DNA of 64,000 nt. Source: Candidatus Woesearchaeota archaeon (lineage in GTDB: Archaea; Nanobdellota; Nanobdellia; SCGC-AAA011-G17; JACPIM01). The DNA lies in NCBI GenBank assembly GCA_964513145.1, contig CAZELK010000002.1, positions 18,413 to 82,412 on the forward strand. Direction: 5' to 3'. Made by a program: the position numbers and the translations under genes. Positions within the stretch are counted from its first letter, which is position 1. Each line of letters begins with the position of its first letter. Positions 1 to 64,000 of the stretch are shown one piece after another. Under the pieces are notes generated by a model. That model saw only the letters and a program-made list of their open reading frames with translations. It was not told where the DNA came from and ran no database searches.

Positions 1-1
1 T

Positions 2-820
2 AAAATACAGGAGACTAAATTAAATTATATACCTGCATCCTTTGATGTTATTGGAAATATCTGTATAATTGAAATCAAGGATGAAATAAAAAAACATGAA
101 AAATTAATAGGTAATGCAATTTTAGAATTAAATAAAAATATAAAAAGTGTTTTTAAAAAAATTAGTGCAAGAAGAGGGAAATACAGGACATATAAATTAA
201 AGTTGATCTGTGGTGAAGATAATAAAGAAACAATTTACAAAGAAAACGGAGTTTTTTTTAAATTGGATGTTGAAAAATGTTATTTCACACCTAGGTGGAG
301 CAATGAAAGGTTAAGAATAAGCAAATTAGTCGGGAAAAATGAAAATGTTTTAGTGATGTTTTCAGGCATAGGCAGCTTTATTTATGTTATATTAAAAAAC
401 AGCAGCCCAAAATCAGTTTATGGAATTGAAATAAACAAAACAGCACACAAATATGCCATGGAAAACTTAAGATTAAATAAATTTGATGAAAATAAAGTTA
501 AATTATTCAATGGGGATGTAAAAAATATTCTTCCCAAAATAAAAATAAAATTTGACAGGATTTTAATGCCTTTGCCAAAAGAAAGTTATAAATTTTTGGA
601 TATTGCAATTAAAAGATTAAAGAAAAATGGCATAATTCATTACTACACATTCTTGGAAGAGCCAAAAGAAAAACTAAATTCTAAAAAATTAGAAGATTAT
701 TGGAAAAAGTTGTTAAAAGAACAGTTAAAAATAAAAAATCTGAAAATTGTAAAAATAAGAAAATCAGGTGTATACGCCCCAAGGATATCAAGGGTTTGTG
801 CTGATATAAAAGCAGCTTAA
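2..820 (+). CDS. trm5: tRNA (guanine37-N1)-methyltransferase Trm5/Taw22 family, 5' partial (frame is open back to window start)
   Basis: C-terminal region aligns motif-by-motif with archaeal Trm5, e.g. DRILMPLP...GIIHYYTF versus the M. jannaschii Trm5 DRILMG...IIHYH. Class I SAM fold signature VLVMFSGIGSF is present. The ORF in the track starts at 203 but the same frame is open from nt 2. Confidence 0.75.
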   Translation, partial: KIQETKLNYIPASFDVIGNICIIEIKDEIKKHEKLIGNAILELNKNIKSVFKKISARRGKYRTYKLKLICGEDNKETIYKENGVFFKLDVEKCYFTPRWSNERLRISKLVGKNENVLVMFSGIGSFIYVILKNSSPKSVYGIEINKTAHKYAMENLRLNKFDENKVKLFNGDVKNILPKIKIKFDRILMPLPKESYKFLDIAIKRLKKNGIIHYYTFLEEPKEKLNSKKLEDYWKKLLKEQLKIKNLKIVKIRKSGVYAPRISRVCADIKAA

Positions 821-855
821 GATAAATTTAAAAATCAAAGGTTTCTTCAAATAAT

Positions 856-1377
856 ATGATAAATAAAAAAAATTTAGGAATGATAATTTTAGTAGTTTCA
901 ATAATATTTTTAATGACTATTGTAATATTTTCTTATCAGATAAATAATTTGATTTCAGAATTAATGAAATTAAGCAATAATAACTGCTTTATAAATGGTG
1001 AATGTACTCATCAGCAAAGCAATTTGCCAATTTACATAGGCTTGATAGCTGTAACTTTAAACATAGTTCTTGGGATTTACATAATTATTCTTAATAAATC
1101 AGAACGTGAAGTAAAAAACTATATTGATACAGAAAAGAAGCAAAAAAATAAAGAAGAAAGATTTGAAATTATTTTAAAAGCTCTTGACGAAGATGAAAAA
1201 AAGATAATAAAAGCAGTAAAAGAACAGGATGGAATTTCACAGTCAACATTAAGGATAAGAACAGATATGAGCAAAGCTAAATTAAGTGTTGTTTTAAGCA
1301 ATCTGGAAAAGAAAAATCTCATTAAAAAAGTACAGACTGGAAAATTCAATAAAATATTTCTTAAAATAGCTTTATGA
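856..1377 (+). CDS. membrane-anchored winged-helix transcriptional regulator (MarR/TrmB-like HTH at C-terminus)
   Basis: Two hydrophobic segments flank a CFINGECTH motif. The C-terminal IIKAVKEQDGISQSTLRIRTDMSKAKLSVVLSNLEKKNLI looks like a winged-helix HTH. It sits directly upstream of the HMA genes. Confidence 0.5.
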   Translation: MINKKNLGMIILVVSIIFLMTIVIFSYQINNLISELMKLSNNNCFINGECTHQQSNLPIYIGLIAVTLNIVLGIYIIILNKSEREVKNYIDTEKKQKNKEERFEIILKALDEDEKKIIKAVKEQDGISQSTLRIRTDMSKAKLSVVLSNLEKKNLIKKVQTGKFNKIFLKIAL

Positions 1378-1467
1378 ACGATTCTGAACGGTTATAATGC
1401 ATTCTCAGCCAAAATAAGACCTACAGTTTCTCAGGTTAAATATAAATAGGGTTTTATTCACAAAAAA

Positions 1468-1668
1468 ATGATGAAATTAAAATTAAACATAAATGGAATG
1501 CACTGTAAAAGTTGTGAAGTTCTGATCAAGGAAAGTCTGAATGATATTAATGTAAAAGCTGAAGTTGACTATGAAAAAGGCACAGTTGAAGTTGAATTTA
1601 ATGAAAAAGAAACAAGCCTGGATAAAATAAAAGAAATTATATCAAAAGAAGGCTATAAAGTTGAATAA
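1468..1668 (+). CDS. heavy-metal-associated (HMA) domain copper chaperone, CopZ-like
   Basis: 66 aa carrying the GMHCKSCE metal-binding motif (GMxCxxC). Confidence 0.7.
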   Translation: MMKLKLNINGMHCKSCEVLIKESLNDINVKAEVDYEKGTVEVEFNEKETSLDKIKEIISKEGYKVE

Positions 1669-1688
1669 AATATCTGATATAATAAAAA

Positions 1689-2648
1689 GTGAGCTTAATA
1701 ATTGTAAAGCAGAATATATCAGATTGGAAGAAAATGAAGAGTCTTAAATTAACAATCAAGGGAATGCATTGTGAAGCATGTGAGAAAAATATAAAAAGAG
1801 CCTTAAGTAATTTTGATCACATCAAAGATATAAATTTAAAGTTTAATAATGAAAATGCAGAAATATTTTACAATCCGGAAATAAATGTTAATGAAGTAAT
1901 TAAAATTATAAAAAACCTGGGTTATGATGCTTCTGAAAAGATATCTCGAAAAGTAAACTTCAATCATTTTTTAAATGAATTATTCTCAGGCAATAATATT
2001 GAAAAGGAAGTGTTGCTGTTGTTTTTTAATATATTAATAATTTTAACAATATCAGAAATAGTAGCTTATCTTGGTTTTTTTGGTAATGTTGAGAATTTTT
2101 TTGATAAAATTGGTTACTTTTTAATTTACCTGATTCTTAGTGTAGTTGCATTGTCAAGTTCAGTTTGGCATATAAAGGCTTACAGCAGTGATTTTAGTTG
2201 CATGTCTGGAATGATGATTGGAATGACAATTGGCATGCTGTCTGGTTTTTTAATTGGTGCTGTAATTGGGGCAACAAATGGAATATTTATTGGTTCTGTA
2301 ATCGGAATAATAATGGGAATGAGTATAGGAAGCTGGTGTGGAAATTGTTGCGGGATCATGGGCATATTAGAAGGAATGATGGCTGGGTTAATGGGTGGAT
2401 TGATGGGCCCAATGACCAGTTTAATGCTGATAAACGACAATCTAAAATTGATATTTCCTGTTATCTTTGTAGCTTCATTTTTAATTATATTTGGACTTGA
2501 CTATATGATATTCAAGGAAACAAAGTCAAAAGACATAACAAACTTTTATAAGTATAATAAATTTAATTTTATAACATTTTGTTTTGTAATAACAATGTTG
2601 CTGACATTTATAATGGTCTATGGGCCAAAATCAGCATTATTCAGGTAA
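1689..2648 (+). CDS. HMA-domain protein fused to a Met/Gly-rich polytopic membrane domain
   Basis: N-terminal GMHCEACE HMA motif. The C-terminal part is multi-TM with glycine-zipper and Met-rich repeats (GMMIGMTIGMLSG...GMSIGSWCGNCCGIMG...MMAGLMGGLMGPM). Confidence 0.6.
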   Translation: MSLIIVKQNISDWKKMKSLKLTIKGMHCEACEKNIKRALSNFDHIKDINLKFNNENAEIFYNPEINVNEVIKIIKNLGYDASEKISRKVNFNHFLNELFSGNNIEKEVLLLFFNILIILTISEIVAYLGFFGNVENFFDKIGYFLIYLILSVVALSSSVWHIKAYSSDFSCMSGMMIGMTIGMLSGFLIGAVIGATNGIFIGSVIGIIMGMSIGSWCGNCCGIMGILEGMMAGLMGGLMGPMTSLMLINDNLKLIFPVIFVASFLIIFGLDYMIFKETKSKDITNFYKYNKFNFITFCFVITMLLTFIMVYGPKSALFR

Positions 2649-2650
2649 AA

Positions 2651-3079
2651 ATGGCGGAAGAATTAAAAATAAATAAGAAAACATTATACAAACTAATTTG
2701 TGTAAGTGTCATTGGGATTTTTTTGTTAACTGCTTTTGTAAATATTTTTTCAGCAGCAGATGATGAGCTGGTAAAAGGAGGTTCAGAAGGTTCAAATAAA
2801 ATTATTTACCAAGATGGAAAACAAATAGTGAACTTGGGAATTGCAAATTATAATTATGATCCGAATACAATAAAAGTAAAAGTAAATGAGCCTGTAAAGA
2901 TAGTTGGAAACATGGCCCAGCTACAGGGATGTTTAAGGGCATTTGTAATCCCACAATTAAGAATAACAAAATTATTCAAAAATAATGACAATGTGCTGGA
3001 GTTTACGCCAACAAGAAAAGGAACTTTTCCATTTAGCTGTTCAATGGGCATGGGCACAGGAACTTTAATTGTGGAATAA
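2651..3079 (+). CDS. secreted/membrane-anchored cupredoxin-like domain protein (putative copper binding)
   Basis: N-terminal TM or signal segment. C-terminal ...EFTPTRKGTFPFSCSMGMGTGTLIVE resembles Cupredoxin_1-type domains of the kind often found beside HMA/copper genes. An internal Met at 2651 avoids overlap with the upstream gene; the track ORF starts at 2579. Confidence 0.45.
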   Translation: MAEELKINKKTLYKLICVSVIGIFLLTAFVNIFSAADDELVKGGSEGSNKIIYQDGKQIVNLGIANYNYDPNTIKVKVNEPVKIVGNMAQLQGCLRAFVIPQLRITKLFKNNDNVLEFTPTRKGTFPFSCSMGMGTGTLIVE

Positions 3080-3519
3080 TGATAAAAGAAGTAACAGAAA
3101 ACAAATTAACTTTCTTATTATCATTCTTTTCATATTTGGTATTATCTTTAATTTTAATAAATTATTTCTACAATGGTTTTTATTTGTTTTTTAATAATCC
3201 GATAAAATATTATCCCTGGATAAGCCTTTTCCTGACATTGGTTTTGTCTTTTTTATTTGGGACCAATATTGCAATTTTAATATCAGGTTTTTTAAGTTTA
3301 AATAAAGCTAAGTTTGGCATATTGCCTGTTACAGGCTTATTCGCAGCAGGCTGTCCGGTCTGCTCTTTGTCAATGATAAGTTTGTTAATACCAGGATTAA
3401 GTTTAACATTTACTCTGGCAGCATTGCCTTTTAAGGGGCTGGAAATACAATTTATTGCAATAATCTTGTTAGCAATAAGTATTAAAATATTAACAAGAAA
3501 AAATATATGTAAAAAATGA
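3079..3519 (+). CDS. polytopic membrane protein with intramembrane CxxC (AAGCPVCSLS)
   Basis: Hydrophobic throughout, with a CPVC pair inside a predicted TM segment. It lies between the cupredoxin-like and VKOR-like genes. Confidence 0.4.
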   Translation: MIKEVTENKLTFLLSFFSYLVLSLILINYFYNGFYLFFNNPIKYYPWISLFLTLVLSFLFGTNIAILISGFLSLNKAKFGILPVTGLFAAGCPVCSLSMISLLIPGLSLTFTLAALPFKGLEIQFIAIILLAISIKILTRKNICKK

Positions 3520-3902
3520 GAATAAAAATTAAGACACTATTGATAATAATTTCATTATTTGGGATAATATCCACCTTATATTTAACATATGCACATTATT
3601 TTGGCAGTAATCTTTGTGATATTAATGATTTCTTATCATGTGGCACAGTAAACATAAGCGAATATTCAACAATTTTCAATATACCTTTGGCTATTCTGGG
3701 CATAATTTATTTTTTATTAACATTTGCCTTAATAATTAATAATAAAACAAAATTAGCAGGATATTTATCAATACCTGTAATAATTTATTCTTTATATTTA
3801 ACATATGTAGAATTTTTTATAATAGAAGCATTATGTATAGTTTGTGAGATTACAAAAATGTTTATGTTTGGAATAATAGTTTTGGCAATTTATAAGAAAT
3901 AA
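3516..3902 (+). CDS. VKOR (vitamin K epoxide reductase)-family thiol oxidoreductase-like membrane protein
   Basis: The loop Cys pair (CDINDFLSC) plus a TM CxxC (ALCIVCEI) is the arrangement typical of the VKOR family; 4 TM segments. Confidence 0.55.
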   Translation: MRIKIKTLLIIISLFGIISTLYLTYAHYFGSNLCDINDFLSCGTVNISEYSTIFNIPLAILGIIYFLLTFALIINNKTKLAGYLSIPVIIYSLYLTYVEFFIIEALCIVCEITKMFMFGIIVLAIYKK

Positions 3903-3918
3903 TAAAAAATTAAAGTTC

Positions 3919-3943
3919 TTCCGTTAATGCTTTTTCTAAAATG
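3919..3943. repeat. conserved ~25-nt motif immediately 3' of the CDC48 stop codon (copy 1)
   Basis: ttccgttaatgctttttctaaaatg. It shares a 16-nt identical core with 32522..32547. Both abut the stop codon of a minus-strand gene. Confidence 0.6.
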
Positions 3944-3944
3944 T

Positions 3945-9479
<5,535 letters not shown>

Positions 9480-9514
9480 TTTTTATTTTGTTACTTTTCT
9501 TAATCTTTTTGATG

Positions 9515-9877
9515 TTATGATTTTAAAACCCTTTTTATTCTTTTTGTAAAAAATATGCTTAGTTTCTCTGGTTCTTCTAAACTCATATAAATAATTTTAT
9601 CTATTTCTTTAGCTAATTCCTCTTGAAAAGTTATAATCTCTTTTGGTATTGAAACAACATAGCTATTTCCAACAAACCTCAGCTTTACATTAAATTCCTT
9701 TCTTTTCAATTTTTCAAAATTATTATACTCTTGTAAATCTAAGGGATGAAACCATCTTTTATGACAATTGTTGCACTCCCATGATCTTAATTTAAAACCA
9801 TCTTTAAGTACAAATCCTTTAGTTGTCTTTCTATTGCAATTTTCGCATAAAATTGTTGTATCATATATATCGGCCAT
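9515..9877 (-). CDS. Zn-ribbon (CxxC...CxxC) + swapped-hairpin (AbrB/SpoVT-like) domain protein; paralog of 32091..32432 and 45766..46110
   Basis: CENCNRK...CNNCHKR, then KLRFVGNSYVVSIPKEIITF. I place the start at the internal Met (MADIYD); the longer track ORF reads through an AT-rich promoter. Confidence 0.45.
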   Translation of the reverse strand: MADIYDTTILCENCNRKTTKGFVLKDGFKLRSWECNNCHKRWFHPLDLQEYNNFEKLKRKEFNVKLRFVGNSYVVSIPKEIITFQEELAKEIDKIIYMSLEEPEKLSIFFTKRIKRVLKS

Positions 9878-10027
9878 ATTTAAATTAAATGTATATATTA
9901 AGTATATACAAGAAATATATAAATATTTCGGTAATAAGGGCTTTGCACAAGTTAGGCATTTCTGCACAAGAATAGAATTTGTAATTGAAGTTAATAACAG
10001 CAAAGTATTATAAAATTTTAAATGAAA

Positions 10028-10267
10028 TTAATTATTTCTTCCTTTATGCCCCTGAATATGCCAATGTAATTTTTTATCAACATTCATTATTTTTGCAAAT
10101 AACCCAAAAGTTAAAGTTATATTAGCAATGACAAAAGCTAAAATAGCATCTTCAATACTCCAACTACCACCCAAAATAATTTTTGAGATTTGATAAATTA
10201 AAATTATACTCAATATAAAAGCAAAGATTTGTGCAACAATAGTTAAAATATTCCAAAAGTTTTTCAT
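10028..10267 (-). CDS. small membrane protein (2 TM)
   Basis: 79 aa, hydrophobic. Confidence 0.3.
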   Translation of the reverse strand: MKNFWNILTIVAQIFAFILSIILIYQISKIILGGSWSIEDAILAFVIANITLTFGLFAKIMNVDKKLHWHIQGHKGRNN

Positions 10268-10517
10268 TAAATACCACCATATAATCTTTTAATTAATAAA
10301 ATAGTTGTAAGCACAATTAAAAGAAACATAATTATCATTAAAACTTTAAGAAAAAATGCATTAAACTTTTCTAATCTTGTCTCACCAAAATCATTTTCAA
10401 TAAATTTATCCATAAAAAGTATTATTATTCTCTTCTTAATAACTTTTACTCAAGATTTTTCGCAAGAAATCCGAAACAATCCGTTTAAATCTGAATCTCT
10501 TGGATTTTAGCCGGGAT

Positions 10518-11204
10518 TTATGAAATAATTTTGTCGCACCAAATGCAACCCTCTTTAGGGCAATCAGAATTAAGCAATTTTAGTGCTTTCCTAAACAAAT
10601 ATTCTGCATTTTCAACATTAGTATTCCTTCTTGCCAAAACAGTATCAAAAATTACTTGTCCTGTTTCCAAAACTTCTTTTGGGATATAAAATAACAAGAA
10701 AGCAAAATCCTCTGTTTCAAATCCATTCTTTCTTAATAAAAAATTATAAAAATCCAGTTGGTTCTGGTAACTATTGCCAGATTCAGTTTCATTCTTTATA
10801 GGATAACCTTTTGTTTTGTAGTCAAGAACAATTAATTTTTTGCCATTAACTAGGATATTATCAACTGCCCCAGATAAAATATTTCCATTTTCATCTGTCC
10901 ATCTTATTCCTTTTAAGTTGTTTCTCCATACTTTCAAAAGTTCTAAATCATCAAATAATTTTAATCCTTTTGTATGGTGGTGGTCTTTTATTTCAGGGGG
11001 TAATTCTCCTTTGTCTCTAAATTTGTCAAAATGGGTTTTAATTATTTTGTCCATACCATTTGGCAATTGGGGAAATGGTGTTTCTGGTCTTTTCCAAATT
11101 TTATGTTTATCTAGCCAGAAACAACGAGAACAAGATAACATTAAATTTATAGAAGAAGGGGATAACTTGTACACCTGTTCTGCAGCACCTTCTTGAATTT
11201 TCAT
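10518..11204 (-). CDS. Cas4/RecB-like PD-(D/E)xK nuclease with Fe-S cysteine cluster (orphan, no CRISPR nearby)
   Basis: Motifs in order: N-terminal CSRC, motif II GAVDNIL, motif III VLDYKTKG (D-x-K), QNQLDFY (QxxxY), and C-terminal CPKEGCIWC. Confidence 0.65.
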   Translation of the reverse strand: MKIQEGAAEQVYKLSPSSINLMLSCSRCFWLDKHKIWKRPETPFPQLPNGMDKIIKTHFDKFRDKGELPPEIKDHHHTKGLKLFDDLELLKVWRNNLKGIRWTDENGNILSGAVDNILVNGKKLIVLDYKTKGYPIKNETESGNSYQNQLDFYNFLLRKNGFETEDFAFLLFYIPKEVLETGQVIFDTVLARRNTNVENAEYLFRKALKLLNSDCPKEGCIWCDKIIS

Positions 11205-11241
11205 CTTTTTTATAAAATTAATGCAATATATAAATCTTAGT

Positions 11242-11276
11242 CAGGTCTTTGTCTTGTCCAGTAGGTTTTGTCCAGT
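11242..11276. repeat. left copy of a perfect 35-bp inverted repeat (caggtctttgtcttgtccagtaggttttgtccagt)
   Basis: Its exact reverse complement is at 16855..16889, with imperfect extension by a few bp on both sides. It contains an internal direct repeat ACTGGACAA x2. Confidence 0.9.
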
Positions 11277-11281
11277 AATAT

Positions 11282-11536
11282 TTAAGTTTTCAAATCTTTA
11301 ATTTGATTGGATAAATTGTTTAGATTGACATTAGTTTTTCTATAAATATAATAAACTGTGGAGCAAATAATAGCCAAAATAGCAGAATAAATAAACCATT
11401 TTTCAAAATTTAAAATTAGACCGCCCAAAAAAGTGATTACGCTCCAGATACCTAAGCTTAAAGTAGCGTTTAAAATTTGCAAGTTTTTCTGATATTCCAA
11501 ATCTAAACAGTTTTTTTGTAAATGTATTTTGTTCAT
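11282..11536 (-). CDS. small membrane protein
   Basis: 84 aa with TM segments. Confidence 0.35.
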   Translation of the reverse strand: MNKIHLQKNCLDLEYQKNLQILNATLSLGIWSVITFLGGLILNFEKWFIYSAILAIICSTVYYIYRKTNVNLNNLSNQIKDLKT

Positions 11537-11682
11537 TTTTCAGAAGTTATAATACCAATCCCTATTCCTATCAAAATTATTCCTGTAATAACATAAGGTA
11601 TATTTTGTGTATTCAGATTTATAAAGTACAAACCTAAAAGAATAGCAACTACGCCGCCACCCATTTTTATTGGATTTACCAT
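11533..11682 (-). CDS. small membrane protein (49 aa), not in ORF track
   Basis: ATG at 11682. Translation is MVNPIKMGGGVVAILLGLYFINLNTQNIPYVITGIILIGIGIGIITSEK. It overlaps the downstream start by ATGA. Confidence 0.3.
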   Translation of the reverse strand: MVNPIKMGGGVVAILLGLYFINLNTQNIPYVITGIILIGIGIGIITSEK

Positions 11683-12076
11683 AATATTAAAAAAGAAAGG
11701 TCTTTAATAAATCTTATGTAATAATTCTCGAAAAATTTCCAGAATTTATAAGAAATAATAAAAGTTTTTCGAAATTTTAGTTAGAATTCGTTTCTTCTTT
11801 TTTATCTTTTTTTCTCATATCAAACCATAAGTTTAGTAAATCATTCACATCTTCTTTTTTATGTTCTTTTTTCTCTTCTGCAATGAATTTACCTAATTTC
11901 TTCTCTTTGGGAACATATTTTACCTGGTTAAACTTTCGTTTTCCTCCACCCATATAATAATTCAAAAAATAGTAATTTTTAAGCTTTTCTAATACCTGCT
12001 TTGCACATAAATTAATCCTTTTTAATACCCAAAGGTTTATTTTAGTTGGGCTTTAATAAGATTTGTAGAATTTAAA

Positions 12077-12703
12077 ATGATAACAACAGGAATTAAAGAG
12101 TTAGACGATTTAATACAGGGTTATAAAGAAGAATTAAACCTCATCTACGGTCCTCCGGGTTCAGGAAAAACAACCTTATGTAAATTAGTGGCAATTAATT
12201 TGCTAAATAAAAACAAAAAAGTCATATATATTGATACTGAAAACGGCTTTTCATTAGAAAGATTTAGGCAATTATCAGATAATTATGAGAAAATATTGGA
12301 TAATTTAATTTTAATTAAAGTTAAAAGTTTTGAAGACCAGTGTATAAAAACAGAAAATTTAGTAGAAATAAAAAAAATAAGTCTTGTAATAATAGACTCA
12401 ATAGGTAAATTTTACAGAAGCGAAGTAAAGGAAGATCCAAAAGAAATAAATAAAAAATTCATTTCTAATTTAAATTCTTTAAGAACAATATCAAAAAATA
12501 ATATACCAATAATTATAACAAATCAAATCTATGCAGATTTTAATGACAATAATAAAGTAATACCCCTGGGTGGAAAAATAATCCAAAATTTCTGTAAAAA
12601 AATTATTGAATTAAAAATCTCTCCAAGAAGATTAATACAAAAAAAACCAGAAGAAAAAGAAATGCTGTTCGAAATAAATGAAAAAGGGATAATAAAAGTT
12701 TAG
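12077..12703 (+). CDS. radB: RadB-like RecA-family ATPase
   Basis: ITTGIKELDDLIQG...GPPGSGKTTLC Walker A; about 208 aa, typical of archaeal RadB. Confidence 0.7.
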   Translation: MITTGIKELDDLIQGYKEELNLIYGPPGSGKTTLCKLVAINLLNKNKKVIYIDTENGFSLERFRQLSDNYEKILDNLILIKVKSFEDQCIKTENLVEIKKISLVIIDSIGKFYRSEVKEDPKEINKKFISNLNSLRTISKNNIPIIITNQIYADFNDNNKVIPLGGKIIQNFCKKIIELKISPRRLIQKKPEEKEMLFEINEKGIIKV

Positions 12704-15024
12704 ACTTGTTTCTTTTTTCTTCCTATTTTTGATTTTTCTTTCATTTGCTCATCTTTATTTTTAGGAGTTTCTTTTTCTTCCGTAGTTTTTCCCTGATGAG
12801 TTTTATCTTCGTTTTTTGGTAAAGCTTCTGTCGTTTTTCCATGAAGGCTTTTGTCAAAAGGCTTGGCCCAAGCTTCTTTAGATTTGCAATTTGGTGTTAA
12901 GCATAATTTCCATGGTCTTTTTCCAGCCCTAATAACCAAAACTTGGTAAAAGTTGCATTCTTTGCATTTTTCTTCCAATTTTTTTATCAATCCATTTCTT
13001 GGTAAAGAATAAATGTTCTTACATTCTGGATAGCTTGAACATCCTACAAATTTGCTTTTTGTTTTGGGAGAATATAATATTTTCAGGTTTCCTTTCTCGC
13101 ATTTAGGGCATTGCCCAAGTGTATTAGTATCTTCTTCTGTTTTTCTTTGTGAGACTAATAATTCTTTTCCAATATCAGTTTCATGTTCTTTAAATTTATC
13201 AAAAATTTTAATTAAAGTTTCTTTGGCTTTTCCTAAAATTTCTTGCTCATCAGCTTTTCCTTCCCTTATTTTCTCCATTTCTTTTTCAAAATGTCTTGTC
13301 AATTTTTCATCAATAATTTCTTCAGAATATTTTTGCAAAGTATCGATTAATTTTATTCCCAATTCAGTTGCTTGAATAGAATTGTCTTTAATGTAATTTC
13401 TTTGATATAATGTATCCAAAATAGCTGCGCGAGTACTTTTTGTACCTAAAAATTTTTTATCAAGTTCTTTAATTATTGAAGCTTGTATATATCTTTTTGG
13501 TGGTTGTGTCTCTTTGTTTTCTATTTTAATTTCTTTAACTTTTACTTCTTCCATTTCTTTCAATTTAGGAAGTTCAACGTCCTTAGACAAAGCATATTTT
13601 CCATAATATTTTTGCCAGCCTTTTTCTAAAGTTATTGTTCCAGAAACAGAAAATAATTCGTTGTTTACATCAATATTTAAAGTATTAGTTTGTTTTTTAG
13701 CAGGTTCGCCAAAAGTGCTTAAGAATCTTCTGACAATTAAATCATATAATTTAAATCCTTTTCCATCCACTTTAGCAAATTCCCCAGTGGGATGCACGCT
13801 GGGATGGGCAGGATCAGATTTTTTTCCTTCATTTGGAATTAATACATTTTTATTCAACAATTCAGAACAAATTTCTTCATAATTATTGTTTTTCTTTAAT
13901 TTTTCAAATATTTTTTTAAAATTCAAAGCACTGGGCAGCTTTTGCGATGAAGTTCTGGGATAAGAAATATATCCATTTATATACAAATCTTGCGCAATAC
14001 TTAAAGTTTCTTTGGGAGATATATGTAAAGTCCTGTATGCTTCTACTTGTAAAGAAGTTAAATCAAATGGATAGGGTGGTTCTTGTAAAAACTCTCTTTT
14101 AGAAATTTTTTTAATAAATGCTTTATTTCCTTCAGTATTTTTTAAAATTGTTTCAGCTTCTTTCTTATCCCAAATATCTCCTTTAATATGCCCAGCAGTA
14201 AATTTATCTGATATTAAATTTACCAGCCAAAAGGGAACTGGTTTAAAATTTTGAATTTCCTTTTCTCTTTTTACAATTAAATTTAAGGCTGGCCCCTGAA
14301 CCCTTCCGCTTGACATTAATTTAAATGCTCCGGCGCTTTTTATTGCCAACGTCAAAGCTCTTGACATATTTATCCCCCATATCCAATCCATAATATGCCT
14401 AGTTTCACCTGAGTAAGCTAAAGGAAAATCAAGATGTTTTTTAACATTTTTATAACTATCAATTAAATCATCTTTTGTTAAAGTTGAGAACTCCATCCTC
14501 AACCCATCTTTTTTATTAAAAATATATCTTAAAATATTCCATCCAATAACTTCTCCCTCTAAATCCTTATCAGTAGCAACAATGAATTCATCAGCATCTT
14601 TACTTAATTCTTTTAGAAGATCAAAATATTTTTGTGTGTAAGCAGACTTTTTCTTAACCTTAAAACTTTCTCTCCATTCAACATCAAAAACAGGATACTT
14701 TGATCCTTCTTTCTTTTTTTCTGCTAAATTAAATAAATGTCCTACAGTACAACAGACAATAACTTTTTTTCCTTTTATTTGAATATTATAATAAGGCACT
14801 CCATCTTCTTTGTAAGCTGTTACTTTGCCGTCAGCTAAAGAATCTGCTATTTTCAAAGCTGCTGATGGTTTCTCGCATAAAATTAATTGTGTCATAAAAT
14901 GCCCAAATATAAGACATTTATTAAATTTTTGCTTAAAAGATTTTGTATAATTAACTAAGGCTAAGAAATTTGAGTAATCCAAAACCCCAAATTTTGGCAG
15001 TTTTAAATAAGAAAATTTTTCCAA
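12700..15024 (-). CDS. topA: DNA topoisomerase type IA (TopA/Topo III-like) with C-terminal Zn fingers
   Basis: Toprim (LILCEKPSAA), active-site Tyr motif GYISYPRTSS, and C-terminal CPKCEKG...CSSYPECKN. Confidence 0.85.
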   Translation of the reverse strand: MEKFSYLKLPKFGVLDYSNFLALVNYTKSFKQKFNKCLIFGHFMTQLILCEKPSAALKIADSLADGKVTAYKEDGVPYYNIQIKGKKVIVCCTVGHLFNLAEKKKEGSKYPVFDVEWRESFKVKKKSAYTQKYFDLLKELSKDADEFIVATDKDLEGEVIGWNILRYIFNKKDGLRMEFSTLTKDDLIDSYKNVKKHLDFPLAYSGETRHIMDWIWGINMSRALTLAIKSAGAFKLMSSGRVQGPALNLIVKREKEIQNFKPVPFWLVNLISDKFTAGHIKGDIWDKKEAETILKNTEGNKAFIKKISKREFLQEPPYPFDLTSLQVEAYRTLHISPKETLSIAQDLYINGYISYPRTSSQKLPSALNFKKIFEKLKKNNNYEEICSELLNKNVLIPNEGKKSDPAHPSVHPTGEFAKVDGKGFKLYDLIVRRFLSTFGEPAKKQTNTLNIDVNNELFSVSGTITLEKGWQKYYGKYALSKDVELPKLKEMEEVKVKEIKIENKETQPPKRYIQASIIKELDKKFLGTKSTRAAILDTLYQRNYIKDNSIQATELGIKLIDTLQKYSEEIIDEKLTRHFEKEMEKIREGKADEQEILGKAKETLIKIFDKFKEHETDIGKELLVSQRKTEEDTNTLGQCPKCEKGNLKILYSPKTKSKFVGCSSYPECKNIYSLPRNGLIKKLEEKCKECNFYQVLVIRAGKRPWKLCLTPNCKSKEAWAKPFDKSLHGKTTEALPKNEDKTHQGKTTEEKETPKNKDEQMKEKSKIGRKKKQV

Positions 15025-15127
15025 AAGAAGTTTTATTTATAAATCCTTAATTAACTTTACAGAGCCGCTTAAAATCTAAAATAGAATGTAGAAAGATTTA
15101 AAGGGTTCTTATTATTATTTTTAAATA

Positions 15128-15880
15128 ATGAAATCTAAAATTATGAATTCTTATGAGACTTTTGGAGAAATATATTATGAATCAAGAAAGAAAAAAAATG
15201 GAATAAGCTATTTTTACAATGAAAATCTTGAGATGCCTGCAACTTTAAAATTATTAGGTAATGTTAAGGGAAAGAAGATTCTGGATGTTGGCTGCGGTCC
15301 GGGAATTTACGCCAGGATTCTTACTGAAGCAGGAGCGTCTGTAAAAGGCATAGATTTCTCTAAAAAATTTATATCAATTGCAAAAAATGAAGCACCAAAA
15401 GCATTATTTACATTAGGGGATGCAGAAAAATTACCATACCAAAACAAAGAATTTGATATTGTTTTGTCAACATTAATGTTGGGCCATTTTGAAAATTGGG
15501 ATAATATATTTTCTGAAATAAAGAGAGTTCTGAAAAATAATTGTATTTTCATATTTTCAATAAAAAACCCAATTACTTCCAGCATGCAAAAAAGAAAATG
15601 GTTCTTTAGATCATTCAGGGAAGTTGTTGATTACTTTAATGAAAAATGGGTTTCGAATAAATGGAGAAGGGAAAATAGGGGAAATACCATAACATCTTAT
15701 GTGTCAGAACATCATAAAACATACAGCACTATAATCAAGACAATTATAAAAAATAGTTTTGAGATTATTGATTATGAAGATGCAAGGCCTTTGTTAAAAG
15801 CAAAAAATCTATTCCCAAAAGAATACAAAAGAACAATTAATATGCCACATTTTTGTATATGGAAACTTAGAAAGAAATAA
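15128..15880 (+). CDS. class I SAM-dependent methyltransferase
   Basis: Motif I ILDVGCGPGIYA; Methyltransf_11-like. Confidence 0.7.
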   Translation: MKSKIMNSYETFGEIYYESRKKKNGISYFYNENLEMPATLKLLGNVKGKKILDVGCGPGIYARILTEAGASVKGIDFSKKFISIAKNEAPKALFTLGDAEKLPYQNKEFDIVLSTLMLGHFENWDNIFSEIKRVLKNNCIFIFSIKNPITSSMQKRKWFFRSFREVVDYFNEKWVSNKWRRENRGNTITSYVSEHHKTYSTIIKTIIKNSFEIIDYEDARPLLKAKNLFPKEYKRTINMPHFCIWKLRKK

Positions 15881-15957
15881 ATTATCCTATTACTAAATTA
15901 CTATTTTTTGTAAAACTTCTTTTAGTCCTTGATTAAACTTTTTCTAAGGGTTTAAAA

Positions 15958-16076
15958 TGGGCCCGATCAGATTTGAACTGACGGCCGCTCGATTATCAGT
16001 CGAGTGCTCCAATTGTCCATACTTTTAGTTTTGCCAAAGCTTTTCCTAAAAGCTTTCCAGACTAAGCTACGGGCCC
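15958..16076 (-). tRNA. tRNA-Ile (anticodon GAU) with a ~45-nt insertion between D-loop/D-arm and anticodon stem
   Basis: Acceptor GGGCCCG/CGGGCCC; anticodon arm CTCGA-CTGATAA-TCGAG; T arm GTCAG-TTCAAAT-CTGAT. Gene is 119 nt versus about 74 mature. The insert contains the hairpin AAAGCTTTT-AGG-AAAAGCTTT. Confidence 0.7.
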
Positions 16077-16128
16077 ATAAAGGAAACACAATTATTTCAT
16101 TTATTAAATTTTGCATATAAAAATTGAT

Positions 16129-16512
16129 TTAAAAATCAGTTAATTTAGAAAGTCTTCCTGAAACTTTGCCAGTAAAATACCTTGAGTCTTTTGGGATAAG
16201 GGGCACATAAACAGGATCTAGCTCTATTCCTAAATATCTGGCTTTGGTATAAATATGGCCTAGAGCATAGCAATAAGAATCACGTACAATTTTATTAGCT
16301 TGCCTGAAAACAGCGATTTCACAAATTAAATCTTCAACAAATCCCCGCATTTTTTGCTCTATATTATTCATCTTCCTATTAACAGATAATTTAGCAAGAT
16401 CATACCTTCCTTCAGTCTTATGTTTAGTAATTTGAAATGATTTAGATTGTTTCAATTTTGTAACTAAATCATCTATTGAAGTTATCCTTGATTTAAGTTC
16501 TTTTTTATCCAT
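16129..16512 (-). CDS. hypothetical protein
   Basis: 127 aa ORF, no recognisable motif. Confidence 0.35.
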   Translation of the reverse strand: MDKKELKSRITSIDDLVTKLKQSKSFQITKHKTEGRYDLAKLSVNRKMNNIEQKMRGFVEDLICEIAVFRQANKIVRDSYCYALGHIYTKARYLGIELDPVYVPLIPKDSRYFTGKVSGRLSKLTDF

Positions 16513-16538
16513 AAACCCAATATAAAAAAGAAAGGCTT

Positions 16539-16700
16539 TTAATCCTTCCTTTTTTTCGTTCTAAAAGCCCTTATTAAATCATCAGGGCATCTGGTTGTTT
16601 TATAGCAATTAGGGCAGATTAAGATAGGGTTATCAGCATCAAACTTATAAGGTCCCATAAAATTGTGGCATCCACATTTACATGTAAATTCATATTCCAT
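16539..16700 (-). CDS. small Zn-ribbon protein (53 aa), not in ORF track
   Basis: MEYEFTCKCGCHNFMGPYKFDADNPILICPNCYKTTRCPDDLIRAFRTKKRKD; multiple Cys pairs. Confidence 0.3.
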   Translation of the reverse strand: MEYEFTCKCGCHNFMGPYKFDADNPILICPNCYKTTRCPDDLIRAFRTKKRKD

Positions 16701-16854
16701 TATTAATAAAAATCAAACTAATTATTTAAAGAAAAGCTGTATAAATTAATACTTTATTTTCTAAAAAATACAGATGCATATATTTTTGTTAAAAACTTTC
16801 AAAATAAAATTTTGTACTACTATTAAATTATTACTTCTACTATTTATAAATACC

Positions 16855-16889
16855 ACTGGACAAAACCTACTGGACAAGACAAAGACCTG
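16855..16889. repeat. right copy (reverse complement) of the 35-bp inverted repeat
   Basis: actggacaaaacctactggacaagacaaagacctg is the exact reverse complement of 11242..11276. Confidence 0.9.
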
Positions 16890-16946
16890 CCTAGCACTTT
16901 TAAAGTAAATTATCTTTTTACAATATAAGAAAAAGTTAAAAACATT

Positions 16947-17192
16947 TTGTCAAACTTTTTCAAAAAAATCGGAGGTACTAAAATGATAATGCAATTATTA
17001 AGCAAAAAAGAAGACAAATACATGAGTTGGGAAGAGTATAAAAAAAGGATGATAGAAATGCAGGTAATACATCTTATAGAGCAGTTCATCAAACAAGATT
17101 CAAGTTATAGTTATGATGATCTAGAAAATTTAGACATAGCAAGATTTAAACAAATTGGGGGTGTTAAAAATGCAGGGAATATATTCGAATGA
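16947..17192 (+). CDS. hypothetical protein; the first ATG is at 16983 and the track start at 16947 is TTG
   Basis: 81 aa ORF with the 35-bp repeat in its upstream region, in the same orientation as for the Cas4-like gene. Confidence 0.35.
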   Translation: MSNFFKKIGGTKMIMQLLSKKEDKYMSWEEYKKRMIEMQVIHLIEQFIKQDSSYSYDDLENLDIARFKQIGGVKNAGNIFE

Positions 17193-17318
17193 GTTTAGGG
17201 AAGAGTTAATAGATGATGATGAGATCTCAGCAGAAGAATATTTTTTTATGCTTGGATATGAATCTGAAGATTTAGATTTTTAAATTTTATTTTTTTATTT
17301 AATTTATAAAAATTAAAA

Positions 17319-17612
17319 ATGAATGAATTAAATTTTAAAGATAAATTTGAGAAAAATATAATCCTAACACTAGAACGAATAAAACATATAAGTCTTCATA
17401 TTCAAGTAAATAATTATATTTCAATCATTGAGAATACGTTAAAATATCCGGAGATTTTATCAAAAGACTCTGAAAAAAATATATATTATTACCAAAAATA
17501 TTTAAAGTTAGAGAACATATATTTTATAATAGTAGTTAAACTTACTAATGAAGAGGGTTCGATAATAACAGTTTATAAAATGCAAAACCAAAAAAATGAA
17601 ACAAAAAATTAA
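17319..17612 (+). CDS. putative toxin, DUF4258/RelE-fold-like
   Basis: 97 aa with C-terminal NIYFIIVVKLTNEEGSIITVYKM beta-strand pattern. It overlaps the downstream DUF2283-like gene. Confidence 0.35.
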   Translation: MNELNFKDKFEKNIILTLERIKHISLHIQVNNYISIIENTLKYPEILSKDSEKNIYYYQKYLKLENIYFIIVVKLTNEEGSIITVYKMQNQKNETKN

Positions 17613-17814
17613 AATATTGTATGATGAGGAAGGCGATTATTTAGAAATAAATTTAAGGAAAACTAAAGATACTTATTTTGATGAAATAAAAAAAGATTTT
17701 GCTCGAATTTTAGAAACAAAAACAAATAAAATTGTAGGTTATGCAGTTTTTAATTTTACAAAACAAAAAAACAAACCTATTGAAATCGAGATACCGACCG
17801 TAATTTCAGCTTAG
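17596..17814 (+). CDS. DUF2283-family protein (putative antitoxin partner)
   Basis: KILYDEEGDYLEINL pattern typical of DUF2283. Confidence 0.5.
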   Translation: MKQKIKILYDEEGDYLEINLRKTKDTYFDEIKKDFARILETKTNKIVGYAVFNFTKQKNKPIEIEIPTVISA

Positions 17815-17818
17815 AAAA

Positions 17819-18904
17819 TTAATCTAAAAAGTCTTTATTTTTAATTTTTTCAGGTAAGTATTTCTCAGAAATAAAACTTATACCTTTAGAAGTAAGGGAC
17901 TGAATTTCTACTTTAGCTTCGAATTCTTTCATCATCTTAAATTGTCTTTGCCATTCTTTATTATCTTTAAACCAAGCATATTCTGAAACTTGTTTAATTC
18001 TTGCATAATCTTTTTCATCTAATTTAATGAAGTGTTTTTTAAGATCGTATTTGATAACATCATCCATAGTGATACCAACATATTTTACGCCCGGAATTGT
18101 TAATCTTCCTGACGCATGAGACAGCGCGATGCTGCCGTATTTAATTACGGAGTAAATATATGCACCGTAAATGTCCCCGTCACAGAGTACATAAACTGGT
18201 AGCTTATGTTCTTCATATAATCTTTGTAATAATCTTCTAATTCCTCTTGTAGTTTGACCTTGTGAAGAAATTATAATACAATCATTTTTTTCCCAGAATT
18301 TATCTTCCTGCAAACGTTCCCAAACAGCTGCTTTTTCCATATAAAGAACATATTTAGCATTTACTTTCTTAAATATGATTTCATCAGTGATAGATGGGAC
18401 ACTCCACCCCCCACTACCCATTTTACTTAAGTCAATAGTATCTCCTTTATCTTCAATTACAACTTTTCCAGCTACACTTCCCATTTTATTAGCAGCTACA
18501 TGTAATTGTTCCCTGGAAAAATCAGTAATGACTTCTAAATCTTCAATAGCTTTGTCAGATTCGGTTTGATCATCAACTAGATTAATATTTGTGCCTGGTA
18601 TAGTTCTCTTTACCATGTAAAATACATCTCTTAAACTTGAATGTTTGCCAGAACTCAATAATTCATTTTTTATAACAGAGGCAACTTCAACAGTCTGTAA
18701 AAATTTCTTGGAATGTGCAACATTAAAGAAGCTCCTGGAAGACATTTTGTCTCCTAATTTTAGTATTTTTTGTTTAGTATCATAAACTATATTGCTTAAA
18801 TTTCTTAAGCTCATTTCAATTTCAGGATTTTTTCCTTTTTTAATTTGATCAACTATCTTATTGCCAAAATCTTCCAAAACTTTTTTTGATTTATTTTCTG
18901 CCAT
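17819..18904 (-). CDS. top6A: DNA topoisomerase VI subunit A (Spo11-like)
   Basis: Toprim DxD (YVLCDGDIYG), winged helix with catalytic Tyr region; 361 aa. Confidence 0.85.
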   Translation of the reverse strand: MAENKSKKVLEDFGNKIVDQIKKGKNPEIEMSLRNLSNIVYDTKQKILKLGDKMSSRSFFNVAHSKKFLQTVEVASVIKNELLSSGKHSSLRDVFYMVKRTIPGTNINLVDDQTESDKAIEDLEVITDFSREQLHVAANKMGSVAGKVVIEDKGDTIDLSKMGSGGWSVPSITDEIIFKKVNAKYVLYMEKAAVWERLQEDKFWEKNDCIIISSQGQTTRGIRRLLQRLYEEHKLPVYVLCDGDIYGAYIYSVIKYGSIALSHASGRLTIPGVKYVGITMDDVIKYDLKKHFIKLDEKDYARIKQVSEYAWFKDNKEWQRQFKMMKEFEAKVEIQSLTSKGISFISEKYLPEKIKNKDFLD

Positions 18905-18906
18905 AA

Positions 18907-20628
18907 TTATTTGCCAAGCTTGGTTTGTCTATCCTTGCCAGATTTTTTCTTTTCTTTGCCTTTCTTTGTTTCTTTCTTATTATCTTCCATTAACTCTTTT
19001 TGTTCTTCCATATCTTGCTTGATTTCTTCTTTTAACTCTTTATTTTCAACACTGCTTAACAATTCTTTCATATTTTTATGAAGTATTTTTGTAAGTTCCT
19101 CAGTTAGAATATTTTCTTTTTCATTAGTTAACATACTTAAAGCCCTGGATAATTCTGGAATATATTTGATAAATAAATCTATTTTTTCTTTTTGCTCTTT
19201 AGCTTTGACATTTTTCCTGATAAATATTCCTAGTCTTCTTCCGCATTCTTGCAATCCCAATTTAATTTCTTTAATTATATCTTCATAATGGGCAATTGCG
19301 TCCTTGCTTTCAGATGTAAATGGCACCCATACAGATGCCATGTGGACAACTAATACTAAAGGTCCGTAAGGTAATGATCCTGAACTTTGCTGTAATCCAT
19401 AAGGTCTCCAATTTATGTTTTGAACACTTTCAGTAATTGCACATGCGCCTTGTTGATATAATAAGGGAACCCTGTTTGCAAATCTCATTAATCTGACTTG
19501 TCCTTCTTTTTCTAAATCTCCCCCAAATGCACAGCTCACTTCTATGGCAAAGGGTCTTCCTTTGTAAACTACAGGGCTTCTTGAAACAGCAGTATAAAAA
19601 TCAGCATTAATTTCTTTTTTCAACCCTTTAACTAATAATTCTTCTCCAATTGGGCTGATGCAATTAGTAGGCGGAGCAATTATTTTTGTGTTCTGCATTG
19701 ATTTATACAAACTTTCACTTTGTGCAAGATCTAACTCTTCTGGTTTTAATTTTGCATCCAATATTGCTTTATCACAAATCTCTTTTGCAGTTACAGAGCT
19801 AATCCTTGAAAAATCATTTTGTAAAAAAGAGCTTAATGTTCGTGACTCTGTGTTTTTCAGCATTTTAATTAAAATACCTAATTCAATGCCATAAGGATGC
19901 GGCTTAATTTCCTGTGCTTCAACAGGCAGTTCGTTAGTTGCCCTAGGATACTCAACTTTCTCATTTAAAGGATTTATATAAACAATTCTAGCATGCGGGT
20001 TTACAATTGCAGTTTGTTTTAAATATTCGTCAACACTTTGTTTTCCTTTTTGGTACTTTCCTTCTAATTCAAGTTCTACCTTGGTTCCATGATCTTTATT
20101 CCAGTCAAAATTTTCCTCTTTAACAATTTCAGGTTCATTTTTTACTGTGTCAATATGCAGCCAATAATGATGTGCTTTTTGTTTAGGTCCGATTTTGGAA
20201 GTTATAATAACTGGTTTTCCAGTAGTTAATTGAGAATATAAAACAGCAGCGCTTATCCCAATTCCTTGCTGTCCTCTTTGCATTTTCATAGCATGAAACT
20301 TGCTTCCATATAATAATTTTGCAAAAATTCTCGGAATTTGTTCTTTTACAATCCCAGGTCCATTATCTTCAACTATAATTTTAAACCTGCTTTCAGATAA
20401 TTGTTTTATTTCGACAAAGATTTCGGGTAGTATCTTCATTTCTTGAGCTGCGTCAAGAGAATTATCGCAAGCTTCTTTAATTGCCATCAAAATTGCTTTA
20501 GCTGGACTATCAAAACCTAGTAAATGCCTGTTTTTGGTAAAAAATTCAGAAACTGATATTTCACGTTGCTTCTTTGCAAGCTCTTCAGCTTTAATCACTT
20601 CTTTTATTTCACTATCCTTTGACATCAT
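18907..20628 (-). CDS. top6B: DNA topoisomerase VI subunit B (GHKL ATPase)
   Basis: Bergerat fold motifs (IVEDNGPGI, GQQGIGISAA); adjacent to top6A. Confidence 0.85.
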   Translation of the reverse strand: MMSKDSEIKEVIKAEELAKKQREISVSEFFTKNRHLLGFDSPAKAILMAIKEACDNSLDAAQEMKILPEIFVEIKQLSESRFKIIVEDNGPGIVKEQIPRIFAKLLYGSKFHAMKMQRGQQGIGISAAVLYSQLTTGKPVIITSKIGPKQKAHHYWLHIDTVKNEPEIVKEENFDWNKDHGTKVELELEGKYQKGKQSVDEYLKQTAIVNPHARIVYINPLNEKVEYPRATNELPVEAQEIKPHPYGIELGILIKMLKNTESRTLSSFLQNDFSRISSVTAKEICDKAILDAKLKPEELDLAQSESLYKSMQNTKIIAPPTNCISPIGEELLVKGLKKEINADFYTAVSRSPVVYKGRPFAIEVSCAFGGDLEKEGQVRLMRFANRVPLLYQQGACAITESVQNINWRPYGLQQSSGSLPYGPLVLVVHMASVWVPFTSESKDAIAHYEDIIKEIKLGLQECGRRLGIFIRKNVKAKEQKEKIDLFIKYIPELSRALSMLTNEKENILTEELTKILHKNMKELLSSVENKELKEEIKQDMEEQKELMEDNKKETKKGKEKKKSGKDRQTKLGK

Positions 20629-20884
20629 GATTGAAAAAAATTATTTATTTATAAAGTTTTGTTTTTAAGCAGGTTAGGCAATTTTATAAAAATATTTTAA
20701 TATATCAAAAATATGGGCTCTGATAAACAGACAAATTTATTTTTCAGAAGAAAATATTTAATTGATATTAATTATGTTAATTATTATTGGAGTAAAAATA
20801 GATTATATTAATAGCTGCAGTTGACAAAGATATACATTATCACATAATGCACACCATCTTAGAAATTGATTCGGAAATTTTATA

Positions 20885-21397
20885 CTAAAGTTCGTCTATT
20901 TTACTAAGTTCTCTTTCCATGTATTTGTAAGCATTTCCATGAGGCGCTCCCCTTAATAAAATTTCCATTCCTCTTTTGGCGATATCAACTTGTATTATTT
21001 TGCCTATAATAGAAACAGTTTTTCCATAAATAACAATATTAGTATCAGTTAAATTTTCTACTGCTTCTCTTGCCTTTCCCTCTTTTCCAATAATCCTTGC
21101 TTTTAATCTCTCAAATTTCTTCTTGGATTTTCCTGTAAAATCTTTTATATTTATAATCTCAATGCAAAATTCATCTTTTAATAAATTCTTGGCAACTGAA
21201 GGGTTAAAACCACGGCCAACTGCCTTTACAATAAGATTGGCGTCATAAACTCCAATACCCTCTCCTTCAATAAAAACTCCGCCTTCTTTATCAACAGTTA
21301 TCTTTGTATGTGTATCTCTCTCTATTGATTTCTTTACTTCTCCATTCTTTCCAATTAAAACTCCAACCCTTTCTTTGGGTATTCTTAAGTCATGCAT
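20885..21397 (-). CDS. KH-domain RNA-binding protein (Dim2/Pno1-like, two KH domains)
   Basis: VGVLIGKNGEVKKSIE and IGKEGKAREAVE KH GxxG-type loops. Confidence 0.65.
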   Translation of the reverse strand: MHDLRIPKERVGVLIGKNGEVKKSIERDTHTKITVDKEGGVFIEGEGIGVYDANLIVKAVGRGFNPSVAKNLLKDEFCIEIINIKDFTGKSKKKFERLKARIIGKEGKAREAVENLTDTNIVIYGKTVSIIGKIIQVDIAKRGMEILLRGAPHGNAYKYMERELSKIDEL

Positions 21398-21401
21398 TTT
21401 T

Positions 21402-21746
21402 CTAGAATTCTTCTACATTTTCCAGCTTCTTAATATAATTCTTTTGTTTTAGCCATTCAATTTGAGATGGCCTGTATTTAAAAATTATGTCTCCTTTTTC
21501 ATCTCCACCTAAAGCCCAAGGTTCAACTAAAACATAATCTCCTTCTCTTAGCCATAATTTTCTTTTTAGTCTTCCTGGAATTCTGCATATTCTTACTTTT
21601 CCATCAAAACATTTCACTCTCATTCTACTGGCACCAAGTCTTTGGTCTAGCAACCCTATACTCTGGTTGCCTCTTGGTAATTTAACCCTTGAAATCTCGC
21701 TCTGTATTTCTTCTTGCTTTGCTAGCTCGTCGCTTTTCTTGCTCAT
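21402..21746 (-). CDS. eif1a: translation initiation factor aIF-1A
   Basis: S1/OB core RVKCFDGKVRICRIPGRLKRKLWLREGDYVLV. Confidence 0.85.
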   Translation of the reverse strand: MSKKSDELAKQEEIQSEISRVKLPRGNQSIGLLDQRLGASRMRVKCFDGKVRICRIPGRLKRKLWLREGDYVLVEPWALGGDEKGDIIFKYRPSQIEWLKQKNYIKKLENVEEF

Positions 21747-21783
21747 ATATTAAGATTTAATTAACAAATGTTTATAAAAGTTC

Positions 21784-22626
21784 TTATTCCCTATTGATAA
21801 TATAGAAAATTTCATTTTCAGTGTCAAGTCTTTCATAATTTAAATTTATTTTACCCAATAAATTTACAAACCATTTCCTTTCTATGTTTCTCATATTTTT
21901 CAAAGAAATAGTTTTTTTAGAAAAACTTACAACTAAGTATTTGCAGTTTATATTGTCAATTAAATTATTGAAGAAAATTATCCTCTTATTGGCCAGATCT
22001 AAAAACTTAAATAAAAAACATACATCTGCTTTTTCATAATTAAAATAATCAACTATATTTCTAACTCTCGCCTTGCCGAAAATTCCGAATTTGGAAACTT
22101 CCTTAAAATAATTGTTTAAAAAATCAACATCACTCTTGCTTATATCATATGCAAAATAATTTCCTTTAAATTGGCTTAATATAATTGAACATGGATTCAA
22201 GCCGCAAGCCAGATCTAATATTGATTTAGGCTTTCCAGTAATATTGAAAATAAGATTATAAACTTTTGAATAATTCTCAAGTCTTTCTCTTGAAGAAGTG
22301 TGCAGTTTTAAAATCTCTTTGGATAGCTTTTTTATTGCGTCTAAATTTTCTGTTTTTTGTAATTCTACTAGCAACTTATTTTTCTTAGATTGTTTCTTTA
22401 TTTGAAAAACCCCATAATTTTTATACAATTGCTTTCTGATTTCTTTAGTTAATTGTTTAAATTTTTTATTCTTAATAATTAAATCTAAATCTTTTTTAAA
22501 AAGTCCATTAAAATAATCATTTTTTAAGTATTTGGATAAAATAGTTGATACATAAGAATCATCAATCCCAAAATTTTTCTTTCCCTTAATCAAAAAAATT
22601 AACTTCTGAATCTTGTTTTTCTTCAT
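21784..22626 (-). CDS. hypothetical protein with Rossmann-like methyltransferase motif (ILDLACGLNP)
   Basis: 280 aa; motif I-like segment in the C-terminal half. Confidence 0.35.
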   Translation of the reverse strand: MKKNKIQKLIFLIKGKKNFGIDDSYVSTILSKYLKNDYFNGLFKKDLDLIIKNKKFKQLTKEIRKQLYKNYGVFQIKKQSKKNKLLVELQKTENLDAIKKLSKEILKLHTSSRERLENYSKVYNLIFNITGKPKSILDLACGLNPCSIILSQFKGNYFAYDISKSDVDFLNNYFKEVSKFGIFGKARVRNIVDYFNYEKADVCFLFKFLDLANKRIIFFNNLIDNINCKYLVVSFSKKTISLKNMRNIERKWFVNLLGKINLNYERLDTENEIFYIINRE

Positions 22627-22945
22627 TTAATCTAAAACAAACAGTAACCCTATAAATATCCTTGCTTGACATCTTGTCTCTGGTATGCAGTTTTCTGCTT
22701 AAAATTAATTTGCCTTTAAAACTTCTCTTCAGCTTCTGTCCCAAAGCCCTGGCAAATCTCTGGTCACTCAAATAAATATCAACACCAGTTTTTAAATTAA
22801 TCTCTTTGGCAATAAAAACATTTTTTCTTTCTGAAATTCTATCTAAAACAAACTTATAGAGTTTTTCATCCCTGGGTCTTAGCTGTATAATAGCTTGAAA
22901 ATAACCATGATGTTTATCTGGATCATAATCTGACGCCTTGAGCAT
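22586..22945 (-). CDS. hypothetical protein in translation-factor operon
   Basis: 119 aa, basic, conserved-looking; overlaps neighbours. Confidence 0.35.
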   Translation of the reverse strand: MLKASDYDPDKHHGYFQAIIQLRPRDEKLYKFVLDRISERKNVFIAKEINLKTGVDIYLSDQRFARALGQKLKRSFKGKLILSRKLHTRDKMSSKDIYRVTVCFRLNEEKQDSEVNFFD

Positions 22946-23228
22946 GTGGTACTCCTTTTATTGTAATAATGCTGTCTTCATGTATAAGATGCAATTCTAA
23001 AGCCATGGCAACTATGTCCTTGCCAACAATATTAAAATTATCTGACTGTACTAAGACTTCTTTGGCTTTTTCACTATTTATTTTTTCTCCTTTATAAAAA
23101 TCTTCTTTAACATCAAAAAAAAGATCTCCTTCCTCAAAAGTTTTCCCCAAAATTCCTTCATCACAAATAGCTGCTACTTCTCTGCCTAATTTTTGATGAA
23201 TTTTAACAAAAAACATTTTTTCTTCCAT
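22923..23228 (-). CDS. hypothetical protein in translation-factor operon
   Basis: 101 aa ORF. Confidence 0.35.
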   Translation of the reverse strand: MEEKMFFVKIHQKLGREVAAICDEGILGKTFEEGDLFFDVKEDFYKGEKINSEKAKEVLVQSDNFNIVGKDIVAMALELHLIHEDSIITIKGVPHAQGVRL

Positions 23229-23260
23229 TTTAGATTAGGAGTTGATAAGAACCTTGGTTC

Positions 23261-23692
23261 TTATATTTTGGCTGTGACAGAATGCTTTGCTCCGCAAGCA
23301 CTACACCTTAGAAATAAAAATCGGTCTTCTTTAATTAATTTCGTGTCAGGTTTGCCGCATTCTTTGCATAAAACAAAATTCTTGGCAAATTGTTCTATTC
23401 TTTGGTTAATAAAATTAGAATTTAATTTTCTTCCAAAAATTAATCTTTGCCCGTCAATTTGTGCAGGCGTAGCTAATTCTTTTTGTAAATATTTTAGAAG
23501 CTGTGCAGGTTCTCTGCCAAATGTATTACATATAGCTATGAAGTTTGTAACTATAGTCTTGTTCCCTTCTACATGTCCAGTAACTGTCGGGATTTCAAAT
23601 CTCTCCTTTGTATTAACAATAGTTTTAGGAAGTTCATTTCTCGCTTTTTTCAATAATTCAACATATTCCATAAAAACTCTAAAGAAAAGCAC
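23261..23692 (-). CDS. eif2b: translation initiation factor aIF-2 beta subunit
   Basis: C4 zinc finger CKECGKPDT...CSACGA and conserved eIF2beta core. Confidence 0.85.
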   Translation of the reverse strand: MLFFRVFMEYVELLKKARNELPKTIVNTKERFEIPTVTGHVEGNKTIVTNFIAICNTFGREPAQLLKYLQKELATPAQIDGQRLIFGRKLNSNFINQRIEQFAKNFVLCKECGKPDTKLIKEDRFLFLRCSACGAKHSVTAKI

Positions 23693-23745
23693 TTTTTAAA
23701 GGTTTTTAATGCAAGGGCTTTGCACATAACAGTAATTTTTCAAAA

Positions 23746-24132
23746 TTATTCAGTTAGTATTAATCCAAATTCTTTTAATCTTTCAAAATGTTTTTTATTA
23801 TTAGTTAATAATTCTATATTATTATCGATGCAAATTGCAGCTATAAATATATCTTTTAACTCTAGTATCTGCCCTTTTAATTCTAGCTTTCTTAAAATAT
23901 CTCCTGCTAAAATAGATGATTCTTGATTAAACTCTAAAACATTAAGCCATTCAAAAAATTGGAAAATATCTTCTGAATTTTTTCTTCCATACCATAATTC
24001 AAAAGTATTTATAGAAGTAGTAAACAAATCAGCATCTAAATTCTGAATCATTTTAATAGTTTCATTTTGATTTCTTAATATATTAATTAATACATCAGAA
24101 TCTAGGCATACTTTTCTTGCCATTTCTTCCAC
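23746..24132 (-). CDS. vapC: PIN-domain ribonuclease (VapC-like toxin)
   Basis: KVCLDSDVLINIL N-terminus with the acidic residues of the PIN fold. Confidence 0.65.
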   Translation of the reverse strand: MEEMARKVCLDSDVLINILRNQNETIKMIQNLDADLFTTSINTFELWYGRKNSEDIFQFFEWLNVLEFNQESSILAGDILRKLELKGQILELKDIFIAAICIDNNIELLTNNKKHFERLKEFGLILTE

Positions 24133-24320
24133 ATCTTTTCCAGATTAGAAATTCTTTTGCTATCAATTCCGTCAGTTCCTGCAAAAGACAGAACCTTCTC
24201 CTTGTTAGTTTTGCTTTTATTTTCTATCATACTTCTAAGTAATTTTGAATAACTCTCATTTCCTTTCATTTTTTTAAGATTTTTGTAAACATCATCTGAT
24301 ACACTTATTAATTTTGACAT
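24102..24320 (-). CDS. putative VapB-like antitoxin
   Basis: 72 aa, overlaps the vapC start. Confidence 0.45.
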   Translation of the reverse strand: MSKLISVSDDVYKNLKKMKGNESYSKLLRSMIENKSKTNKEKVLSFAGTDGIDSKRISNLEKMWKKWQEKYA

Positions 24321-24356
24321 AAAAATATAAATATATACATATATATATAAATATTT

Positions 24357-27300
24357 CTAAATCTTGCTAATAAATCCAACTTTGGGCTGGAATATTTCTC
24401 CTTCCCTTTTCATTTTTTCAAGAACTTCATCTATAACACTTTCTTCCAAGCCTTTCTCCCTGCACACGCTGATTATATCGTTAACAGGAATAGTCTTAAT
24501 TCCATTTTTATCAAATTCATAAATAACTTCTCTTACTACAATTATTTTATTTCTTTGGCTTGTTGTAATTCCAGTAGCAAGAACATCAACATCAAGTTTT
24601 CCTGTTTGTGGGTCAATTCCAACTTGATATAAACATTTTTTCAAAATTCTGATTGCTCTTTTTGCATCGTCCTTTGTTATTTTATTGCTTAATCTTATTT
24701 TAGCAGAAGCCTCACTTAATCTTATCAAAGCTTCTAATTGTCTAGCACTAATTGGTATTGGTTTTACATCATCCTTACTGCTGCCAGAATTTCTAATACT
24801 AACATAAAAATTTCTAATTTCATCTTTTGCAACATCGCTCAATTTTGGAAAGACTTTATTTTTAGCATATGAAACATATTTTCTTAATAAACTTGGCTCT
24901 ATATCTGGTTCCATATTTCCTGTATTTCCATGAACATCTAAAATATGTGTAGCTATTTTAGCATCTAATTTTTCATCAGGTATATCTCTCATAGGAAAAA
25001 TTAAATCAAATCTATTAATCAAAGCAGGGGGTAAATTAATTTGTGCGGCAATTGGCTGATAAGGATCAAATCTTCCTAATTTTGGATTTGCAGCAGCTAA
25101 AGCGCTGACTCTTGTTAACAAAGTAGCTTGAATATTTGCTTTGCTAAAACTAATTTGCTGTTGTTCTAAACCTTCGTGCAAAGCGCTGGTATCATCTTCA
25201 TCCATTTTATCAAGTTCATCTAAAAAGATTGCTCCACCATTTGCTAAAGCCATTGCTCCGCCTTCCAAAGCCCATCCTTTTAAAAATTCATCTTTGACTA
25301 TTGCACCAGTCAATCCCGCAGCCGAAGCTGACTTACCAGAAACATATCTTGCTTTTGGTGCAACTTTAGACATATACATAAGTAAAGAAGAATTATGACA
25401 ATAAAAATTATTAGCAACAAAATTATGAACTTTATCAACAGTTAAATCATAAACAAATTCTTCTTCAGATTTTATTTTTTCTACAGATTGAATTTTATCC
25501 CAAAATATACTTGAGTAAGCTAAATAGTATAAACGAAGTATTCCTTGTTTCAAAGCAAAATCATTAACTATTCCTTTTATTAAACTTAAAAGAGATTCAT
25601 TAATATATGATTGTTGTACTGGCCTAATTTTTTCTAACTCATAATGTGAAATTAAAGTTTGGGAACAATTAACAGAATTCGCTAAAGTTGCTTGACTAGT
25701 GTATAGATCTTCTCTTAAGCTTTTTGAATCAAATTCTTGTTTTTTTAAAACTGAAATCAAATAAGAATATCGTTCACTTACAGCAGTTAAGATTTTTCTT
25801 AAAGAATTTCTCGAAGGATTTCTATCTCCTCTTTCAAAATGTTGGTAAGTGGTTCTAGGAATACCAAATTCAAACTGAGTTAATTTTAATTTTTTTCTTA
25901 CTGATTTAAGAATTTTAGGTAATCCAGGTATAACATCAATATTAGTATTATAAGTTTGATCAGGATTATTTATTGAATTAATCAATTTTCTTTGTTTTTC
26001 AGAAGAATTAAAACCTATCTTACTAGAATATTTTAAAACTTCTTTTCCAGATACAGTTAAAATCCAATAAGGTCTTTTTATTTTGGCTTTTGTATTAGTG
26101 GCACAGGCTATAGTTTTATGAGTTTGTGAAATAATATTAAACCTTAATAATAAAGTCTTTAAATCATAAATTAAATCCTTACTAGCAGAAGAAACTTTTA
26201 CCTCTCTTTTATCTTCCACAACAGTAGCTTCACCGTCAAAATAACTTTTTAAAAACTCTTTAACAATTGAGTTTGGAGATTTTTGAATTATTTTTGGTAC
26301 TTGTTTATGTTTAGCTCTCATAATTAAGCTAGGTTCTATTTTCTCAAAAAATCTTAAAAACTCAATTGATGAAACATCTAATTCAGAAGCAATTTTTCCT
26401 TTTCTAGGTTTTTTAAATCTAGGTTCAATATTAAAAATTTTTTTTACTAAGAAACTATAATCATCTAATAAAATTTTATCTTCATTAGTGAAAGCAGTTC
26501 GTCCAGTAGTTTCTTCATAATTCATATAAGTTTCTGAAGTTAAATATCCTAATAATCTTGCTAATTCAGGACTGCAAAATTTAGGAATTTTAATATGTGT
26601 ACCATTATGAGCTGAAGTTCTCTCTATATCAAAATCTATTTTTTGAAATTCTGTATTAAGTTTTAGATTTCTGGGGCTTGCAATAAAATCTCCTTTTTTT
26701 AATTCTTCACTTCTTTTAGAAAAAACAATTCCATTTTCAGTTAAAAACATCGGGTGTGTTGGAGAAACAGTAATCTCATTGCCAGTCTCAGTTATTATTT
26801 TATATAAAAATTCAGGAGCTTTTCTTTTCCAAACAGCATTGCATAAACCAGTATAATTTCTATAATCAAATCCTAAAGAAGATAAAGAAAAATTAGTTTT
26901 ATTAAAAACTCCATCATCACATTTCTCAAAATTATTTAAATTTTCATCAACTAAATATTTTATTTCTTTAATTGAACCATCTTTTAAAATAACTTTCGTA
27001 TCTCCTTTTACACACTTGGATGATCCTGGATCACCTACCAATAAAATATGTATATCTCCCCTGTTCCATGTGCCGTCTTTTCTTTCCTTCCTTACTCCAC
27101 CCATTAATTGCAATGATAAGGCTTCTTTAATATCAGCATGACCGTAAATTGATGGAGCAATACTTCCAATAAATTTATCATAAATTTTTGGATTCTTGCT
27201 TAAGGAAATAATTTTTTCTTCCTCTTCTTTGTCAATTATAAGCTCTTCAAAAGTTTCTTCAAGAGGTTCAATAAAATTAGAGTCCATCATCAAATCATAT

Positions 27301-28007
27301 TTTGTGCTTGCAGCTCCAGTTCTTAGTAAAATAGGAACTTCTTTTACAACTCCATTTACTCGTACTTTGCTTCCTGGGGTGGTTTTTCTTTCCATTATAG
27401 GCTCAACTAAATCTTCCTTTAAAAATATACTGAGTCTTTTTGGCTGTTCACCGCCTTGCAAACTATCAGGGCTTTCTTCAAGAACAAGTCTTTGTGCATC
27501 AACTAATTCTTTGCTCAATAATCTGAATCTCCCTTTTTTTCCACAAGTACATCTATAGGGTTCTTTAAATTTAGCATCTAATTGTAAAATAGAAATTGAA
27601 TTTCCACAACTAGGGCATTCAAACTTTGCGCTTGTAACTTGTGGTCTTACATCCGAAGCTTGTCTTACTATCCCTTCAATAATTAAAAATTGTCCTAAGT
27701 GTTCGCTTCTTACATCTTTAATTTTTATTTTTTGGTTTACAGGCAAATTAAAAAATCTAATTCTTAAATACCTGTCAATTTCAAAATTTTCTAATGATAA
27801 CTCAAAAGCCTTGATAGTTTCTTCAGGCTCATCCAATAATTGGTCAGCCAATTGGTGATCGTATTCTGCAAGCTTGGAGAAATCAATAAGTAAAAATTTT
27901 TTTCCAGTTAAAATAGCCTGGTTAATTTGATCTCTATAATTCTGATCTATAAAATCATTAAACTTCTCTACTTGCTCAATAACATCATTCACCAAATCTT
28001 CCCCCAA
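24357..28007 (-). CDS. mcm: MCM replicative helicase with an intein in the Walker A P-loop
   Basis: N-terminal Zn finger (CPSCG...CTCG) and AAA+ core. GDPGSSK-[intein]-SSLLMY..., arginine finger, C-terminal winged helix. Confidence 0.9.
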   Translation of the reverse strand: MGEDLVNDVIEQVEKFNDFIDQNYRDQINQAILTGKKFLLIDFSKLAEYDHQLADQLLDEPEETIKAFELSLENFEIDRYLRIRFFNLPVNQKIKIKDVRSEHLGQFLIIEGIVRQASDVRPQVTSAKFECPSCGNSISILQLDAKFKEPYRCTCGKKGRFRLLSKELVDAQRLVLEESPDSLQGGEQPKRLSIFLKEDLVEPIMERKTTPGSKVRVNGVVKEVPILLRTGAASTKYDLMMDSNFIEPLEETFEELIIDKEEEEKIISLSKNPKIYDKFIGSIAPSIYGHADIKEALSLQLMGGVRKERKDGTWNRGDIHILLVGDPGSSKCVKGDTKVILKDGSIKEIKYLVDENLNNFEKCDDGVFNKTNFSLSSLGFDYRNYTGLCNAVWKRKAPEFLYKIITETGNEITVSPTHPMFLTENGIVFSKRSEELKKGDFIASPRNLKLNTEFQKIDFDIERTSAHNGTHIKIPKFCSPELARLLGYLTSETYMNYEETTGRTAFTNEDKILLDDYSFLVKKIFNIEPRFKKPRKGKIASELDVSSIEFLRFFEKIEPSLIMRAKHKQVPKIIQKSPNSIVKEFLKSYFDGEATVVEDKREVKVSSASKDLIYDLKTLLLRFNIISQTHKTIACATNTKAKIKRPYWILTVSGKEVLKYSSKIGFNSSEKQRKLINSINNPDQTYNTNIDVIPGLPKILKSVRKKLKLTQFEFGIPRTTYQHFERGDRNPSRNSLRKILTAVSERYSYLISVLKKQEFDSKSLREDLYTSQATLANSVNCSQTLISHYELEKIRPVQQSYINESLLSLIKGIVNDFALKQGILRLYYLAYSSIFWDKIQSVEKIKSEEEFVYDLTVDKVHNFVANNFYCHNSSLLMYMSKVAPKARYVSGKSASAAGLTGAIVKDEFLKGWALEGGAMALANGGAIFLDELDKMDEDDTSALHEGLEQQQISFSKANIQATLLTRVSALAAANPKLGRFDPYQPIAAQINLPPALINRFDLIFPMRDIPDEKLDAKIATHILDVHGNTGNMEPDIEPSLLRKYVSYAKNKVFPKLSDVAKDEIRNFYVSIRNSGSSKDDVKPIPISARQLEALIRLSEASAKIRLSNKITKDDAKRAIRILKKCLYQVGIDPQTGKLDVDVLATGITTSQRNKIIVVREVIYEFDKNGIKTIPVNDIISVCREKGLEESVIDEVLEKMKREGEIFQPKVGFISKI
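25392..27014 (-). mobile_element. MCM P-loop intein (aa 332-872, 541 aa) with HTH and LAGLIDADG homing endonuclease
   Basis: Starts CVKGDTKVIL and ends NNFYCHN, followed by SSLL. Contains LARLLGYLTSETY (LAGLIDADG) and an HTH (LKLTQFEFGIPRTTYQHFERG). Confidence 0.8.
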
Positions 28008-28097
28008 TATATTAAATTACAATAGATAATTCACTTGTTTATATAATTTCTGTAAAGATTTTTATAATTACTGAAAATATTCCTAAGAAGTCGTAAA

Positions 28098-29030
28098 TTA
28101 TTCAAATTCCTTTGCAAAACTTTCTAAATCCATAAAATTCATTAGTGTGTCTCCTTTAGAAGATATAGACTCGAAAAACAACAAGCTGGCATAATTTTTA
28201 CTTAGTTTCTTCATCCATTTTCTTCCTATGCCAAAAGCTACAGAATGACCGACTAATTCATTTGCCAGCCTGTCTTCTAATAAAGGGTATCTTTCCATAT
28301 AATTTTTTAAATCTAAAGAATGTTTTTTAAATTCTTTTCCTGCATCAGTTAGTATCCAGTCTAAACCCTTTCCAGTTTTCTTTTGAACATTTGAAATTAT
28401 ATTTTTTACAAAATAATATACTATGACTGCAAAAATTAGTAAAGGTAATGTAAAAAAAGCTATTTGTGGAATAAATATAGATATTATAAAAAGAAAAATT
28501 AGTGATGCTATTATTGCCCATTTCGGGATTATTTTTATATTTTCAATATTTATTGGTTTATTGGAATTTTTAATTGAATATTTATCATAAGATTTAACTT
28601 TTAAATCAACTTTTAAACCCCTATGCTTATCAGAGAATTCTTTAATTGCATCTTTTATATGTTTTGTCATTTTTTTCTGGAAATCTTTATCAACAACGCC
28701 TTCAGTTATCATGCCATTTGTTATTATTTTTATTAATTCCTTGAATTTGGTACTATAGGCTATAATCCCCATTTCATCAAAAGTTAGTGATTCTTTACTG
28801 CCAAAAATTATTTTTATAAATTTATTTTCAAAATCTTTGGCTGGTTTTTTGTTTGTCATGATAATATGTTTGCCAACAACATTTAGATTTCCTTTTACAA
28901 TAAGATCCAGAATTGTGGCAGTAATTTCTCTGGGTCCAATAGACCAATCTACCAATACGCCAGAAAACCCAGGAGGAATTTTACTTAATTTGTGAAAATT
29001 TAAATTTGATATATCATGAGAATCAGTCAT
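28098..29030 (-). CDS. predicted membrane protein (DUF2207-like)
   Basis: 310 aa with 2 central TM segments. Confidence 0.4.
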   Translation of the reverse strand: MTDSHDISNLNFHKLSKIPPGFSGVLVDWSIGPREITATILDLIVKGNLNVVGKHIIMTNKKPAKDFENKFIKIIFGSKESLTFDEMGIIAYSTKFKELIKIITNGMITEGVVDKDFQKKMTKHIKDAIKEFSDKHRGLKVDLKVKSYDKYSIKNSNKPINIENIKIIPKWAIIASLIFLFIISIFIPQIAFFTLPLLIFAVIVYYFVKNIISNVQKKTGKGLDWILTDAGKEFKKHSLDLKNYMERYPLLEDRLANELVGHSVAFGIGRKWMKKLSKNYASLLFFESISSKGDTLMNFMDLESFAKEFE

Positions 29031-29043
29031 TTAATTTATATAT

Positions 29044-29601
29044 TTATTTTTTCTTGACAATTTTATTCAGATTTTTAACAAGCATGTCTACTGCTTCTCT
29101 TAATTTACCTTCGCTTCTTGTTCCTGTACAAACAATTTTTCCATTGCTAAATAATAAAAAAGTAGCCCTAGTTCCTTCCAATTTATAAACCAAGCCAGGA
29201 AACTGCTCTGGTTCATATTCAGTGTTTTCTAAATCCAAAGCCAAAGAATTTAAATTTAAATCCATGTGAATGCTTCCAGAAGCAACCATGTTCTGGACTT
29301 TAATTTGTGGAAAAGTTGTTATTCTTATTTTTATCTTTTCTATATTTTTAATAATAGCCTGGACAGCTAATTTAACCTTAGCCATTGACTTTGCGCCTGT
29401 ACAGACTATTTTTCCTGAACTAAAAATCAAGGCAGAAGTCTTAGGTTCTTTAATCCTCATTACCAATCCTGGAAATTGCTCAGGATTATATTCTGTATTA
29501 GGCAATGCCTCTGCTAATTTTATTAATGGGATATCATGCCCCAAAGAAGCTGAAGCCACTATATTCTGTATTTTTATTTCTTTTTTAGCCATTTTATTCA
29601 T
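29044..29601 (-). CDS. tbp: TATA-box binding protein
   Basis: Two direct TBP repeats (QNIVASASLG... / QNMVASGSIH...). Confidence 0.9.
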   Translation of the reverse strand: MNKMAKKEIKIQNIVASASLGHDIPLIKLAEALPNTEYNPEQFPGLVMRIKEPKTSALIFSSGKIVCTGAKSMAKVKLAVQAIIKNIEKIKIRITTFPQIKVQNMVASGSIHMDLNLNSLALDLENTEYEPEQFPGLVYKLEGTRATFLLFSNGKIVCTGTRSEGKLREAVDMLVKNLNKIVKKK

Positions 29602-29649
29602 TTATAAATAGCTGAAAAGATTTATAAACCTTCGCCAAAAAAATAACTT

Positions 29650-31005
29650 CTATAACCTCTTTATAACTGGTTCTTTTTTAGTATCCTCAATAATATAGCC
29701 TTCCCTTTTAATCAAGTCTCTTAATCTGTCAGATTCTTTGAAATTTTTTTTCTTTCTAGCTTCTTCTCTTTTTTTAACCAGTTCTTTGATTTCTCTCGGA
29801 ATTTCTAGTTTCTCAAAATCCAAAAACCCAAAAAAAGTATTTATTTCTTCAAAGAATTTTAGGACTTTTTTGCCTCCAGAATTAATTTTGTTCAAATCCC
29901 TAATTAAGTTAAAAACAACAGCCAAGGCATTGGGTGTATCTAAATCATCATCCATAAATTTAAAAAATTCTTTTTTATATTTTAACAAAAGTTTGTTTGA
30001 TTCTTTTGTATCTTTTCCATTCTTTAATTTCAAAATAAAATCCTGAATTCTTTGTAGGGAATTTTTAGCATCATTCATCAATTCTTCAGAATATTCAATT
30101 GAAGATCTGTAATTATGTGATAAATAAAAGTATCTTATTAATTTGAAATCATATTTTCCTAAAAAATCTCTCAAAGAAATAATATTGCCCAAAGATTTGG
30201 ACATTTTACTTTTTTTCATATTTAAAAAAGCAGTATGTACCCAGTACTTAACCAAGGGTTTTCCAGAAATAGCTTCCATCTGTGAAATTTCTGCTTCATG
30301 GTGCGGGAAAATTAAATCAACAGCCCCACCATGCATATCATATTGTGCGCCAAAAAAACTCTCAGTTATTGCAGTATCTTCTATATGCCAGCCAGGTCTT
30401 CCTTTAAAATTATCCATTTCCCAATATGGTTCATTTTCTTTCTTAAATTTCCATAAACAAAAATCCGCTTTATTTCTTTTTTCAGAATTTTCATCTATTC
30501 TCGAAACTCCATCCTCAGCTTCTTGAATTGTTCTTCTTGCTAATTTTCCATAATCTTTAAATTTAGTGACATCAAAGTAATATCCATCAGAAATCTTGTA
30601 AGCGTATCCATTTTCAATTAATCTTTTTACTTGTGACACAATTTGAGAAATATAGTTAGTCGCACTAGCATATTTAGTTACAGAATCTATATTTAGTTTT
30701 TTTATATCTTCAAAATAGGCTTTCTCATATTTTTCAGACAGTTGTTTCCAAGTTAGTTTTTCTTCCTTTGCTTTACTAATTATTTTATCATCTATATCGG
30801 TAATATTCTGCAGATAAAAGACATTATATTTTTTAAATCTTAAATATTTAACAATAAAATCAAATTGAGTATAAGTTTTTGCATTACCAATATGAATATA
30901 AGAATAAGTTGTTGGACCGCATACAAACATATTTATTTTTTTTCCATACAGTGGCTTAAAAACTTCTTTTTTTCTTGTTAAAGTGTTAAATAATTTTAAG
31001 ACCAT
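29650..31005 (-). CDS. cysS: cysteinyl-tRNA synthetase
   Basis: HIGN(A) class I motif, KMSKSLGN, and Zn-binding Cys of CysRS. Confidence 0.9.
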   Translation of the reverse strand: MVLKLFNTLTRKKEVFKPLYGKKINMFVCGPTTYSYIHIGNAKTYTQFDFIVKYLRFKKYNVFYLQNITDIDDKIISKAKEEKLTWKQLSEKYEKAYFEDIKKLNIDSVTKYASATNYISQIVSQVKRLIENGYAYKISDGYYFDVTKFKDYGKLARRTIQEAEDGVSRIDENSEKRNKADFCLWKFKKENEPYWEMDNFKGRPGWHIEDTAITESFFGAQYDMHGGAVDLIFPHHEAEISQMEAISGKPLVKYWVHTAFLNMKKSKMSKSLGNIISLRDFLGKYDFKLIRYFYLSHNYRSSIEYSEELMNDAKNSLQRIQDFILKLKNGKDTKESNKLLLKYKKEFFKFMDDDLDTPNALAVVFNLIRDLNKINSGGKKVLKFFEEINTFFGFLDFEKLEIPREIKELVKKREEARKKKNFKESDRLRDLIKREGYIIEDTKKEPVIKRL

Positions 31006-31039
31006 AAGAATAAAACCAATTACTTATTTATATTATTTT

Positions 31040-31579
31040 TTAATTAAAAAGACCCTGGTTTTTTACTACAGTAACAACCAAAGATTCAGAATTATCCCCT
31101 TTGATTGTAGGAACATCAATATTACATACTTTTACGCCCAAAGCTCCGCCCTTGTCCTTGACAATTAATTTTATGTCAACTTGTTTTCCAGATTGAAGCG
31201 GATATTCTTTGGATTCTGTTTTTAATGTATCAGCAAATAAGCATTCTAAGGTTTTGTCAGAACTAGTTACTCTAGCTTTGACATTTAAAGTAGTTTCTTC
31301 AAAATCAGTAACTATAAATTGCACAATTTGCGAAGATTCTTGTTCTAATTCAATAGATGGGGGGGAAACATATACTGTTTTGTCAACTTCCTTGAAAATG
31401 TCAGATATAGCCCCGTCAGCCTTTTCAAAAGCCCCTTGCGAGAGTCTGTTTATATTCTTAAAAGTCCCCCTAACCCAGATCAAGCCCAAACTCAATAAAG
31501 TAATACCTAAAATAATAACAATAATAGTAGTCATAGAAAGTTCTATTGCCCCTTTTTTTTGAAAACTCTTTTTTCGCAT
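31040..31579 (-). CDS. archaeal type IV pilin-like protein (class III signal peptide)
   Basis: N-terminal KKGAIELSMTTIIVIILGITLL: a basic stretch, G|A cleavage-like site, then a hydrophobic helix. Confidence 0.5.
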   Translation of the reverse strand: MRKKSFQKKGAIELSMTTIIVIILGITLLSLGLIWVRGTFKNINRLSQGAFEKADGAISDIFKEVDKTVYVSPPSIELEQESSQIVQFIVTDFEETTLNVKARVTSSDKTLECLFADTLKTESKEYPLQSGKQVDIKLIVKDKGGALGVKVCNIDVPTIKGDNSESLVVTVVKNQGLFN

Positions 31580-31687
31580 CTATTTATTGATAACTTAATA
31601 TATTAATAAAGTTTTCTTTCAAAATTGATTTTGTTTATTGTAAGTTTTTGACTAGACTTGAAACATTTTCTTTTGAAGAAAAGCTTA

Positions 31688-31811
31688 TGGGCCCGGAGTG
31701 ATTTGAACACCCGACATATACGGCTTCAGCGTATTGCTCTCCTTAGCCACTCTTCTTAGTTTTTTTGATTAAACTTTTTTCTAAAAAGTTTACAGGCTGA
31801 GCTACGGGCCC
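31688..31811 (-). tRNA. tRNA-Phe (anticodon GAA) with a ~50-nt intron in the D-loop
   Basis: Acceptor GGGCCCG/CGGGCCC; anticodon arm ATACG-CTGAAGC-CGTAT (G37 present); T arm GGGTG-TTCAAAT-CACTC. The D-arm GCTC-AGCCTG[insert]GGA-GAGC is interrupted. The insert carries the hairpin AAACTTTTT-AGA-AAAAAGTTT. Confidence 0.7.
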
Positions 31812-31897
31812 GAAAAGAAAAATTAGAAGAAGGTATTTAAAGATTTCCAAGAAGGTAACGTAAAATTTATATAGTATTTTATACTATAAAATATTGA

Positions 31898-32107
31898 ATG
31901 GTTCACTTCAAAGAGATAAAGGCAACAGAACACTATAAAAATGAACATGAAAGAGAAGTTCCATTTGACAAAGTTATTGAAATAATCTTGTCTACAAAAA
32001 ACCCAAGGAAAAAAGAAGATAAATTTGAAATTGAAAAAGAAGGTTACTATATATTGTTTGAAATACAAAACAATATTTTATATGTAATAAATGCCAAAAA
32101 AACTTAG
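31898..32107 (+). CDS. small RelE/ParE-like putative toxin
   Basis: 69 aa ending in the YYILFEIQNNILYVINAKK beta-strand pattern. Overlaps the downstream Zn-ribbon gene by 17 nt. Confidence 0.35.
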   Translation: MVHFKEIKATEHYKNEHEREVPFDKVIEIILSTKNPRKKEDKFEIEKEGYYILFEIQNNILYVINAKKT

Positions 32108-32432
32108 GAGAGTAAAAATGAAATGTCCAAATTGTAGTTCGGAATTAAAAAAGGTAAAGGTAAAGGTAGAGAGAGCTAAAAATCCAGTCATAAGCCATCA
32201 ATGTACTAATTGTGATTATTTTGAATTTGAAGAAGAATCATCAAAAAGAGTTATAGAAGAATTAAGAGAAAGTCCTCTAAAAATAAAACAAAAAATTGTA
32301 AAAATATCACAAGATAAATTAGGAATCTATTTTAATAGTAACATTATAAGAAGTTTAGAATTAAAAAAGGGTGAAGAGATTTATATTTCTGTTCCCGATA
32401 AAAAGCATATTGTTTTAGAATTAAAAAAATAA
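32091..32432 (+). CDS. Zn-ribbon + swapped-hairpin (AbrB/SpoVT-like) protein, putative antitoxin/DNA-binding
   Basis: CPNCSS...CTNCDY, then KIVKISQDKLGIYFNSNIIRSLELKKGEEIYISV. Confidence 0.5.
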   Translation: MPKKLRRVKMKCPNCSSELKKVKVKVERAKNPVISHQCTNCDYFEFEEESSKRVIEELRESPLKIKQKIVKISQDKLGIYFNSNIIRSLELKKGEEIYISVPDKKHIVLELKK

Positions 32433-32521
32433 TCTAAAGGTATTCCCTGTAGTATAATCAATTTTAGTTCTCCATGATAGCTTTTTTAAGATTATTATTT
32501 AATTAATTTTTTAGTGAAGTT

Positions 32522-32547
32522 TTCCGTTAATGCTTTTCGCAAAATGG
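32522..32547. repeat. conserved ~25-nt motif immediately 3' of a minus-strand stop codon (copy 2)
   Basis: ttccgttaatgcttttcgcaaaatgg. A 16-nt identical core is shared with 3919..3943, in the same position relative to the stop codon. Confidence 0.6.
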
Positions 32548-32549
32548 TT

Positions 32550-33587
32550 CTATTTCGTCAATACTCGTTTAGTTCTAAATTTACTTTTAGGTCTGGAATT
32601 CAGCATTTTATCTTGTTCTTTTATTTTAACAAAATTCCACTTCCAAACATCTTCGTCCCTTACAAAAATTATAACCCTGCTTATTTTATCTTTTAATTTG
32701 GGAATATAACCTGTTTTATCCCCTATAACTTTTCCATACTCCTCTATATCTTTCATTGTAGGCATGTTACTTAGTTTGAGTCTTTTTTTACTTTCTCCTA
32801 GCCAGGAATACCCTTTTAATTGCACAAATTTTGGTTTGTAAATATTAATTAAATCAGAAAATTCAGAGGCATTATGATCATTCAAACCTTTTGTAATTGT
32901 AGTTCTCATTATAGTTCTTGAGTGTTTAAATTCTTTCATTAAACTTAAACTTTCTTTAACTTTTTCAAAAGCATTTGGAATCATGGAATTTGTAATTTTT
33001 TTATAATCTTCTTCATTCGTAGCATAAACACTAATGCTTAAATTATTCGGTTCAGCATCTTTGTCCAACATTTCTTTAATTCTGTTTGGCATTGTTCCAT
33101 TTGTAACAATAAAAACAGTCATCTTTCTATTTTTTATTTCTTTAATTAAATCTGCAATTTTTGGATAAAGTGTTGGTTCTCCGTCTAATGAAATTGCAAC
33201 ATGATGTGGATCCATTGCCTGAGCAAAATTTTCTTTAGTAACTATTCCGCCAAAACCAGATAATAAATTTCTTTGTGCACCAATTATTCCATCAACAATT
33301 TCTTCAGGCTCATCCCATTTATTTTCTGACTTAAATCTGTCTTTGCCAAATTTACGCCAACAAAATGTGCAGGAAAAATCACAAAAATCCATTGAGCTGG
33401 TCATTTGGACACAGCGGTGAGATTTAATACCGTAAATAGATTTGTAACAGTTATGGTCATTTTTAATTTTAGATTTAGTCCAGCGACATAACTGAACAGC
33501 AGTATGTTTATTCTTGCCTACAAATCTATATCCTGCTTTCTCATACTTTTTCTGTTCGTCGTTCGATAATTTTACAAATTCTTGCAT
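32550..33587 (-). CDS. taw1: radical SAM tRNA 4-demethylwyosine synthase (TYW1/Taw1)
   Basis: CDFSCTFC (Cx3Cx2C) radical SAM motif and a second N-terminal Cys cluster; the length and layout of archaeal Taw1. Adjacent to tRNA-Phe. Confidence 0.7.
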   Translation of the reverse strand: MQEFVKLSNDEQKKYEKAGYRFVGKNKHTAVQLCRWTKSKIKNDHNCYKSIYGIKSHRCVQMTSSMDFCDFSCTFCWRKFGKDRFKSENKWDEPEEIVDGIIGAQRNLLSGFGGIVTKENFAQAMDPHHVAISLDGEPTLYPKIADLIKEIKNRKMTVFIVTNGTMPNRIKEMLDKDAEPNNLSISVYATNEEDYKKITNSMIPNAFEKVKESLSLMKEFKHSRTIMRTTITKGLNDHNASEFSDLINIYKPKFVQLKGYSWLGESKKRLKLSNMPTMKDIEEYGKVIGDKTGYIPKLKDKISRVIIFVRDEDVWKWNFVKIKEQDKMLNSRPKSKFRTKRVLTK

Positions 33588-33730
33588 AATAGATTTAAGA
33601 AAGAGACATTTATAAAGACAACTTACAATTTATCTTGTTCTTCTTCTAAAAAAGAAATTTCTATATCCAGTAGAGAAATTTGTTATAGCTCTTTCATTAG
33701 TTATATCAACTTCTGGCAAACCATATTGTC

Positions 33731-33943
33731 TTAATATTGGGTTAACTTCATCAAATATAATTTTGGCCAAACCTTCTCTTCTTTTTTTACTATTTCTGAT
33801 AAGGTCTTTGCTCTTTCTATAGCTTGATTTCTATCAATTAATGAAGTAACATAGGCTTCTATAGATTCACTAGCTGTATCTGAAAATTCTAATGGTACCT
33901 TAGTATTTCTTCCAAAAATTTCTTCATAATTATGTATTAACAT
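33731..33943 (-). CDS. hypothetical protein, possibly frameshifted at an A7 run
   Basis: The 70-aa ORF continues in another frame for about 48 more codons past a homopolymer run. Confidence 0.3.
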   Translation of the reverse strand: MLIHNYEEIFGRNTKVPLEFSDTASESIEAYVTSLIDRNQAIERAKTLSEIVKKEEKVWPKLYLMKLTQY

Positions 33944-34150
33944 AAACTTTCTAAAAATTTTTATTTTATAAATGTTACTATTATTTTGTAGCTAAATAAT
34001 GAGTTAGATACCCTACCCAATCACCTATTACAGATCTATCCCTTATAGTTTCAGGATCTAAACTGTAAATTCCACCAACAGGTATTTCTTTATATAATTT
34101 AAACAAATATCTATTGAAAGCATATAATTTACTTATTAGAGCCTCATGAA

Positions 34151-34405
34151 TTATTTTTCTATTTTGTCTAACTCTTCTATTCTATTAACTACATCCCATT
34201 CTTCTCTATATTTTATTAATTGAATTCTTCTTTCCATACTTGAAACAAATTCCACGTATCTTTTACAACTGTCTACAAGATCATCTAAAAGTTCTAATCC
34301 TAATTTATCATTATGATCAATAAGAAATTTATGAATTAATTCATATCTCCAGCCAGCTTTTTCAACCTCTTCTTCTGACATTAATTTATTAAACATAGAA
34401 AACAT
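34151..34405 (-). CDS. hypothetical helical protein
   Basis: 84 aa. Confidence 0.3.
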   Translation of the reverse strand: MFSMFNKLMSEEEVEKAGWRYELIHKFLIDHNDKLGLELLDDLVDSCKRYVEFVSSMERRIQLIKYREEWDVVNRIEELDKIEK

Positions 34406-34423
34406 TATAAATATTTTTAACTA

Positions 34424-35947
34424 ATGTCATTTATAATGGAAAATTATGATGCTATATTTGTATTCCCTAAGTTATGGGAAAAAGAATTTAATCCACCTAA
34501 TCAGCCGCCTTATGGTTTGTTAATGTGCTCTGACTTATTATTAAAAAAAGGATACAATGTTTTAGTTTATGATGAAAGATTGGAAAGCCTGGGTGTAAAA
34601 AGCAGGTCAGAATTAGTTCAGGCTGTAAAGCACAGCAAGCCTTTATTTTTTGGAATATCTTCGCAATCAGGTCCAATGATTGAAAATGGTCTGTTAAATT
34701 CAAAATTCTTTAAACATGAATGTCCAGATACTCCTGTAGTCTGGGGTGGTGTTCATCCAACATTATTGCCAGACCAGACAATCAAACATCCATTAATTGA
34801 TGCTGTAATAAAAGGAGAAGGAGAACTGCCTTGTTTGGGATTGGCTGAAAATTTAAAAAAAGGAAATAAAGATTTTTCAAAAATTGATGGTTTATATTGG
34901 AAAGACAAAAATAAAAATATTAAAATAAATAAGCCTTGCCCAGGTGTTCCAGATTTAGATGAAATTAACATGAGGTGGGATTTAGTAAATCCGCAGCATT
35001 ATATAAGAGACATTGATGGAAAGAAATGGTTAGGGGTTATCACAAGCAGAGGATGTCCTTTTAGATGTGGTTTTTGTTATAACATATCTTTCTTTGGAAT
35101 GAGAAAATTCCGTGGATGGAGTCCTAAAAAATCCATAGAAGAAATAAAAAAAGTTTTGGAATGGGGTGTTGATTTTATTAATTTTGATGATGATTATATT
35201 TTCGGCGACCCACTAAGAATGTGGGGTATTTTAGATTTAAAAAAACAAGAAAATTTAAACTTCGAATGGAAAGCCCCGATAAGAGGCCATCTATTAAGAG
35301 ATGCATTAACAAAAAGACTCAAAGATGGTGGCTGTGCAAGTGTAACAATTGGTGCAGAAAGTGGAAGTGAAAAAGTTTTAGATTATATGACAAAAGATTC
35401 TGGTCCAGACGCTTATTATATGGCTGCCAAGAATTTAAAAAGATACGATATTCAGGGGAATTTCAGTTGGATTTTAGGTTATCCCGGTGAAACACTAAAA
35501 GATGTTTACATAACTCTAAATGTAATTAAAGACTTGGAAGAAATAAATCCAGACACAGAGCATGTTATTAACATTTATGCACCTTATCCAGGCACGCCTA
35601 GTTTTGATCAGGCTATAGAACGTGGATTCGTGCCTCCACCATCATTAGAAGGATGGACTGATAATTTCCGTGAAGCTTGCAAAGAATTGTCATACATTGA
35701 TGAAAAAAATAAAAAAATAATGGAAGCAATACGATGGGCTGGTATTTTCAGGACAATGTACAAAAGAAAGAGATTATATGCAAGCTGGATTAGACCTATT
35801 GTAAATGTTTTGGGGACTATTTCTAATGTAAGATGGAACCATAATCTATATAGCCTGCCAATAGAGCAAAAATCAGTAATTCTGGGAAGAGAAGTTTTAA
35901 AAAGAATGACAAGAAAGAAAAACGAAGAAATTGAAAACTTCTGTTAG
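34424..35947 (+). CDS. B12-binding domain radical SAM protein (class B rSAM)
   Basis: N-terminal cobalamin-binding-like domain, then SRGCPFRCGFC Cx3Cx2C; 507 aa. Confidence 0.8.
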   Translation: MSFIMENYDAIFVFPKLWEKEFNPPNQPPYGLLMCSDLLLKKGYNVLVYDERLESLGVKSRSELVQAVKHSKPLFFGISSQSGPMIENGLLNSKFFKHECPDTPVVWGGVHPTLLPDQTIKHPLIDAVIKGEGELPCLGLAENLKKGNKDFSKIDGLYWKDKNKNIKINKPCPGVPDLDEINMRWDLVNPQHYIRDIDGKKWLGVITSRGCPFRCGFCYNISFFGMRKFRGWSPKKSIEEIKKVLEWGVDFINFDDDYIFGDPLRMWGILDLKKQENLNFEWKAPIRGHLLRDALTKRLKDGGCASVTIGAESGSEKVLDYMTKDSGPDAYYMAAKNLKRYDIQGNFSWILGYPGETLKDVYITLNVIKDLEEINPDTEHVINIYAPYPGTPSFDQAIERGFVPPPSLEGWTDNFREACKELSYIDEKNKKIMEAIRWAGIFRTMYKRKRLYASWIRPIVNVLGTISNVRWNHNLYSLPIEQKSVILGREVLKRMTRKKNEEIENFC

Positions 35948-35988
35948 AAACTTTTTTTAAAAGTTTCATCAAAAGCGAGATGTAGATT

Positions 35989-36144
35989 ATGGGGAACATC
36001 ACTGTTAAAGCGAGTAATGGAAAAGTAGGACATAAATTGAAAAAGTTAAAAGAACACGGGCTTTATTTATGTTTAACTTGTGGTGAAATAGTTAAATCTG
36101 ACGGAAATTTATTAGAAGGAAATGAATTTCATGGCGTGAATTAA
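35989..36144 (+). CDS. small hypothetical protein (51 aa), not in ORF track
   Basis: MGNITVKASNGKVGHKLKKLKEHGLYLCLTCGEIVKSDGNLLEGNEFHGVN. Its stop overlaps the next ATG (TAATG). Confidence 0.25.
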   Translation: MGNITVKASNGKVGHKLKKLKEHGLYLCLTCGEIVKSDGNLLEGNEFHGVN

Positions 36145-36294
36145 TGACAGAATCCTATAAAAATATATTATTAGATATAGCTGGCTTTACTATTGTTTCA
36201 TTTGGTATAAAAACAGAAGATGTTTTTACAACTATTTTTGGTTTATTAATTATTTTTTAGATATTAAATTCAAATTAAATGAGGTTGAAAATAA

Positions 36295-36365
36295 AATAGA
36301 AGATTTAAATATTAGAATAGAAGATTTAAATATTAGAATAGAAGATTTAAATATTAGAATAGATA
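36295..36365. repeat. 21-nt tandem repeat (aatagaagatttaaatattag) x3.3, coding for IEDLNIR heptads in one frame
   Basis: Three exact units plus a diverged partial unit. Confidence 0.9.
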
Positions 36366-36519
36366 ACTATAAAGATATTGTAGAATTAAATCAAGAAATT
36401 AATCAAATAAAAAAAGGATTAGGTAAAAATAAAAAATGATAAATAAATATGGAAAAAATAAATTAGATGCATCAACAATTCTAATAATAATATTAATTAT
36501 TGTTTTTTTATATTTCCTA

Positions 36520-36939
36520 TTACACAATAAAGGATTTATCTAAAAAGTATTTTTCAAAATTCTCACAAGGTTCATTTAACCAGGAAGGTATTTTTTCTTT
36601 TTGATTTAAGTTAGTCCATATAAACTCAGTGTGTTCTTCACTTAATTTTATAGTATTTGTAATTGGCTTGCAAAAAAATATCAGCATAATTATTTTTTGA
36701 CCATCATCTCTTATAAAATGCTGAACTTGTGAGGGAGAAATAATATTAATATCCAACCCAGTTTCTTCTTTAGTTTCTCTTTTTAATCCAATAAAAGGGT
36801 CTTCACCTAGTTCTAATCTTCCACCAGGAATATCCCAAGCTCCAGGTTTGTGAACATCATTGGTTCTTCTCCTAATTAAAAGAACATTTCCTTTATTATC
36901 AACAATAAATGATTTTACAGCTATTCTAAAATTCTCCAT
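36520..36939 (-). CDS. NUDIX hydrolase
   Basis: Nudix box GGRLELGEDPFIGLKRETKEETGL. Confidence 0.85.
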   Translation of the reverse strand: MENFRIAVKSFIVDNKGNVLLIRRRTNDVHKPGAWDIPGGRLELGEDPFIGLKRETKEETGLDINIISPSQVQHFIRDDGQKIIMLIFFCKPITNTIKLSEEHTEFIWTNLNQKEKIPSWLNEPCENFEKYFLDKSFIV

Positions 36940-36946
36940 TTTCCAG

Positions 36947-37468
36947 TCATTTTTCTTTTTTTAATTTATCAAATAAAATCCAAAATTGATTTATAATTTC
37001 ACCACTTAATCTAAAATTATGTGAAGTCATCTCTGTAATCAAAAACTGAACTTCTTTTTCTGTAATAAACTTTTTCTTAAAAGCGAGTAATAAAACCCTT
37101 AAAGACCCACCTGAATTTAACCCATATAATTTAGCTACCTTTCGTGCGGTTTTATCGTCAGTTAACAATTCATCATGTTCCTGTAAAGCTAAAGCAATAG
37201 ATTGCGCTTCACCTTTGCCTAATTGATACGTTTTTCTTAAAGATTCAGATTTATCATTCCATTTATCTTCAAGTTTCTTAACAGTAATAAATTTATTTTC
37301 AAGAAAATCCTTTACTAGAAAAGAATCCGGAGTATTATTTATAATTCCGTTCCGAACTACTTCTTTGTATACTGCTTCAGAAATAAGTAAGTTCGAGAAA
37401 ACTCTTTTTAGTAAACCTAATTTATTCAATTTACCAAAGATAATTAATGAAGTAGAATCACAGATCAT
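36947..37468 (-). CDS. DUF3368-like PIN-related putative toxin
   Basis: N-terminal ICDSTSLII pattern; paired with the upstream UPF0175 gene. Confidence 0.5.
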   Translation of the reverse strand: MICDSTSLIIFGKLNKLGLLKRVFSNLLISEAVYKEVVRNGIINNTPDSFLVKDFLENKFITVKKLEDKWNDKSESLRKTYQLGKGEAQSIALALQEHDELLTDDKTARKVAKLYGLNSGGSLRVLLLAFKKKFITEKEVQFLITEMTSHNFRLSGEIINQFWILFDKLKKEK

Positions 37469-37761
37469 AAGCCTTCAAAATCTTCGATCAATTCTTCCTT
37501 TGAGTAATGAAATAACAATCCTTTTTCTTTTAGGATATCCATAAATCTTGTTAAAGGTATTTCAGCTAATTCCGCAGCTTTCCCAATGCTTATTTCTTCT
37601 TTTTGGTATTTCTCTAAGGCAATTTCTAATTTTTTATTTTTAATGCCTATTTCTAATACATCCCTAAGTACATCTGATTTGGAGATTTTTTCTTGTTTGG
37701 ATATCTGGTCTATTTCTTTAAGATTTTTTTCAGGTATTCTTACTGATATTGTTTCTGCCAT
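37465..37761 (-). CDS. UPF0175-family putative antitoxin
   Basis: ISVRIPEKNLKEIDQ...SIGKAAELAEIP pattern. I place the start at the internal Met (MAETISV). Confidence 0.5.
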   Translation of the reverse strand: MAETISVRIPEKNLKEIDQISKQEKISKSDVLRDVLEIGIKNKKLEIALEKYQKEEISIGKAAELAEIPLTRFMDILKEKGLLFHYSKEELIEDFEGL

Positions 37762-37857
37762 AATGTATACATATGTAGCAAGATGTATATAAATATTTTG
37801 TTTCACAAAAAATTTGTAAATAATTAACAATATTTGCAGATTTGCGGTTCTTTTTTC

Positions 37858-38280
37858 TTAACAATTCTTTTTTTGGATTTCACAACTTTTTTTGGTTTTG
37901 CCATTTTCATTCCTACTTTGATAAACTGACCAGACAATATCAGATACAGGCTTTAAAGATTCAAATACATTTTCTCCATAAAAATAACAAAGTGCTTCTT
38001 CTATTAATTCCCTGCCTTCTTCATTTAAATAAAAATATCTTCCTATCGGTGCAAATTTCAATAACCCGGAATTCAATATATCTCTTTCAAAATTAGTATC
38101 GCTATTTATATTAAAAAGATTAAGAAAATCGCTGAGATCAGGATAATTAGTTCCTACATTTTTTAAAGTATTAATTAGATCGTCCTCTGTAAATATTTTA
38201 CTGTCTCCTTCTCTTAAAAGAATTGCGCCCAATACCTTGTCAACTGGATTAATTCTTCCAACTTCTTCTGGAATTTTCAT
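37858..38280 (-). CDS. hypothetical protein
   Basis: 140 aa. Confidence 0.35.
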   Translation of the reverse strand: MKIPEEVGRINPVDKVLGAILLREGDSKIFTEDDLINTLKNVGTNYPDLSDFLNLFNINSDTNFERDILNSGLLKFAPIGRYFYLNEEGRELIEEALCYFYGENVFESLKPVSDIVWSVYQSRNENGKTKKSCEIQKKNC

Positions 38281-38347
38281 GATAAATACTTAATAACTAC
38301 AATTTATATCTTTTTTGATTAAATAAATTTAGTAAATAGAATATATA

Positions 38348-38569
38348 TTATAAATAATCTAAAGCTTCATCTATAGATTCAAAATCATCATCACTATTTT
38401 GTATATCTTTATTCTCTTCTGTTGATTTTTGTTCAGATGGACTTTCAGTAAGCGTTTCAGTTGTTTTTTCTTTGGTGGCAAAATAATAAACCAGTCCAAT
38501 AATTAAAATCACTGCAACAATTAAAGAAATAATTTTTGAAGTTTTCATTTTAAGCCAGCATCCTTCCAT
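38348..38569 (-). CDS. small secreted/TM-anchored acidic protein
   Basis: TM segment then an acidic tail. Confidence 0.3.
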   Translation of the reverse strand: MEGCWLKMKTSKIISLIVAVILIIGLVYYFATKEKTTETLTESPSEQKSTEENKDIQNSDDDFESIDEALDYL

Positions 38570-39174
38570 ATATTCTTAAGCTGTTCTAATAAGGGTTTTA
38601 TTTCATTTTTCGACTTATCTAAAAATAATTTCTCTTTAATTTGTATTATAATGTCAATTATTTGTGCAGATTTTTGAGTATCTAATTTTCCTTGTTCATT
38701 TGCTTCTTCAACTCTTTCTTGTAAATCATATAGTAAAAATACAACATAATTTCTCAATGCTCCTTTGTTGTTTGCTTTCGCTTCATTTTCTAAATTTCCT
38801 TTTCCAATAAATCCAGCTATTCTTTTGAAACACTGGTCTTTTTGAACGCCATTTAAATCATAACAAGAATTAACTTTGTTGTACAAAGCCTGGCAATTGG
38901 AAGGATTAGGCAAAACTCTGCAAGATTCTTCAACACTTGATGTATCCAAACCTTTCTTTTCTAATCTGCATTTAACTCTTTCAAGACGAATATTAAAATT
39001 TTCACAAGTTTCTTTATCTGCTTCTTTTGCTGATCTTGAGTTAAATTCATCGGGGTCATCAGTAAAGCCGCTAGGAACATCATCATTAGAACCTCCGCCA
39101 CCCCCGCCGCCAGCTCCATTAACTAAGGAAATCATCAATATACATATAAAAAATAAAACAAACAATTTTTTCAT
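38545..39174 (-). CDS. secreted Cys-rich protein with poly-Gly linker
   Basis: Signal peptide, GGGGGGG, 8 Cys, then a helical C-terminus. Confidence 0.45.
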   Translation of the reverse strand: MKKLFVLFFICILMISLVNGAGGGGGGGSNDDVPSGFTDDPDEFNSRSAKEADKETCENFNIRLERVKCRLEKKGLDTSSVEESCRVLPNPSNCQALYNKVNSCYDLNGVQKDQCFKRIAGFIGKGNLENEAKANNKGALRNYVVFLLYDLQERVEEANEQGKLDTQKSAQIIDIIIQIKEKLFLDKSKNEIKPLLEQLKNIWKDAGLK

Positions 39175-39292
39175 GTAGTTATTGTAATTTAAAAGTTTAT
39201 AAATTTTAGGAAGAAAGTTATTTAAATATTGATTAAAACTGTTAAAATATGAATTTGGAAGGAAACTATAATTTTAAAGAAGCTGAAAAAAA

Positions 39293-41677
39293 ATGACAAA
39301 ACTAGAAATAAAGCAATGGACAAAAGAATTAGAGAAACCAATATATGAATTATGGAAAAAAGAAAATGTGTATAAGTTTAATAAAAATTCTAATAAAAAA
39401 ATTTATTCAATAGATACTCCTCCTCCTTATATTAATACTCCAATTCACATAGGGCAAGCCACAACTTATGTTCTTATGGATATGTTTGCTCGTTTTAGAA
39501 GAATGACTGGGCAAGAAGTTCTATTTCCCCTGGGATTAGATAAAAATGGACTACCAATAGAAATAGCAACTGAAAAAAAATTTAATATAAAATTAACAGA
39601 AACCTCCAGAGAAAAGTTTCTAGAATTATGCAAGAAATTGCTAGATGAAGCTGGAACAGCAACTATAGATTCTTTTTTAAAACTTGGAATTAGTTTTAAT
39701 TCTTTTGAAAAAGGGGAAAAAGTTGGAGAAATATATGAAACAGATTCAGAAAATTATAGGGCTTTAACTCAAAATACATTTATTGATTTATGGAATAAAG
39801 GTTTAATTTATGAAGATGAAAGAATAAATAATTGGGATCCAAAATTACAAACAACATTGGCAGATTCAGAAATAAATTATGAAGATATTCCAACTTTATT
39901 TAACGAAATAAAATTTAAAGTTAAAGAAATAAATGAAGAAATAATAATCGGCACTACAAGACCAGAGCTTATTTGCACTTGTGCAACAATAATTTATAAT
40001 CCCGAAGACAAAAGATATAAACATCTAAAAAATAAAACTGCAATTACACCAATTTATAATAAAGAAATAAAAATAATTCCCCATCCTTTAGCACAAATAG
40101 ACAAAGGAACTGGCTTAGTTATGATGTGTTCTGCTGGAGATTTATCTGATATTAGATTCTTCAGAGAAATGAATTTAGATCCAGTTATAGCAATTGAAAA
40201 AGATGGAAAAATGAATCATCATTCTGGTTTTTTAAAAGGTCTAAAAGTAAAAGAAGCAAGAGAAAAAATAATTGAAGAATTAAATAATAAAAACTTATTA
40301 ATAAAACAAACTAATATTTCTCACAGAACTCCAATTTCAGAACGTAGTGGAGCAGAAATTGAATTCATTTCTATGAAAGAGTTTTATTTAAAACAAATAG
40401 ATTTTAAGGGTAAGATGAAAGAAATTGCTAATAAAATTAATTTTTTTTCTGATGAATCTAAAAATATTTTATTAAATTGGATAGAAGCCATATCTATAGA
40501 TTGGCCTATTTCAAGAAGAAGATATTATGCTACAGAAATTCCGTTATGGTACTGTCAAAATTGTTCTGAAGTCATTATACCTCCAAAAGGAAAATACTAT
40601 CAACCATGGAAATCAGACCCACCAATAAAAGAATGTCCTAAATGTAAATCGAAAAAATTCAGTGGCGAAACTAGGGTTTTTGACACTTGGTTTGATTCGT
40701 CAATATCACCACTATATATTTTAATGTATGAAAGAGACAATGAGTTTTTTAAAAAAGCATTTCCTTGTACACTAAGACCATCAGGAAAAGAAATAGTGAG
40801 AACTTGGGGATATTACACTCTTTTACGTTGTTATCAATTAACTAATAAAGTAATTTTCAAAGACCATTGGGTTAATTATCATATAGTAGATGAAAGTGGG
40901 CGTAAAATGTCAAAATCTTTAGGCAATGTAATTGATCCAAAAATAATTCTTGATAAATTTGGAGCAGAACCATTTAGATTATGGGCAGCAATAGAAGGGA
41001 ATTTAGAAAAAATTGATTTTAAATGTTCATTAGAAAGAATAGAAGGAGCAGGTAAAACAATTACAAAATTATTAAATGCATCAAAGTTTATTTTTTTATT
41101 TAATGAAGTTAAAAAACCAAAAAAATTAGAAACTTTAGATAGTTTAATAATAAATGAAATAAATAAAATAATTAAATTTGCTAGAGAAAATTATGAAATA
41201 TATGATTTTCATAATCCGGCAATAAAATTAAAAAATTTCTTATGGGAATTATTTGCATCTCATTATATTGAATTAGTAAAGGCACGAGCCTATAATCAAG
41301 ATAAAAAATTCACTAGAGAACAGCAAGATTCAGCTATTTTCACTTTATACCTTTGTTTGGATAAAATATTAAAGGTTTTAGCACCCATAAATCCACTTAT
41401 AACTTATAGAATATATAAAGATTGGAAAAACAAAGATATACATTTAGAAGAATTTCCAGATATTGAAAAAGTAGAAAAAATTGATTTCAATATTGAAGAA
41501 ATGATGGAATTAAATAGGCAAATTTGGAATTTTAAAAAATCAAATAATAAATCATTAAATACTGAACTATCAAAGGCTATAATTCCAAAAAAATTCAAAA
41601 TAATAGAAAATGATTTAGTAAATACTCATAAAATAAAAATATTCGAATTTGGTAAGGAATTAAAAATAGAGCTATAA
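39293..41677 (+). CDS. class Ia aminoacyl-tRNA synthetase (ValRS/IleRS-like; specificity not resolved from sequence alone), unusually short at 794 aa
   Basis: PPPYINTPIHIGQ (HIGH-like), GLDKNGLPIE, DWPISRRRYY, KMSKSLGNVIDP, and a Zn knuckle CQNC...CPKC. Confidence 0.75.
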   Translation: MTKLEIKQWTKELEKPIYELWKKENVYKFNKNSNKKIYSIDTPPPYINTPIHIGQATTYVLMDMFARFRRMTGQEVLFPLGLDKNGLPIEIATEKKFNIKLTETSREKFLELCKKLLDEAGTATIDSFLKLGISFNSFEKGEKVGEIYETDSENYRALTQNTFIDLWNKGLIYEDERINNWDPKLQTTLADSEINYEDIPTLFNEIKFKVKEINEEIIIGTTRPELICTCATIIYNPEDKRYKHLKNKTAITPIYNKEIKIIPHPLAQIDKGTGLVMMCSAGDLSDIRFFREMNLDPVIAIEKDGKMNHHSGFLKGLKVKEAREKIIEELNNKNLLIKQTNISHRTPISERSGAEIEFISMKEFYLKQIDFKGKMKEIANKINFFSDESKNILLNWIEAISIDWPISRRRYYATEIPLWYCQNCSEVIIPPKGKYYQPWKSDPPIKECPKCKSKKFSGETRVFDTWFDSSISPLYILMYERDNEFFKKAFPCTLRPSGKEIVRTWGYYTLLRCYQLTNKVIFKDHWVNYHIVDESGRKMSKSLGNVIDPKIILDKFGAEPFRLWAAIEGNLEKIDFKCSLERIEGAGKTITKLLNASKFIFLFNEVKKPKKLETLDSLIINEINKIIKFARENYEIYDFHNPAIKLKNFLWELFASHYIELVKARAYNQDKKFTREQQDSAIFTLYLCLDKILKVLAPINPLITYRIYKDWKNKDIHLEEFPDIEKVEKIDFNIEEMMELNRQIWNFKKSNNKSLNTELSKAIIPKKFKIIENDLVNTHKIKIFEFGKELKIEL

Positions 41678-41682
41678 AGAAG

Positions 41683-44292
41683 ATGGACTTAAAAACAAAA
41701 CAAAAATTAAAGAAATTTATAGCAAACTTGTCAATAGTCAGGGGAAGGCATACTGAGTTGGTTTCTGTTTATGTTCCAGCTGGATACGATTTAAATAAAA
41801 TTATTAATCATTTGCAGCAGGAGCAGGGAACAGCATCCAACATAAAAGATGCAAGAACAAGGGCAAATGTAACAGATAGTCTGGAAAGAATGATCAAGCA
41901 CCTAAGATTATTTAAAAGAACTCCTGAAAACGGCTTGGCTGTATTTGCCGGTGATATTTCTCAGGCAGAAAATAAAATTGATATTCAAGTTTTTAGTATT
42001 GAACCGCCAGAGCCATTAAAAGTAAAAATTTACAGGTGCGATCAGACATTTTATTTAGATTTAATTAAAGACATGATGGAGCATAAAGAAGTTTACGGTC
42101 TTATAACTATGGACAAAAGAGAATGCAGCATTGGTTATTTACAAGGCACTTACATAAAATTAGCACATAATTTAACATCTGGTGTTCCTGGGAAAATGCG
42201 TGCCGGAGGGCAGTGCTTATTACCAGACACACTAATACAATCTGCGGAAGGCGATATTTTTGAAATTGAAAAAAGTCACAATCCTCATGTTTTAGTTGGC
42301 TGTGAAATAGATAAATTATCAGCTAAGAATACGCCAATCACAGATAAATGGAATACTAAAAAAAATACAATTTACAAAATAATAACAAAATATCCAAGAA
42401 TAGAATTAGAATGTTCAAAAGATCACGTATTTTTTGTGAGAGAAGATAAATTAGTTGAAAAAGCAGCTGAAGAACTTAAAGAAGGCGATTTTTTAATAAT
42501 GCCTGAACAAATTAATATTAAAGGTAAAGAAATCCACTTTAATCCAATAAAATATTATAATATACTTTATTTAACAAAAGAAGGTAGAGATTTAATTAAG
42601 AATTTAAGAGAAGAAAAGAAACTATATCAAAAGCAATTAGCAAAAGAAATAGGTGTAACTCAAACAGCAATTTCAATAATCGAATTAGGCAAAGAAGGAA
42701 TAAGAGCTAATTTCTTGCAAAGATTATGTCAAAAATTACAGATTAATTTTGAGGAATTTATAAATAATTATACTTCTCATAAATCAACTATAAAACTTCC
42801 AGAGAGATTAGATGAGAAACTTGCACAAATTACTGGATATTTTTTAGGTGATGGAAACTATGAAGAAGAAAGAATCTGTTTTTCAGAAGAAAGAAAAGAC
42901 GTTGCAGAATATTATAGTAATTTATTAAAAAATTACTTTCGTGCAAAGGTCAGTTTAAAATATAGAGAGAAAAAGCATTATTGGTTAATAAGAGCCAACG
43001 GAAAACCAATAGTGAGATTTTTAAAAAATGAATTTCCAGAATTAAGAAATAATGATATAAATACAATTCCAAAGAAAATACTTGAATCAGATAATAAAAT
43101 AGTTGCTGCTTTTTTAAATGGTCTTTTTGACGCCGAAGGGTATCCAAGTTCTTCTCGATCAGTCAGCCTTGGGATGAATAATAAAAGATTAATTCAACAA
43201 CTACAAATGCTTTTGTTAAGATTTAGCATAATTTCCTCATTTATTGAAAATGATAATAAACATAATCCTTATACTAAAAATCATTGTTTTATTGTAGATA
43301 TTACAGAAAAAGAGTCAATAAAATTATTCAAGGAGAATATCGGTTTTACAGCTATAGGAAAATGTAAAAATCTAAATGAAATAATAAACCTAAGAAAAAA
43401 CAAAAAAGAATTAAGTAGAGTAAGAAGAATTTTGATGTCTGGGAAAAAAGTTCGAGAGATTATAGAAGAGTTCGGTTATAATATAGAATTATTCCCTAAA
43501 GTTTCAGGATTTTTTATTGATAAAAGAATGATAAGCAAAAAAGTGTTCTATAAATCAATTTTAAAAGAAGTAGAAAATAAAGATAAAAAATTATATAATA
43601 AATTATTTGAAATTTACAAAGCGAATATTCTCCCAGTTAAAATTAAATCAATAGAAGTAACAAATAAATCAGTAAAAATGGTTGATATCTCAACGCAACA
43701 AGGTAATTTTATAGCAAATTGTTTAATAGTCCATAACTCTGCAAATCGTTTCGCAAGATTAAGGGAAGAAGCTGCTAAAGAATTTTATAACAGAATAAGT
43801 GAAATTGTAAATAAAGAATTTTTGGGCAGACAAGAAATAAAAGGAATTATAATAGGTGGTCCAGGCCATACAAAGGAAGAGTTGCTAGAGTATCTAAATA
43901 ATGAAATCAGGAAAAAAGTAATTGGCACTAAGGATATTACTTACACAGATGAATCTGGTCTTCATGATTTAGTTGAAAAATCTCAAGATATTTTAGCAAA
44001 TGAAATTGTTATGCAGGAAAAGGCATTGATGGCTCGATTCTTCGATACCTTAGGAAAAACTCCAAATAAAATTGTTTATGGTATAAACGAAGTTAGACAT
44101 GCCCTGGAATTATCTGCAGTCGACATAGTTCTTGCTAGTGAAGATTTAGATGATAAAACAATCGAGGAATTAGAAGAATCATGTATAAAAAGTGGCTGTA
44201 AGCTTCAGATAATATCTGTTGATACAAGGGAAGGAAAACAATTGAAAGATCTTGGTAGTGTTGGGGCTATTTTAAGATATGAGATTCAATAA
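41683..44292 (+). CDS. prf1: peptide chain release factor aRF1 (eRF1 homolog) interrupted by an intein right after the GGQ motif
   Basis: NIKD/NIKS-like motif (ASNIKD) and GKMRAGGQ. The extein resumes SANRFARLREEAAKEF. Domain 3 is intact. Confidence 0.9.
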   Translation: MDLKTKQKLKKFIANLSIVRGRHTELVSVYVPAGYDLNKIINHLQQEQGTASNIKDARTRANVTDSLERMIKHLRLFKRTPENGLAVFAGDISQAENKIDIQVFSIEPPEPLKVKIYRCDQTFYLDLIKDMMEHKEVYGLITMDKRECSIGYLQGTYIKLAHNLTSGVPGKMRAGGQCLLPDTLIQSAEGDIFEIEKSHNPHVLVGCEIDKLSAKNTPITDKWNTKKNTIYKIITKYPRIELECSKDHVFFVREDKLVEKAAEELKEGDFLIMPEQINIKGKEIHFNPIKYYNILYLTKEGRDLIKNLREEKKLYQKQLAKEIGVTQTAISIIELGKEGIRANFLQRLCQKLQINFEEFINNYTSHKSTIKLPERLDEKLAQITGYFLGDGNYEEERICFSEERKDVAEYYSNLLKNYFRAKVSLKYREKKHYWLIRANGKPIVRFLKNEFPELRNNDINTIPKKILESDNKIVAAFLNGLFDAEGYPSSSRSVSLGMNNKRLIQQLQMLLLRFSIISSFIENDNKHNPYTKNHCFIVDITEKESIKLFKENIGFTAIGKCKNLNEIINLRKNKKELSRVRRILMSGKKVREIIEEFGYNIELFPKVSGFFIDKRMISKKVFYKSILKEVENKDKKLYNKLFEIYKANILPVKIKSIEVTNKSVKMVDISTQQGNFIANCLIVHNSANRFARLREEAAKEFYNRISEIVNKEFLGRQEIKGIIIGGPGHTKEELLEYLNNEIRKKVIGTKDITYTDESGLHDLVEKSQDILANEIVMQEKALMARFFDTLGKTPNKIVYGINEVRHALELSAVDIVLASEDLDDKTIEELEESCIKSGCKLQIISVDTREGKQLKDLGSVGAILRYEIQ
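42214..43737 (+). mobile_element. aRF1 intein (aa 178-685, 508 aa) with HTH and LAGLIDADG homing endonuclease
   Basis: Starts CLLPDTLIQ and ends CLIVHN, followed by SANRF. LAGLIDADG motifs (LAQITGYFLGDGNYEE, AAFLNGLFDAEGYPS) and an HTH (LYQKQLAKEIGVTQTAISIIELGKEG). Confidence 0.8.
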
Positions 44293-44293
44293 A

Positions 44294-45142
44294 TTATTTC
44301 TCTGCTTTTACAAGAATATATTCAATCAAACCTTTTTTAAAAGATTTTAGAACGAAATAATCAATAAAAAAACTTAGTTCTGTAAGAATTAATCCCCTAA
44401 TTTTCCTTAAGTCTTTTCTAACAACTTTTCGTCTTTGTTCATAATAATATCCAGGAATTACAGATTTTCCAACCTCTTTAATTATTATATTCTTAAATCC
44501 TGCTTGAACTAGTTTTTCTTTGTAAACTGTAACATCATAAACATTTGCTTTTGGCACATGCCAGAGTTTTCTCGCAGCTTTTATGACAAATTTTTCCCAT
44601 AAGCTTTTAGGCTGTCTCTTAATAATATAATCAGAAAGACAAATAACTCCTTTCGGTTTGAGCACTCTATATGCTTCTAAAAAAAATTTCTCCCTAGTAT
44701 CAAAATGTTCTGGTCCCTCAATACTTAAGACATTTGTAAAAGAATTATCTTTAAAAGGTAAATTTATTGCAGTTCCATGAAAAATTTGAATATCTTTAGT
44801 CATATTATTTTTTTCTATGCGCTCTTTAGCAATTTTTACATGATTCCAAGTAACATCTAAAGCAGTGATATTAGATCTAAAACTCTTTTGAAGAAATACA
44901 TCTTGAGCACCCATGCCACAGGCAACATCGAGCAGTTTGCTCCTTTTATTTAAACCGAGCATTCTGCCTAAAGTTAGAATAAGATTTTCAGCAGCCTTTA
45001 TATAATCATTATTACCTTGTTCCCATAACCCAAAATTTAAATAACCACCATGAAAATCTCCAAATTTTTCAACGCTATCGCCATAAAAATGCTCAACTTG
45101 ATATTCCTGAAGCCCTTTAGACCAATTAACTCTTTCGTCCAT
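44294..45142 (-). CDS. class I SAM-dependent methyltransferase (CMAS-like family)
   Basis: LLDVACGMGAQ motif I; overall resembles CFA-synthase-like MTases. Confidence 0.65.
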   Translation of the reverse strand: MDERVNWSKGLQEYQVEHFYGDSVEKFGDFHGGYLNFGLWEQGNNDYIKAAENLILTLGRMLGLNKRSKLLDVACGMGAQDVFLQKSFRSNITALDVTWNHVKIAKERIEKNNMTKDIQIFHGTAINLPFKDNSFTNVLSIEGPEHFDTREKFFLEAYRVLKPKGVICLSDYIIKRQPKSLWEKFVIKAARKLWHVPKANVYDVTVYKEKLVQAGFKNIIIKEVGKSVIPGYYYEQRRKVVRKDLRKIRGLILTELSFFIDYFVLKSFKKGLIEYILVKAEK

Positions 45143-45227
45143 AAAAAATTAAGATTAAATGAATTTTTAATACTTGCTAAATAAAAAAGTCATAAGGTTT
45201 AAAAATAATTAATAATATAAATTATAG

Positions 45228-45752
45228 ATGGAAAACCCAGAAGTAAAGCACAAAATAGAAGCAATACTGTTTACTCTGGGTAAATTCGTTTCTTTAGAAG
45301 AATTAGCCAGATACTGCGAAATAGGAAGCGTTGGTTTGGTAAAAGAAGCTATAGAAGAATTAAAAAAAGATTACCAAAATAAAAATTGTTCTTTGGAAAT
45401 TCAGGAAAATGAAGGTAAAATAAAATTAAATATAAAAAAAGAATTTGGTTATTTGACAAATAAACTTCTTACAACAAATGAGCTCGACAGTCCAACAACG
45501 AAAACATTGGCAATTATAGCGTATAAACAACCAGTAACTCAAAATGAAGTTATAAAAATTCGGGGAAATAAAGCTTATGATCATATAAAATCATTAAAGC
45601 AAAATAATTTAGTCACATCAGAAAAAAAAGGCAGGACAAGATTGTTAAAATTAACTCAAAATTTTTATGAATACTTTGATATAATGGAAACAGAAGCAAA
45701 AGACAAAATAAAAGCAGCTGTAGAAGAATTAGGCATTAAAAAGATGTTCTAA
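45228..45752 (+). CDS. scpB: ScpB-like segregation and condensation protein (two winged helices)
   Basis: IEAILFTLGKFVSLEELA... and a second wHTH (PVTQNEVIKIRG). Confidence 0.6.
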   Translation: MENPEVKHKIEAILFTLGKFVSLEELARYCEIGSVGLVKEAIEELKKDYQNKNCSLEIQENEGKIKLNIKKEFGYLTNKLLTTNELDSPTTKTLAIIAYKQPVTQNEVIKIRGNKAYDHIKSLKQNNLVTSEKKGRTRLLKLTQNFYEYFDIMETEAKDKIKAAVEELGIKKMF

Positions 45753-45765
45753 ATTTTATAAAAAT

Positions 45766-46110
45766 TTATTCTTCTTTTATTTCAACTAATATTTTGTTTT
45801 TTCCAATTTTAGATATTAAAACTTTCTCATCACCTTTTAAATGTAAATTTTCTTCAATGTCAGTCGGTATTCTTAAAACGGTGCCACGAGCACTTCTGCT
45901 AAGTTTACGATGAAGTTTAAGTGGTTCGCCCCACAAACCTAATCTTCTGGCAATCTCTATAGTATTTTGCGATACTTTTTCCGAAATAAATTCTTCATTA
46001 CAACTATTACATCTTTTACCTCTTTCTATAAAAAAGTGACCTTCAATTTCTGATATAATATCATCTACATCAATTAGTTCTCCTTTTTCACATATTGGAC
46101 ATTTTTTCAT
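45766..46110 (-). CDS. Zn-ribbon + swapped-hairpin (AbrB-like) protein, paralog of 32091..32432
   Basis: CPICEKG...CNSCNEE, then GTVLRIPTDIEENLHLKGDEKVLI. Confidence 0.5.
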   Translation of the reverse strand: MKKCPICEKGELIDVDDIISEIEGHFFIERGKRCNSCNEEFISEKVSQNTIEIARRLGLWGEPLKLHRKLSRSARGTVLRIPTDIEENLHLKGDEKVLISKIGKNKILVEIKEE

Positions 46111-46111
46111 T

Positions 46112-46306
46112 TTATTTTCTTTCAGCTCCAGATATTATAAGTATTGATTTATCAAATGAATCGTAAACAAAAATTATTTTTTTGTCTCCACTTCTTTTAG
46201 TATAAACTTCATATTTAGTTTTTTCTGATTTATCAATTTTTCTTATTAAATCTGTATTTAAATAGATCATGAGTAATTTTGCCAATAAATAAATTATAAA
46301 ATCCAA
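46112..46306 (-). CDS. small RelE/ParE-like putative toxin (start uncertain; overlaps GT2 3' end)
   Basis: KYEVYTKRSGDKKIIFVYDSFDKSILIISGAERK: the RelE-like C-terminal pattern. Confidence 0.3.
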   Translation of the reverse strand: MDFIIYLLAKLLMIYLNTDLIRKIDKSEKTKYEVYTKRSGDKKIIFVYDSFDKSILIISGAERK

Positions 46307-46946
46307 TTAATAATATTTTAATTCCGGTATTTAATCTGCCATTTTTCTCAAAGCGTCTGACAGAAGTTTTTATTTTAACTGAATTCAATAAATATATCTT
46401 AGTAATCTTTTTTAATCTTCTTACATAATCAAAATCTTCACCAACCTTAATAGAGTCATCAAATCCATTTATTTTATTATGTAAGGATTTCAATGTAAAG
46501 ATACAGCAGCCATTAAATCCAATATATTTATAAAAAAATTTAATAAAAATTCTAAATCCAGCAAAAAAGAATAAATCAATTAAATTATTGCTATCTGGGT
46601 ATACAGAGCACCCGGCAATGTTCACATTTTTCTCTCTCATTTCTTTTAAAGCTTTTTCTAAAAAATAGTCATCAAATGAAGTGTCAGCATCTAAAAATAA
46701 AACTATATCATATTTAGCCATCTTTAAGCCAAGATTTCGTTGAAAAGAAACATTTCTTTTATCAGATTTAAAGATTCTTAAATCTAATTTTTTATTAAAT
46801 CTTTTAGCATTAAAAACAGTATTGTCATCTGAGTCAGCATCAACCATAATAACTTCAAAATTTTTAAAGGTCTGTTTGCTTAAGCATTCCAATAGGCAAT
46901 GTATATAGTTTTCTTCATTTAAAGTAGGTATTACAATAGATAACAT
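46233..46946 (-). CDS. family 2 glycosyltransferase
   Basis: LSIVIPTLNEE...VDADSDD...DADT (DxD). Confidence 0.75.
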   Translation of the reverse strand: MLSIVIPTLNEENYIHCLLECLSKQTFKNFEVIMVDADSDDNTVFNAKRFNKKLDLRIFKSDKRNVSFQRNLGLKMAKYDIVLFLDADTSFDDYFLEKALKEMREKNVNIAGCSVYPDSNNLIDLFFFAGFRIFIKFFYKYIGFNGCCIFTLKSLHNKINGFDDSIKVGEDFDYVRRLKKITKIYLLNSVKIKTSVRRFEKNGRLNTGIKILLIGFYNLFIGKITHDLFKYRFNKKN

Positions 46947-47002
46947 AATTAAAAAAGTCTAACAATATTTATAAATATATTTAAGAATTATATAAGTAAA
47001 AG

Positions 47003-48250
47003 ATGGTAAATATTTATAGTTCGGTAATTTATTACCTATCGTTTTTTGGACTTTTTGCTACTATCTTTTATACTATTAATTTATACTCTTATTACAAAAA
47101 ATATAATTATCAAGAAGCCGAAGATAAAACAGTTAGTGTAATTATACCAGCTTATAATGAAGAAGAAAGTATTGAAAAAACGATAAAATCAGCATTATCA
47201 TTAAATTACCAAAAAGATAAAATAGAAATAATGATTATAGATGATGGAAGTAAAGATAAGACTTATGAAATAGCAAAGAGATTTAGTTCGAGAAAAGATC
47301 CCAAAGTTAAAGTATTAACAAAATCAAATGGTGGAAAAGGTTCTGCCTTAAATTTTGGTATTAAGCACTCTAAAGCGGAAATAATAGTGACTATGGATGC
47401 GGATACATTTGCAGAGAAAGATTCGTTAAGAAAAATGGTGGGATATTTTTATAACAAAGATATTACAGCAGTAACACCATCAATGGGAGTATATAAACCT
47501 AAAAATATATGGCAAAAAATTCAACAAATTGAATATGCTATGGGTGTCTTTCTAAGAAAATCTTTTTCTACTATAAATGCTATACATGTAACACCTGGTG
47601 CTTTCTCAGCTTACAGAAGAGACTTTTTTGAAACATTTGGGGGTTATGATGAAAAAAATATTACAGAAGATCTAGAAATTGCTCTAAGAATACAAAGTAA
47701 GAATCTAAAAATTGAAAACGCTTCAAAAGCTATAGCTTATACAATTGCTCCAAATAGTTTTAAAACCCTACTTATCCAAAGAAGAAGATGGTATTCGGGA
47801 TTAATAAAGAATTTATGGAGCTATAAAAGTTTATTTGGTCCGAGAAAAGGCTCTTTAGGGATATTAGTTCTTCCGATGGCTATAATAACCATTATATTCC
47901 CAACAGCACTAACAACTTACTTAATAACCCAAAGAATAATAAAAATAAAAAATGATTTATCTTACTTAAGCTCAATAAACTATAAATTTAACAATATATT
48001 AGATTTAAATTATTATATAATCGAAAATTATTTGTTTAATCTTTTTAGTCAACCGATATTTTTATTAACTATTTTGTTTTGTACAATTATAATTTTATAT
48101 ATTTACTTTTCAAAGAAAAACAATTTAAAGTTAGATGGTATAAAAATAAATTTCTTTTTATTTATTATGTGTTATTCCATATTATTAGCGATTTGGTGGA
48201 TAATTTCTTTTATTTACATTTTAACAAATAAGAAAATATCATGGAGATAA
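47003..48250 (+). CDS. processive family 2 glycosyltransferase (cellulose/chitin/PNAG synthase-like), membrane-bound
   Basis: VSVIIPAYNEE, DDGSKD, DAD, QRRRW (QxxRW) and multiple TM segments. Confidence 0.75.
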   Translation: MVNIYSSVIYYLSFFGLFATIFYTINLYSYYKKYNYQEAEDKTVSVIIPAYNEEESIEKTIKSALSLNYQKDKIEIMIIDDGSKDKTYEIAKRFSSRKDPKVKVLTKSNGGKGSALNFGIKHSKAEIIVTMDADTFAEKDSLRKMVGYFYNKDITAVTPSMGVYKPKNIWQKIQQIEYAMGVFLRKSFSTINAIHVTPGAFSAYRRDFFETFGGYDEKNITEDLEIALRIQSKNLKIENASKAIAYTIAPNSFKTLLIQRRRWYSGLIKNLWSYKSLFGPRKGSLGILVLPMAIITIIFPTALTTYLITQRIIKIKNDLSYLSSINYKFNNILDLNYYIIENYLFNLFSQPIFLLTILFCTIIILYIYFSKKNNLKLDGIKINFFLFIMCYSILLAIWWIISFIYILTNKKISWR

Positions 48251-48940
48251 ATGGAGTCCATAAATATAAAGAAAGATCCGAGTTTATTAAAGTATATTAT
48301 ATCTTTTTTAATAACAACTATAATATTTACATTAATATTTATATTTGCTTACTCAATATCATATATAAACTATCAAAGACTTTCTTATGAAAATAATTTA
48401 ATTAAAGATAATCTTCTCAAACTCGATGAAATATCAACTCTGTTTGAAGATGAAATAAATTGTAGTAACAAAATACTTCTTGAATCATCAAGAAGGCTAG
48501 ATTTTTCTGGAGATAAAATAAATATATTAGAAACAAAATTTGAGAAAGAAGATAAAAGAGTAATAGAACAGAAAAAGATTTATACTCAACTAGAACTAAA
48601 GCATTTTAATATAATTAAAAAATTAAACTTAGTATGTGAAGGGAATTTTATAACCATCTTGTTTTTTTATTCAAATAAAGATGAAAATAAAGATAAAAAT
48701 GAAAAAATAAGCTTTATATTAAGCGCATTTAAAGAAGAAAGTCCTGAAAGAGCAATGATCTATTCATTTGACGACAACTTAGACTTTGATATTATTAAAA
48801 AATTAAAAGAAAGATATAATATAAAAAAAATACCAATAATAATAGTAAATGAAGAAGATTTAATAGAACTGAATAATATCAATTTATTAACAAATTATTT
48901 AAAGCAGAATATAACAAAAGGAGTTAAAAATGGGTTGTGA
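48251..48940 (+). CDS. hypothetical N-terminally membrane-anchored protein
   Basis: 1 TM, then a 200-aa soluble domain. Confidence 0.4.
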   Translation: MESINIKKDPSLLKYIISFLITTIIFTLIFIFAYSISYINYQRLSYENNLIKDNLLKLDEISTLFEDEINCSNKILLESSRRLDFSGDKINILETKFEKEDKRVIEQKKIYTQLELKHFNIIKKLNLVCEGNFITILFFYSNKDENKDKNEKISFILSAFKEESPERAMIYSFDDNLDFDIIKKLKERYNIKKIPIIIVNEEDLIELNNINLLTNYLKQNITKGVKNGL

Positions 48941-49379
48941 TTTATGCGGCAGTAATAGTGATTTATTTTCTTCTATTATAGAAAATAGTTTGATGAATGT
49001 CTGCCAAAGATGCTTGAAATTCGGAAAAAAAGTTGAGAGGAACAAAAATTTTAATGTTAATGAAGTAATAAAAAGAAAGCCTAAAGAAGAAACAGTAATT
49101 TTAAGAGATAATTATAATTTGTTAATAAAAGAAAATAGGGAAAAACAAAAGTTAACCCAGGATAAATTAGCTGAAAAATTAAATGAAAAAGTTTCATTAA
49201 TACAAAAAGTCGAGAATAAAGAAATAATACCAAGTGATGAATTCGTGAAAAAACTTGAGAATTTCTTTCATATAAAATTATTTGAAAAATATAAGGAAGA
49301 TCATGAAATGAAATTGAATTTTCAAAGTGGTGCTTTAACAATTGGAGACTTGTTAAGATTAAAAAAGAGAAATCAATAA
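48930..49379 (+). CDS. mbf1: multiprotein bridging factor 1 (aMBF1): Zn ribbon + XRE HTH
   Basis: CDLCGS...CQRC and an HTH ([24 protein letters not shown]). Confidence 0.7.
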
Positions 49380-49413
49380 GTTTCATAAATACTTTTCACA
49401 AAAGTGTTCTAAA

Positions 49414-50025
49414 ATGGTTACAATGAACAAAAAAGAACTGGCAATAAATCTGTCTAAATTAAATATATTAGAAGAATTTAATGTTAACCTGGAACAATAT
49501 CAGTCTGAAGGCGAGTTAGCTGGCAATATTTTATGGGAAGCCTTCTTAAATAATGACGTAAAAGATAAAATAATAGCTGACCTCGGTTGCGGAAATGGAA
49601 TCTTTGGCATAGGTGCTTTATTATTGGGTGCAAAGAAAGTTTTTTTTATAGACCTAGATAAAAATGCAATACAAATAACTAAAGATAATTATAAAAGATT
49701 AAAATTAAATAATGGAAAATTCATAAATTCACCAATATCAGAATTCAATCAAAAAGTTGATACTGTCATTATGAATCCGCCGTTTGGAGTTCAAAATGAA
49801 CATAGTGACAGGGAATTTCTTGAAAAGGCCTTTAAAATAAGCAAGTCTATTTATTCAATACATAAAATAGAAAGCAAAAAATTCATTAAAAAGATTTCTG
49901 AAAAATTTTATTTTAAAGTAATTAAAATTTATAAGCTTGATTTTTTGATTAAAAAAACATACAACTTTCATAAAAGTGATAGATATTATGTTAAAACTGG
50001 TTGCTGGCATTTAAGAAAAGAATAA
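49414..50025 (+). CDS. putative RNA N6-adenine methyltransferase (METTL5/COG2263-like)
   Basis: [13 protein letters not shown] motif I and the NPPFG motif. Confidence 0.6.
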
Positions 50026-50049
50026 ATACAGTGAAAATTTTAAAATGAT

Positions 50050-50409
50050 ATGAAAAATAATAAACTTTTGATTTTGGTTTTAATTATATCGTTTCTTGTC
50101 GGTTTTTTAATAAGAGGTCAAATTACAAGCAATATAATTTTAGACAAAGAACTAGATAAGAAAATAATAATTCTAGATACATGTATTTACCAGACTAGAA
50201 CCGGTGTAAATATAATTCCAAATAAGGAAATTTGTTGTAAATCAATAAAAGAATTTTTCAAATGTGATTCAATTGATGAAACAGAAATAGAATATGGTAA
50301 CTATTATACTAAAATTAACAGGCAATGTTATAATGACAAAGATTCGGAATTAAAAGTTTATTTCAGAGAAGGTTTGGAGAACTTCTGTAAAAATGAAGGC
50401 TATCTATAA
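50050..50409 (+). CDS. hypothetical secreted Cys-containing protein
   Basis: N-terminal TM/signal segment. Confidence 0.3.
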   Translation: MKNNKLLILVLIISFLVGFLIRGQITSNIILDKELDKKIIILDTCIYQTRTGVNIIPNKEICCKSIKEFFKCDSIDETEIEYGNYYTKINRQCYNDKDSELKVYFREGLENFCKNEGYL

Positions 50410-51421
50410 AATAATTATTATATTATTCTTTTTAATAATAATCAATTCATGTGCAAGAAATAATTATGATGCCGTAAAAATAAAAGAAGTTAGATTTTCT
50501 GATCTATCACTAAGAGATAAAATTGGGCAGATGTTAATAATAGAGGGAAAAGAAGAAAATTTGGATGATGTTGCAAAATTAAATATTGGTGGTATTTTTT
50601 TCTTTGCTTTGAAAAACGAAAAAACGTATAAAAATTTAATAAATAAATTTCAAGAAAATTCTCATTACAGTCTCTTTATATCTACAGATTTAGAGGGGTG
50701 TGTTAATATGTTGGAAAACGTAAAAAAATTTAGATACTTTAATGAGATAGAAACAAGCAGAGAAGCTTATGAACTAGGTTTAGAAATGGGAAAATTATTG
50801 AAGAGACTTGGATTTAATTTAAATTTTGCCCCAGTTTTGGATTTAAAGGATACAATTTGGAATTGCAGATCTTTTACTGGGTCAACAGAAGAGATTAAAG
50901 ACAAGGGGTTTGCATTTATTAAAGGCCTGCAATCAACAGGAATTCTCGGAACTATAAAACATTTCCCTGGCAGAACCTTGGACATTGACGATACGCACAA
51001 AATAGAAACCAAGGCAATTATTTCAAAAGAAGATTTATTTCCATTCTATCATCTTGAAAATATAACTAAAGTAATAATGATAAATCACCTAATAGTAGAC
51101 GGAGAAATAAACAGCAGCAATCTTCCGTCATCAATTTCACCCAAAGTTATTAACAATATTAAGGATAGAGGATATCAAAATTTAATAATAACTGATGATT
51201 TAAAAATGAGAGGTGTGAGTGAAAGATTTTCAGATAAATATGAAGTATATGTAGCTGCAATTAATGCTGGAAATGATTTGTTATTAAATGTCTATGAAAA
51301 AGACCCTGAAAAAGCAATAAATTATATTGAAACTGCAGTAAAGGAAAAGAGAATAAATCAAATTTTAATAGACCAGGCAGTTAGAAAAATATTCAAAGCT
51401 AAAGATATAACTATTCTCTAA
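50393..51421 (+). CDS. glycoside hydrolase family 3 (NagZ-like beta-N-acetylhexosaminidase), lipoprotein-like N-terminus
   Basis: KIGQMLII, DLEGCVNML, NFAPVLDL (GH3 N-domain motifs). Confidence 0.65.
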   Translation: MKAIYKIIIILFFLIIINSCARNNYDAVKIKEVRFSDLSLRDKIGQMLIIEGKEENLDDVAKLNIGGIFFFALKNEKTYKNLINKFQENSHYSLFISTDLEGCVNMLENVKKFRYFNEIETSREAYELGLEMGKLLKRLGFNLNFAPVLDLKDTIWNCRSFTGSTEEIKDKGFAFIKGLQSTGILGTIKHFPGRTLDIDDTHKIETKAIISKEDLFPFYHLENITKVIMINHLIVDGEINSSNLPSSISPKVINNIKDRGYQNLIITDDLKMRGVSERFSDKYEVYVAAINAGNDLLLNVYEKDPEKAINYIETAVKEKRINQILIDQAVRKIFKAKDITIL

Positions 51422-51484
51422 TGGGATAATTTGTGCTAAAAGCCTAACGAAAGTTTTAAAAATGCCGGTTTAAATAACAAATTC

Positions 51485-51757
51485 ATGGAATTAAAAATTA
51501 TAGAATATAGCAAAACAAAGCTTAAATTTAATATTTTGGGCGAGGATCATACATTTGCAAATATATTAAGAAAAGAGCTTTGGAATGACAAAAATACTGA
51601 GAAAGCAGGTTATAGTTTGGAGCATGCACTTGTTACTTCTCCATTATTTTTTTTGGAAACAACAGGAAAAGATCCCAAAGAGATAATGGAAAATGCAGTT
51701 AAGAGGTTGGTAAAACTTAATGAAAGTTTAACAACCAATATAAAAAAATTATTTTAA
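51485..51757 (+). CDS. rpoL: DNA-directed RNA polymerase subunit L (Rpb11-like)
   Basis: LGEDHTFANILRKEL consensus region. Confidence 0.8.
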   Translation: MELKIIEYSKTKLKFNILGEDHTFANILRKELWNDKNTEKAGYSLEHALVTSPLFFLETTGKDPKEIMENAVKRLVKLNESLTTNIKKLF

Positions 51758-52299
51758 TGAAAAAATTTTTAAAAAAAGTTTGGTATTTTATATGGTATGA
51801 GGACTCATTGTTATCATGGATAATTAATGTTCTTCTTGCTTTTATAATTGTAAAATTTCTTATTTATCCCGGGTTGGGCTTTGTACTTGGAACAACCCAC
51901 CCGTTAGTAGCTGTTGTGAGTTGTTCAATGGAACATAACACTGATTTTGAGACTTGGTGGAATTTAAATAAAAACTGGTATGAAAAGCAAGGAGTATCAA
52001 AAGATCAGTTTGCTAGTTTTCCTTTTAAAAATGGAATAAATCAGGGTGATATCATGGTTCTGGCTAATGGCGGGGAGTTGGAACTAGGTGATGTAATTGT
52101 ATTTAACAGCCAAAGTACAAACCCAATTATTCATAGAATAGTTAATATAAAAAATTTACAGACAAAAGGAGATAATAATCAAATACCTGACAGCAATACT
52201 GGTGATGTTATAGGAAAAGCAGTATTTAAAATACCTTATTTTGGCTGGGTAAAAATATTTTTTAATGGCATAATTGGACAAAAGATTATTAAATGTTAA
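51757..52299 (+). CDS. signal peptidase I (archaeal Sec11-type, S26B)
   Basis: SCSMEH (catalytic Ser), GDIMVL, and IHRIV motifs. Confidence 0.6.
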   Translation: MKKFLKKVWYFIWYEDSLLSWIINVLLAFIIVKFLIYPGLGFVLGTTHPLVAVVSCSMEHNTDFETWWNLNKNWYEKQGVSKDQFASFPFKNGINQGDIMVLANGGELELGDVIVFNSQSTNPIIHRIVNIKNLQTKGDNNQIPDSNTGDVIGKAVFKIPYFGWVKIFFNGIIGQKIIKC

Positions 52300-52319
52300 C
52301 AAAGTATAAAAAATAGAAA

Positions 52320-52640
52320 ATGTTATTTTGCGAAAAATGTGGCAATTTAATCGTGCCAAGAAAAGATGGAAAGAAAGTTGAGATTAGTTGTACATGTGGT
52401 TTCATTCCAAAAAAAAGACCTGACTTAATTTTAAAAGAGGAAGTAAAGCTTGATAAAAAAGATGAAATAGAAGTTGTAGATAAAAAAATTGAAATTCTGC
52501 CCAAAACAAATGAAGAATGTCCGAAATGCAGGTATAAAGAAGCTTACTATTGGTTAGTTCAGACAAGAGCATCAGATGAAGCCTCGACCAGATTTTTTAA
52601 ATGTGTAAAATGCTCATATACTTGGAGAGCTTACTCCTAA
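52320..52640 (+). CDS. tfs: transcription factor S (TFS) / RNAP subunit M
   Basis: N-terminal Zn ribbon, plus C-terminal TFIIS-type ribbon QTRASDEASTRFFKCVKC with an acidic loop. Confidence 0.85.
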   Translation: MLFCEKCGNLIVPRKDGKKVEISCTCGFIPKKRPDLILKEEVKLDKKDEIEVVDKKIEILPKTNEECPKCRYKEAYYWLVQTRASDEASTRFFKCVKCSYTWRAYS

Positions 52641-52711
52641 TCCATATTTTCTAAAAAATAATTTTACAAGAATATAAATCTATATAAACTAGGTTTTTCG
52701 TAAGAAGGGCA

Positions 52712-53467
52712 ATGAAATTAATGCTAAACGATCCAAAATTAATGAGCGATAGTGTTTCTGTAATTTCTGAGTTAGTCAGTGATGCAAAATTTAAAATTGA
52801 TTCTGAAAAACTTGAATTAATTGCAATGGATCCTGCTAATGTTGCTATGGTTGCTTTTCAAATATTAAGCTCAGCATTTACGGAATATAAAGTAGAAAAA
52901 GAAATAGAGATAGCTTTAAATCTTGATTCTCTTAAGCAGATTTTAAGAAGGTCAAAGCCGAGTGACAATTTAACTATAGAACTTGATGAAGAAAAAAACA
53001 AATTAAATATAAAAATAAAAGGTGATAGCACAAGGACTTTTAGTCTGGGTTTAATTGACTTGGGTGAAAAACAGCATAAAGTTCCAAAATTAACATTTCC
53101 CTTAAGCATCAACACAAGCACCTATATTTTCGACGAAGCTATTGAGGATATGGGGATTTTTGCAGATTCAGTAATATTTAATGTTAATAAAAATAAATTC
53201 ATAATTGAAAGTGAATCACGTATTAATAATGCAAAAGTGGAAATTCCAAATGATGGTGAAACAAAAATTGACTGGTTGTCTGAAAACGAAGAAAATATCA
53301 AAGCAAAATACTCTATTGAATATCTTAAAAAAATCAGCAAGGGTGGAAAATTAGCAGACAATGTAATGCTGCAATTTGGCAATGATTACCCATTAAAAAT
53401 AGAATTTAAAGCAAAAGATAAATTAGATTTAGTTTTTGTTTTAGCTCCAAGAGTCAGCGAAGAATAA
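52712..53467 (+). CDS. pcna: PCNA sliding clamp
   Basis: 251 aa with the two-domain clamp pattern. Confidence 0.85.
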   Translation: MKLMLNDPKLMSDSVSVISELVSDAKFKIDSEKLELIAMDPANVAMVAFQILSSAFTEYKVEKEIEIALNLDSLKQILRRSKPSDNLTIELDEEKNKLNIKIKGDSTRTFSLGLIDLGEKQHKVPKLTFPLSINTSTYIFDEAIEDMGIFADSVIFNVNKNKFIIESESRINNAKVEIPNDGETKIDWLSENEENIKAKYSIEYLKKISKGGKLADNVMLQFGNDYPLKIEFKAKDKLDLVFVLAPRVSEE

Positions 53468-53474
53468 TTTTAAA

Positions 53475-54833
53475 TTATACTATTTTCTCTAAATCTGTTG
53501 CTTTTTTAGTTCTATTAATTATTTTTTCAGAATGTTCTTTAAATGAAGTCTCCAATTTATCTAGTTGTCTTCCTGCTAAATCAACTTCACTTGGAGGCAC
53601 TCTTAAGCGAATTGCGAAATGATCATCAGCCATCTCCTCTAAATTAGAAAAATGTTTTTGGTTTTCTGCTTTTAATGTTGTAACTTTTCTACCAGCCTCA
53701 TAAAGAGGCACATCAGAAGGCACGACCTTTGCTGGGTCGGGAAGCAAACAGCATAAGACAGGTATTCCCTTTAATTCGTCTGTTAATGCTGTTTCCAGTT
53801 CTGTTAATCTAAGGGGATTTTTAAAAGTGTTTACAAAATCTTTTTTAAACTCTTTGTCTATGCTTTGTACTCTTTGACCCCTGACCTGTTCTTTTTTAAT
53901 TCCAGAATATTTGAAAGCTAAAATAGAAACATACGGATCTCTTGACATCAAACCTTGTAAAAATTCTTTTGCTTGCTGGGCAAGATGATTTTTTTGGGAG
54001 TTTTTATGATTCCCATTATTAATCTTATTTAAAAGAGTGTCATCTCCCAAATCCCAGATTTCATCTGCAGAAATAATTTCAGCCCTTATCCCTAATTCAA
54101 TAGCTTTCTGCAGGTGTCTTTCATAAGCCATGCTTTCTGGAGACAAATAAACCTCAGTATACATTTTAAAATAAAAATATTGCATTGCTGCCAAAATCCC
54201 AGTTTGATCTAAAGTTTGTTTTGGTGACTTTCTTATATCTACACCGTAATCATCAATAAATGTAAGAAAAGGCAATAAAGATTCCCAGTCCGGAGGGTTC
54301 CAATAATAATCACACATATCCGCATCCATTAAAGTATAGGCTAATTTATCAGCGCCAACACTTTTATCAGTGCAGATTTTTGCCTCTCTTCTTTTGCCTT
54401 GAAACATTTCTTTCAAAAAATCTACACAAGCACCTGAGTATTCTAAAACATCCCTCAATGTTCTTCCCTTTGAATCTTTTTTATCAGAATCTAAAAGAAC
54501 TAAGGCTCTTTTATTGTGATTTATTCCTGTAACTGCCTCTAAAACATATTCAGCAGCATGTGAAAATGGCGGATGTGCCATATCATGAATTTTTGTAAAC
54601 TGAACTATATTATTTCTTGAACCTGGGAGATTGCCTTTTTCTTCTAAATGCTTGCAAATTCTGTCAGCTATATATTTTGCAAAACCAAAATGATTGAAGC
54701 GGGAATGTTTGGCTTGTGGAAAAACATAAGCTACCTGTCCTAATTGCTTATGGTCTGATTGAACCTGAAGTGTAGGATGATTCAGCACAGGGTCATCAAC
54801 TTCAAATCCCCATTGATATTTTGGTTTAGGCAT
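53475..54833 (-). CDS. HD-domain dNTP triphosphohydrolase-like protein (dGTPase/SAMHD1 family)
   Basis: IHDMAHPPFSHAAE and an upstream HxxxxH metal motif. Confidence 0.65.
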   Translation of the reverse strand: MPKPKYQWGFEVDDPVLNHPTLQVQSDHKQLGQVAYVFPQAKHSRFNHFGFAKYIADRICKHLEEKGNLPGSRNNIVQFTKIHDMAHPPFSHAAEYVLEAVTGINHNKRALVLLDSDKKDSKGRTLRDVLEYSGACVDFLKEMFQGKRREAKICTDKSVGADKLAYTLMDADMCDYYWNPPDWESLLPFLTFIDDYGVDIRKSPKQTLDQTGILAAMQYFYFKMYTEVYLSPESMAYERHLQKAIELGIRAEIISADEIWDLGDDTLLNKINNGNHKNSQKNHLAQQAKEFLQGLMSRDPYVSILAFKYSGIKKEQVRGQRVQSIDKEFKKDFVNTFKNPLRLTELETALTDELKGIPVLCCLLPDPAKVVPSDVPLYEAGRKVTTLKAENQKHFSNLEEMADDHFAIRLRVPPSEVDLAGRQLDKLETSFKEHSEKIINRTKKATDLEKIV

Positions 54834-54982
54834 ATCTCCAAAAAAATTATTTTCTTATTTAAATATTATTATAAAACAAAATAGAAATAAATATGTAACC
54901 AATTAAAGACAAAAGTTTCCTAAAAATAATAATTTAATTTTCTCAAAAAGCTACCAGTTTTGCTTAAGCTTTTTTTGAAAGC

Positions 54983-56884
54983 TTATCTTAATCGAATAGC
55001 TTCTAAATTCTTGGGAGATAATGTTTCTAGTTTAGTTAATTTATGCAAAGTAGAAGCTAATTCAAGACATTTTGAACTTTCACCATGACACATAACAAGC
55101 TTTTTTGGTCTTGGTTCCAAATTATTTACAAAATTAATTAATTGTGTTCTGTTGCTGTGCCCTGAAAATCCATGGATAACATGAACATCCATTTTAACTT
55201 CTAAAACTTCTTGTTTATTGCCATTCATAAAAGTAATCTGTCTTTCTCCATCTTCAAGCCTTCTGCCTATAGACCCTGGTCCTTGATAACAAGTCATTAC
55301 TATTGAATTTTTTGCATTGTCTGCTAGCATTTTGAAATATTCTAAAGACGCGCCGCCAGTCAACATTCCTGAAGTTGCTAAAATAACACATGGTCCTTTT
55401 TCTTCTACAACTTCCTGCATTTCTTTTCTTGACCCTACTCTTATAAACATATCAGATAAAAATGGATTTTGATCCTTGTGATAAATTAATTTTCTCACTT
55501 TGGAATTAAAAAAATCTGGATATGCTGTATGTATAGCAGTAATGTCCCAAACCAAACCCTGAACATACACTGGTATTTTTGGTAAAGTTCCTTCTCTAAC
55601 TAGTTTGTCTAAAATAACCATAATTTCTTGTGATCTTCCAGAACCTAAAACAGGAACTAAAACCTTTCCATTTCTTTCTAAAGTTTTTTTGATTATGTCA
55701 GTAAAAAATAATTCACATTCTCTTCTTGTTGGTGGCGTATCATTTTTCCCACCATAAGTAGCTTCCATTATGACAGTTTCTAGTCTTGGAAACCTTGTGT
55801 TTGCTGCTGAAAGCAAGTTGGAATTTTCATACAAAAAGTCGCCTGTATAGGCCAGGTTGTGTAAACCGTTGCCAATATGCAAATGACAAATAGCGCTTCC
55901 TAATTTGTGTCCAGCATCATAAAAAGTTAATCTGACATCTGGAGTAATATCGCTAACTTCTCCATAGTCTAAACATATTGTATGCATCACCATTTCTTTT
56001 ATATCTGAGGAAGAATAAATTGCCTTGTTTGCTTCTTTTTGTGCAATACTTATTAAATCCAAACATAGTAATGCAGCTATGTCTCTTGTTGGCATAGTCA
56101 TAAAAGATGGTCCTTTAAATCCCATTTTATATAAGTAAGGTAAAAAAGCAACATGGTCGACATGCGAATGGGAAATTATTACAGCATCAAGTTCCTCTAT
56201 TTTAAATTCAGGTGCTTCAAGTAATGGAAACATTTCTTCATTTGATTGTGCAGCAACATTTATTCCACAATCAAGTAATATTTTTGATTCCGGGGTTTGT
56301 AAAAATAAGCAGCTTCTTCCAACTTGTCTTCCTGCACCTAAAAAAGTTACTCTGACCCATTCGTCTACTCTTCCTTTTGTCCATCCGCCGTAAATTCTTT
56401 TTCCAACTTTGTTCAAGAATTTTTTCCTGTATTCAGAATTTTCAAATAAAGCATAATTAATAGTTTCAATTAATTTTGATCTTATTGGGGGTGTTCTTCT
56501 GACAATAGGTATCCAAAAAGTTTGTTTTCTTATCTCTCTTAGTACTTCCCCTTGTTTTCCTATAGCAATTCCAGGTTTTTCAACTTCTAAAGTGACTAAA
56601 GATCTTTGATTATCAAATAATAAATTTACTTCGCCAGCGTCTTTTGGTATTATTTCTTTTATTGTTTTTTCAGCTTTTTCAATATCCATTGTAATAGCAG
56701 GGTCTGGTCTTAATTCAACTCTTTTTTTTATAGTGTCAACTATAGTTTTTATAGTACCATTATTGTTCAAGAAAAAATCCTTGTCTTTTGTGTACAAAAC
56801 TATGTTTGCTCCTTCAAAACAAGAATCACTAATCTTAGAGCTATCTGGTATCAGCTTCATTATTTCTTCTAATATGTCTGGCAT
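54983..56884 (-). CDS. aCPSF1 (beta-CASP/metallo-beta-lactamase RNase with N-terminal KH domains)
   Basis: Two KH domains, HSHVDHV MBL motif, beta-CASP; 633 aa. Confidence 0.9.
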   Translation of the reverse strand: MPDILEEIMKLIPDSSKISDSCFEGANIVLYTKDKDFFLNNNGTIKTIVDTIKKRVELRPDPAITMDIEKAEKTIKEIIPKDAGEVNLLFDNQRSLVTLEVEKPGIAIGKQGEVLREIRKQTFWIPIVRRTPPIRSKLIETINYALFENSEYRKKFLNKVGKRIYGGWTKGRVDEWVRVTFLGAGRQVGRSCLFLQTPESKILLDCGINVAAQSNEEMFPLLEAPEFKIEELDAVIISHSHVDHVAFLPYLYKMGFKGPSFMTMPTRDIAALLCLDLISIAQKEANKAIYSSSDIKEMVMHTICLDYGEVSDITPDVRLTFYDAGHKLGSAICHLHIGNGLHNLAYTGDFLYENSNLLSAANTRFPRLETVIMEATYGGKNDTPPTRRECELFFTDIIKKTLERNGKVLVPVLGSGRSQEIMVILDKLVREGTLPKIPVYVQGLVWDITAIHTAYPDFFNSKVRKLIYHKDQNPFLSDMFIRVGSRKEMQEVVEEKGPCVILATSGMLTGGASLEYFKMLADNAKNSIVMTCYQGPGSIGRRLEDGERQITFMNGNKQEVLEVKMDVHVIHGFSGHSNRTQLINFVNNLEPRPKKLVMCHGESSKCLELASTLHKLTKLETLSPKNLEAIRLR

Positions 56885-56935
56885 TTTCTTTGTTTAACTT
56901 GAGAAAAATTTCATTTATTTAAAAATAAAAAATGA

Positions 56936-57583
56936 TTAAACTATGATGTTTGTTTCTAATCTCTTTGTTAAGACTTTCTTTACACCATCTTTGGTAATTG
57001 TAAAGACGTCTATAGCTTCTCCTGTTGCTGCATCCCTTTGAATTGCTGCATTAACTGCTTTAACACCCAATTTTATTCCATCTTGGACAGTTATGCCCTC
57101 TTTGTATAAAGTGTCTAGTACACCCCAGGCCATAACCATTCCAGATCCGTCTGTAGCATAATTTTTATGTTCTAAAACAGAACCATCTGGACCTAATTCA
57201 TATAAATAAAAACCAGTGTCATCTTTTCCACCCAATAAAAATCCTGTAATACCAGGTATTGGACTGAATTTCCTTATATTTTGATAAACAATAGCACCCA
57301 ATAAATTAGCAGTAGTTTTAACTCCAACCTCTCTTCCTGATCTAATTTTTAATAATGTTAATTCAGCTTTTATTAATTTAGTAATTAATTGAACATCAGA
57401 AACTGTTCCTGCTGTAGTAATAGCCATATTATTTGATATCTGTGCAATTTTATCAACATTTTTATCTGCAATTATTCTTCCGGCAAAAGTAGCCCTTTTA
57501 TCAGCAGTCAACACTATTCCATCTTTACAAACTATTCCTACTGTAGTAGTTCCTTTTTTTACATAATCATTTACATCTTCCAT
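56936..57583 (-). CDS. psmB: proteasome subunit beta
   Basis: Propeptide then TTTVGIVCKDGIVLTADKR. Confidence 0.9.
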   Translation of the reverse strand: MEDVNDYVKKGTTTVGIVCKDGIVLTADKRATFAGRIIADKNVDKIAQISNNMAITTAGTVSDVQLITKLIKAELTLLKIRSGREVGVKTTANLLGAIVYQNIRKFSPIPGITGFLLGGKDDTGFYLYELGPDGSVLEHKNYATDGSGMVMAWGVLDTLYKEGITVQDGIKLGVKAVNAAIQRDAATGEAIDVFTITKDGVKKVLTKRLETNIIV

Positions 57584-57723
57584 ATACTTTTTCTCCTTTT
57601 TAGGTTCGAAGAACTCAATTTAAATATCTATGAACTAAACATATTTATAAAACTTACGATTTCTAAATTTTTGCTAGGTTTAATAGATATTGCCTTATTA
57701 TCTTTATTTTAAACCTTCCTTAA

Positions 57724-57942
57724 TTATTCTATAAATTTAAATCTTGGAACTCTTTTGCTGTCTACAATTACATCTTCAAAAAACATTTTTTTAGGCCTAA
57801 TCCATATTGAATCTTTTCCATATTCCTTGCTGTCATGTTTGTAAATAACAAATTCTTCTAAAGTCTCGCTGTGTCTTCCTAAGCCAATAACATCACAAAT
57901 AATGCCTTTATAATGCAGATATTTTCCTTTTTTTATTTCCAT
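57724..57942 (-). CDS. DUF1653-like small protein
   Basis: YLHYKGIICDVIGLGRHSETLEEFVIYK...IWIRP pattern. Confidence 0.45.
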   Translation of the reverse strand: MEIKKGKYLHYKGIICDVIGLGRHSETLEEFVIYKHDSKEYGKDSIWIRPKKMFFEDVIVDSKRVPRFKFIE

Positions 57943-59108
57943 AATTTAATTTCTTTTACCCTTTCTTTTATATAATTATTTCTGGATATTTTTTTAAAAT
58001 AATCTTCAACTTTAGTAAATTCTCTTTTAATATTTGTATAGCAAGTCCCATTTTTAATAAAAACCTTTTTGTGTTTCTTTTTAAATTCCCTGACATTATT
58101 AACCATATTTTCTGGAGGTCCTTTATGTAAATAATATTCACCTATTTTTTTCTCCCTTAAAAAAAACCAAAAAATAACTTCATCTCCCCAAAACCAATTA
58201 TTGTCCTTGATTATAAAACCATTTTTAGTCAGTTCATTTTTTATAAAGTCAATTGTCTTGACAATCTTGTCTCCTATTAGGTCCTTTTTGCCTGGTAAGG
58301 GGATAATTTTTATAACCAAAGCACCAGAAGGAATTTTATTTTCTTTAAAGAAAAATCTTTCAGAAGGTTCTCGCAAATATAATTGTGATAATTTTACAAA
58401 TTTATTAAAATTATCTAAAGACAATGAAGCAGCAATATTTCTATTTTTGTCTACAGGATCAATTAATATCAAAGGTGAAACTGTTTTTGATGGATTAAGT
58501 TCAAATAACGGATTTTTTAATTTTTTATTTATATCAATAATTACCTTTGGTTTCCATTTTGCAGCATTTTTTAAAACATTTTTAAAAGATTTGTAGTAAA
58601 TAGTTAAAACTTCTAAAGCGTAACCAGAAAAACCTGAAATATATGACTCAGCCCCATATAATGAATTTGCCTTGCAAAAAGCCTTTAATAATCTAATTTC
58701 ATCCTTTAATTTGGAAAACTTTTTAACAAATTTAATATGCAAAGGGCTTAAATCAGTTACATTTTGGGCTTGTTCAGGTTTTTTAATGTCCAGAATTGGA
58801 ACAATTTCAAAAATTAAATTCCTGTAATTAATATGAAAATAATCCCTAGAACCATGCACTATATCCACATCAAACTTTTTTTTAAGCTGCTTATATAAAA
58901 TATCAGAAATATTTTTATCATAATTTTTAAATTTTGCAAAAATATCAACTTCTTTTGTTGCTTTTAGCCACGTATCTTTTGAAACTGACCCGCCAACTAT
59001 AAAGTTTACTTTTTTAATATAACTTAATTTTTTAAGAAATTCTTTCGTAATATTTTCAACTAATAATTGTTCATCTTTAGACGGCTTTATCTGAGAAATT
59101 ACATTCAT
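57933..59108 (-). CDS. cca: CCA-adding tRNA nucleotidyltransferase (archaeal class I)
   Basis: Block-by-block similarity to A. fulgidus CCA enzyme: VGGSVSKDTWLKATKEVDIF, IRLLKAFCKANSLYGAESYISGFSGYALEVL, DPVDKNRNIAASLSLDNF. Confidence 0.85.
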   Translation of the reverse strand: MNVISQIKPSKDEQLLVENITKEFLKKLSYIKKVNFIVGGSVSKDTWLKATKEVDIFAKFKNYDKNISDILYKQLKKKFDVDIVHGSRDYFHINYRNLIFEIVPILDIKKPEQAQNVTDLSPLHIKFVKKFSKLKDEIRLLKAFCKANSLYGAESYISGFSGYALEVLTIYYKSFKNVLKNAAKWKPKVIIDINKKLKNPLFELNPSKTVSPLILIDPVDKNRNIAASLSLDNFNKFVKLSQLYLREPSERFFFKENKIPSGALVIKIIPLPGKKDLIGDKIVKTIDFIKNELTKNGFIIKDNNWFWGDEVIFWFFLREKKIGEYYLHKGPPENMVNNVREFKKKHKKVFIKNGTCYTNIKREFTKVEDYFKKISRNNYIKERVKEIKLWK

Positions 59109-59235
59109 TAAATAAGGTAAACATAGTTCATTAATATAAAACTTTCGAATACTAGCTTTAAAATCCGTAATTATTTCGAAATTTTTTCAGTTATTAATAT
59201 TAAGAAGTTCACTCTAATAGTTAATGTGAATAAAA

Positions 59236-59442
59236 ATGACAATAAAATTGGAGGCTCGTCTTTGTTCAGATATGCTAAAAATATTTGAAAAAAATCCAGA
59301 AGAGAAATATCTTGGTTTTGCTTATATAGATAAAAAATTTACAGAACGCGATCTGGAAAATACAGCATTGTTAATCTATTCAAGAGTTTCGCGAGATATA
59401 AAAAAAGTTCCAAGAGTGGAAGTTAAGGTTGTTTATAGGTAA
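59236..59442 (+). CDS. small hypothetical protein
   Basis: 68 aa ORF; one of a chain of three overlapping small ORFs. Confidence 0.25.
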   Translation: MTIKLEARLCSDMLKIFEKNPEEKYLGFAYIDKKFTERDLENTALLIYSRVSRDIKKVPRVEVKVVYR

Positions 59443-59647
59443 GATAATTAATTATATAAGCAAGAAAAGCCTTATGATAAAAATGATAGAGAAAACATTT
59501 CATAAAACAATAGTAAAAAATGTTCCAAAAGAATTTATTGAGTATCTTGTAGAAAGCTCTAAAAAAAACAAACAAATCGATAAAAAATCAGAATGGATTT
59601 TTGAAACTTTGGGCTGGAGAAAATGTCAGAAGAAGCACAAGAATTAG
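59429..59647 (+). CDS. small hypothetical protein
   Basis: 72 aa ORF. Confidence 0.25.
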   Translation: MFIGKIINYISKKSLMIKMIEKTFHKTIVKNVPKEFIEYLVESSKKNKQIDKKSEWIFETLGWRKCQKKHKN

Positions 59648-59799
59648 CTGAGTTTGGATTTGGAATTAAACTAATCAGAAACACAGATGAAAAATTAGAA
59701 TTTAAAATGCAAAGTGTGAATACATGTATAATAAAAGAAGTAGTTATTACGCAAATGAAGGCGTTTTTAAAAGATTTGGAAATAAACTATTTTAATTAA
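59623..59799 (+). CDS. small hypothetical protein (58 aa), not in ORF track
   Basis: MSEEAQELAEFGFGIKLIRNTDEKLEFKMQSVNTCIIKEVVITQMKAFLKDLEINYFN. Confidence 0.25.
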   Translation: MSEEAQELAEFGFGIKLIRNTDEKLEFKMQSVNTCIIKEVVITQMKAFLKDLEINYFN

Positions 59800-59829
59800 T
59801 TTAAAAAGAAGAACTCAGAACAATAAAAA

Positions 59830-60741
59830 TTAACCTTTTTTTATCTTTGCTATAAAAAATCCTTCAGTATCATAGAATTGCGGCCATAATTTAATGCATT
59901 TCCTGATTTCTTTTGAATATTTTTTTCCATTAAATTCTAAATTAACTTCTGATTTAATTTTCAAGTCTATTTTTTCTATTTTGGCATCAGTATTATCCAA
60001 TAAAAATTGTACCACGTCTTCTCCTTCTTCTGGCTCTAAAGAGCACACAGAATAGACTAAGCTTCCTTTTTTATTTAAATTATTATAAGCATTTAAAATT
60101 AATTTTTTTTGTAAAGTTGAAGTACTATAAATTTTATTTAAATTCCATGACTTTAACAAGTATTGTGAATTGCTTGTTAACCCCCTTATTGTGCCAGAAG
60201 AAGTGCATGGTGCATCTAATAAAATCTTGTCGAATTTATAATTAATATTTCTGGCATCCATTAAAGTTACAACAGTATTCATAACCCCACACCTGTTTAA
60301 GTTGGAAGTTAAAGCACTCATTCTTTCATAATTTTTTTCATTTGCAATAATAACACCTTTGTTTTTCATAAGTTCAGCCAAATGAGAAGTTTTCGCACCT
60401 GGTGAAGCACACATATCCAAGACAAGATCATTTTTAGCCGGATTTAAAATAACACAAGGGATCATTGACGCAGCTTCTTGTACAAAAATATATCCGAGTT
60501 TATGTTCTGTTAAATTTCCTAAATCCCTCTTTTCAGATTCAACCCAAAAGCCCTCCTTGCACCAGGGAATCTGTTTTAAATTTAAATATTCTAGTTCATC
60601 TTTTATTTTTTTGATATTTGACTTAATTGTGCTGACTCTTATTGCCTTTCTTAAAAATTTATTTAAATAAATTTCAAATTCTTCAAATTCAGTTAATTGT
60701 TTGTATCTTTCTATAAAAGATGGTTTTAATTTTAATTTCAT
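59830..60741 (-). CDS. NOP2/Sun-family RNA cytosine-C5 methyltransferase
   Basis: DMCASPGAKTSH (motif I) and DAPCTSSGTIR (catalytic Cys motifs). Confidence 0.85.
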   Translation of the reverse strand: MKLKLKPSFIERYKQLTEFEEFEIYLNKFLRKAIRVSTIKSNIKKIKDELEYLNLKQIPWCKEGFWVESEKRDLGNLTEHKLGYIFVQEAASMIPCVILNPAKNDLVLDMCASPGAKTSHLAELMKNKGVIIANEKNYERMSALTSNLNRCGVMNTVVTLMDARNINYKFDKILLDAPCTSSGTIRGLTSNSQYLLKSWNLNKIYSTSTLQKKLILNAYNNLNKKGSLVYSVCSLEPEEGEDVVQFLLDNTDAKIEKIDLKIKSEVNLEFNGKKYSKEIRKCIKLWPQFYDTEGFFIAKIKKG

Positions 60742-60965
60742 TTTATTTCAATTAATTTTAATCTTGATTTTTCTCCTTTAATTATTTTAATCCGATACTT
60801 TTTAACTTTTAAAAAATCAGATAGGAGTTCAATTAAAACTTTGTTTGCTTTTCCATCAACAGCTGGAGCATTTACATGAACTTTTAAAATTCCTTTTTCC
60901 ATTAAAACATTGTTTTTCTTAGAATTTGGGATTACTTTAACCTTTAGCATATTAGATAAAAACAA
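60738..60965 (-). CDS. DUF167/YggU-family protein
   Basis: LKVHVNAPAVDGKANKVLIELLSDFL pattern. Confidence 0.55.
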   Translation of the reverse strand: MFLSNMLKVKVIPNSKKNNVLMEKGILKVHVNAPAVDGKANKVLIELLSDFLKVKKYRIKIIKGEKSRLKLIEIK

Positions 60966-60998
60966 AGTTCATTTATTAATATTTTTAAAAAGTGTAAC

Positions 60999-61156
60999 TG
61001 CGCTGGCCGAGGTTTGAAATCCCGAAACTTCTTTTAGTCTTTGATTAAACTTTTTTGAAAAGTTTGCTCGGGTCAGAGCCTCTTTACTCGCTTTTGATTA
61101 AACTTTTTCAAAAGTTTATTGGCAAGGCCCAATACTAACCACTATACTACCAGCGC
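60999..61156 (-). tRNA. tRNA-Gly (anticodon GCC) with two introns: a canonical 37/38 intron (38 nt) and a T-arm intron (48 nt)
   Basis: Acceptor GCGCTGG/CCAGCGC. Anticodon arm GGGCC-TTGCCAA-[38 nt]-GGCTC. T arm CCGAG-[48 nt]-TTCAAAC-CTCGG. 158 nt total versus 72 mature. Both inserts carry the AAACTTTT-N3-AAAAAGTTTAATCAAA element. Confidence 0.6.
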
Positions 61157-61272
61157 ATCAGTAATCTTTTGTAAAACAATTATATTTAAACCTTTTTAGT
61201 CATGAGGCTTTGTTGTGGAGTCCTAAATTTATTTAGAAAGATATTTAATACAATAAAATCTAATTTATTCGT

Positions 61273-61662
61273 ATGATTTTAACAGGGATCATTGCTGGAC
61301 TCGGCTTATTAGTGTCTTTTTATGCCTTTAGAACAGAATTAAAAGTAAAGCTTAATAAAAAATACAAGGCATTTTGTGATAGAAATAATCGCATTTCCTG
61401 TTCAAAAACACTCTCAAGCAAATACGGAAATCTTTTTGGAATCCCAAATTCCTTGGCTGGAATTTTTTTCTACGCCTCTCTTCTTGTTCTTGCTTTTTTA
61501 AATATAACTAATTATATTTTTTATCTATCAATAATTGCTTTTTTAATTAGTATCTTGCTTGCATATCTATCATTTTTTAAAGTAAAAACAATATGTCCTG
61601 TTTGTATTTCGATTTATATAATAAATACAACTTTATTGATTGTATCTTATCCAAAAATATGA
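61273..61662 (+). CDS. VKOR-family-like membrane protein (second paralog)
   Basis: Loop Cys pair (FCDRNNRISC) and TM CxxC (ICPVCISI). Confidence 0.5.
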   Translation: MILTGIIAGLGLLVSFYAFRTELKVKLNKKYKAFCDRNNRISCSKTLSSKYGNLFGIPNSLAGIFFYASLLVLAFLNITNYIFYLSIIAFLISILLAYLSFFKVKTICPVCISIYIINTTLLIVSYPKI

Positions 61663-61663
61663 A

Positions 61664-61797
61664 TGGGCCGAGAAGGATTTTCATTGCTTCTAGTTTTGTT
61701 TAAGCTTTTCTAAAAGCTTAATTTGAACCTTCGATCTAGACGGTGTAAACGTCTTGTCATTTGCAGAGTTAAAACTTAGCCACTAGACCACCGGCCC
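61664..61797 (-). tRNA. tRNA-Val (anticodon UAC) with two insertions: 17 nt in the D-stem and 44 nt at the T-loop/T-stem junction
   Basis: Acceptor GGGCCGG/TCGGCCC. D arm GTCT-AGTGGCTA-AG[17 nt]AC. Anticodon arm AGACG-TTTACAC-CGTCT. T arm GAAGG-TTCAAAT-[44 nt]-CCTTC. The 44-nt insert carries AAGCTTTT-AGA-AAAGCTT. Confidence 0.55.
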
Positions 61798-61864
61798 ACA
61801 CAAAGAAATTCTTACTTAGTCCCTATTTAAAATTATTGTTTTTTCTCAAAGCTTTTATTAAATA

Positions 61865-62200
61865 TTAGCTTCCAGAATTAAAAATACCAGCTACTTTTTT
61901 TTTATCTTTAAATAATTCATTAAATTTCTTGATAGCATCCTGTGTTTTTGCTGTAATCATTGAAATGCCTTTCGAACTAATTGCTTGTTTTACTGAATCA
62001 GGTACCTTCAGCAAGCCACCAGCCCCAGTTCCGATAACTATAAATTCTGGTTGAATCCTTAACAGTTCCTCTATATCCTTTACGTCTAAAACCAAATTTT
62101 CTCTTTCCCAGTATCTGACTTTTTTATCAACAATTTTTATGCTGCCAATAAATTGTTTTCCCTCAATAATAAATGCCCCTAGTTTATATTCTTGAATCAT
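61865..62200 (-). CDS. Mth938-like domain protein
   Basis: FIVIGTGAGGLLKVPDSV pattern. Confidence 0.55.
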   Translation of the reverse strand: MIQEYKLGAFIIEGKQFIGSIKIVDKKVRYWERENLVLDVKDIEELLRIQPEFIVIGTGAGGLLKVPDSVKQAISSKGISMITAKTQDAIKKFNELFKDKKKVAGIFNSGS

Positions 62201-62285
62201 AGTTATATGCTGTCATAAGAATTTTTAAACTTATGCCTGAAATAACTCAAAAAGGTTTATAAATTAACATATTCTTTTCATTCTA

Positions 62286-64000
62286 TGGATGAGCATCCTA
62301 AGCAAATAGTAATACCTGAAGAAGTAAAAGAAAAGTTTAAGGAAACAAAGGCAAATTTAACTAAATTCAAAAAAGATATTTTAAAGAAATTTGATAAATA
62401 TATTCTTGGAATAACCCTTCTTCCAAATGCTAAACTTTTAGATGAAGATTTAAGAGAGGAAAAGCCTGATGAGAAAAAAGGAAATAATCCGAAAGATATA
62501 GGTGTCTTAATTCTTATTGATGATTCAGATAGCAAAAAGTTGAGTAAGTTTGAATTGAAAGATAAATTAACAGCAATAATCGGCAAAAGTGCCAAAGATA
62601 TAAATGATAATTTAAAAACTCAGGTAATGTTATTGTCAGAGTTAAGAGAAAATTGTTTTGATTCAAAATACGAAGTTCTGGAAGCAATCGCCTTGTCAGC
62701 TATATTCTACGATCCAAGCGATATTTTGGCTGCTTTCAAGATTGCTGAAGTACATAAAAAAATGACTATAAAAAAATTTGAGAAATATATCATAAGTTAC
62801 ATTGCAATTGGCTCTTTATTCAGGGGAGAAAAATCAAATGACATAGATGTTCTTATTGTTGTTGATGATACAGATGTTAAAAAAATGACTAGGGGTGAAC
62901 TAAAAGATAAACTAAGGGCAATAATTATAGGCTTGGGATATGATGCAAGCAAAATAACTGGAGTAAATAAAGCATTCCATATTCAAGTCCACATACTTAC
63001 AGACTTTTGGGAAAGTTTAAAGGATGCTTCACCAGTAATTTTCACTTTTTTAAGAGATGGTGTCCCTTTATATGATCGTGGTGTATTCATGCCGTGGAAA
63101 CTCTTGCTTCAGATGGGCAGAATAAAACCCAGTCCAGAAGCAATAGATATGCACATGGATATAGCTGATAAATTAATACAAAGGGCTAAAGGAAAACTGC
63201 TAAGCGTTGTTGGTGAAGATTTATATTATGCAACATTAAATCCTGCACAAGCAGCATTGATGTTATATGGCATTCCGCCGCCGACACATAGGGAGACGAT
63301 AAAATTATTAAATGATATATTTGTAAAGAAAGAAAAACTTTTGGAAAAAAAATATGTTGATATTTTAGACAAGACCTTCAGGTATTTCAAGGATATTGAG
63401 CATGGAAAAGTAAAAGAAATTTCTGGAAAAGAAGTTGATAGCTTGTTAAAGGATGTTGATGATTATTTAAAAAGATTAAATAAATTATTTAGCGCAATTG
63501 AAACAAAAGCAGAAAAAAATAGAGTACTGGAATTTTATGATGGTTGCATTTCTATTGCCCAGGATTTATTAAATACAAATGGGATAAAAGGCAATATAGA
63601 AAAAGGATTTGAAGAATTGGTTAAAAAAGGAAAAATCCCTGAAAAATTCTTAAGAACATTAAAAATAGTCGTGAAAGCGAAAAATGATTATATAAAAAAT
63701 AAAATAACTAAACAGGAAGTTGAGAAAGTAAGAAAAGAAGCAAATATATTTATTCGTGCCTTGGTTGAAATTGTGCAGAGAAAAAGAGGCTTAGACTTAG
63801 AAAGGGCAAAAATCAAAGTCAAGTATAATGACAAAATTGGCGAGGTATTTGTTTTGGATAATTCAGTTTTCATAATAAAAGATGTTAATAGTGAAGAAAA
63901 AGAAATATTAAAGGGAGTTTTTACAGAAAACTATTGCATTGGCGAACTTAAAAAAAGTAATATGAGTGAAATGGAAGACTATCTAAAGAATATGAAGATA
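62286..64000 (+). CDS. tandem nucleotidyltransferase (Pol-beta superfamily) domain protein, 3' partial (runs off window); missing from ORF track
   Basis: Open frame from ATG 62286 to the window end, at least 571 aa. The second domain has the canonical GS-x(n)-DxD motif (IAIGSLFRGEKSNDIDVLIVVDD). The first is a degenerate copy (GITLLPNAK...DIGVLILIDD). Each is followed by a helical region. Confidence 0.6.

Follow-up and report, generated by a model that had tools for sequence, protein, structure and literature searches.

A 35-bp inverted repeat in a Woesearchaeota genome as the putative core of a promoter cassette dispersed in related genomes

Described regulon motifs and mobile promoters

Archaeal regulons are known from upstream activating site (UAS) or operator motifs such as the ARA box of Sulfolobus, the TGM of the Thermococcales (TrmB-family regulators), the Ptr2 sites of Methanocaldococcus and the DNA-damage hexanucleotide motif bound by Orc1-2. 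To our knowledge, no cis-regulatory regulon is known for the Woesearchaeota or other uncultured DPANN archaea, and a search of the literature also returned none. A second point of comparison is offered by the putative mobile promoters (PMPs; Matus-Garcia, Nijveen & van Passel 2012), highly similar sequences of 50-100 nt that are placed no more than ~150 nt before genes without homology to one another, occur in several copies per genome, are common to related species and often have transposase-type genes downstream (PMC3488235). The criteria applied to PMPs are at least 50 nt at 80% identity or more, a position no further than ~100-150 nt upstream of translation starts, and non-homologous CDSs (PMC3488235).

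The window, by which is meant the whole 64-kb stretch of DNA analysed here, carries a pair of identical 35-bp sequences in inverted orientation, each of which appears to form the core of an archaeal promoter cassette, ~85-105 bp long and specific to its lineage. Judged from its arrangement and its copies in relatives, the cassette is probably a shared promoter, bearing an operator or UAS, that has spread between loci. As in the archaeal UAS regulons, a short motif stands at a fixed distance before BRE/TATA in several promoters, which within one genome implies a single trans-acting factor, and conservation at orthologues was found for one of the two window genes (a 69-aa protein) and not for the other (a nuclease). 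The boxes of the cassette differ from the UAS motifs in forming a direct repeat phased at 14 nt rather than a palindrome, and their factor is putative. Conservation furthermore takes in the entire promoter with its two TATA boxes, a sign of spread by copying as well as of selection. Compared with the PMPs, cassettes of the related Woesearchaeota MAG JACPNF01 fall within the limits of length and identity, and the cassettes as a whole agree in their distance to the start and their unrelated downstream CDSs; the window's own pair is borderline in length and identity (47 nt at 93.6% or 87 nt at 79%). Unlike the PMPs, the cassette is archaeal (DPANN), has an explicit TATA/BRE geometry with leaderless starts, contains a phased pair of boxes that also shows as a phylogenetic footprint at orthologues of one gene, and has mainly endonuclease genes as its cargo. 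No new class of mechanism is revealed by the cassette; it provides a concrete, testable promoter/operator, with a 35-bp probe defined for pull-down of the factor.

Architecture of the repeat pair

The 35-mer ACTGGACAAAACCTACTGGACAAGACAAAGACCTG occurs at exactly two sites in the window, on opposite strands; the count remains two when up to three mismatches are allowed, and the chance expectation from 100 dinucleotide shuffles is 0 matches. This confirms the perfect inverted repeat of the original prediction, and two further claims about it also held: a weaker match continues into the flanks (87 nt at 79%, 11198-11284 against 16847-16933, or 47 nt at 93.6%), and the internal direct repeat is real, with ACTGGACAA present at exactly four sites in the window, all within the two copies and paired 14 nt apart. 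A cassette HMM likewise recovered two copies from 64 kb of the source genome. The features of the locus are as follows.

10518..11204, minus strand: gene for a PD-(D/E)XK (Cas4-like) nuclease of 228 aa (Pfam PF12705; phrog_31195), with its ATG at 11204
11227..11234, minus strand: left proximal TATA box TTTATATA, 20 nt past box 2, with the nuclease ATG 22 nt further on
11244-11237, minus strand: CTGACTAA block of the left copy, beginning within the 35-mer
11253-11245, minus strand: 9-nt spacer of the left copy, GACAAAGAC
11262-11254, minus strand: box 2 of the left copy
11276-11268, minus strand: box 1 of the left copy, ACTGGACAA
11242..11276, minus strand: left copy of the 35-mer (cassette HMM match 11285-11212, E=7e-14)
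11277..16854, no strand: 5.6-kb segment between the copies, which also holds 84-aa, 127-aa, 53-aa and other small ORFs
12077-12703, plus strand: RadB
12700-15024, minus strand: topoisomerase IA
15128-15880, plus strand: methyltransferase
~15958-16076, minus strand: intron-bearing tRNA-Ile(GAU), anticodon loop CTGATAA read from the sequence
16843..16850, plus strand: right distal palindromic TATA box TTTATAAA
16855..16889, plus strand: right copy of the 35-mer (cassette HMM match 16835-16929, E=2e-20)
16855-16863, plus strand: box 1 of the right copy
16869-16877, plus strand: box 2 of the right copy
16878-16886, plus strand: spacer of the right copy
16887-16894, plus strand: CTGCCTAG block of the right copy, beginning within the 35-mer
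16898..16905, plus strand: right proximal TATA-like box TTTTAAAG, 21 nt past box 2
16983..17192, plus strand: gene for a 69-aa helical protein, behind GGAGG at 16971-16975
17170..17283, plus strand: 37-aa ORF overlapping the 69-aa gene (gene calls in L081 and L088-L092)

Read toward the gene, the cassette consists of a distal palindromic TATA box (TTTATAAA), N4, two ACTGGACA boxes at a 14-nt period, a variable 9-nt spacer, CTGyCTAR in the position of the BRE (TFB recognition element), N3, the proximal TATA box, an AT-rich 'aAAttATCTTTTa' zone and the predicted transcription start. In 20 of 21 cassettes, 20-21 nt separate box 2 from the proximal TATA. From the end of the TATA to the start codon the distance ranges from 10 to 148 nt across all cassettes with a callable ORF. 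The genes for the nuclease, TnpB and several LAGLIDADG-like proteins begin 22-24 nt past the TATA, and the small ORFs, which have a GGAGG, begin further downstream. In the left copy the distal TATA is missing, with CTTAAATA at that place, and the proximal box TTTATATA (11234-11227) is followed 22 nt on by the nuclease ATG, as the original prediction had placed them, a spacing that appears leaderless.

In the reading that we favour, the proximal TATA would recruit TBP/TFB and RNA polymerase, producing a leaderless mRNA for the nuclease and, from a transcription start probably near 16928, an mRNA with a leader of ~55 nt and a GGAGG site for the 69-aa gene. The two phased boxes would then lie at about -45 to -70 from the predicted start, which is the classic location of archaeal upstream activating sites, and a sequence-specific factor, perhaps an activator, would most likely bind them and co-regulate all cassette-bearing genes. 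The opposite orientation of the copies would merely mirror two outward-facing genes. An operator shared by the nuclease and a small protein, as first proposed, fits the geometry and conservation of the cassette but is too narrow a description, as a related genome holds at least nine copies.

The small protein was originally placed at ORF 16947..17192. The ORF is there, but its true start is more likely the ATG at 16983 than the TTG at 16947, because all orthologues begin MIMQLL. The protein has just 8 close homologues and no PDB match, its Pfam and PHROG matches are weak, and its AlphaFold2 model is helical and uninformative (pLDDT 59); a role as autoregulator is speculative. The overlapping 37-aa ORF is kept alongside the 69-aa gene in relatives.

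The cassette is present upstream of every 69-aa orthologue examined, including those of five further lineages. These orthologous cassettes (L088-91, L092, L009 and L071) retain both TATAs, both boxes, the 14-nt period and CTGyCTAR, and differ in the N4, inter-box and N9 spacers. In two other contigs (L019/L073) the distal TATA box sits 24 nt from a divergent ATG. The nuclease is a member of a DPANN family that is highly conserved (2353 homologues, 65-87% identical), and its cassette is degenerate in the relative L150 (13-nt period, one box ATTGGACA) and was not found upstream of the gene in the relatives L083, L086 and L087; control of the nuclease through the cassette is thus probably not ancient.

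The N9 spacer reads GACAAAGAC in both window copies. Orthologous cassettes differ here: those on the right have ACCGAGGAT, TCGCGGGGA and TTTCAAGGA, and the left one of L150 has ACAGCGGAC. Identity in a spacer that evolves this fast suggests recent gene conversion between the two window copies. Such conversion would homogenise copies inside one genome, so that 35 bp, including the normally fast-evolving spacer, would come to be identical.

Dispersal and cargo in related genomes

An exact-pattern scan located the double box at 9 loci in JACPNF01, each on a contig of its own, a copy number that is a lower bound (at least nine), as well as in JAGWAC01 and ~10 metagenome contigs of 28-32% GC, with the flanks TTTATAAAaccc...gtCTGcCTAAnnCTTATAAA common to the loci of all three sources. 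The JACPNF01 copies all have the fixed geometry, are oriented with their gene and lie ahead of a TATA box and start codon. Many dispersed copies were originally expected to signify a generic repeat; dispersal did occur in the relatives, but all copies there are promoter-positioned and gene-oriented, which argues for a regulon or a mobile promoter instead. Double-box matches outside the archaea (Sphingobacteriales, Bacteroidales, Massilia and others) proved to be unrelated tandem minisatellites. No true cassette turned up among the viral sequences of IMG/VR, either in pattern scans or in an nhmmer search with the cassette profile.

The genes downstream of the cassettes are unrelated to one another, encoding TnpB (OrfB_IS605), LAGLIDADG-like, NUMOD3+DUF559 and PD-(D/E)XK proteins along with small proteins of 61-69 aa and 91-105 aa, and endonucleases are strongly enriched among them. 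The 91-aa protein had no match in Pfam, PDB or PHROG. Because the copies mostly precede selfish nuclease genes, and do so at many sites, they are better understood as shared control signals than as a dedicated DNA-flipping switch. It appears that the TnpB and homing-endonuclease-like genes of these reduced genomes use one promoter type.

Pairwise identity of the JACPNF01 cassettes is 79-95% (mostly 87-94%) over 41-106 nt (mostly 58-100 nt). Identity of 87-94% over ~80 nt exceeds what an operator would need, so recent spread may explain much of the conservation. In all-against-all blastn of oriented loci, similarity was limited to about -20..+85 around the boxes, and no shared 3' boundary was found. 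The palindrome CCGAAAA..TTTTCGG stands upstream of some JACPNF01-type cassettes only, and never after the cargo. Two TnpB copies (L011 and L032) share 92% identity from -133 to +710, which places the cassette inside a repeated TnpB element. The cassette has probably reached unrelated genes as a 'mobile promoter', in part within TnpB insertion elements. This recalls the left-end promoters of IS200/IS605-type TnpB elements: the cassette of the relatives would drive tnpB, and L011/L032 have it within the repeated unit, with a hairpin-like palindrome upstream of it. Left-end features of this kind were found solely in the relatives L011, L032, L048 and L077. The cassette differs from the IS200/IS605 arrangement in also standing ahead of LAGLIDADG-like, NUMOD3, PD-(D/E)XK and small-protein genes, and the window copies have neither tnpB, subterminal hairpin nor right end.

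The endonuclease-rich cargo could alternatively mean that the cassette is a landing pad, a promoter-equipped, integron-like platform for recombination or homing where selfish nuclease genes (TnpB, LAGLIDADG and others) insert and exchange. Both window cassettes do have positional counterparts elsewhere with different cargo. On the left, the window order of cassette, nuclease, 79-aa ORF, 162-aa ORF and CDC48 corresponds in JACPNF01 (L048) to cassette, TnpB, 162-aa homologue and CDC48; on the right, the window has cassette, 69-aa operon and Top6A where the close relative L068 has cassette, TnpB remnant and Top6A. Recombination between dispersed cassettes, or independent insertions, would explain these differences in cargo equally well. 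The cargo genes are followed by neither a conserved 3' boundary nor a further recombination site, the cassettes have no associated integrase, and a start codon 22-24 nt past the TATA leaves no space for an attachment site. In L011/L032, moreover, the cassette is inside the repeated TnpB unit and not outside it. Such a platform therefore seems improbable.

It should be noted that JACPNF01-type copies contain CCACTGGA, which resembles the reverse complement of the ORB core, TCCAGTGGA, and that a cassette adjoins an Orc1/Cdc6 gene in L009. An origin recognition box for Orc1/Cdc6 would be expected to conserve its dyad and to occur in inverted copies around an AT-rich unwinding element, a few hundred bp apart at most, but the bases preceding ACTGG vary (CC, CT, TT, GC, CA). 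Genes occupy the 5.6 kb between the window copies, which flank no AT-rich unwinding element, there is no turn of cumulative GC skew across 8-20 kb, and at least nine gene-oriented copies per genome are poorly suited to an origin. A structured small RNA fares no better, as RNAalifold on 16 cassettes gave a consensus of -3.95 kcal/mol with 0 covarying pairs, and Rfam had no match at either window copy. Both readings are hardly credible beside that of a spread promoter.

Content and orientation of the intervening segment

The segment between the copies, outside the cassette itself, is housekeeping in content. RadB, topoisomerase IA and the methyltransferase are present as originally described, and the tRNA-Ile is real, though it contains an intron; it was missed by ARAGORN and its Rfam score of 24.5 bits is sub-threshold. 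A perfect inverted repeat around such a segment, of a type that in relatives occurs inside TnpB elements, might be taken for the terminal repeats of a mobile element such as a transposon. The genes enclosed are single-copy housekeeping genes (RadB, topoisomerase IA, tRNA-Ile), no transposase was found inside the segment, the outer flanks (cttagt and cctagc) show no target-site duplication, and the repeats point outward as putative promoters of external genes. In the cassette-free relative L083, RadB(+)/TopA(-) are arranged as in the window, both in order and in their orientation with respect to CDC48 and Top6A, a synteny that effectively refutes the terminal-repeat reading.

The original prediction also considered the pair as a substrate for inversion. 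Homologous recombination between the copies would then leave the RadB-TopA-tRNA segment in both orientations in natural populations. A Logan contig of 1.6 kb (L065/L080, SRR12113384) has the junction expected after inversion, joining 16081..16893 to 11284..10462. The identical fast-evolving spacer of the two copies, with the recent gene conversion that it implies, is in keeping with recombination between them. Synteny with L068, whose Top6A shows 91% identity, is lost precisely at the cassette, upstream of which stand TyrRS-agmatinase-LigT in L068 and TopA-MTase-tRNA in the window, and L083 carries the nuclease gene on the other strand.

The same-strain Logan contigs, retrieved by exact-protein look-ups, were all assembled at k=31, which is unable to resolve a 35-bp repeat, so the flipped junction could be an assembly chimera. 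In better-covered samples the contigs break at the repeat: those of SRR12113424 (all four arms) and SRR12113420 (the arms recovered) end after exactly 30 nt of it. L065 could form only if its sample lacked the other two arms, whichever the arrangement, and the clipping of tips at low coverage can join the wrong arms. The reciprocal junction, from the 84-aa side to the 69-aa side, was not found among the Logan contigs, whereas the orientation of the window is supported by another short k=31 contig (L064) and by L083. ORF lists and Pfam scans revealed no recombinase or invertase gene within 8-20 kb. Inversion of the segment in natural populations has a low probability. Inversion by recombination would be compatible with a promoter role of the cassette.

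A programmed invertible switch, the stronger form of this proposal, is much less likely. The arrangement shares with Hin/Gin, the fim switch and shufflons the inverted repeats around a segment and perhaps, if the one contig is genuine, a flipped junction; it differs from them in having no dedicated recombinase, in enclosing 5.6 kb of housekeeping genes and in keeping its promoters outside the crossover. A crossover within the 35-mer would lie upstream of both proximal TATA boxes and leave each gene with its core promoter and boxes. With both promoter-gene pairs intact, inversion would rewire nothing, and there is no logic of phase variation.

A wider proposal would combine the shared promoter with rearrangement. 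One host or selfish factor, possibly the 69-aa protein, would control the mobile endonuclease genes (TnpB, homing-endonuclease-like, PD-(D/E)XK) in a DPANN circuit, with the copies acting as hot spots of gene exchange and rearrangement, the 5.6-kb RadB-TopA inversion included; we regard this as conjecture and quite unlikely. Since contigs repeatedly end at it, the cassette offers a marker of genome rearrangement and of assembly breaks in Woesearchaeota MAGs.

The inverted repeat pair and its setting

The 35-mer ACTGGACAAAACCTACTGGACAAGACAAAGACCTG occurs exactly twice in the window, an archaeal chromosome segment of ~28% GC that carries an intein-bearing CDC48, RadB, topoisomerase IA and topoisomerase VI A/B. 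No third copy is found in the window with up to three mismatches allowed, and none is expected in shuffled sequence, which confirms the inverted repeat of the original prediction. The predicted internal direct repeat is likewise present: the half-site ACTGGACAA (box 1, then box 2) occurs four times in the 64 kb, each time inside one of the two copies, the members of a pair being 14 nt apart. Beyond the 35-mer, weaker similarity between the copies reaches 87 nt at 79%. The features concerned are:

11242-11276, minus strand: left copy, followed by TTTATATA and then 22 nt to the ATG of a PD-(D/E)XK nuclease gene (10518-11204)
16855-16889, plus strand: right copy, ahead of a TATA-like TTTTAAAG and of a small 69-aa ORF, whose start is likely ATG 16983, behind GGAGG
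15958-16076, minus strand: tRNA-Ile(GAU), interrupted in the D-arm region by an intron of ~45 nt

The tRNA-Ile placed between the copies by the original prediction is real, though intron-containing; ARAGORN reported no tRNA at all over the 64-kb window, and the Rfam score of 24.5 bits falls below the 29-bit threshold. Intron-rich tRNA genes occur at the matching position in a relative (L083).

A probable dispersed promoter cassette

Across 185,579 species genomes, the pattern ACTGGACAA-N5-ACTGGACAA occurs at 56 loci, the majority being unrelated GC-rich tandem repeats. Nine of the double-box loci belong to the Woesearchaeota MAG JACPNF01 and one to another, JAGWAC01, while a metagenome scan added ~10 contigs of 28-32% GC. 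These share a common context, TTTATAAA-N4-ACTGGACAAAACCC-ACTGGACAA-N9-CTGyCTAR-N3-TTATAWA-aAAttATCTTTTa, and a profile of this cassette searched over the window with nhmmer matches the two known copies only. The proposed operator is supported by these loci and broadened, as judged from sequence, to a probable promoter cassette dispersed beyond the two genes first considered. The genes behind it encode:

TnpB (OrfB_IS605) of two families, and one TnpB remnant
several LAGLIDADG-like proteins, some with N-terminal HTH domains
a NUMOD3/DUF559 nuclease
the PD-(D/E)XK nuclease (left copy in the window)
a 91-105-aa protein
a 61-69-aa protein (right copy in the window)

The proximal TATA lies 20-21 nt from box 2 in 20 of 21 cassettes, and 22-24 nt before the start codon of the nuclease, the TnpB genes and several LAGLIDADG-like genes, the geometry expected of leaderless archaeal mRNAs. 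The small ORFs have leaders of 40-150 nt with GGAGG. The proximal TATA would act as a TBP/TFB promoter, with CTGyCTAR occupying the BRE position and the two phased boxes in the upstream-activator position, where a putative factor would bind. As the cassette has no RNA structure or covariation, the element is taken to act as DNA. In two loci (L019/L073) a divergent gene has its ATG 24 nt from a distal palindromic TATA, so the cassette can work in both directions; this distal box is missing from the left window copy. It is speculative that the 69-aa protein is an autoregulator, and its predicted structure model was uninformative.

Similarity between loci is limited to about -20..+85 around the boxes, with no second conserved boundary among the cassette loci, and the cassette was not found in IMG/VR viral contigs. 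It qualifies as a putative mobile promoter under the published operational definition (PMC3488235) and resembles archaeal UAS/operator regulons. Tested as a transposon, an IS200/IS605 end, an invertase switch, an origin box or a structured RNA, it fails each time. No prior description was found in the literature searched, and the cassette is a further case of an already known kind of element.

One cassette subfamily carries a palindrome, CCGAAAA-N(1-3)-TTTTCGG, ~45-55 nt upstream of the boxes (L039 ~7841, L069 ~2198, L077 ~2297) that is absent from both window copies and may be a hairpin acting as terminator or insulator, or else another protein site. At 2213-3223 of L068 (also L054), from a close relative with a 91% identical Top6A, the cassette precedes only a short TnpB N-terminal remnant (MKKKEKITYKFRLYP...) and a 262-aa gene is encoded on the other strand, indicating that the cargo of this syntenic cassette was replaced and decayed. 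The end of an unrelated freshwater contig (L074, Ga0114972_10261455, 44% GC; 920-1041) holds a tandem array of at least eight copies of the window's exact 14-mer unit, ACTGGACAAAACCT, probably a coincidental minisatellite.

Conservation at the two loci

The 69-aa gene has few homologues, and the cassette lies upstream of its orthologue wherever the context is readable (L088-L091, L092, L009 and L071). Both TATA boxes, both boxes at their 14-nt period and CTGyCTAR are kept across these lineages, and the N4, inter-box and N9 spacers vary, a pattern that reads as a phylogenetic footprint of discrete protein-binding blocks. The nuclease is a member of a very conserved DPANN family, for which 2353 homologues share 65-87% identity. 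The cassette is lacking at the nuclease genes of L083-85, L086 and L087; in L083 the gene is on the opposite strand. The nuclease-side cassette of L150 is degenerate (ATTGGACAA, 13-nt period, no CTGCCTAA block). The right cassette is therefore ancestral to its operon, and the left one was acquired later and is under less constraint.

The fast-evolving N9 spacer differs between orthologues, with ACCGAGGAT, TCGCGGGGA and TTTCAAGGA in right copies and ACAGCGGAC in the left copy of L150. In both window copies it is GACAAAGAC. Since the left cassette is older than the split from L150, the most likely source of the 35-bp identity is a recent gene conversion that homogenised the inverted pair.

In three of five contexts (L086, L087, L150) the nuclease has restriction-modification or defence genes as neighbours: GmrSD/HNH with a type I R-M system; an MmeI-like enzyme; and an MvaI/BcnI endonuclease together with its methyltransferase. 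It also matches phrog_31195 and may have a defence-linked or mobile role. Relatives carry other cargo between the 69-aa operon and Top6A, in place of the toxin-antitoxin-like pair of overlapping 97-aa and 72-aa ORFs seen here (17319-17814, plus strand), whose products have only weak DUF4258 and DUF2283 matches; the syntenic L092 gene matches PBECR2. The CDC48/VCP ATPase ORF (3945-9479, minus strand) has several intein insertions with homing-endonuclease-like domains, and its 1844 aa against 1440 aa in L083 indicate that intein content differs between close relatives. A zinc-ribbon gene (9515-10003, minus strand) has stayed next to CDC48 in all relatives, with or without a cassette (L048, L083, L150); its product has a weak AbrB/MazE-like domain and may bind DNA.

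Possible inversion of the intervening segment

The original prediction also raised inversion of the 5.6-kb segment between the copies. Same-strain Logan contigs (k=31), obtained by exact-protein look-ups, were read for junctions. The window arrangement is spanned by one contig (L064), and contigs from SRR12113424 and SRR12113420 stop exactly 30 nt into the repeat on those arms that were recovered. A further contig (L065/L080; SRR12113384, 1589 nt) joins 16081..16893 directly to 11284..10462, the inverted junction. It may reflect a genuine variant or be a chimera of k=31 assembly, and is a lead rather than proof because a 35-bp repeat is beyond k=31 resolution and clipping of low-coverage tips can join the wrong arms. 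Occasional homologous inversion is plausible: it is supported by the gene conversion proposed between the copies, and by synteny breaks at cassettes, seen as a change of cargo behind the syntenic cassettes of L048 and L068 and as different upstream genes in L068. A programmed switch is unlikely: no recombinase gene was found nearby, and since the 35-mer is upstream of both TATA boxes, recombination inside it would not uncouple either gene from its promoter.

Follow-up and report, generated by a model that had tools for sequence, protein, structure and literature searches.

In a 64,000-nt stretch from a Candidatus Woesearchaeota archaeon (GCA_964513145.1, CAZELK010000002.1:18413-82412; called the window in the following), a tRNA-Ile gene is interrupted by a short insert, and a related sequence lies behind the same gene. 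This arrangement raises the question of whether the insert is an intron, and whether the free-standing sequence is an escaped intron and evidence that such elements move, as the initial annotation proposed.

Four Interrupted tRNA Genes in the Window

The window has a G+C content of about 28% and encodes archaeal housekeeping proteins, namely topoisomerase VI A and B, MCM, Cdc48, aRF1, TBP, aIF1A, PCNA, TFS, a proteasome subunit, an archaeal CCA-adding enzyme and FttA/aCPSF1. Among the fetched loci, Woesearchaeota assemblies are its nearest relatives: locus L062 is 80% identical over window positions 3937-5870, and L073 shows about 74% identity over the topA gene and 83% over the tRNA-Ile locus.

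ARAGORN reported no tRNA in the window in default mode, and nothing when introns were allowed at the default score threshold. At a lowered threshold it returned 98 calls, which were mostly spurious and were not used for discovery. Rfam gave one partial match above threshold in the window (tRNA-Phe) and one below; the tRNA-Ile locus is matched only in part (24.5 bits, 15966-16018). Default ARAGORN and the Rfam tRNA model at gathering score leave all four tRNA genes of the window unannotated. The genes were found by a search for T-arms with acceptor stems, followed by inspection of G+C-rich islands. All four are interrupted and lie on the minus strand, and they contain six introns in total (Table 1).

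Brute-force splicing combined with ARAGORN alone proved too permissive, yielding hundreds of junctions; the junctions were set instead by the 4-bp helix rule together with intron-less homologs. According to the archaeal rule, exon 1 ends with one 4-nt strand of the helix plus two bulge bases, and the complementary strand, likewise followed by two bulge bases, forms the end of the intron. After splicing, all four tRNAs form standard cloverleaves in ARAGORN at default settings. Strict bulge-helix-bulge motifs are present in the tRNA-Phe intron and in intron 2 of tRNA-Gly. Five of the introns carry a common hairpin module, and these are located at 18/19 (Phe), 19/20 (Ile), 37/38 and 53/54 (Gly) and 59/60 (Val).

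Table 1. Interrupted tRNA genes, their introns and the copies of the hairpin module in the window (positions counted from its first nucleotide).
Feature	Position	Strand	Description and basis
tRNA-Ile(GAT)	15958-16076	-	one intron, no encoded CCA; acceptor/T-arm script, spliced cloverleaf in ARAGORN
tRNA-Ile exon 1	16057-16076	-	tRNA positions 1-19, end ...AGUCUGG; helix GUCU/GGAC, junction match to L135
tRNA-Ile intron	16013-16056	-	44 nt, AAAGCTTTTAGGAAAAGCTTTGGCAAAACTAAAAGTATGGACAA; D-loop, between G19 and U20
tRNA-Ile exon 2	15958-16012	-	start UUGGAGC; intron-less homologs, ARAGORN
Hairpin module in tRNA-Ile intron	16030-16055	-	AAGCUUUU-AGG-AAAAGCUU-UGG-CAAA; relaxed pattern scan, conservation in L073
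Likely TATA box of tRNA-Ile	16101-16108	-	TTTAATAA, 24 nt upstream of +1; sequence only
TTTT spacer	15954-15957	-	between discriminator A and solo copy; read from the sequence
Trailer solo copy	15913-15953	-	41 nt, after TTTT behind the tRNA-Ile discriminator A
tRNA-Phe(GAA)	31688-31811	-	
tRNA-Phe intron	31743-31792	-	50 nt, D-loop 18/19, module inside; motif AGCC UG|U ... GGCU AA|G
tRNA-Gly(GCC)	60999-61156	-	
tRNA-Gly intron 1	61082-61119	-	38 nt, canonical 37/38, module inside; tail CAAAAGCGAG
tRNA-Gly intron 2	61019-61066	-	48 nt, 53/54, module inside; motif CCCG AG|C ... CGGG AU|U
tRNA-Val(UAC)	61664-61797	-	
tRNA-Val intron 1		-	17 nt, D-loop
tRNA-Val intron 2	61678-61721	-	44 nt, T-loop 59/60, module inside
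aCPSF1 solo copy	54948-54985	-	first three bases are the TAA stop of FttA/aCPSF1; profile E=1.3e-4
Radical-SAM solo copy	35948-35979	+	starts 1 nt past the TAG stop of a B12/radical-SAM gene; E=1.2e-3; tail CAAAAGCGAG

The Insert in tRNA-Ile Is an Intron of the D-Loop

The initial annotation described an insert of about 45 nt between the D-arm and the anticodon stem. The insert is indeed an intron, one nucleotide shorter than stated, and its site is in the D-loop. Its boundary, by which GCTT pairs with AAGC to close the D-arm and the intron sits at 25/26, was rejected, as a 4-bp helix could be formed in none of the three sliding registers. The suggestion that the insert occupies the same D-loop site as the one in tRNA-Phe was correct for the loop, but the two sites are one nucleotide apart.

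The minimum-energy structure of the tRNA-Ile precursor computed by RNAfold (-38.2 kcal/mol, z=-2.1) contains the central 4-bp helix GUCU/GGAC, with one G·U pair, and an inner intron helix of 8 bp (GCUUUUAG/CUAAAAGU). In this fold, the 3′ splice site is in an unpaired stretch and the 5′ splice site in a 5x2 internal loop preceding the inner helix. Because of this geometry at both splice sites, we classify the motif, GUCU GG|A ... GGAC AA|U, as a relaxed rather than a strict bulge-helix-bulge. ARAGORN, run at default settings, recognizes the 75-nt splicing product as tRNA-Ile(gat). The D-arm of this product, GCTTAGTCTGGTTGGAGC, is identical to that of an intron-less tRNA-Ile gene in L135; the D-arms of two further intron-less genes (L132, L133) have one extra T. 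The junction is fixed by the central helix in the fold, the product called by ARAGORN and the D-arm match to L135 taken together.

Syntenic orthologs of the gene, also next to topA, are found in L073 and the identical L120. The same site is occupied by an intron in them (GTCT GG|T ... GGAC TA|T), and their variable region contains a second, unrelated intron. Comparing the intron in the window with that in L073, 16 stem bases and CAAAAC are unchanged and 12 of the 22 remaining positions differ. The hairpin of these orthologous introns looks constrained, which suggests either function or homogenization and weighs against the repeat reading favored below. An anticodon-arm scan of metagenomes provided 21 loci; in L124, L131 and L134, longer unrelated introns occupy the same D-loop site of tRNA-Ile. 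The spacing of the likely TATA box of tRNA-Ile is also seen at the other three tRNA genes and at many ORFs of the window.

Broad-specificity splicing endonucleases cut non-canonical introns and accept relaxed forms of the bulge-helix-bulge. Neither a splicing endonuclease nor RtcB is encoded in the 64-kb window, and neither the C box RUGAUGA nor the D box CUGA occurs in the tRNA-Ile intron or the copy behind the gene. Rfam gave no match to a C/D box sRNA either, the type of RNA known from tRNA-Trp introns and tRNA-sRNA dicistrons. From the fold, the spliced product and the homologous genes, we conclude that the insert is a real archaeal bulge-helix-bulge intron of a known kind, which is presumably spliced in vivo. 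A splicing endonuclease and an RNA ligase would remove it via the relaxed motif. Its body consists of a single module copy, i.e., a 9-bp A/U hairpin, three variable bases and CAAAA, and the tail CUAAAAGU pairs back onto the 5′ arm, whereby the intron is closed and the splice sites are presented.

Increased disruption of tRNA genes in DPANN archaea, including Woese- and Pacearchaeota, has been reported before (PMC5829648). The introns in the window resemble the non-canonical tRNA introns of Thermoproteales, ARMAN/Micrarchaeota and other DPANN in their 4-bp central helix with bulges or loops, in their location outside 37/38, in the presence of several introns per gene (two each in tRNA-Gly and tRNA-Val) and in the canonical cloverleaf obtained after splicing. 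They differ from the described introns in sharing a conserved hairpin core; in the literature searched, we found no description of such a core in DPANN introns or in intergenic repeats. The intron itself is ordinary for DPANN, and the hairpin module is the more interesting result.

The Copy Behind tRNA-Ile Cannot Be Spliced

A solo copy is present in the 3′ trailer of tRNA-Ile as initially described, although its extent differs from the proposed 15921-15957 and four T residues separate it from the discriminator base (Table 1). Oligo-T is the kind of sequence which ends archaeal transcripts, and the TTTT spacer may act as a terminator. The closest relative of the copy is intron 2 of tRNA-Gly (61025-61065), with 36 of 41 positions identical. 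This is 88% rather than the roughly 85% first reported, and it exceeds the random background, in which the best of 200 first-order Markov random windows reached 31/41 (mean 27.1). A profile built solely from the five intron copies found the trailer copy at E=0.006.

Since the trailer copy lacks the exon-complementary segment, it cannot be spliced. A bulge-helix-bulge is impossible there, as ATGG would be needed after GTTT and TACA is present; the copy was rejected as a spliceable intron for want of a central helix. On the strand of the tRNA, its hairpin is degenerate, with two C·A mismatches caused by two stem substitutions, and the region does not fold (z=+0.95). The plus strand forms a 10-bp hairpin with two G·U pairs.

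We also considered that the copy could belong to an overlooked split or permuted tRNA half. Besides tRNA-Ile, no tRNA-like match was obtained with Rfam in 15000-17000 at E up to 10. The flanks are A/T-rich without any exon-like block, and there is neither adjacent tRNA exon sequence nor an exon-complementary segment, so this candidate was discarded and the copy does lie outside any tRNA, as had been claimed. In L073 the copy is absent and the start codon of topA follows 17 nt after tRNA-Ile, whereas in the window tRNA-Ile and topA are separated by the trailer copy and by an opposite-strand methyltransferase gene (15128-15880). The trailer copy is a true member of the module family and not an escaped intron.

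A Family of Short Hairpin Modules

The unit common to all copies is about 31 nt long and reads U-AAR CUUUU-loop-AAAAG YUU-NNN-CAAAA. Intron copies add a tail, (C/U)AAAAG, which pairs with the 5′ arm and closes the intron, and their 5′ splice site is always 1-3 nt before the hairpin. Besides the five intron copies, the window contains three solo copies, all of them directly behind gene 3′ ends and all detected by the five-intron profile (E=0.006 to 1e-4). Two tail subfamilies can be distinguished, and both mix intron and solo copies: ACUAAAAG is found in the introns of tRNA-Phe and tRNA-Ile, in the second introns of tRNA-Gly and tRNA-Val and in the trailer and aCPSF1 copies, and CAAAAGCGAG in intron 1 of tRNA-Gly and in the radical-SAM copy. 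No part of the module is covered by Rfam (window at gathering score and at E up to 10; 18 loci at gathering score).

A perfect 8-bp complement is present upstream of 100 of 119 tail-anchored sites, and the stem variants covary (AAAC/GTTT, AAGC/GCTT, AACC/GGTT). An attempt to distinguish RNA from DNA pairing by an asymmetry of G·U and A·C mismatches was abandoned, as too few mismatches exist with so many perfect stems.

The module could be an archaeal promoter cassette, with AAAAG as BRE and TTTAATCA as TATA box, possibly preceded by an oligo-T terminator; the introns would then be relics of fused split tRNAs or would contain internal promoters. Indeed, AAAAAGTTTAATCA resembles promoters of the window (AAAGGTTTATAAAT or AAAAAGGTTTAAATA) located about 21-25 nt before an ATG or the +1 of a tRNA. 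In the tRNA-Phe intron and in intron 2 of tRNA-Gly, exactly 23 nt lie between the end of the TATA-like octamer and the 3′ splice site, and the module in Aminicenantes supplies a -35-like hexamer, TTGAAA, upstream of GATAAT. Nevertheless, the TATA-like part varies in the AAGC subfamily (CTTTGG, CTTGAG, CTTAAG) while hairpin and CAAAA are conserved, the octamer itself has the variants TTTAATCA, CTTTGGCA and CTTGAGCA, and it can be anywhere between 11 and 23 nt away from the 3′ splice site. Verified start codons can be as close as 8-13 nt behind the module (in L029, those of rpS4 and rpS13, with the rpS4 ATG at 13 nt), downstream starts show no peak at leaderless spacing, and where an uninterrupted tRNA gene lies near a copy, it has another TATA box at a shorter distance (L066, L127, L128). 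A transcript starting near the 3′ splice site would also be without the leader needed for trans-splicing; the idea of an internal promoter in a cis-split tRNA was dropped, as its predicted start falls at or inside exon 2 and leaves no such leader. We give the promoter explanation very little credence.

The Module Occurs in Several Archaeal Phyla and in Giant Viruses

Data with one genome per species were scanned with the exact pattern AAACTTTT-N1-6-AAAAGTTTAATCAA. In genomes it matched at more than 115 loci, and about 75 of the matches listed are archaeal; as loci were fetched by this exact pattern, counts are biased towards the AAAC/GTTT...AATCAA variant. Among the matches listed, archaeal hits are mostly from DPANN (Woese-, Pace-, Micr-, Aenigm-, Nano-, Alti- and Iainarchaeota), and some come from assemblies of methanogens or ANME. 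Multi-copy families of the module were detected in Clostridia and in one Aminicenantes genome. A viral collection contributed 84 loci matching the exact pattern, several of which are true giant-virus contigs, as they encode a major capsid protein, an mRNA capping enzyme or a ribonucleotide reductase.

Two composition-matched control patterns, one with C and G of the stem swapped and one with a permuted tail, had no match at all. A relaxed pattern matched 162 times versus zero times in shuffled sequences. Conservation extends beyond the exact pattern, with T at -1 in 90% of the copies and AA after the tail in 96-100%. The module is one highly specific sequence that recurs in several archaeal phyla and in giant viruses.

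Solo Copies Abut Gene Ends

Positions were evaluated for 101 relaxed-pattern copies from archaeal loci and the window. Solo copies are the majority, with about 68 versus about 29 intron copies. They occur in either orientation behind stop codons or tRNA 3′ ends. For the 68 archaeal solo copies, 23 of 58 facing gene ends are at most 5 nt away, compared to 3 of 50 gene starts, and at the close gene ends the first three bases of the palindrome are usually the stop codon. In the viral loci, gene ends lie at -8 to +14 nt of the module on either side, and no start is closer than 26 nt. Copies inside ORFs of at least 80 aa are few (6 of 74 archaeal non-tRNA copies, 1 of 70 viral copies). Tandem arrays were found in L019, L029, L107, L156 and L200.

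At least 28 of the 101 copies are inside tRNA genes. In a splice-and-scan analysis treating both strands alike, 18 of the copies inside tRNAs were in sense and none in antisense orientation. One further copy interrupts a 16S rRNA gene (L099), where it is flanked by GTGG CG|T ... CCAC AA|A.

These data bear on the initial view of the free copy as a rare escaped intron, and on its generalization, according to which bulge-helix-bulge introns transpose as in Thermoproteales and solo copies stem from excised introns that were inserted ectopically or are dead. Five similar introns at five positions of four non-orthologous tRNAs would be expected in this case, the strict sense orientation in tRNAs is what an RNA-mediated route predicts, and both the tail subfamilies, each common to an intron and a solo copy, and the copy in the 16S rRNA intron agree with it. 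However, there are more solo than intron copies, and the solo copies are linked to stop codons, in every case stop where the module stops and show no excess of bulge-helix-bulge motifs: candidates were found for 18 of the 101 copies, of which about 8 are true introns, which is approximately chance level. Giant viruses and bacteria contain copies as well, and splicing of bulge-helix-bulge introns is not expected in either; no reverse transcriptase is encoded in the 64-kb window. Finally, the 3′ segment complementary to the exon is specific to each site and absent from solo copies and, consequently, the spliceable unit is not what is copied. Rather, the copied unit is the hairpin module. We consider transposition of entire introns improbable, and the free copy is not a rare escapee.

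The association with gene ends points to the main rival of the reading we favor below, namely that the module is a functional 3′-end signal, i.e., a terminator, processing signal or end-protecting hairpin, kept behind stop codons by selection. In that case, the trailer copy would terminate tRNA-Ile and perhaps also the convergent methyltransferase gene, and in the introns a stable hairpin would have been put to secondary use as the core of the fold. Gene ends but not gene starts abut the hairpin in archaea and viruses, the palindrome offers stop codons on both strands (TAA at the 5′ edge; TGA and TAA in the antisense tail), and in L114 a copy is placed between convergent genes with a spacer of about 30 nt. 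The 10-bp hairpin kept by the trailer copy on the plus strand is the 3′ flank of the ORF 15128-15880. Strong sequence specificity and wide conservation are in line with a signal as well, and hairpin-dependent formation of mRNA 3′ ends is established for Mimiviridae (PMC4402537).

On the other hand, only about 5% of the genes in the window carry the module, and orthologous genes in relatives do without it. An end of transcription within the many tRNA genes and the 16S rRNA gene that contain copies would be harmful. Divergent spacers contain copies about as often as convergent ones (4 vs. 6 in archaea, 13 vs. 13 in viruses), and relative to flanking co-directional genes the tail may point either way (sense vs. 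antisense: 20 vs. 11 in archaea, 16 vs. 27 in viruses). As RNA, the A/U hairpins are weak (-3 to -9 kcal/mol, with z-scores mostly not significant), and no U-tract follows the hairpin on the sense strand. Taken together, we regard a 3′-end signal as possible, if on the unlikely side.

The similarity to Mimiviridae concerns the "hairpin rule", by which A/T-rich palindromes are found just downstream of stop codons and can be shared by convergent genes; the module itself is located at gene ends in contigs encoding a giant-virus major capsid protein and capping enzyme. The palindromes of Mimivirus differ from gene to gene, whereas here one specific sequence recurs at many genes of many genomes. 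In addition, archaea use a different machinery for ending transcripts.

Gain and Loss of Modules

Orthologous sites in relatives are often without the module. Besides the trailer copy missing in L073, the aCPSF1 orthologs of L060, L068 and L018 lack the copy behind that gene. Two viral contigs with 96% identical flanks, L204 and L203, differ by exactly one module. In Aminicenantes, the module is part of a larger repeat in 16 of 18 copies and absent from two, and a direct repeat, AACTTTT, bounds the difference. An indel of about 34 nt, corresponding to a sister element, separates the window from L062. A search for empty sites returned mostly differences in tandem copy number, and a few clean indels were kept; the indels are flanked by short direct repeats and could be slippage deletions instead of insertions, which speaks against a duplicating repeat. 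The initial proposal that the elements move or are copied holds insofar as modules are gained and lost, but the trailer copy does not prove intron transposition.

We tentatively read the module as a duplicating, non-autonomous, REP-like palindrome of gene ends, which also forms the core of the tRNA introns in this lineage; in our judgment this is the best-fitting reading, at somewhat less than an even chance of being correct. It fits best because of the patchy presence, the single-module indels, the tandem arrays, the subfamilies and the tolerance of copies only in non-coding or spliced-out RNA. Against it stand the 18:0 sense orientation in tRNA genes and the 5′ splice site fixed at 1-3 nt from the hairpin, neither of which would be predicted by random insertion into pre-existing introns. 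The module would have spread by copying at the DNA level and would persist where extra RNA is tolerated or removed, namely in 3′ flanks, in spacers between genes and in spliced introns. Most tRNA introns of this lineage would have come to use it as their structural core.

Like bacterial REP/BIME sequences, the modules are short extragenic palindromes (20-40 nt) that often follow stop codons, with both orientations and tandem clusters occurring; they are non-autonomous and vary in copy number between relatives. Unlike REP sequences, module stems are almost always perfect, copies are present inside spliced tRNA and rRNA introns, and the sequence is common to several domains rather than species-specific. 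A further difference to REP/RAYT systems also counts against the REP-like reading: no RAYT-like or IS200/IS605-like transposase gene was found near module copies (8-kb pieces per genome), no protein family, transposase included, recurs among 375 ORFs near copies in these pieces, and the 64-kb window encodes no transposase. Furthermore, 31 nt is very short for a mobile element, and it is difficult to see how the exact sequence could be conserved in archaeal phyla, giant viruses and some bacteria unless a conserved trans-acting factor or a function were involved.

Possible Implications for the Origin of Archaeal tRNA Introns

Near-identical introns at different positions of unrelated tRNAs within one genome have been described for Thermoproteales (Fujishima et al. 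2010), and intron gain was inferred at the DNA level by an unknown mechanism, as summarized in two later reports (PMC4090602, PMC10714607). The introns of the window share with this transposing family the high similarity of introns at different positions of non-orthologous tRNAs. In contrast, the repeated unit here is only the module of about 31 nt, located mostly outside tRNA genes at gene 3′ ends. About two thirds of its copies are solo and not bounded by splice motifs, and it is common to archaeal phyla, giant viruses and some bacteria.

A broader proposal is that the palindrome of about 31 nt, U-AAACUUUU-loop-AAAAGUUU-AAUCAAAA, is one cross-domain element of DPANN, giant viruses, virophage-like contigs and some Clostridia and Aminicenantes, spread by a trans-acting factor which lands at gene ends. 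The tRNA and rRNA introns of DPANN would be born from copies landing in RNA genes, rescued by a broad-specificity splicing endonuclease. In this full form the proposal seems distinctly unlikely to us. If true, it would give a concrete origin for archaeal non-canonical introns, whose mode of origin has been described as unknown (PMC4090602).

If the module is a functional 3′-end signal, it would be a sequence-defined end-of-gene signal of archaea that eukaryotic viruses share. If, however, it is a mobile gene-end element, it would offer a testable route to the origin of the non-canonical introns of archaea.

The hairpin module in rRNA and tRNA genes

The hairpin module on which tRNA introns of the window are built was also found in a ribosomal RNA gene. 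The 16S rRNA gene of L099, a locus fetched from another genome, measures 1810 nt versus the 1478 positions of the model and, therefore, carries insertions, one of which is a 41-nt bulge-helix-bulge intron on the same module (splice motif GTGG CG|T...CCAC AA|A). Among the six tRNA introns of the window, only the 17-nt intron of tRNA-Val (AAGTTTTAACTCTGCAA) lacks the module and is unrelated to the hairpin family. The trailer of tRNA-Phe starts with TAAGCTTTTCTTCAAAAG, which, judged by its sequence, looks like the decayed 5′ part of a module with its CTTTT...AAAAG hairpin. In another fetched locus, L127, the tRNA-Ile 3′ end (...GAATCCACGGCAGGCCCA) is repeated about 130–190 nt downstream of the intact tRNA-Ile gene; this duplicate is the kind of orphan fragment that an element integrating into the tRNA gene leaves.

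Coordinates of the features discussed
Feature	Location	Strand
16S rRNA gene	L099:875-2684	-
tRNA-Val D-loop intron	window 61761-61777	-
tRNA-Phe trailer	window 31650-31687	-
Cdc48, intein-bearing	window 3945-9479	-
MCM, intein-bearing	window 24357-28007	-
aRF1, intein-bearing	window 41683-44292	+
Genes compared with L073:1667-1760	window 12700-15024; 15128-15880	-; +
Second-family element, Cdc48 end	window 3915-3946	-
Second-family element, TYW1-like end	window 32519-32547	-
Tandem modules	L029:2794-2870	
Single module	L029:3431-3456	
24-mer, Aminicenantes DAOWCY01	L010, L032, L051, L056, L059, L071, L077, L083, L096	
24-mer, Acutalibacteraceae/Ruminococcus	L004, L012, L028, L034, L050, among others	
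Viral modules, examples	L189:2896-2962; L156:3871-4039; L200:7770-7857	

Gene neighborhoods and other elements of the window

In L073, a Woesearchaeota relative, 17 nt separate tRNA-Ile from the topA start, whereas the distance is about 1 kb in the window, where the gap includes a class I methyltransferase gene on the opposite strand. The 44-aa N-terminal extension of the long topA ORF, beginning at a TTG, is probably spurious. A second family of small elements, ATTTT-NNG-AAAAGCATTAACGGAARAAC, was observed immediately 3′ of the Cdc48 and TYW1-like stop codons; at the orthologous Cdc48 gene end of another relative (L062), which reads TAAAC|TTTTTATT, the ~34-nt element is absent. The intein load is heavy for 64 kb: LAGLIDADG homing-endonuclease domains occur in the inteins of Cdc48, MCM and aRF1, and Cdc48 contains three stretches of intein domain (Pfam).

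The module in other archaea, bacteria and viruses

Five loci of ANME, Methanosarcinales and Halobacteriota assemblies (L033, L039, L042, L080, L090), whose genomes are G+C-richer, share the conserved extension AAAYGCTYCGCAG after the module, which suggests, at the sequence level, that a larger repeat in these genomes has the module at one of its ends. In L029, two modules stand in tandem upstream of rpS13, and the interval from rpS13 to rpS4 holds a single module whose end is 13 nt upstream of the rpS4 start codon; thus, the module can occur within a ribosomal-protein gene cluster.

In Aminicenantes and Acutalibacteraceae/Ruminococcus loci, the module's 24-mer is part of larger dispersed repeats with G+C-rich hairpins, which in Clostridia are located at contig ends, around ordinary chromosomal genes. 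It is present in 16 of the 18 Aminicenantes repeat units and missing from two, with an AACTTTT direct repeat at the boundary; the units also hold AATCAAAAGCG / AAAAGCGAG, resembling the tail of intron 1 of the window's tRNA-Gly.

Exact matches to the 24–28-nt tRNA-intron motif were detected in 84 viral loci of IMG/VR (L138-L221), frequently in tandem, and two composition-matched control patterns gave zero matches. Some of the motif-bearing contigs encode a giant-virus major capsid protein, capping enzyme and ribonucleotide reductase. The motif sequence is common to DPANN archaea and eukaryotic giant viruses.

Follow-up and report, generated by a model that had tools for sequence, protein, structure and literature searches.

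What is a 508-aa, in-frame insert doing directly behind the GGQ motif of an archaeal class-1 release factor (aRF1)? Inteins are known to favour the most highly conserved catalytic positions in essential proteins, and they are thought to be scarce in the core proteins of translation. The insert lies in a 64,000-nt stretch of contig CAZELK010000002.1 from a Candidatus Woesearchaeota archaeon (hereafter "the window"). We conclude with considerable confidence that it is a genuine class-1 intein—one that is most likely splicing-competent and carries its own LAGLIDADG endonuclease—in what seems to be the only aRF1 gene of a DPANN archaeon of Woesearchaeales type. The gene and its parts are arranged as follows (window coordinates):

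41683..44292, plus strand: aRF1 precursor gene, 869 aa plus stop (TIGR03676, 377 bits)
41683..42213, plus strand: N-extein, aRF1 aa 1-177, ending ...GKMRAGGQ
42214..43737, plus strand: intein, 508 aa, Cys1 to Asn508 (Pfam, AlphaFold2, Foldseek)
43738..44292, plus strand: C-extein, aRF1 aa 686-869 plus stop

The aRF1 start codon lies 6 nt beyond the end of an upstream class-I aminoacyl-tRNA synthetase gene. The precursor translates as GKMRAGGQ / C(178)...HN(685) / SANRFARLRE, i.e., residues 178-685 (nt 42214-43737) form an in-frame insert with the junctions GGQ/C...HN/SANRF. The sequence-only reading had put the intein after the Gln of GGQ and before the Ser that comes next in aRF1, and translation and Pfam show this placement to be exact to the base. 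The flanks match eRF1_1, eRF1_2, and eRF1_3 (Pfam), such that all three eRF1 domains are present, and the extein holds the aRF1 motifs NIKD, YRCDQTF, and GGQ. Specifically, the N-extein contains the N domain (with NIKD and YRCDQTF) and the opening section of the M domain, while the C-extein opens with the +1 nucleophile, the Ser of GGQ-S-x-x-R-F, and continues through the remaining M domain and the C domain. Against TIGR03676 (the NCBIfam aRF1 equivalog; curated cut-off 234.7 bits), the spliced 361-aa extein scores 406 bits vs. 377 for the precursor, and it aligns over its full length with 361-aa intein-free orthologues. The +1 residue, Ser686, is the native Ser that the intein-free alleles also have. 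Within the 64-kb window, tblastn found no second copy of aRF1 and no Pelota copy.

A rival reading is that the insert is dead, i.e., that splicing has been lost and aRF1 reduced to a pseudogene, or that the join is a misassembly. Nothing specific favours this account, although the sequence probably derives from a metagenome-assembled genome (MAG) and, at one related locus (L028), the intein contains an early stop. Against it, the 869-codon frame runs without interruption with all catalytic residues intact, the identical protein is known independently from a 129-kb contig, more than 100 relatives share the architecture, and the gene occupies its orthologous position, flanked by synthetase and methyltransferase genes. 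Further, extein dN/dS is 0.06-0.09 (a rough value, because dS exceeds 1). We regard a dead insert as scarcely credible.

The intein itself resolves into the following elements:

42214..42543, plus strand: Hint N-lobe (intein aa 1-110), with block A (Cys1) and block B; mini-inteins match aa 1-95
42397-42438, plus strand: block B RIELECSKDHVFFV, with Ser68 and His71
42577..42771, plus strand: XRE/HTH_3 helix-turn-helix (HTH) module (intein aa 122-186), from HTH_3 and the model helices
42805..43347, plus strand: double-motif LAGLIDADG homing-endonuclease core (intein aa 198-378), LAGLIDADG_3 in two stretches
42820-42858, plus strand: LAGLIDADG motif 1 LAQITGYFLGDGN, ...FLGDGN, with catalytic Asp213
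43102-43143, plus strand: LAGLIDADG motif 2 VAAFLNGLFDAEGY, ...LFDAEGY, with catalytic Glu308
43348..43623, plus strand: helical region that follows the endonuclease (intein aa 379-470), five predicted helices
43624..43737, plus strand: Hint C-lobe (intein aa 471-508), containing blocks F and G VKMVDISTQQGNFIANCLIVHN; mini-inteins match aa 474-508

The insert is thus a canonical class-1 intein composed of a Hint domain, a double-motif LAGLIDADG endonuclease, and an XRE-type HTH. Pfam matches on the insert were to Intein_splicing (4.6e-20; 72 bits, cut-off 35.8), LAGLIDADG_3 (2.5e-24, split over two stretches), and HTH_3 (4.4e-10; 39.9 bits, cut-off 23; intein aa 128-182), which bears out the two LAGLIDADG motifs and the XRE-like HTH of the sequence-only reading. 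The best NCBIfam match of the intein was PRK14845 (intein-containing IF-2; 8.3e-17). Block B reads SKDH (intein aa 68-71), with Ser where Thr is commoner, yet this Ser is invariant in the family; blocks F and G read MVDIS...ANCLIVHN, with Cys where Gly is usual in the ANG of block G. The HTH module, which also matches HipB in the PDB, is a predicted accessory DNA-binding module between the Hint N-lobe and the endonuclease.

The AlphaFold2 model of the intein (pLDDT 92.5, pTM 0.91) is, as a prediction, in agreement with the Hint fold and with solved archaeal intein endonucleases. It places five helices in the HTH module (aa 122-186), and the secondary structure of aa 201-375 fits two alpha-beta-beta-alpha-beta-beta-alpha half-domains. 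Top Foldseek matches were the TliVMA intein (7qss; E 1.7e-23), PI-PkoII (2cw7), and PI-PfuI (1dq3), and the endonuclease compared with I-DmoI and I-Tsp061I gave target-normalised TM scores of 0.65-0.74, that for I-DmoI being about 0.7. The helical region at aa 379-470 (pLDDT mostly 85-96, one block at 75) probably contributes to the DNA-binding surface or serves as a linker. Two other origins were considered. A group I intron or other RNA element was set aside on the grounds that Rfam is blank in 41-45 kb and the frame is continuous. The GC dip of the intein (25.6%, exteins 33-35%) was discounted as evidence of foreign origin, because four other inteins in the window have 25-27% GC and the window mean is 28%.

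How would such a gene yield a working release factor? Translation would give an 869-aa precursor with a 59-kDa domain at the tip of the GGQ loop, which would leave the precursor without release-factor function. Splicing by the Hint domain (intein aa 1-110 plus 471-508) would then proceed in four steps—an N-S acyl shift at Gln177-Cys178, attack by Ser686, cyclisation of Asn685, and an O-N shift—that would re-form the native peptide bond of ...AGGQ-SANRF... and yield an ordinary 361-aa aRF1. The freed intein would be a monomeric double-motif LAGLIDADG endonuclease, aided by the XRE-type HTH module, that may cut intein-less aRF1 alleles across the conserved GGQ/S codons, whereupon repair templated by the occupied copy would copy the intein in (i.e., homing). 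We infer that both splicing and DNA cleavage actually occur.

The residues on which this model depends are conserved among relatives. C1, S68, H71, D491, H507, and N508 are invariant in all 116 full-length relatives; D213 is kept in 115/116, and position 308 is always acidic (E in 110, D in 6). Across these 116 relatives, conservation of the endonuclease core equals that of the splicing lobes, and in the aa 379-470 region 21 of 92 columns are ≥90% conserved. The N-junction reads GGQ/C in 119/119 relatives that cover the site, and the C-junctions, as located by pattern, all read HN/S. Intein dN/dS against the nearest relatives (~0.18-0.21; rough, given saturated dS) indicates purifying selection. 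That dS is lower in the intein than it is in the extein was considered as a sign of recent transfer and set aside, dS being saturated.

Alleles lacking the intein, which the sequence-only reading proposed to seek in neighbouring lineages, do exist. The closest aRF1 orthologues (79-89% extein identity) are intein-free and read GGQS. In one of them, L001, the locus is syntenic and intact at the site (GCTGGAGGACAG followed by AGCGCCCAACGTTTTGC, also given as GCTGGAGGACAG followed by AGCGCCCAACG). Its DNA, 80% identical to the N-extein, aligns up to window position 42216 and picks up again at 43747, L001 itself being ungapped there (5564/5571). As the alignment breaks only at the insert, the insertion is clean, far beyond chance. 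The family also includes reduced forms, i.e., HTH-less variants of 419-432 aa that keep the aa 379-470 region, and 13 mini-inteins of 130-138 aa at the same site that are homologous to both splicing lobes and read HN/S in 13/13 cases.

The distribution of these states follows extein relatedness only in part. On an extein tree of 222 sequences (simple neighbour-joining, built on non-random similarity-search matches, all from MAGs and metagenomes), at least 28 gains or losses are needed vs. 74 with shuffled states, and the site is empty in the nearest relatives by extein yet filled in some that are more distant. In some pairs the inteins share 83-91% identity and the exteins 46-57%, while other pairs are reversed (exteins 91%, inteins 61-63%). 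Overall, intein and extein divergence correlate (r = 0.62), so much inheritance is vertical. Such a correlation would also be seen if the intein were a passenger that still splices but is vertically inherited, with an endonuclease inactive in homing and heading toward a mini-intein; decay of the endonuclease part does occur in the family, as seen in its mini-inteins and HTH-less forms, and the Cys in block G of the window intein can be counted on the same side. Yet this copy, like 115-116 of 116 relatives, retains the two catalytic acids and an entire LAGLIDADG core, intein dN/dS is about 0.2, and neither the empty closest relatives nor the strong identity discordance in some pairs fits a purely vertical passenger, which we consider unlikely. 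Instead, the empty, full, HTH-less, and mini states together with the discordant identities appear as would be expected of an active homing cycle.

How widespread, then, is this intein? At least 119 clusters (90% identity) of ~870-aa aRF1-plus-intein proteins occur in Woesearchaeota/Nanoarchaeota MAGs and metagenomes, and among the top 150 representatives of clusters at 50% identity, 64 are aRF1 genes with this intein. The list from the extein search was unusable for occupancy, because full-length intein-bearing proteins—even the identical protein P0001—were absent from it, and an N-domain metagenome scan took its place. In that scan, where loci were picked independently of the site, 30 of 80 aRF1 loci (~37%) were occupied. 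A single-protein query of the genome collection returned one locus (L003), such a query finding only close relatives. At NCBI, many of these genes go under "helix-turn-helix domain-containing protein" or "LAGLIDADG family homing endonuclease," and aRF1 therefore seems absent from those genomes. The allele is already in databases, which is the condition that the sequence-only reading set for calling it known rather than novel, and a JGI pipeline labels it [quoted passage not shown] Our literature searches found no paper describing an aRF1/eRF1 intein, and to our knowledge InBase lists no aRF1 allele. The main text of the 2016 intein census makes no mention of release factors (PMC4760082). The GGQ insertion site of aRF1 thus looks undescribed in print. 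The earlier suggestion that the allele might be new or rare is only partly supported, as it may be new to the literature but is not rare.

High occupancy at a catalytic loop, where the precursor must presumably be inactive, could also mean that the host has co-opted the intein, i.e., that conditional splicing (responsive to redox, temperature, or DNA binding via the HTH) gates release-factor supply, or that the HTH-endonuclease acts as a regulator after excision. Other archaeal inteins, e.g., that of RadA, have been suggested to splice conditionally (cited in PMC4760082), and here the HTH and the aa 379-470 region remain conserved among relatives at 45-69% identity. However, very close relatives are intein-free, the HTH is dispensable within the family, the sequence indicates no sensor, and the distribution fits a selfish element; we consider co-option highly improbable and retain the reading of a splicing, homing intein.

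The GGQ motif itself varies in related DPANN lineages. In aRF1 of Aenigmatarchaeota, GGW replaces the otherwise universal GGQ in 119 of 120 homologues, and other related DPANN aRF1 proteins, outside this window, have GGF, GGM, or GGS. These variants occur both with and without the same intein. A shifted splice junction behind the GG[W/F/M]/C relatives was considered and rejected, as intein-free relatives also read GGW-S or GGF-S. It is possible, and we offer it only tentatively, that the aRF1 GGQ loop is an evolutionary hot spot in DPANN archaea and the intein there more than a parasite, because one intein family is present in about one-third of the genes sampled and has moved across DPANN phyla, and because it sits at the same position in lineages with Trp, Phe, Met, or Ser for Gln. 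If the GGW, GGF, and GGM proteins were the sole release factors of their cells, entire archaeal phyla would terminate translation without need of the Gln side chain or its methylation, and splicing at the loop could be a tolerated or regulated maturation step.

An intein directly after the Gln of GGQ adds what seem to be a new host protein, a class-1 release factor, and a new insertion site, and it implies that in many DPANN archaea each release factor molecule would have to arise by protein splicing. The full, HTH-less, mini, and empty alleles form a natural series at one site in which the homing cycle could be studied, in organisms whose DNA exchange is poorly understood; indeed, we know of no DNA exchange route for DPANN archaea. 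The family also offers a compact Ser+1 intein and a candidate new LAGLIDADG specificity.

A parallel for this pattern is found in haloarchaeal homing cycles (e.g., those of the MCM and PolB inteins; PMC10643990). In haloarchaea, homing was shown experimentally, and cell fusion or mating offers a route of DNA exchange. As in those cycles, empty, full, and mini alleles occur here at one site and are patchy among close relatives. The evidence differs in kind, being experimental in haloarchaea and drawn from sequences for the DPANN aRF1 intein.

Among translation proteins, Methanopyrus EF2 reportedly carries an intein (InBase). More generally, core translation and transcription proteins "contain few inteins," though aIF2 is among the archaeal hosts (PMC4760082). 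The aIF2/IF2 inteins of Methanocaldococcus and Pyrococcus are likewise mobile and sit in a conserved translation GTPase/factor, whereas, compared with these and the EF2 intein, that of aRF1 lies in a class-1 release factor, directly after the catalytic Gln.

In architecture, the nearest solved systems are PI-PfuI (P. furiosus ribonucleotide reductase, 1dq3), TliVMA/PhoVMA (7qss, 7qst), and PI-PkoII (2cw7), likewise archaeal class-1 inteins whose Hint domain encloses a double-motif LAGLIDADG endonuclease and extra DNA-binding parts. The group matches the aRF1 intein at Foldseek E 1.7e-23 to 2e-20 and query-normalised TM 0.58-0.67, with only 13-19% identity in the structural alignments, and PI-PfuI is also a sequence match (phmmer 5.7e-12). 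Their hosts are ribonucleotide reductase, V-ATPase, and DNA polymerase, whereas here the host is aRF1 and the insertion site another. The accessory module differs as well, reportedly a "stirrup" domain in PI-PfuI vs. an XRE-type HTH_3 before the endonuclease here. Within the window, the nearest paralogue is the MCM intein (nt 25392-27014, minus strand), which likewise has Hint, LAGLIDADG, and HTH_3 parts (E 5e-14 and 31% identity across the endonuclease core; ~25% GC). In that intein, however, the HTH follows the endonuclease core rather than preceding it, and the site occupied is the P-loop region of MCM, unlike the GGQ site of aRF1.

The aRF1 precursor gene of the window is an 869-codon open reading frame (41683-44292, plus strand) whose translation runs ...SGVPGKMRAGGQ, then Cys178 ... 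His684-Asn685, then SANRFARLREEA; translation thus places the intein at exactly nt 42214-43737 (508 aa), the span and post-GGQ position that the sequence-only reading had proposed. The aRF1 flanks of the insert match eRF1_1, eRF1_2 and eRF1_3 (Pfam), and the conceptually spliced 361-aa protein scores 406 bits on the NCBIfam aRF1 equivalog TIGR03676 (377 bits for the precursor; cut-off 234.7). The intein itself matches Intein_splicing (4.6e-20), LAGLIDADG_3 in two stretches (2.5e-24) and, over aa 128-182, HTH_3 (4.4e-10), which agrees with the two LAGLIDADG motifs and XRE-like HTH first recognized in it. Rfam places no RNA element in the intein region. A pseudogene or artefact is a scarcely credible reading of the insert.

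Judged by its sequence, the insert carries all of the defining features of a class-1 intein. Specifically, the splicing residues are Cys1, block B SKDH (Ser68, His71), block F Asp491 and the terminal His507-Asn508, and the +1 residue is the Ser native to the conserved aRF1 GGQ-S-x-x-R-F. The regions of the insert are as follows.

Regions of the aRF1 intein (intein residues)
1-110, Hint N-lobe
122-186, XRE-type HTH
198-378, LAGLIDADG core
379-470, helical region, conserved
471-508, Hint C-lobe

Across an alignment of 116 full-length relatives, Cys1, Ser68, His71, Asp491, His507 and Asn508 are invariant, and Ser follows every C-junction that could be located by pattern. The two LAGLIDADG helices terminate in Asp213, kept in 115 of the 116 relatives, and Glu308, a position that is Glu or Asp in all 116; in the same alignment the endonuclease core and the splicing lobes are equally conserved. 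That the intein is a passenger that only splices, its endonuclease dead, is improbable. An AlphaFold2 model of the intein (28 input sequences; pLDDT 92.5, pTM 0.91) finds its best PDB fold matches in the TliVMA intein (7qss, E 1.7e-23), PI-PkoII (2cw7), PI-PfuI (1dq3) and PI-SceI, and its LAGLIDADG core also matches I-DmoI; phmmer likewise returns PI-PfuI for the intein (5.7e-12) and HipB for the HTH.

All stages of a homing cycle are represented among the relatives. An intein-only search gave 218 matches, the best 120 of which are all aRF1 genes with the same intein, mostly complete proteins of ~870 aa with a few clipped at contig ends; their sources are Woesearchaeota/Nanoarchaeota MAGs and metagenomes, their inteins share 45-69% identity with the window's, and those covering the site read GGQ/C (the slash marking the junction) in 119 of 119 cases. 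When the whole library was searched after clustering at 50%, 2382 intein relatives emerged, and 64 of the best 150 lie in aRF1, the remainder in other hosts. Intein-free alleles, a check that the sequence-only reading had called for, are present in related lineages: among the matches listed, the nearest orthologues of the spliced extein (79-89% identical, 361-371 aa) lack the intein and read GGQS. At one syntenic intein-free locus (L001, GCA_964451535.1), the gene order is that of the window (class-I tRNA synthetase, aRF1, methyltransferase on the opposite strand, ScpB), and the DNA alignment to the window breaks off at 42216 and picks up again at 43747, with no gap on the L001 side. Two occupied relatives (proteins P0002 and P0003) also share the window's upstream neighbour. 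L001 has in addition a SelR gene (methionine sulfoxide reductase B; 7135-7518) between methyltransferase and ScpB, where the window has none (45143-45227), and, farther along, a PemK/MazE toxin-antitoxin pair.

Reduced forms occupy the same junction. Mini-inteins of 130-138 aa, which correspond by homology to aa 1-95 and 474-508 of the window intein, are found in 13 proteins of 491-530 aa, and other variants (419-432 aa) lack only aa ~115-195, i.e., the HTH module. As the family thus comes in three sizes (~505 aa with HTH, 419-432 aa without, and ~131-aa mini), the HTH is an optional accessory whose gain or loss has happened within a single intein allele.

Loci with reduced aRF1 inteins
L012, L014, L034, L040, L074, HTH-less inteins
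L009, L010, L016, L030, L039, L051, L055, L058, L063, mini-inteins

The extein search lists only intein-free and mini-intein aRF1—even the 100% identical protein P0001 is absent—and, lacking full-length intein-bearing proteins, is therefore unusable for estimating occupancy. For a site-independent sample, metagenome contigs were scanned with the aRF1 N-domain alignment only (patterns within YRCD.. and VSVYVP...). This yielded 80 loci, 50 of them empty and 30 occupied (15 full-length, 9 mini, 5 truncated where the contig ends and 1 with an early stop). The last of these, on a 1264-nt contig of coverage 1 (L028, ORF from nt 35), reads aRF1 GGQ/C, and its frame closes within the intein after 365 codons. 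Decay of the allele or a mistake in sequencing may explain this stop.

Intein and extein identities are correlated across relatives (r = 0.62), with discordant pairs in both directions: inteins 83-91% identical in exteins of 46-57%, and inteins only 61-63% identical in exteins of 91%. A neighbor-joining tree of 222 exteins requires no fewer than 28 switches between states (~74 with states shuffled), and the three nearest neighbours of the window aRF1 are empty alleles. Against the two nearest occupied relatives, the intein has a dN/dS of 0.18-0.21 and the extein one of 0.06-0.09, figures that are rough because dS is saturated. That the intein has been co-opted or splices conditionally is very unlikely. 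In all three pairwise comparisons of the window, L004 and L005, intein dS (1.05-1.32) is below that of the inteins' own exteins (1.5-2.0); the inteins could be younger than their host lineages, or the cause could be saturation and codon bias, the segment having 26% GC.

Standard intein splicing and homing is the best-supported account. The GGQ loop must reach the peptidyl-transferase centre, and with 508 extra residues at the loop's tip the unspliced precursor would be inactive as a release factor. The Hint domain would splice and regenerate GGQ-S, the excised intein would then cleave empty aRF1 alleles across the conserved GGQ/S codons, and repair of the cut allele would copy the intein in.

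The window holds five inteins, three in CDC48 and one each in MCM and aRF1.

Other intein-bearing genes of the window
3945-9479, minus strand, CDC48/VCP AAA ATPase gene, 1844 aa, three inteins (boundaries by eye from motifs)
8184-8624, minus strand, CDC48 intein 1, mini, 147 aa, SKFYGE/C...HN/SEK
5871-7361, minus strand, CDC48 intein 2, LAGLIDADG, 497 aa, equivalent D2 site SKWVGD/S...HN/SEK, apparent Ser start
4347-5672, minus strand, CDC48 intein 3, 442 aa, Ser1/Thr+1, VVVIGA/S...HN/TNRPD
24357-28007, minus strand, MCM helicase gene, 1216 aa, one intein
25392-27014, minus strand, MCM intein, 541 aa, GDPGSSK/C...HN/SSL, LAGLIDADG core then HTH_3

Within the window, the aRF1 intein is most closely related to that of MCM (core identity 31%, E 5e-14). 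The sole Pfam LAGLIDADG_3 match in the CDC48 gene is to its second intein; the third has an HTH-like segment and LAGLIDADG-like motifs by eye only. Low GC was considered as a sign of recent import of the aRF1 intein and rejected: all five inteins have 25-27% GC, so that a low value is the norm for inteins of this genome. The only RNA match in the 64 kb is a weak partial tRNA match (31695-31750, minus strand; 32 bits, model positions 7-64), which ARAGORN does not call; no other tRNA turns up in the 64 kb. A split tRNA or one with an intron, both known from DPANN archaea, could explain the match.

In the window, aRF1 keeps the usual GGQ. In some DPANN lineages the protein lacks this catalytic Gln: ~15 cluster representatives among more distant intein-carrying aRF1 have no Gln before the intein and read KGGX/C...HN/SQxRY (X being W, F, M or S) in normal register, with the same intein family at the site whatever the -1 residue. 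One of these, the Aenigmatarchaeota aRF1 P0269 (GGW, 50% GC), has NIKS and YxCxxxF intact, and among the best 120 matches to its spliced extein 119 read GGW-S and 1 GGQ; one of the 119 has a mini-intein, the others are intein-free (~400 aa), and several are named Aenigmatarchaeota aRF-1. On the aRF1 equivalog such proteins reach 462-474 bits, and they keep NIKS and YxCxxxF. At the replaced position the codon is an ordinary TGG or TTC. On a 1.1-Mb contig (L008), a GGW gene that lacks the intein is syntenic with the occupied L006 and adjoins genes for ribosomal proteins L3, S11, S4 and S13, and intein-free GGF/GGW alleles occur in the N-domain sample too (L050, L076).

Loci and proteins bearing on GGQ replacement
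L006 10001-12739, GGW with intein
L008 10001-11218, GGW, no intein
L076 from 906, GGW
L050 from 3501, GGF
L074 from 1443, GGF with intein
P0400-P0519, P0262, P0270, P0279, P0280, P0283, P0287, P0312, proteins

A literature search for release factors with GGW in place of GGQ found no paper. If those genomes are without a canonical GGQ paralogue, the 'universal' catalytic Gln would have been replaced in whole DPANN lineages.

The sequence-only reading had suggested a new or rare allele. Rarity did not hold, the aRF1 GGQ-site intein being abundant in public sequence data and its mechanism ordinary; novelty of host and site fared better, as a literature search for an intein in aRF1 or eRF1 found no paper. 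InBase is not known to hold an aRF1 allele. Core translation proteins hold few inteins according to a 2016 census, the main text of which gives aIF2 as an archaeal host in the translation category and has no release factor (PMC4760082). A JGI pipeline already labels such proteins 'eRF1/intein/homing endonuclease', and at NCBI the genes often carry no more specific name than 'helix-turn-helix domain-containing protein' or 'LAGLIDADG family homing endonuclease'. Set beside the archaeal intein-encoded LAGLIDADG endonucleases PI-PfuI, TliVMA and PI-PkoII, the aRF1 intein conforms to their kind in all sequence and fold tests and would work as they do, and what is new relative to them is its host and its site.

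Follow-up and report, generated by a model that had tools for sequence, protein, structure and literature searches.

Six introns, as judged from their sequence, interrupt four tRNA genes, all of them essential, in a 64-kb stretch of archaeal DNA (the window, meaning the whole stretch analysed here), and every junction can adopt the bulge-helix-bulge (BHB) motif that is recognized by the splicing endonuclease. Five of these introns, distributed among tRNA-Gly, tRNA-Val, tRNA-Ile and tRNA-Phe, were probably built from a dispersed repeat of gene ends, such that copying of this module created a new intron or overwrote an old one. The host is a tiny, AT-rich DPANN archaeon (about 28% GC) of the Woesearchaeota/Nanoarchaeota type, and proteins encoded next to the tRNA loci have their best matches in sequences named Woesearchaeota or Nanoarchaeota.

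Interrupted tRNA genes and their predicted splice junctions

The four genes lie on the minus strand at the positions given in an earlier note on this DNA (Table 1). As that note had claimed, their cloverleaves are intact only when the inserts are removed: once they are spliced in silico, ARAGORN recognizes each of the four as a canonical tRNA. In total, 18 of 18 spliced sequences from the window and its relatives are recognized by this program as tRNAs with the expected anticodons. On the unspliced 64-kb window it reports zero tRNAs, so that the predictor check suggested in the earlier note yields no intact intron-less gene. Its intron options return nothing, or spurious calls once thresholds are lowered. 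Rfam produces only partial tRNA matches in the window, to the Phe (32 bits) and Ile (24.5 bits) genes. The tRNA loci and their surroundings contain no CRISPR or tandem array.

Table 1. Window positions of the interrupted tRNA genes, their predicted introns, and related hairpins located outside tRNA genes
Feature	Position	Strand	Details
tRNA-Gly(GCC), two introns	60999..61156	-	ARAGORN: tRNA-Gly(gcc) once spliced
Gly intron 1, 38 nt	61082..61119	-	canonical 37/38; H = TTGC/GTAA; bulges CA|A, AG|A
Gly intron 2, 48 nt	61019..61066	-	53/54, T-stem/T-loop junction; hairpin+tail module; H = CCCG/CGGG; bulges AG|C, AT|T
tRNA-Val(UAC), two introns	61664..61797	-	ARAGORN: tRNA-Val(tac) once spliced
Val intron 1, 17 nt	61761..61777	-	D-loop 20a/21 (linear 20/21), GGCT|A...AA|ATGACA; H = GTGG/CTGC
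Val intron 2, 44 nt	61678..61721	-	T-loop 59/60; H = TTCA/TGAA; bulges AA|T, AA|T
tRNA-Ile(GAU), one intron	15958..16076	-	ARAGORN: tRNA-Ile(gat) once spliced
Ile intron, 44 nt	16013..16056	-	D-loop 19/20; AAGC-type hairpin+tail; H = GTCT/GGAC; bulges GG|A, AA|T
tRNA-Phe(GAA), one intron	31688..31811	-	ARAGORN: tRNA-Phe(gaa) once spliced
Phe intron, 50 nt	31743..31792	-	D-loop 18/19; hairpin+tail module; H = AGCC/GGCT, seen in MFE fold
Full module copy, tRNA-Ile 3' trailer	15916..15954	-	5' arm degenerate; one mismatch to Gly intron-2 tail
Extragenic copy after B12/radical-SAM gene	35945..35979	+	begins with the TAG stop of the gene; nhmmer E = 0.0065
Extragenic AAGC-type copy	54951..54985	-	its TAA is the aCPSF1 stop codon; 83% identity to Val intron 2
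Diverged after-stop hairpin (…AAAAGCATTAACGGAAGAAC) behind CDC48	3910..3947	-	exact 16-mer in common with 32522..32537
Diverged after-stop hairpin behind TYW1	32513..32552	-	partner of 3910..3947

The failure of standard tRNA finders on all four genes would also be expected if these were decaying pseudogenes or assembly artefacts struck by a repeat, with functional copies residing elsewhere. In reduced archaeal genomes, each isoacceptor is usually encoded by one gene, which counts against this explanation. Moreover, the exons are intact and nearly identical to those of syntenic orthologs in at least five independent assemblies, the BHB motif is kept at every junction with compensatory changes, and identical sequence occurs in independent Logan assemblies (L006). 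Decay or misassembly is therefore extremely improbable. Genes like these, all four of which are missed by ARAGORN, help account for the incomplete tRNA sets of DPANN archaea, and overlooking them distorts estimates of how complete a genome is and of its coding capacity for translation.

Insert lengths range from 17 to 50 nt, and the occupied sites are 18/19, 19/20, 20a/21, 37/38, 53/54 and 59/60. The earlier note counted seven inserts and assigned a common architecture to six of them. Six inserts are counted here. The common architecture holds for five, and the other full copy resides in the tRNA-Ile 3' trailer, outside the gene. The remaining insert, Val intron 1, falls outside the hairpin family. 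It had been assigned to the D-stem, and its best placement is in the D-loop; the mature tRNA-Val has U13.U22.

Folding the exon-intron junctions, as the earlier note had proposed, gives a 3-4-3 BHB core at six of six window inserts. When 16 further introns from orthologous or related tRNAs on other contigs are included, a scripted comparison finds the central H helix fully paired (4/4) and the 3-nt bulges in register in 22 of 22 cases. Two more introns in the tRNA-Asn gene of contig L005 fit the motif when aligned by eye and are additional to this set. Covariation within the 4-bp helix is one-sided. The exon strand is invariant, and the intron strand exchanges Watson-Crick for wobble pairs. 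For example, the Val exon sequence GTGG pairs with CCAC, CCAT, CTAT or CTGC. At Gly 22/23, GGTT pairs with GACT or GACC, and at Gly 37/38, TTGC pairs with GTAA or GCAA.

Helices flanking this core are more varied. The outer helix ranges from 2 to 7 bp across the introns and is provided by the 5-bp anticodon stem in Gly intron 1 and by the 5-bp T-stem in Val intron 2. The inner helix is either the hairpin of the module, with a 12-22-nt tail opposite the bulge, or a pairing between the 5' arm and the end of the tail, which is contiguous in Gly 53/54 only. There, the 5' arm could instead form 8 bp with the end of the tail (AGAAGTTT), which would complete a full hBHBh' motif. When the hairpin is formed, the 12-22-nt tail interrupts the strand opposite the 5' bulge, and the motif is thus not a textbook hBHBh'. 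Unconstrained MFE folds contain the H helix in the Ile and Phe introns only, and the Ile fold also displays both bulges.

In the splicing pathway proposed for these precursors, the four exon-1 nucleotides preceding the 3-nt bulge would pair with four nucleotides near the 3' end of the intron, giving a central helix of 4 bp. The opposite strand would hold the second 3-nt bulge, and the outer helix would come from a tRNA stem. In each bulge, the cut would presumably be made by the splicing endonuclease EndA behind the second nucleotide, and an RtcB-type RNA ligase would join the exons. The module hairpin just past the 5' cut could offer a ready-made inner helix. Neither a tblastn search of the 64-kb window with an M. 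jannaschii EndA query nor Pfam searches of about 60 ORFs detect EndA, and no RtcB-type ligase is encoded within the window. The 3-4-3 core is strict at every junction. Relaxed EndA requirements, as claimed in the earlier note, would follow only from the non-canonical sites and from the weak or alternative flanking helices.

A hairpin and tail shared by introns and gene ends

In five of the six introns, an 8-9-bp hairpin begins 1-3 nt past the 5' cut. It is followed by an A-rich tail (AATCAAA...ACTAAAAGAAG), whose end is able to pair alternatively with the 5' arm, and then by an exon-specific segment of 6-10 nt that completes the central helix. In Gly intron 1 these parts are the hairpin AAACTTTT/AAAAGTTT, the tail AATCAAAAGCGA and the terminal GTAA AG|. 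In Val intron 2, the hairpin AAGCTTTT/AAAAGCTT precedes the tail. Sequence relatedness across different tRNAs and positions, an observation of the earlier note, is borne out by identities of 78-91% among the introns at Gly 37/38, Gly 53/54, Phe 18/19, Ile 19/20 and Val 59/60 and those at Ile 37/38 in L005 and Gly 37/38 in L010.

The similarity is well above chance. The 26-mer AAAGTTTAATCAAAGACTAAAAGAAG occurs twice at up to three mismatches where 0 occurrences are expected, and the degenerate core AAAGYTTHDNCAAR occurs 10 times where 0.89 are expected. Copies were sought with nhmmer and with a scan that combines a regular expression with a hairpin requirement; MAFFT misaligned the 5' arms. In 172 kb of sequence from the window and its relatives, the core accompanied by a hairpin is present in 34 copies, compared to 0.1 in shuffled sequences. 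Many copies are intergenic, and none is convincingly located inside coding sequence in the same 172 kb. A compensatory switch between A-T (18 copies) and G-C (six copies), with one G.T intermediate, preserves the hairpin in introns and extragenic copies alike. Scans for the full module yield a chance match in a single bacterial MAG among genome contigs and one true relative, L005, among metagenomes. No Rfam family matches the module, no C/D-box or K-turn motifs are seen in it by eye, and nothing relevant was found in the literature for its motif string.

The element is not specific to tRNA genes. Close copies that lack a BHB motif are located directly past the stop codons of protein genes and past tRNA 3' ends, both in the window and in its relatives. 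An ordinary genome-wide repeat unrelated to tRNAs was named in the earlier note as a finding that would speak against mobile introns. That description is half right, because the repeat is dispersed yet also builds the bodies of introns. Extragenic copies are 82-86% identical to introns and begin between -2 and +1 nt from stop codons. The copy in the tRNA-Ile trailer is 86% identical to Gly intron 2 over 42 nt and offers no BHB candidate. The copy that follows the B12/radical-SAM gene and Gly intron 1 share 82% identity, the tail CAAAAGCGAG among it, and this copy has no significant BHB; the L022 Gly intron is also 82% identical to Gly intron 1. The hairpin behind CDC48 is possibly a distant member of the family. 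The 16-mer that it shares with the TYW1 hairpin gives 2 matches where 0.19 are expected.

The extragenic copies probably act as 3'-end hairpins. Other roles were considered and rejected. Copies that follow stop codons are not mRNA introns, since no BHB rises above the shuffle expectation, apart from a CATT/AATG match that is coincidental and would remove the start codon of S6e. The aCPSF1 protein, moreover, has the same final residue in a relative whose site is empty. Promoter function is inconsistent with the variable distances to downstream starts and with the several copies that face convergent genes (counted by hand). An oligo-T terminator would require more than the T-run of just 3-5 nt that is present within the 5' arm.

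Modules that follow gene ends invite another reading of the introns themselves. In cis-split tRNA genes, the module would end the upstream exon, AAAAAG-TTTAATCA would be a BRE/TATA promoter for the downstream exon, and trans-splicing would occur at the BHB, as in Nanoarchaeum equitans. The 3' arm and tail do resemble what we take to be the archaeal BRE-TATA consensus, and by hand count a TTTAAT sequence is found 31 nt ahead of the 3' exon in the Phe intron, in the Ile intron of L005 and in the intron at Gly 53/54. In the other introns, however, this spacing is 21-27 nt, and the variant in Ile (CTTTGGCA) does not resemble a TATA box. Of about 12 extragenic copies, only 2 are situated at a leaderless-promoter distance from a downstream start, several face a convergent gene, and the T-run of the 5' arm reaches only 3-5 nt. 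Split tRNAs are known in Nanoarchaeota, and those of N. equitans resemble the present case in having a DPANN host and tRNA parts that are joined via a BHB (PMC4033280). Here, unlike in those genes, the exons are contiguous, with 12-57 nt between them, and pairing is confined to the 4-bp H helix and the tRNA stems, without the long complementary leader/trailer helices of known split tRNAs. The cis-split arrangement is very unlikely.

The core of the module extends beyond archaea. The pattern AAACTTTT N2-5 AAAAGTTTAATCAA matches 79 IMG/VR loci, whereas two controls with permuted tails match 9 and 0. Nearly all of these viral matches fall between genes, and about 20 lie directly past stop codons. 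Misbinned DPANN DNA was rejected as their source, because the contigs lack homology to the archaeal proteins and NCLDV capsid genes are encoded at two of the annotated loci. None of the viral contigs contains the extended tail (ACTAA..GAAG), which archaeal introns and extragenic copies have in common.

Intron gain and loss among relatives

Occupancy of intron sites was compared among genomes whose RsmB proteins are 77-79% identical. Orthologs of the tRNA-Gly gene are present in L008, L010, L012, L015, L017 and L022. The Gly 53/54 site is occupied in the window only and is empty in all five close relatives and in L022, and the Val 59/60 site is likewise filled in the window and empty in L008, L010, L012, L015, L017 and L022. 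Conversely, a Gly 22/23 intron is found only in L008, L010 and L017, where it has shrunk to a 12-nt remnant in the last, and L017 has lost the intron at Gly 37/38. The module of tRNA-Ile is at 19/20 in the window and at 37/38 in L005. Since relatives carry the module at other sites or not at all, introns must have been gained, lost or replaced. Presence, absence and change of position between relatives thus match the mobile-intron signature that the earlier note had recognized from Thermoproteales.

Other sites are stable. The site of Val intron 1 is filled in all five close relatives, with CCAC, CCAC, CCAT, CCAC and CTAT as the intron strands of the H helix. In L018, L019 and L020, the Phe 18/19 site and its H helix are kept while the intron bodies diverge.

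Similarity between introns at different sites exceeds that between orthologs. The Val 59/60 intron and the one at Gly 37/38 in L010 share 91% identity, and the Gly 53/54 intron is 90% identical to the Ile intron of L005, compared to 73% identity for the Ile exons. At Gly 37/38, the intron of the window resembles that of the distant L022 and not those of closer relatives. Extragenic sites are also polymorphic. Behind aCPSF1, a proteasome subunit, aIF5B and S6e, some relatives have a copy and others have none. At aCPSF1, L010 and L012 carry the copy and L008 does not, and the C-terminus of the protein is the same. Comparison of filled and empty sites reveals no target-site duplication longer than 1 nt and no terminal inverted repeats, and no transposase is encoded in the 64-kb window. 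An unrelated DDE_3 fragment in L015 is the sole transposase-like trace.

Selection offers a different account of these similarities. The introns would be spliced at their BHB motifs, and the hairpin and tail would be a functional signal rather than a mobile repeat, for instance a hairpin for 3' ends or termination, or a site bound by a protein, which selection would keep or re-create wherever it is of use. Similarity would then reflect constraint or convergence, and site differences would reflect ordinary loss. The occurrence of the core above control levels between viral genes and after their stop codons favors this account, as does the compensatory change that maintains the hairpin. Conservation of the Gly 37/38 intron also equals that of the exons over deep divergence, and the intron persists in a lineage whose RsmB is 53% identical. 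Because of the giant-virus matches and this deep conservation, part of the module similarity could stem from a selected signal and not from mobility. As a full explanation, selection is unlikely, although it is the most credible of the alternatives. It leaves aside the extended tail, which viral contigs lack yet archaeal introns and extragenic copies share. It also fits poorly with orthologous sites that are filled or empty among close relatives, with the distribution of subtypes that is incongruent with host relatedness (the Gly 37/38 intron of the window and of L022), and with the absence of any obvious use for a 3'-end signal within a tRNA precursor.

Module copying accommodates these observations as follows. 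A copy would be inserted or copied into a tRNA gene wherever a BHB can be completed, yielding a new intron or overwriting an old one. Relatives would differ in occupied sites and in subtypes for this reason. More speculatively, the module might be a portable 'intron seed', a gene-end hairpin element whose core is common to eukaryotic giant viruses and which needs only a 4-6-nt exon match to turn into a BHB intron that can be spliced. If true, intron gain in archaeal tRNA genes would for the first time have a concrete source and mechanism. What the present case adds is the modular anatomy (portable hairpin, linker and short exon match) and the existence of near-identical copies outside tRNA genes that are polymorphic among relatives. 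Together, these features make the origin of archaeal tRNA introns testable.

Relation to known introns and repeats

Transposed intron groups of Thermoproteales, in which similar introns reside in different isoacceptors and positions, are the closest precedent (Fujishima et al. 2010, as summarized in PMC4033280 and PMC4090602). In the passages of these reviews devoted to them, the Thermoproteales introns share with the present ones the occurrence of multiple introns per tRNA and non-canonical sites such as 20/21, 22/23, 53/54 and 59/60, among others. Also shared are high similarity across isoacceptors and positions and presence or absence between related genomes, with gain after speciation in Thermoproteales. 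The same passages describe the mechanism of transposition as unknown and make no mention of extragenic copies. Thermoproteales hosts have an (alpha-beta)2 EndA with a crenarchaeal loop. In contrast, the host here is a DPANN archaeon of about 28% GC and not a crenarchaeon, its introns are modular, and the module also occupies gene 3' ends. The case works alike but stands outside the group, and represents a second, independent lineage with a Thermoproteales-like intron signature.

The earlier note called this signature unexpected in such a genome. Heavy disruption of tRNA genes was already known in multiple DPANN lineages, where the sections of Kaneta et al. 2018 (PMC5829648) on this subject report it to be marked and associated with an alpha4 EndA bearing an L3 loop. 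The tRNA genes predicted in that study include those of Woesearchaeota and Pacearchaeota representatives among DPANN. As portrayed in the relevant parts of PMC3239211 and PMC5829648, ultrasmall archaea with broad-specificity EndA (epsilon2 of ARMAN-2, or alpha4 with the L3 loop) resemble the present host in their non-canonical and multiple tRNA introns and in tRNA sets that standard predictors cannot complete. These parts supply enzyme types and intron statistics and describe no intron sequence family or link to intergenic repeats. Both are features of the module examined here.

Bacterial REP and small MITE-like repeats are short, dispersed palindromic hairpins that mostly lie past stop codons in either orientation. 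The extragenic copies are like them in these respects, as well as in being sometimes tandem and in being polymorphic between relatives. They are unlike them in lacking terminal inverted repeats, target-site duplication and a cognate transposase, and we know of no REPs that act as spliced introns.

The 'hairpin rule' of Mimiviridae has, to our knowledge, no defined sequence consensus. As published, it concerns hairpin-forming palindromes at transcript 3' ends (PMC4402537). This system differs in its eukaryotic-virus hosts, has no link to tRNA introns and lacks the archaeal extended tail. It is similar in that AT-rich hairpins occur directly past stop codons, and the same core is present in NCLDV-type contigs.

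Four interrupted tRNA genes and their introns

The acceptor, D, anticodon and T arms can be recognised in the window's genes for tRNA-Gly(GCC), tRNA-Val(UAC), tRNA-Ile(GAU) and tRNA-Phe(GAA), all of which extra sequence interrupts, as an earlier note had claimed. A search of the entire 64-kb window with ARAGORN returned zero calls, its intron mode was likewise unsuccessful on the interrupted genes, and Rfam gave only partial tRNA matches, to Phe (32 bits) and Ile (24.5 bits). No additional structured-RNA candidate outside ORFs emerged from a scan of the window for GC-rich islands. CCA is encoded in none of the four genes, and a gene for the CCA-adding enzyme is present in the window. Wyosine-pathway genes are also found there, for a Trm5/TYW2-type methyltransferase and for TYW1, the latter about 0.7 kb from tRNA-Phe.

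Each gene was scanned for bulge-helix-bulge (BHB) motifs in which four exon-1 nucleotides pair with four intron nucleotides (helix H) and each strand then carries a 3-nt bulge. Cleavage was placed after the second nucleotide of each bulge. Every insert has exactly one solution of this geometry that also gives a canonical tRNA, and once the inserts are spliced out ARAGORN recognises each gene as the expected tRNA. The scan and these calls yield six inserts rather than the seven counted previously. All 22 scripted introns from the window and its relatives have the 3-4-3 motif. Only for Ile and Phe do unconstrained minimum free energy (MFE) folds recover H and both bulges; the remaining introns prefer alternative pairings of AT-rich intron sequence. 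Such an outcome is not unusual for 4-bp helices, yet it offers no positive support. EndA and ligase genes are not encoded within the 64-kb window; we infer splicing of its introns, the endonuclease type and the ligase.

Features of the window, of loci on other contigs (L001-L022) and of IMG/VR viral loci (L023-L103)
Feature	Position	Strand	Details
tRNA-Gly(GCC)	61156..60999	minus	
Gly intron 1	61119..61082	minus	38 nt; 37/38; H = TTGC/GTAA
Gly intron 2	61066..61019	minus	48 nt; 53/54; H = CCCG/CGGG
tRNA-Val(UAC)	61797..61664	minus	
Val intron 1	61777..61761	minus	17 nt; D-loop, linear 20/21; H = GTGG/CTGC
Val intron 2	61721..61678	minus	44 nt; 59/60; H = TTCA/TGAA
tRNA-Ile(GAU)	16076..15958	minus	
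Ile intron	16056..16013	minus	44 nt; 19/20; H = GTCT/GGAC
tRNA-Phe(GAA)	31811..31688	minus	
Phe intron	31792..31743	minus	50 nt; 18/19; H = AGCC/GGCT
Module copy	15954..15916	minus	tRNA-Ile trailer
Module copy	35945..35979	plus	starts with TAG stop of radical-SAM gene
Module copy	54985..54951	minus	its TAA is the aCPSF1 stop codon
Tandem module pair	L019:6199-6267	minus	one intergenic spacer
Tandem module pair	L010:7820-7900	plus	tRNA-Val 3' trailer
Subfamily copy	L008:19429		
Subfamily copy	L010:5336		
Subfamily copy	L012:6056		
Subfamily copy	L012:18019		
Subfamily copy	L012:18460		
Subfamily copy	L017:13312		
After-stop hairpin	3910-3947	minus	behind CDC48
After-stop hairpin	32513-32552	minus	behind TYW1
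21-nt tandem repeat	36295-36363		AATAGAAGATTTAAATATTAG
CCA-adding enzyme	57933-59108	minus	
Trm5/TYW2-type methyltransferase	203-820	plus	
TYW1	32550-33587	minus	
CDC48	3945-9479	minus	intein
MCM	24357-28007	minus	intein
aRF1	41683-44292	plus	intein
aCPSF1	L010:14863-18309		intein
aCPSF1	L012:13682-17128		intein
tRNA-Asn(GUU)	L005:1120-1340	minus	two introns
tRNA-Gly	L017:7213-7296		mini-intron
Third tRNA	L022:10909-10995	minus	insert in anticodon region
Viral locus with core	L040:3871-4039		
Viral locus with core	L072:2896-4229		
Viral locus with core	L081:7770-7857		

A shared module and its copies outside tRNA genes

Five of the six window introns are built from a hairpin and a tail, so that the common architecture described earlier stands, with this number in place of six of seven. 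A perfect 8-9-bp hairpin (AAACTTTT/AAAAGTTT or AAGCTTTT/AAAAGCTT) starts 1-3 nt past the 5' cut and is followed by a tail, AATCAAA(G)ACTAAAAGAAG or AAACAAAACTAGAAG; an exon-specific end of 6-10 nt holds the intron-side strand of H, H(3'), and the bulge. At its third pair the hairpin has A-T in 18 copies and G-C in 6, with one G.T intermediate, a pattern that points to selection acting on a folded single strand. In place of the proximal 3' arm, the 5' arm can bind the tail end (AAAAG/AAGAAG). This pairing makes a contiguous 8-bp inner helix at Gly 53/54 and is the one chosen by MFE folding for Ile, Val and Gly intron 1. The hairpin, or the alternative tail pairing, may serve as inner helix h' of the BHB, a role that would explain its fixed place beside the 5' cut.

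The module is not restricted to tRNA genes. Searches of the window and its relatives by nhmmer and by a regex-plus-hairpin scan place copies at stop codons and in tRNA trailers as well. In relatives, about ten copies begin -2 to +1 nt from stop codons (aIF5B, S6e, proteasome subunit, RpoD and aCPSF1), and tRNA-Val trailers carry one or two. The total is 34 copies in 172 kb, compared with 0.1 in shuffles. Extragenic copies share 82-86% identity with the introns, including tail details such as CAAAAGCGAG. They show no BHB above shuffle expectation and are therefore not introns. Some relatives have the module at a given orthologous extragenic site and others lack it, with protein C-termini unchanged and no target-site duplication between filled and empty sites. 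Tandem module pairs also occur.

A subfamily, AACCTTTTT-loop-AAAAAGCTT-aaccaaaaa, has one C.C mismatch in every copy. Five of its six copies lie antisense, 2-3 nt upstream of the ATG of an adjoining minus-strand gene, mostly for ribosomal proteins. Read on the gene strand, they place AAAAAGGTT ahead of the ATG, possibly as a Shine-Dalgarno sequence within a hairpin. The after-stop hairpins behind CDC48 and TYW1, which may be a diverged branch of the repeat family, have an exact 16-mer in common (AAAAGCATTAACGGAA; two matches in the window, 0.19 expected) that is absent from the 20 loci searched (L001-L020). Downstream of the radical-SAM gene and past its module copy, the spacer contains a perfect 21-nt tandem repeat of 3.3 copies (100% identity).

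Occupancy among relatives and turnover

Housekeeping genes of the window are archaeal (TBP, MCM, topoisomerase VI, aIF2-beta, aIF1A, aRF1, aCPSF1, PCNA and CCA-adding enzyme), and the source names given for homologues of its RsmB-like protein and CysRS include Candidatus Woesearchaeota and Nanoarchaeota archaeon. Relatives' contigs are syntenic with it at 72-80% protein identity. The orthologous tRNA-Val/Gly locus was compared in L008, L010, L012, L015 and L017, and the tRNA-Phe locus in L018, L019 and L020.

The tRNA-Val D-loop intron occurs in all six genomes and varies both in sequence and in length (14-18 nt). Its H(3') strands (CCAC, CCAC, CCAT, CCAC, CTAT and CTGC) all pair with an invariant exon GTGG, which settles the site as the D-loop instead of the D-stem first assigned; U13.U22 remains in the mature tRNA. 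The tRNA-Phe 18/19 intron is likewise constant (4/4 genomes, H = AGCC/GGCT) with a divergent body. Among the six genomes, the Val 59/60 hairpin intron and the Gly 53/54 intron are found in the window only. The Gly 37/38 intron is missing from L017 alone, and L008 and L010 have a further Gly intron at 22/23. At 22/23, L017 has a 12-nt mini-intron (AAAAATGACTAA) that keeps the tail end and H(3') of the 42-45-nt hairpin introns and has lost the hairpin; it thus resembles a deletion derivative and should remain spliceable.

In the more distant L022 (RsmB 53% identical), tRNA-Val has no intron and tRNA-Gly has a 37/38 intron 82% identical to that of the window. This AR20-like relative has a third tRNA with an insert of about 12-13 nt. 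In L005, an unrelated metagenome contig, tRNA-Ile(GAU) bears the module at 37/38, and the neighbouring tRNA-Asn(GUU) has a module copy at 37/38 and, at 59/60, a second intron with a different hairpin (H = TTCG/CGAG).

Turnover by insertion or copying is favoured because site occupancy varies among close relatives and because the intron subtype at one site does not follow host relatedness: at Gly 37/38 the window and L022 have the AAAC/GCGAG type, also seen in the 22/23 intron of L010, and L008, L010 and L012 have the AAGC type. It is also favoured by the 91% identity between Val 59/60, an intron specific to the window, and the Gly 37/38 intron of L010, and by the module being better kept (90%) than the Ile exons (73%) between L005 and the window.

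Intein occupancy is polymorphic in the clade as well. In the window inteins occur in MCM, in aRF1 and in CDC48, the last with three stretches that match the intein-splicing domain; the MCM intein is missing from L019 and L020, and an aCPSF1 intein present in L010 and L012 is absent from the window and L008.

For Thermoproteales it is established that introns of related sequence occupy many tRNA positions and that one gene can hold several; the mechanism there is called unknown (PMC4033280, PMC4090602). Numerous disrupted tRNA genes, and predicted tRNA sets with gaps, have been reported for DPANN archaea in association with an alpha4 EndA bearing an L3 loop or an epsilon2 EndA (PMC5829648, PMC3239211). 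Our literature search found no paper tying Woesearchaeota tRNA introns to a repeat family. What is new here is the lineage, the modular anatomy and an intron body identical in kind to a dispersed gene-end hairpin repeat.

The module core in giant-virus contigs

Similarity among modules could instead reflect constraint rather than mobility, and here the viral data count: the core AAACTTTT N2-5 AAAAGTTTAATCAA is matched exactly in 79 IMG/VR loci, compared with 9 and 0 for two permuted-tail controls. This sharing lowers confidence that mobility explains all of the similarity, and turnover by insertion or copying is still what the pattern among relatives favours. The intron diagnosis is unaffected.

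The contigs that bear the core are rich in AT and include many giant-virus bins; two of the annotated loci, L040 and L072, encode NCLDV major capsid proteins. Viral and archaeal loci have no proteins in common except for one weak topoisomerase IA match, and the archaeal extended tail was not found in the viral contigs. NCLDVs and a DPANN archaeon would share a 3'-end hairpin of conserved sequence. Of the distinct viral matches, 89/90 are intergenic. They often come right after stop codons (about 20 within 5 nt), sometimes in tandem arrays of 2-5, and recall the Mimiviridae 'hairpin rule' for transcript 3' ends (PMC4402537).
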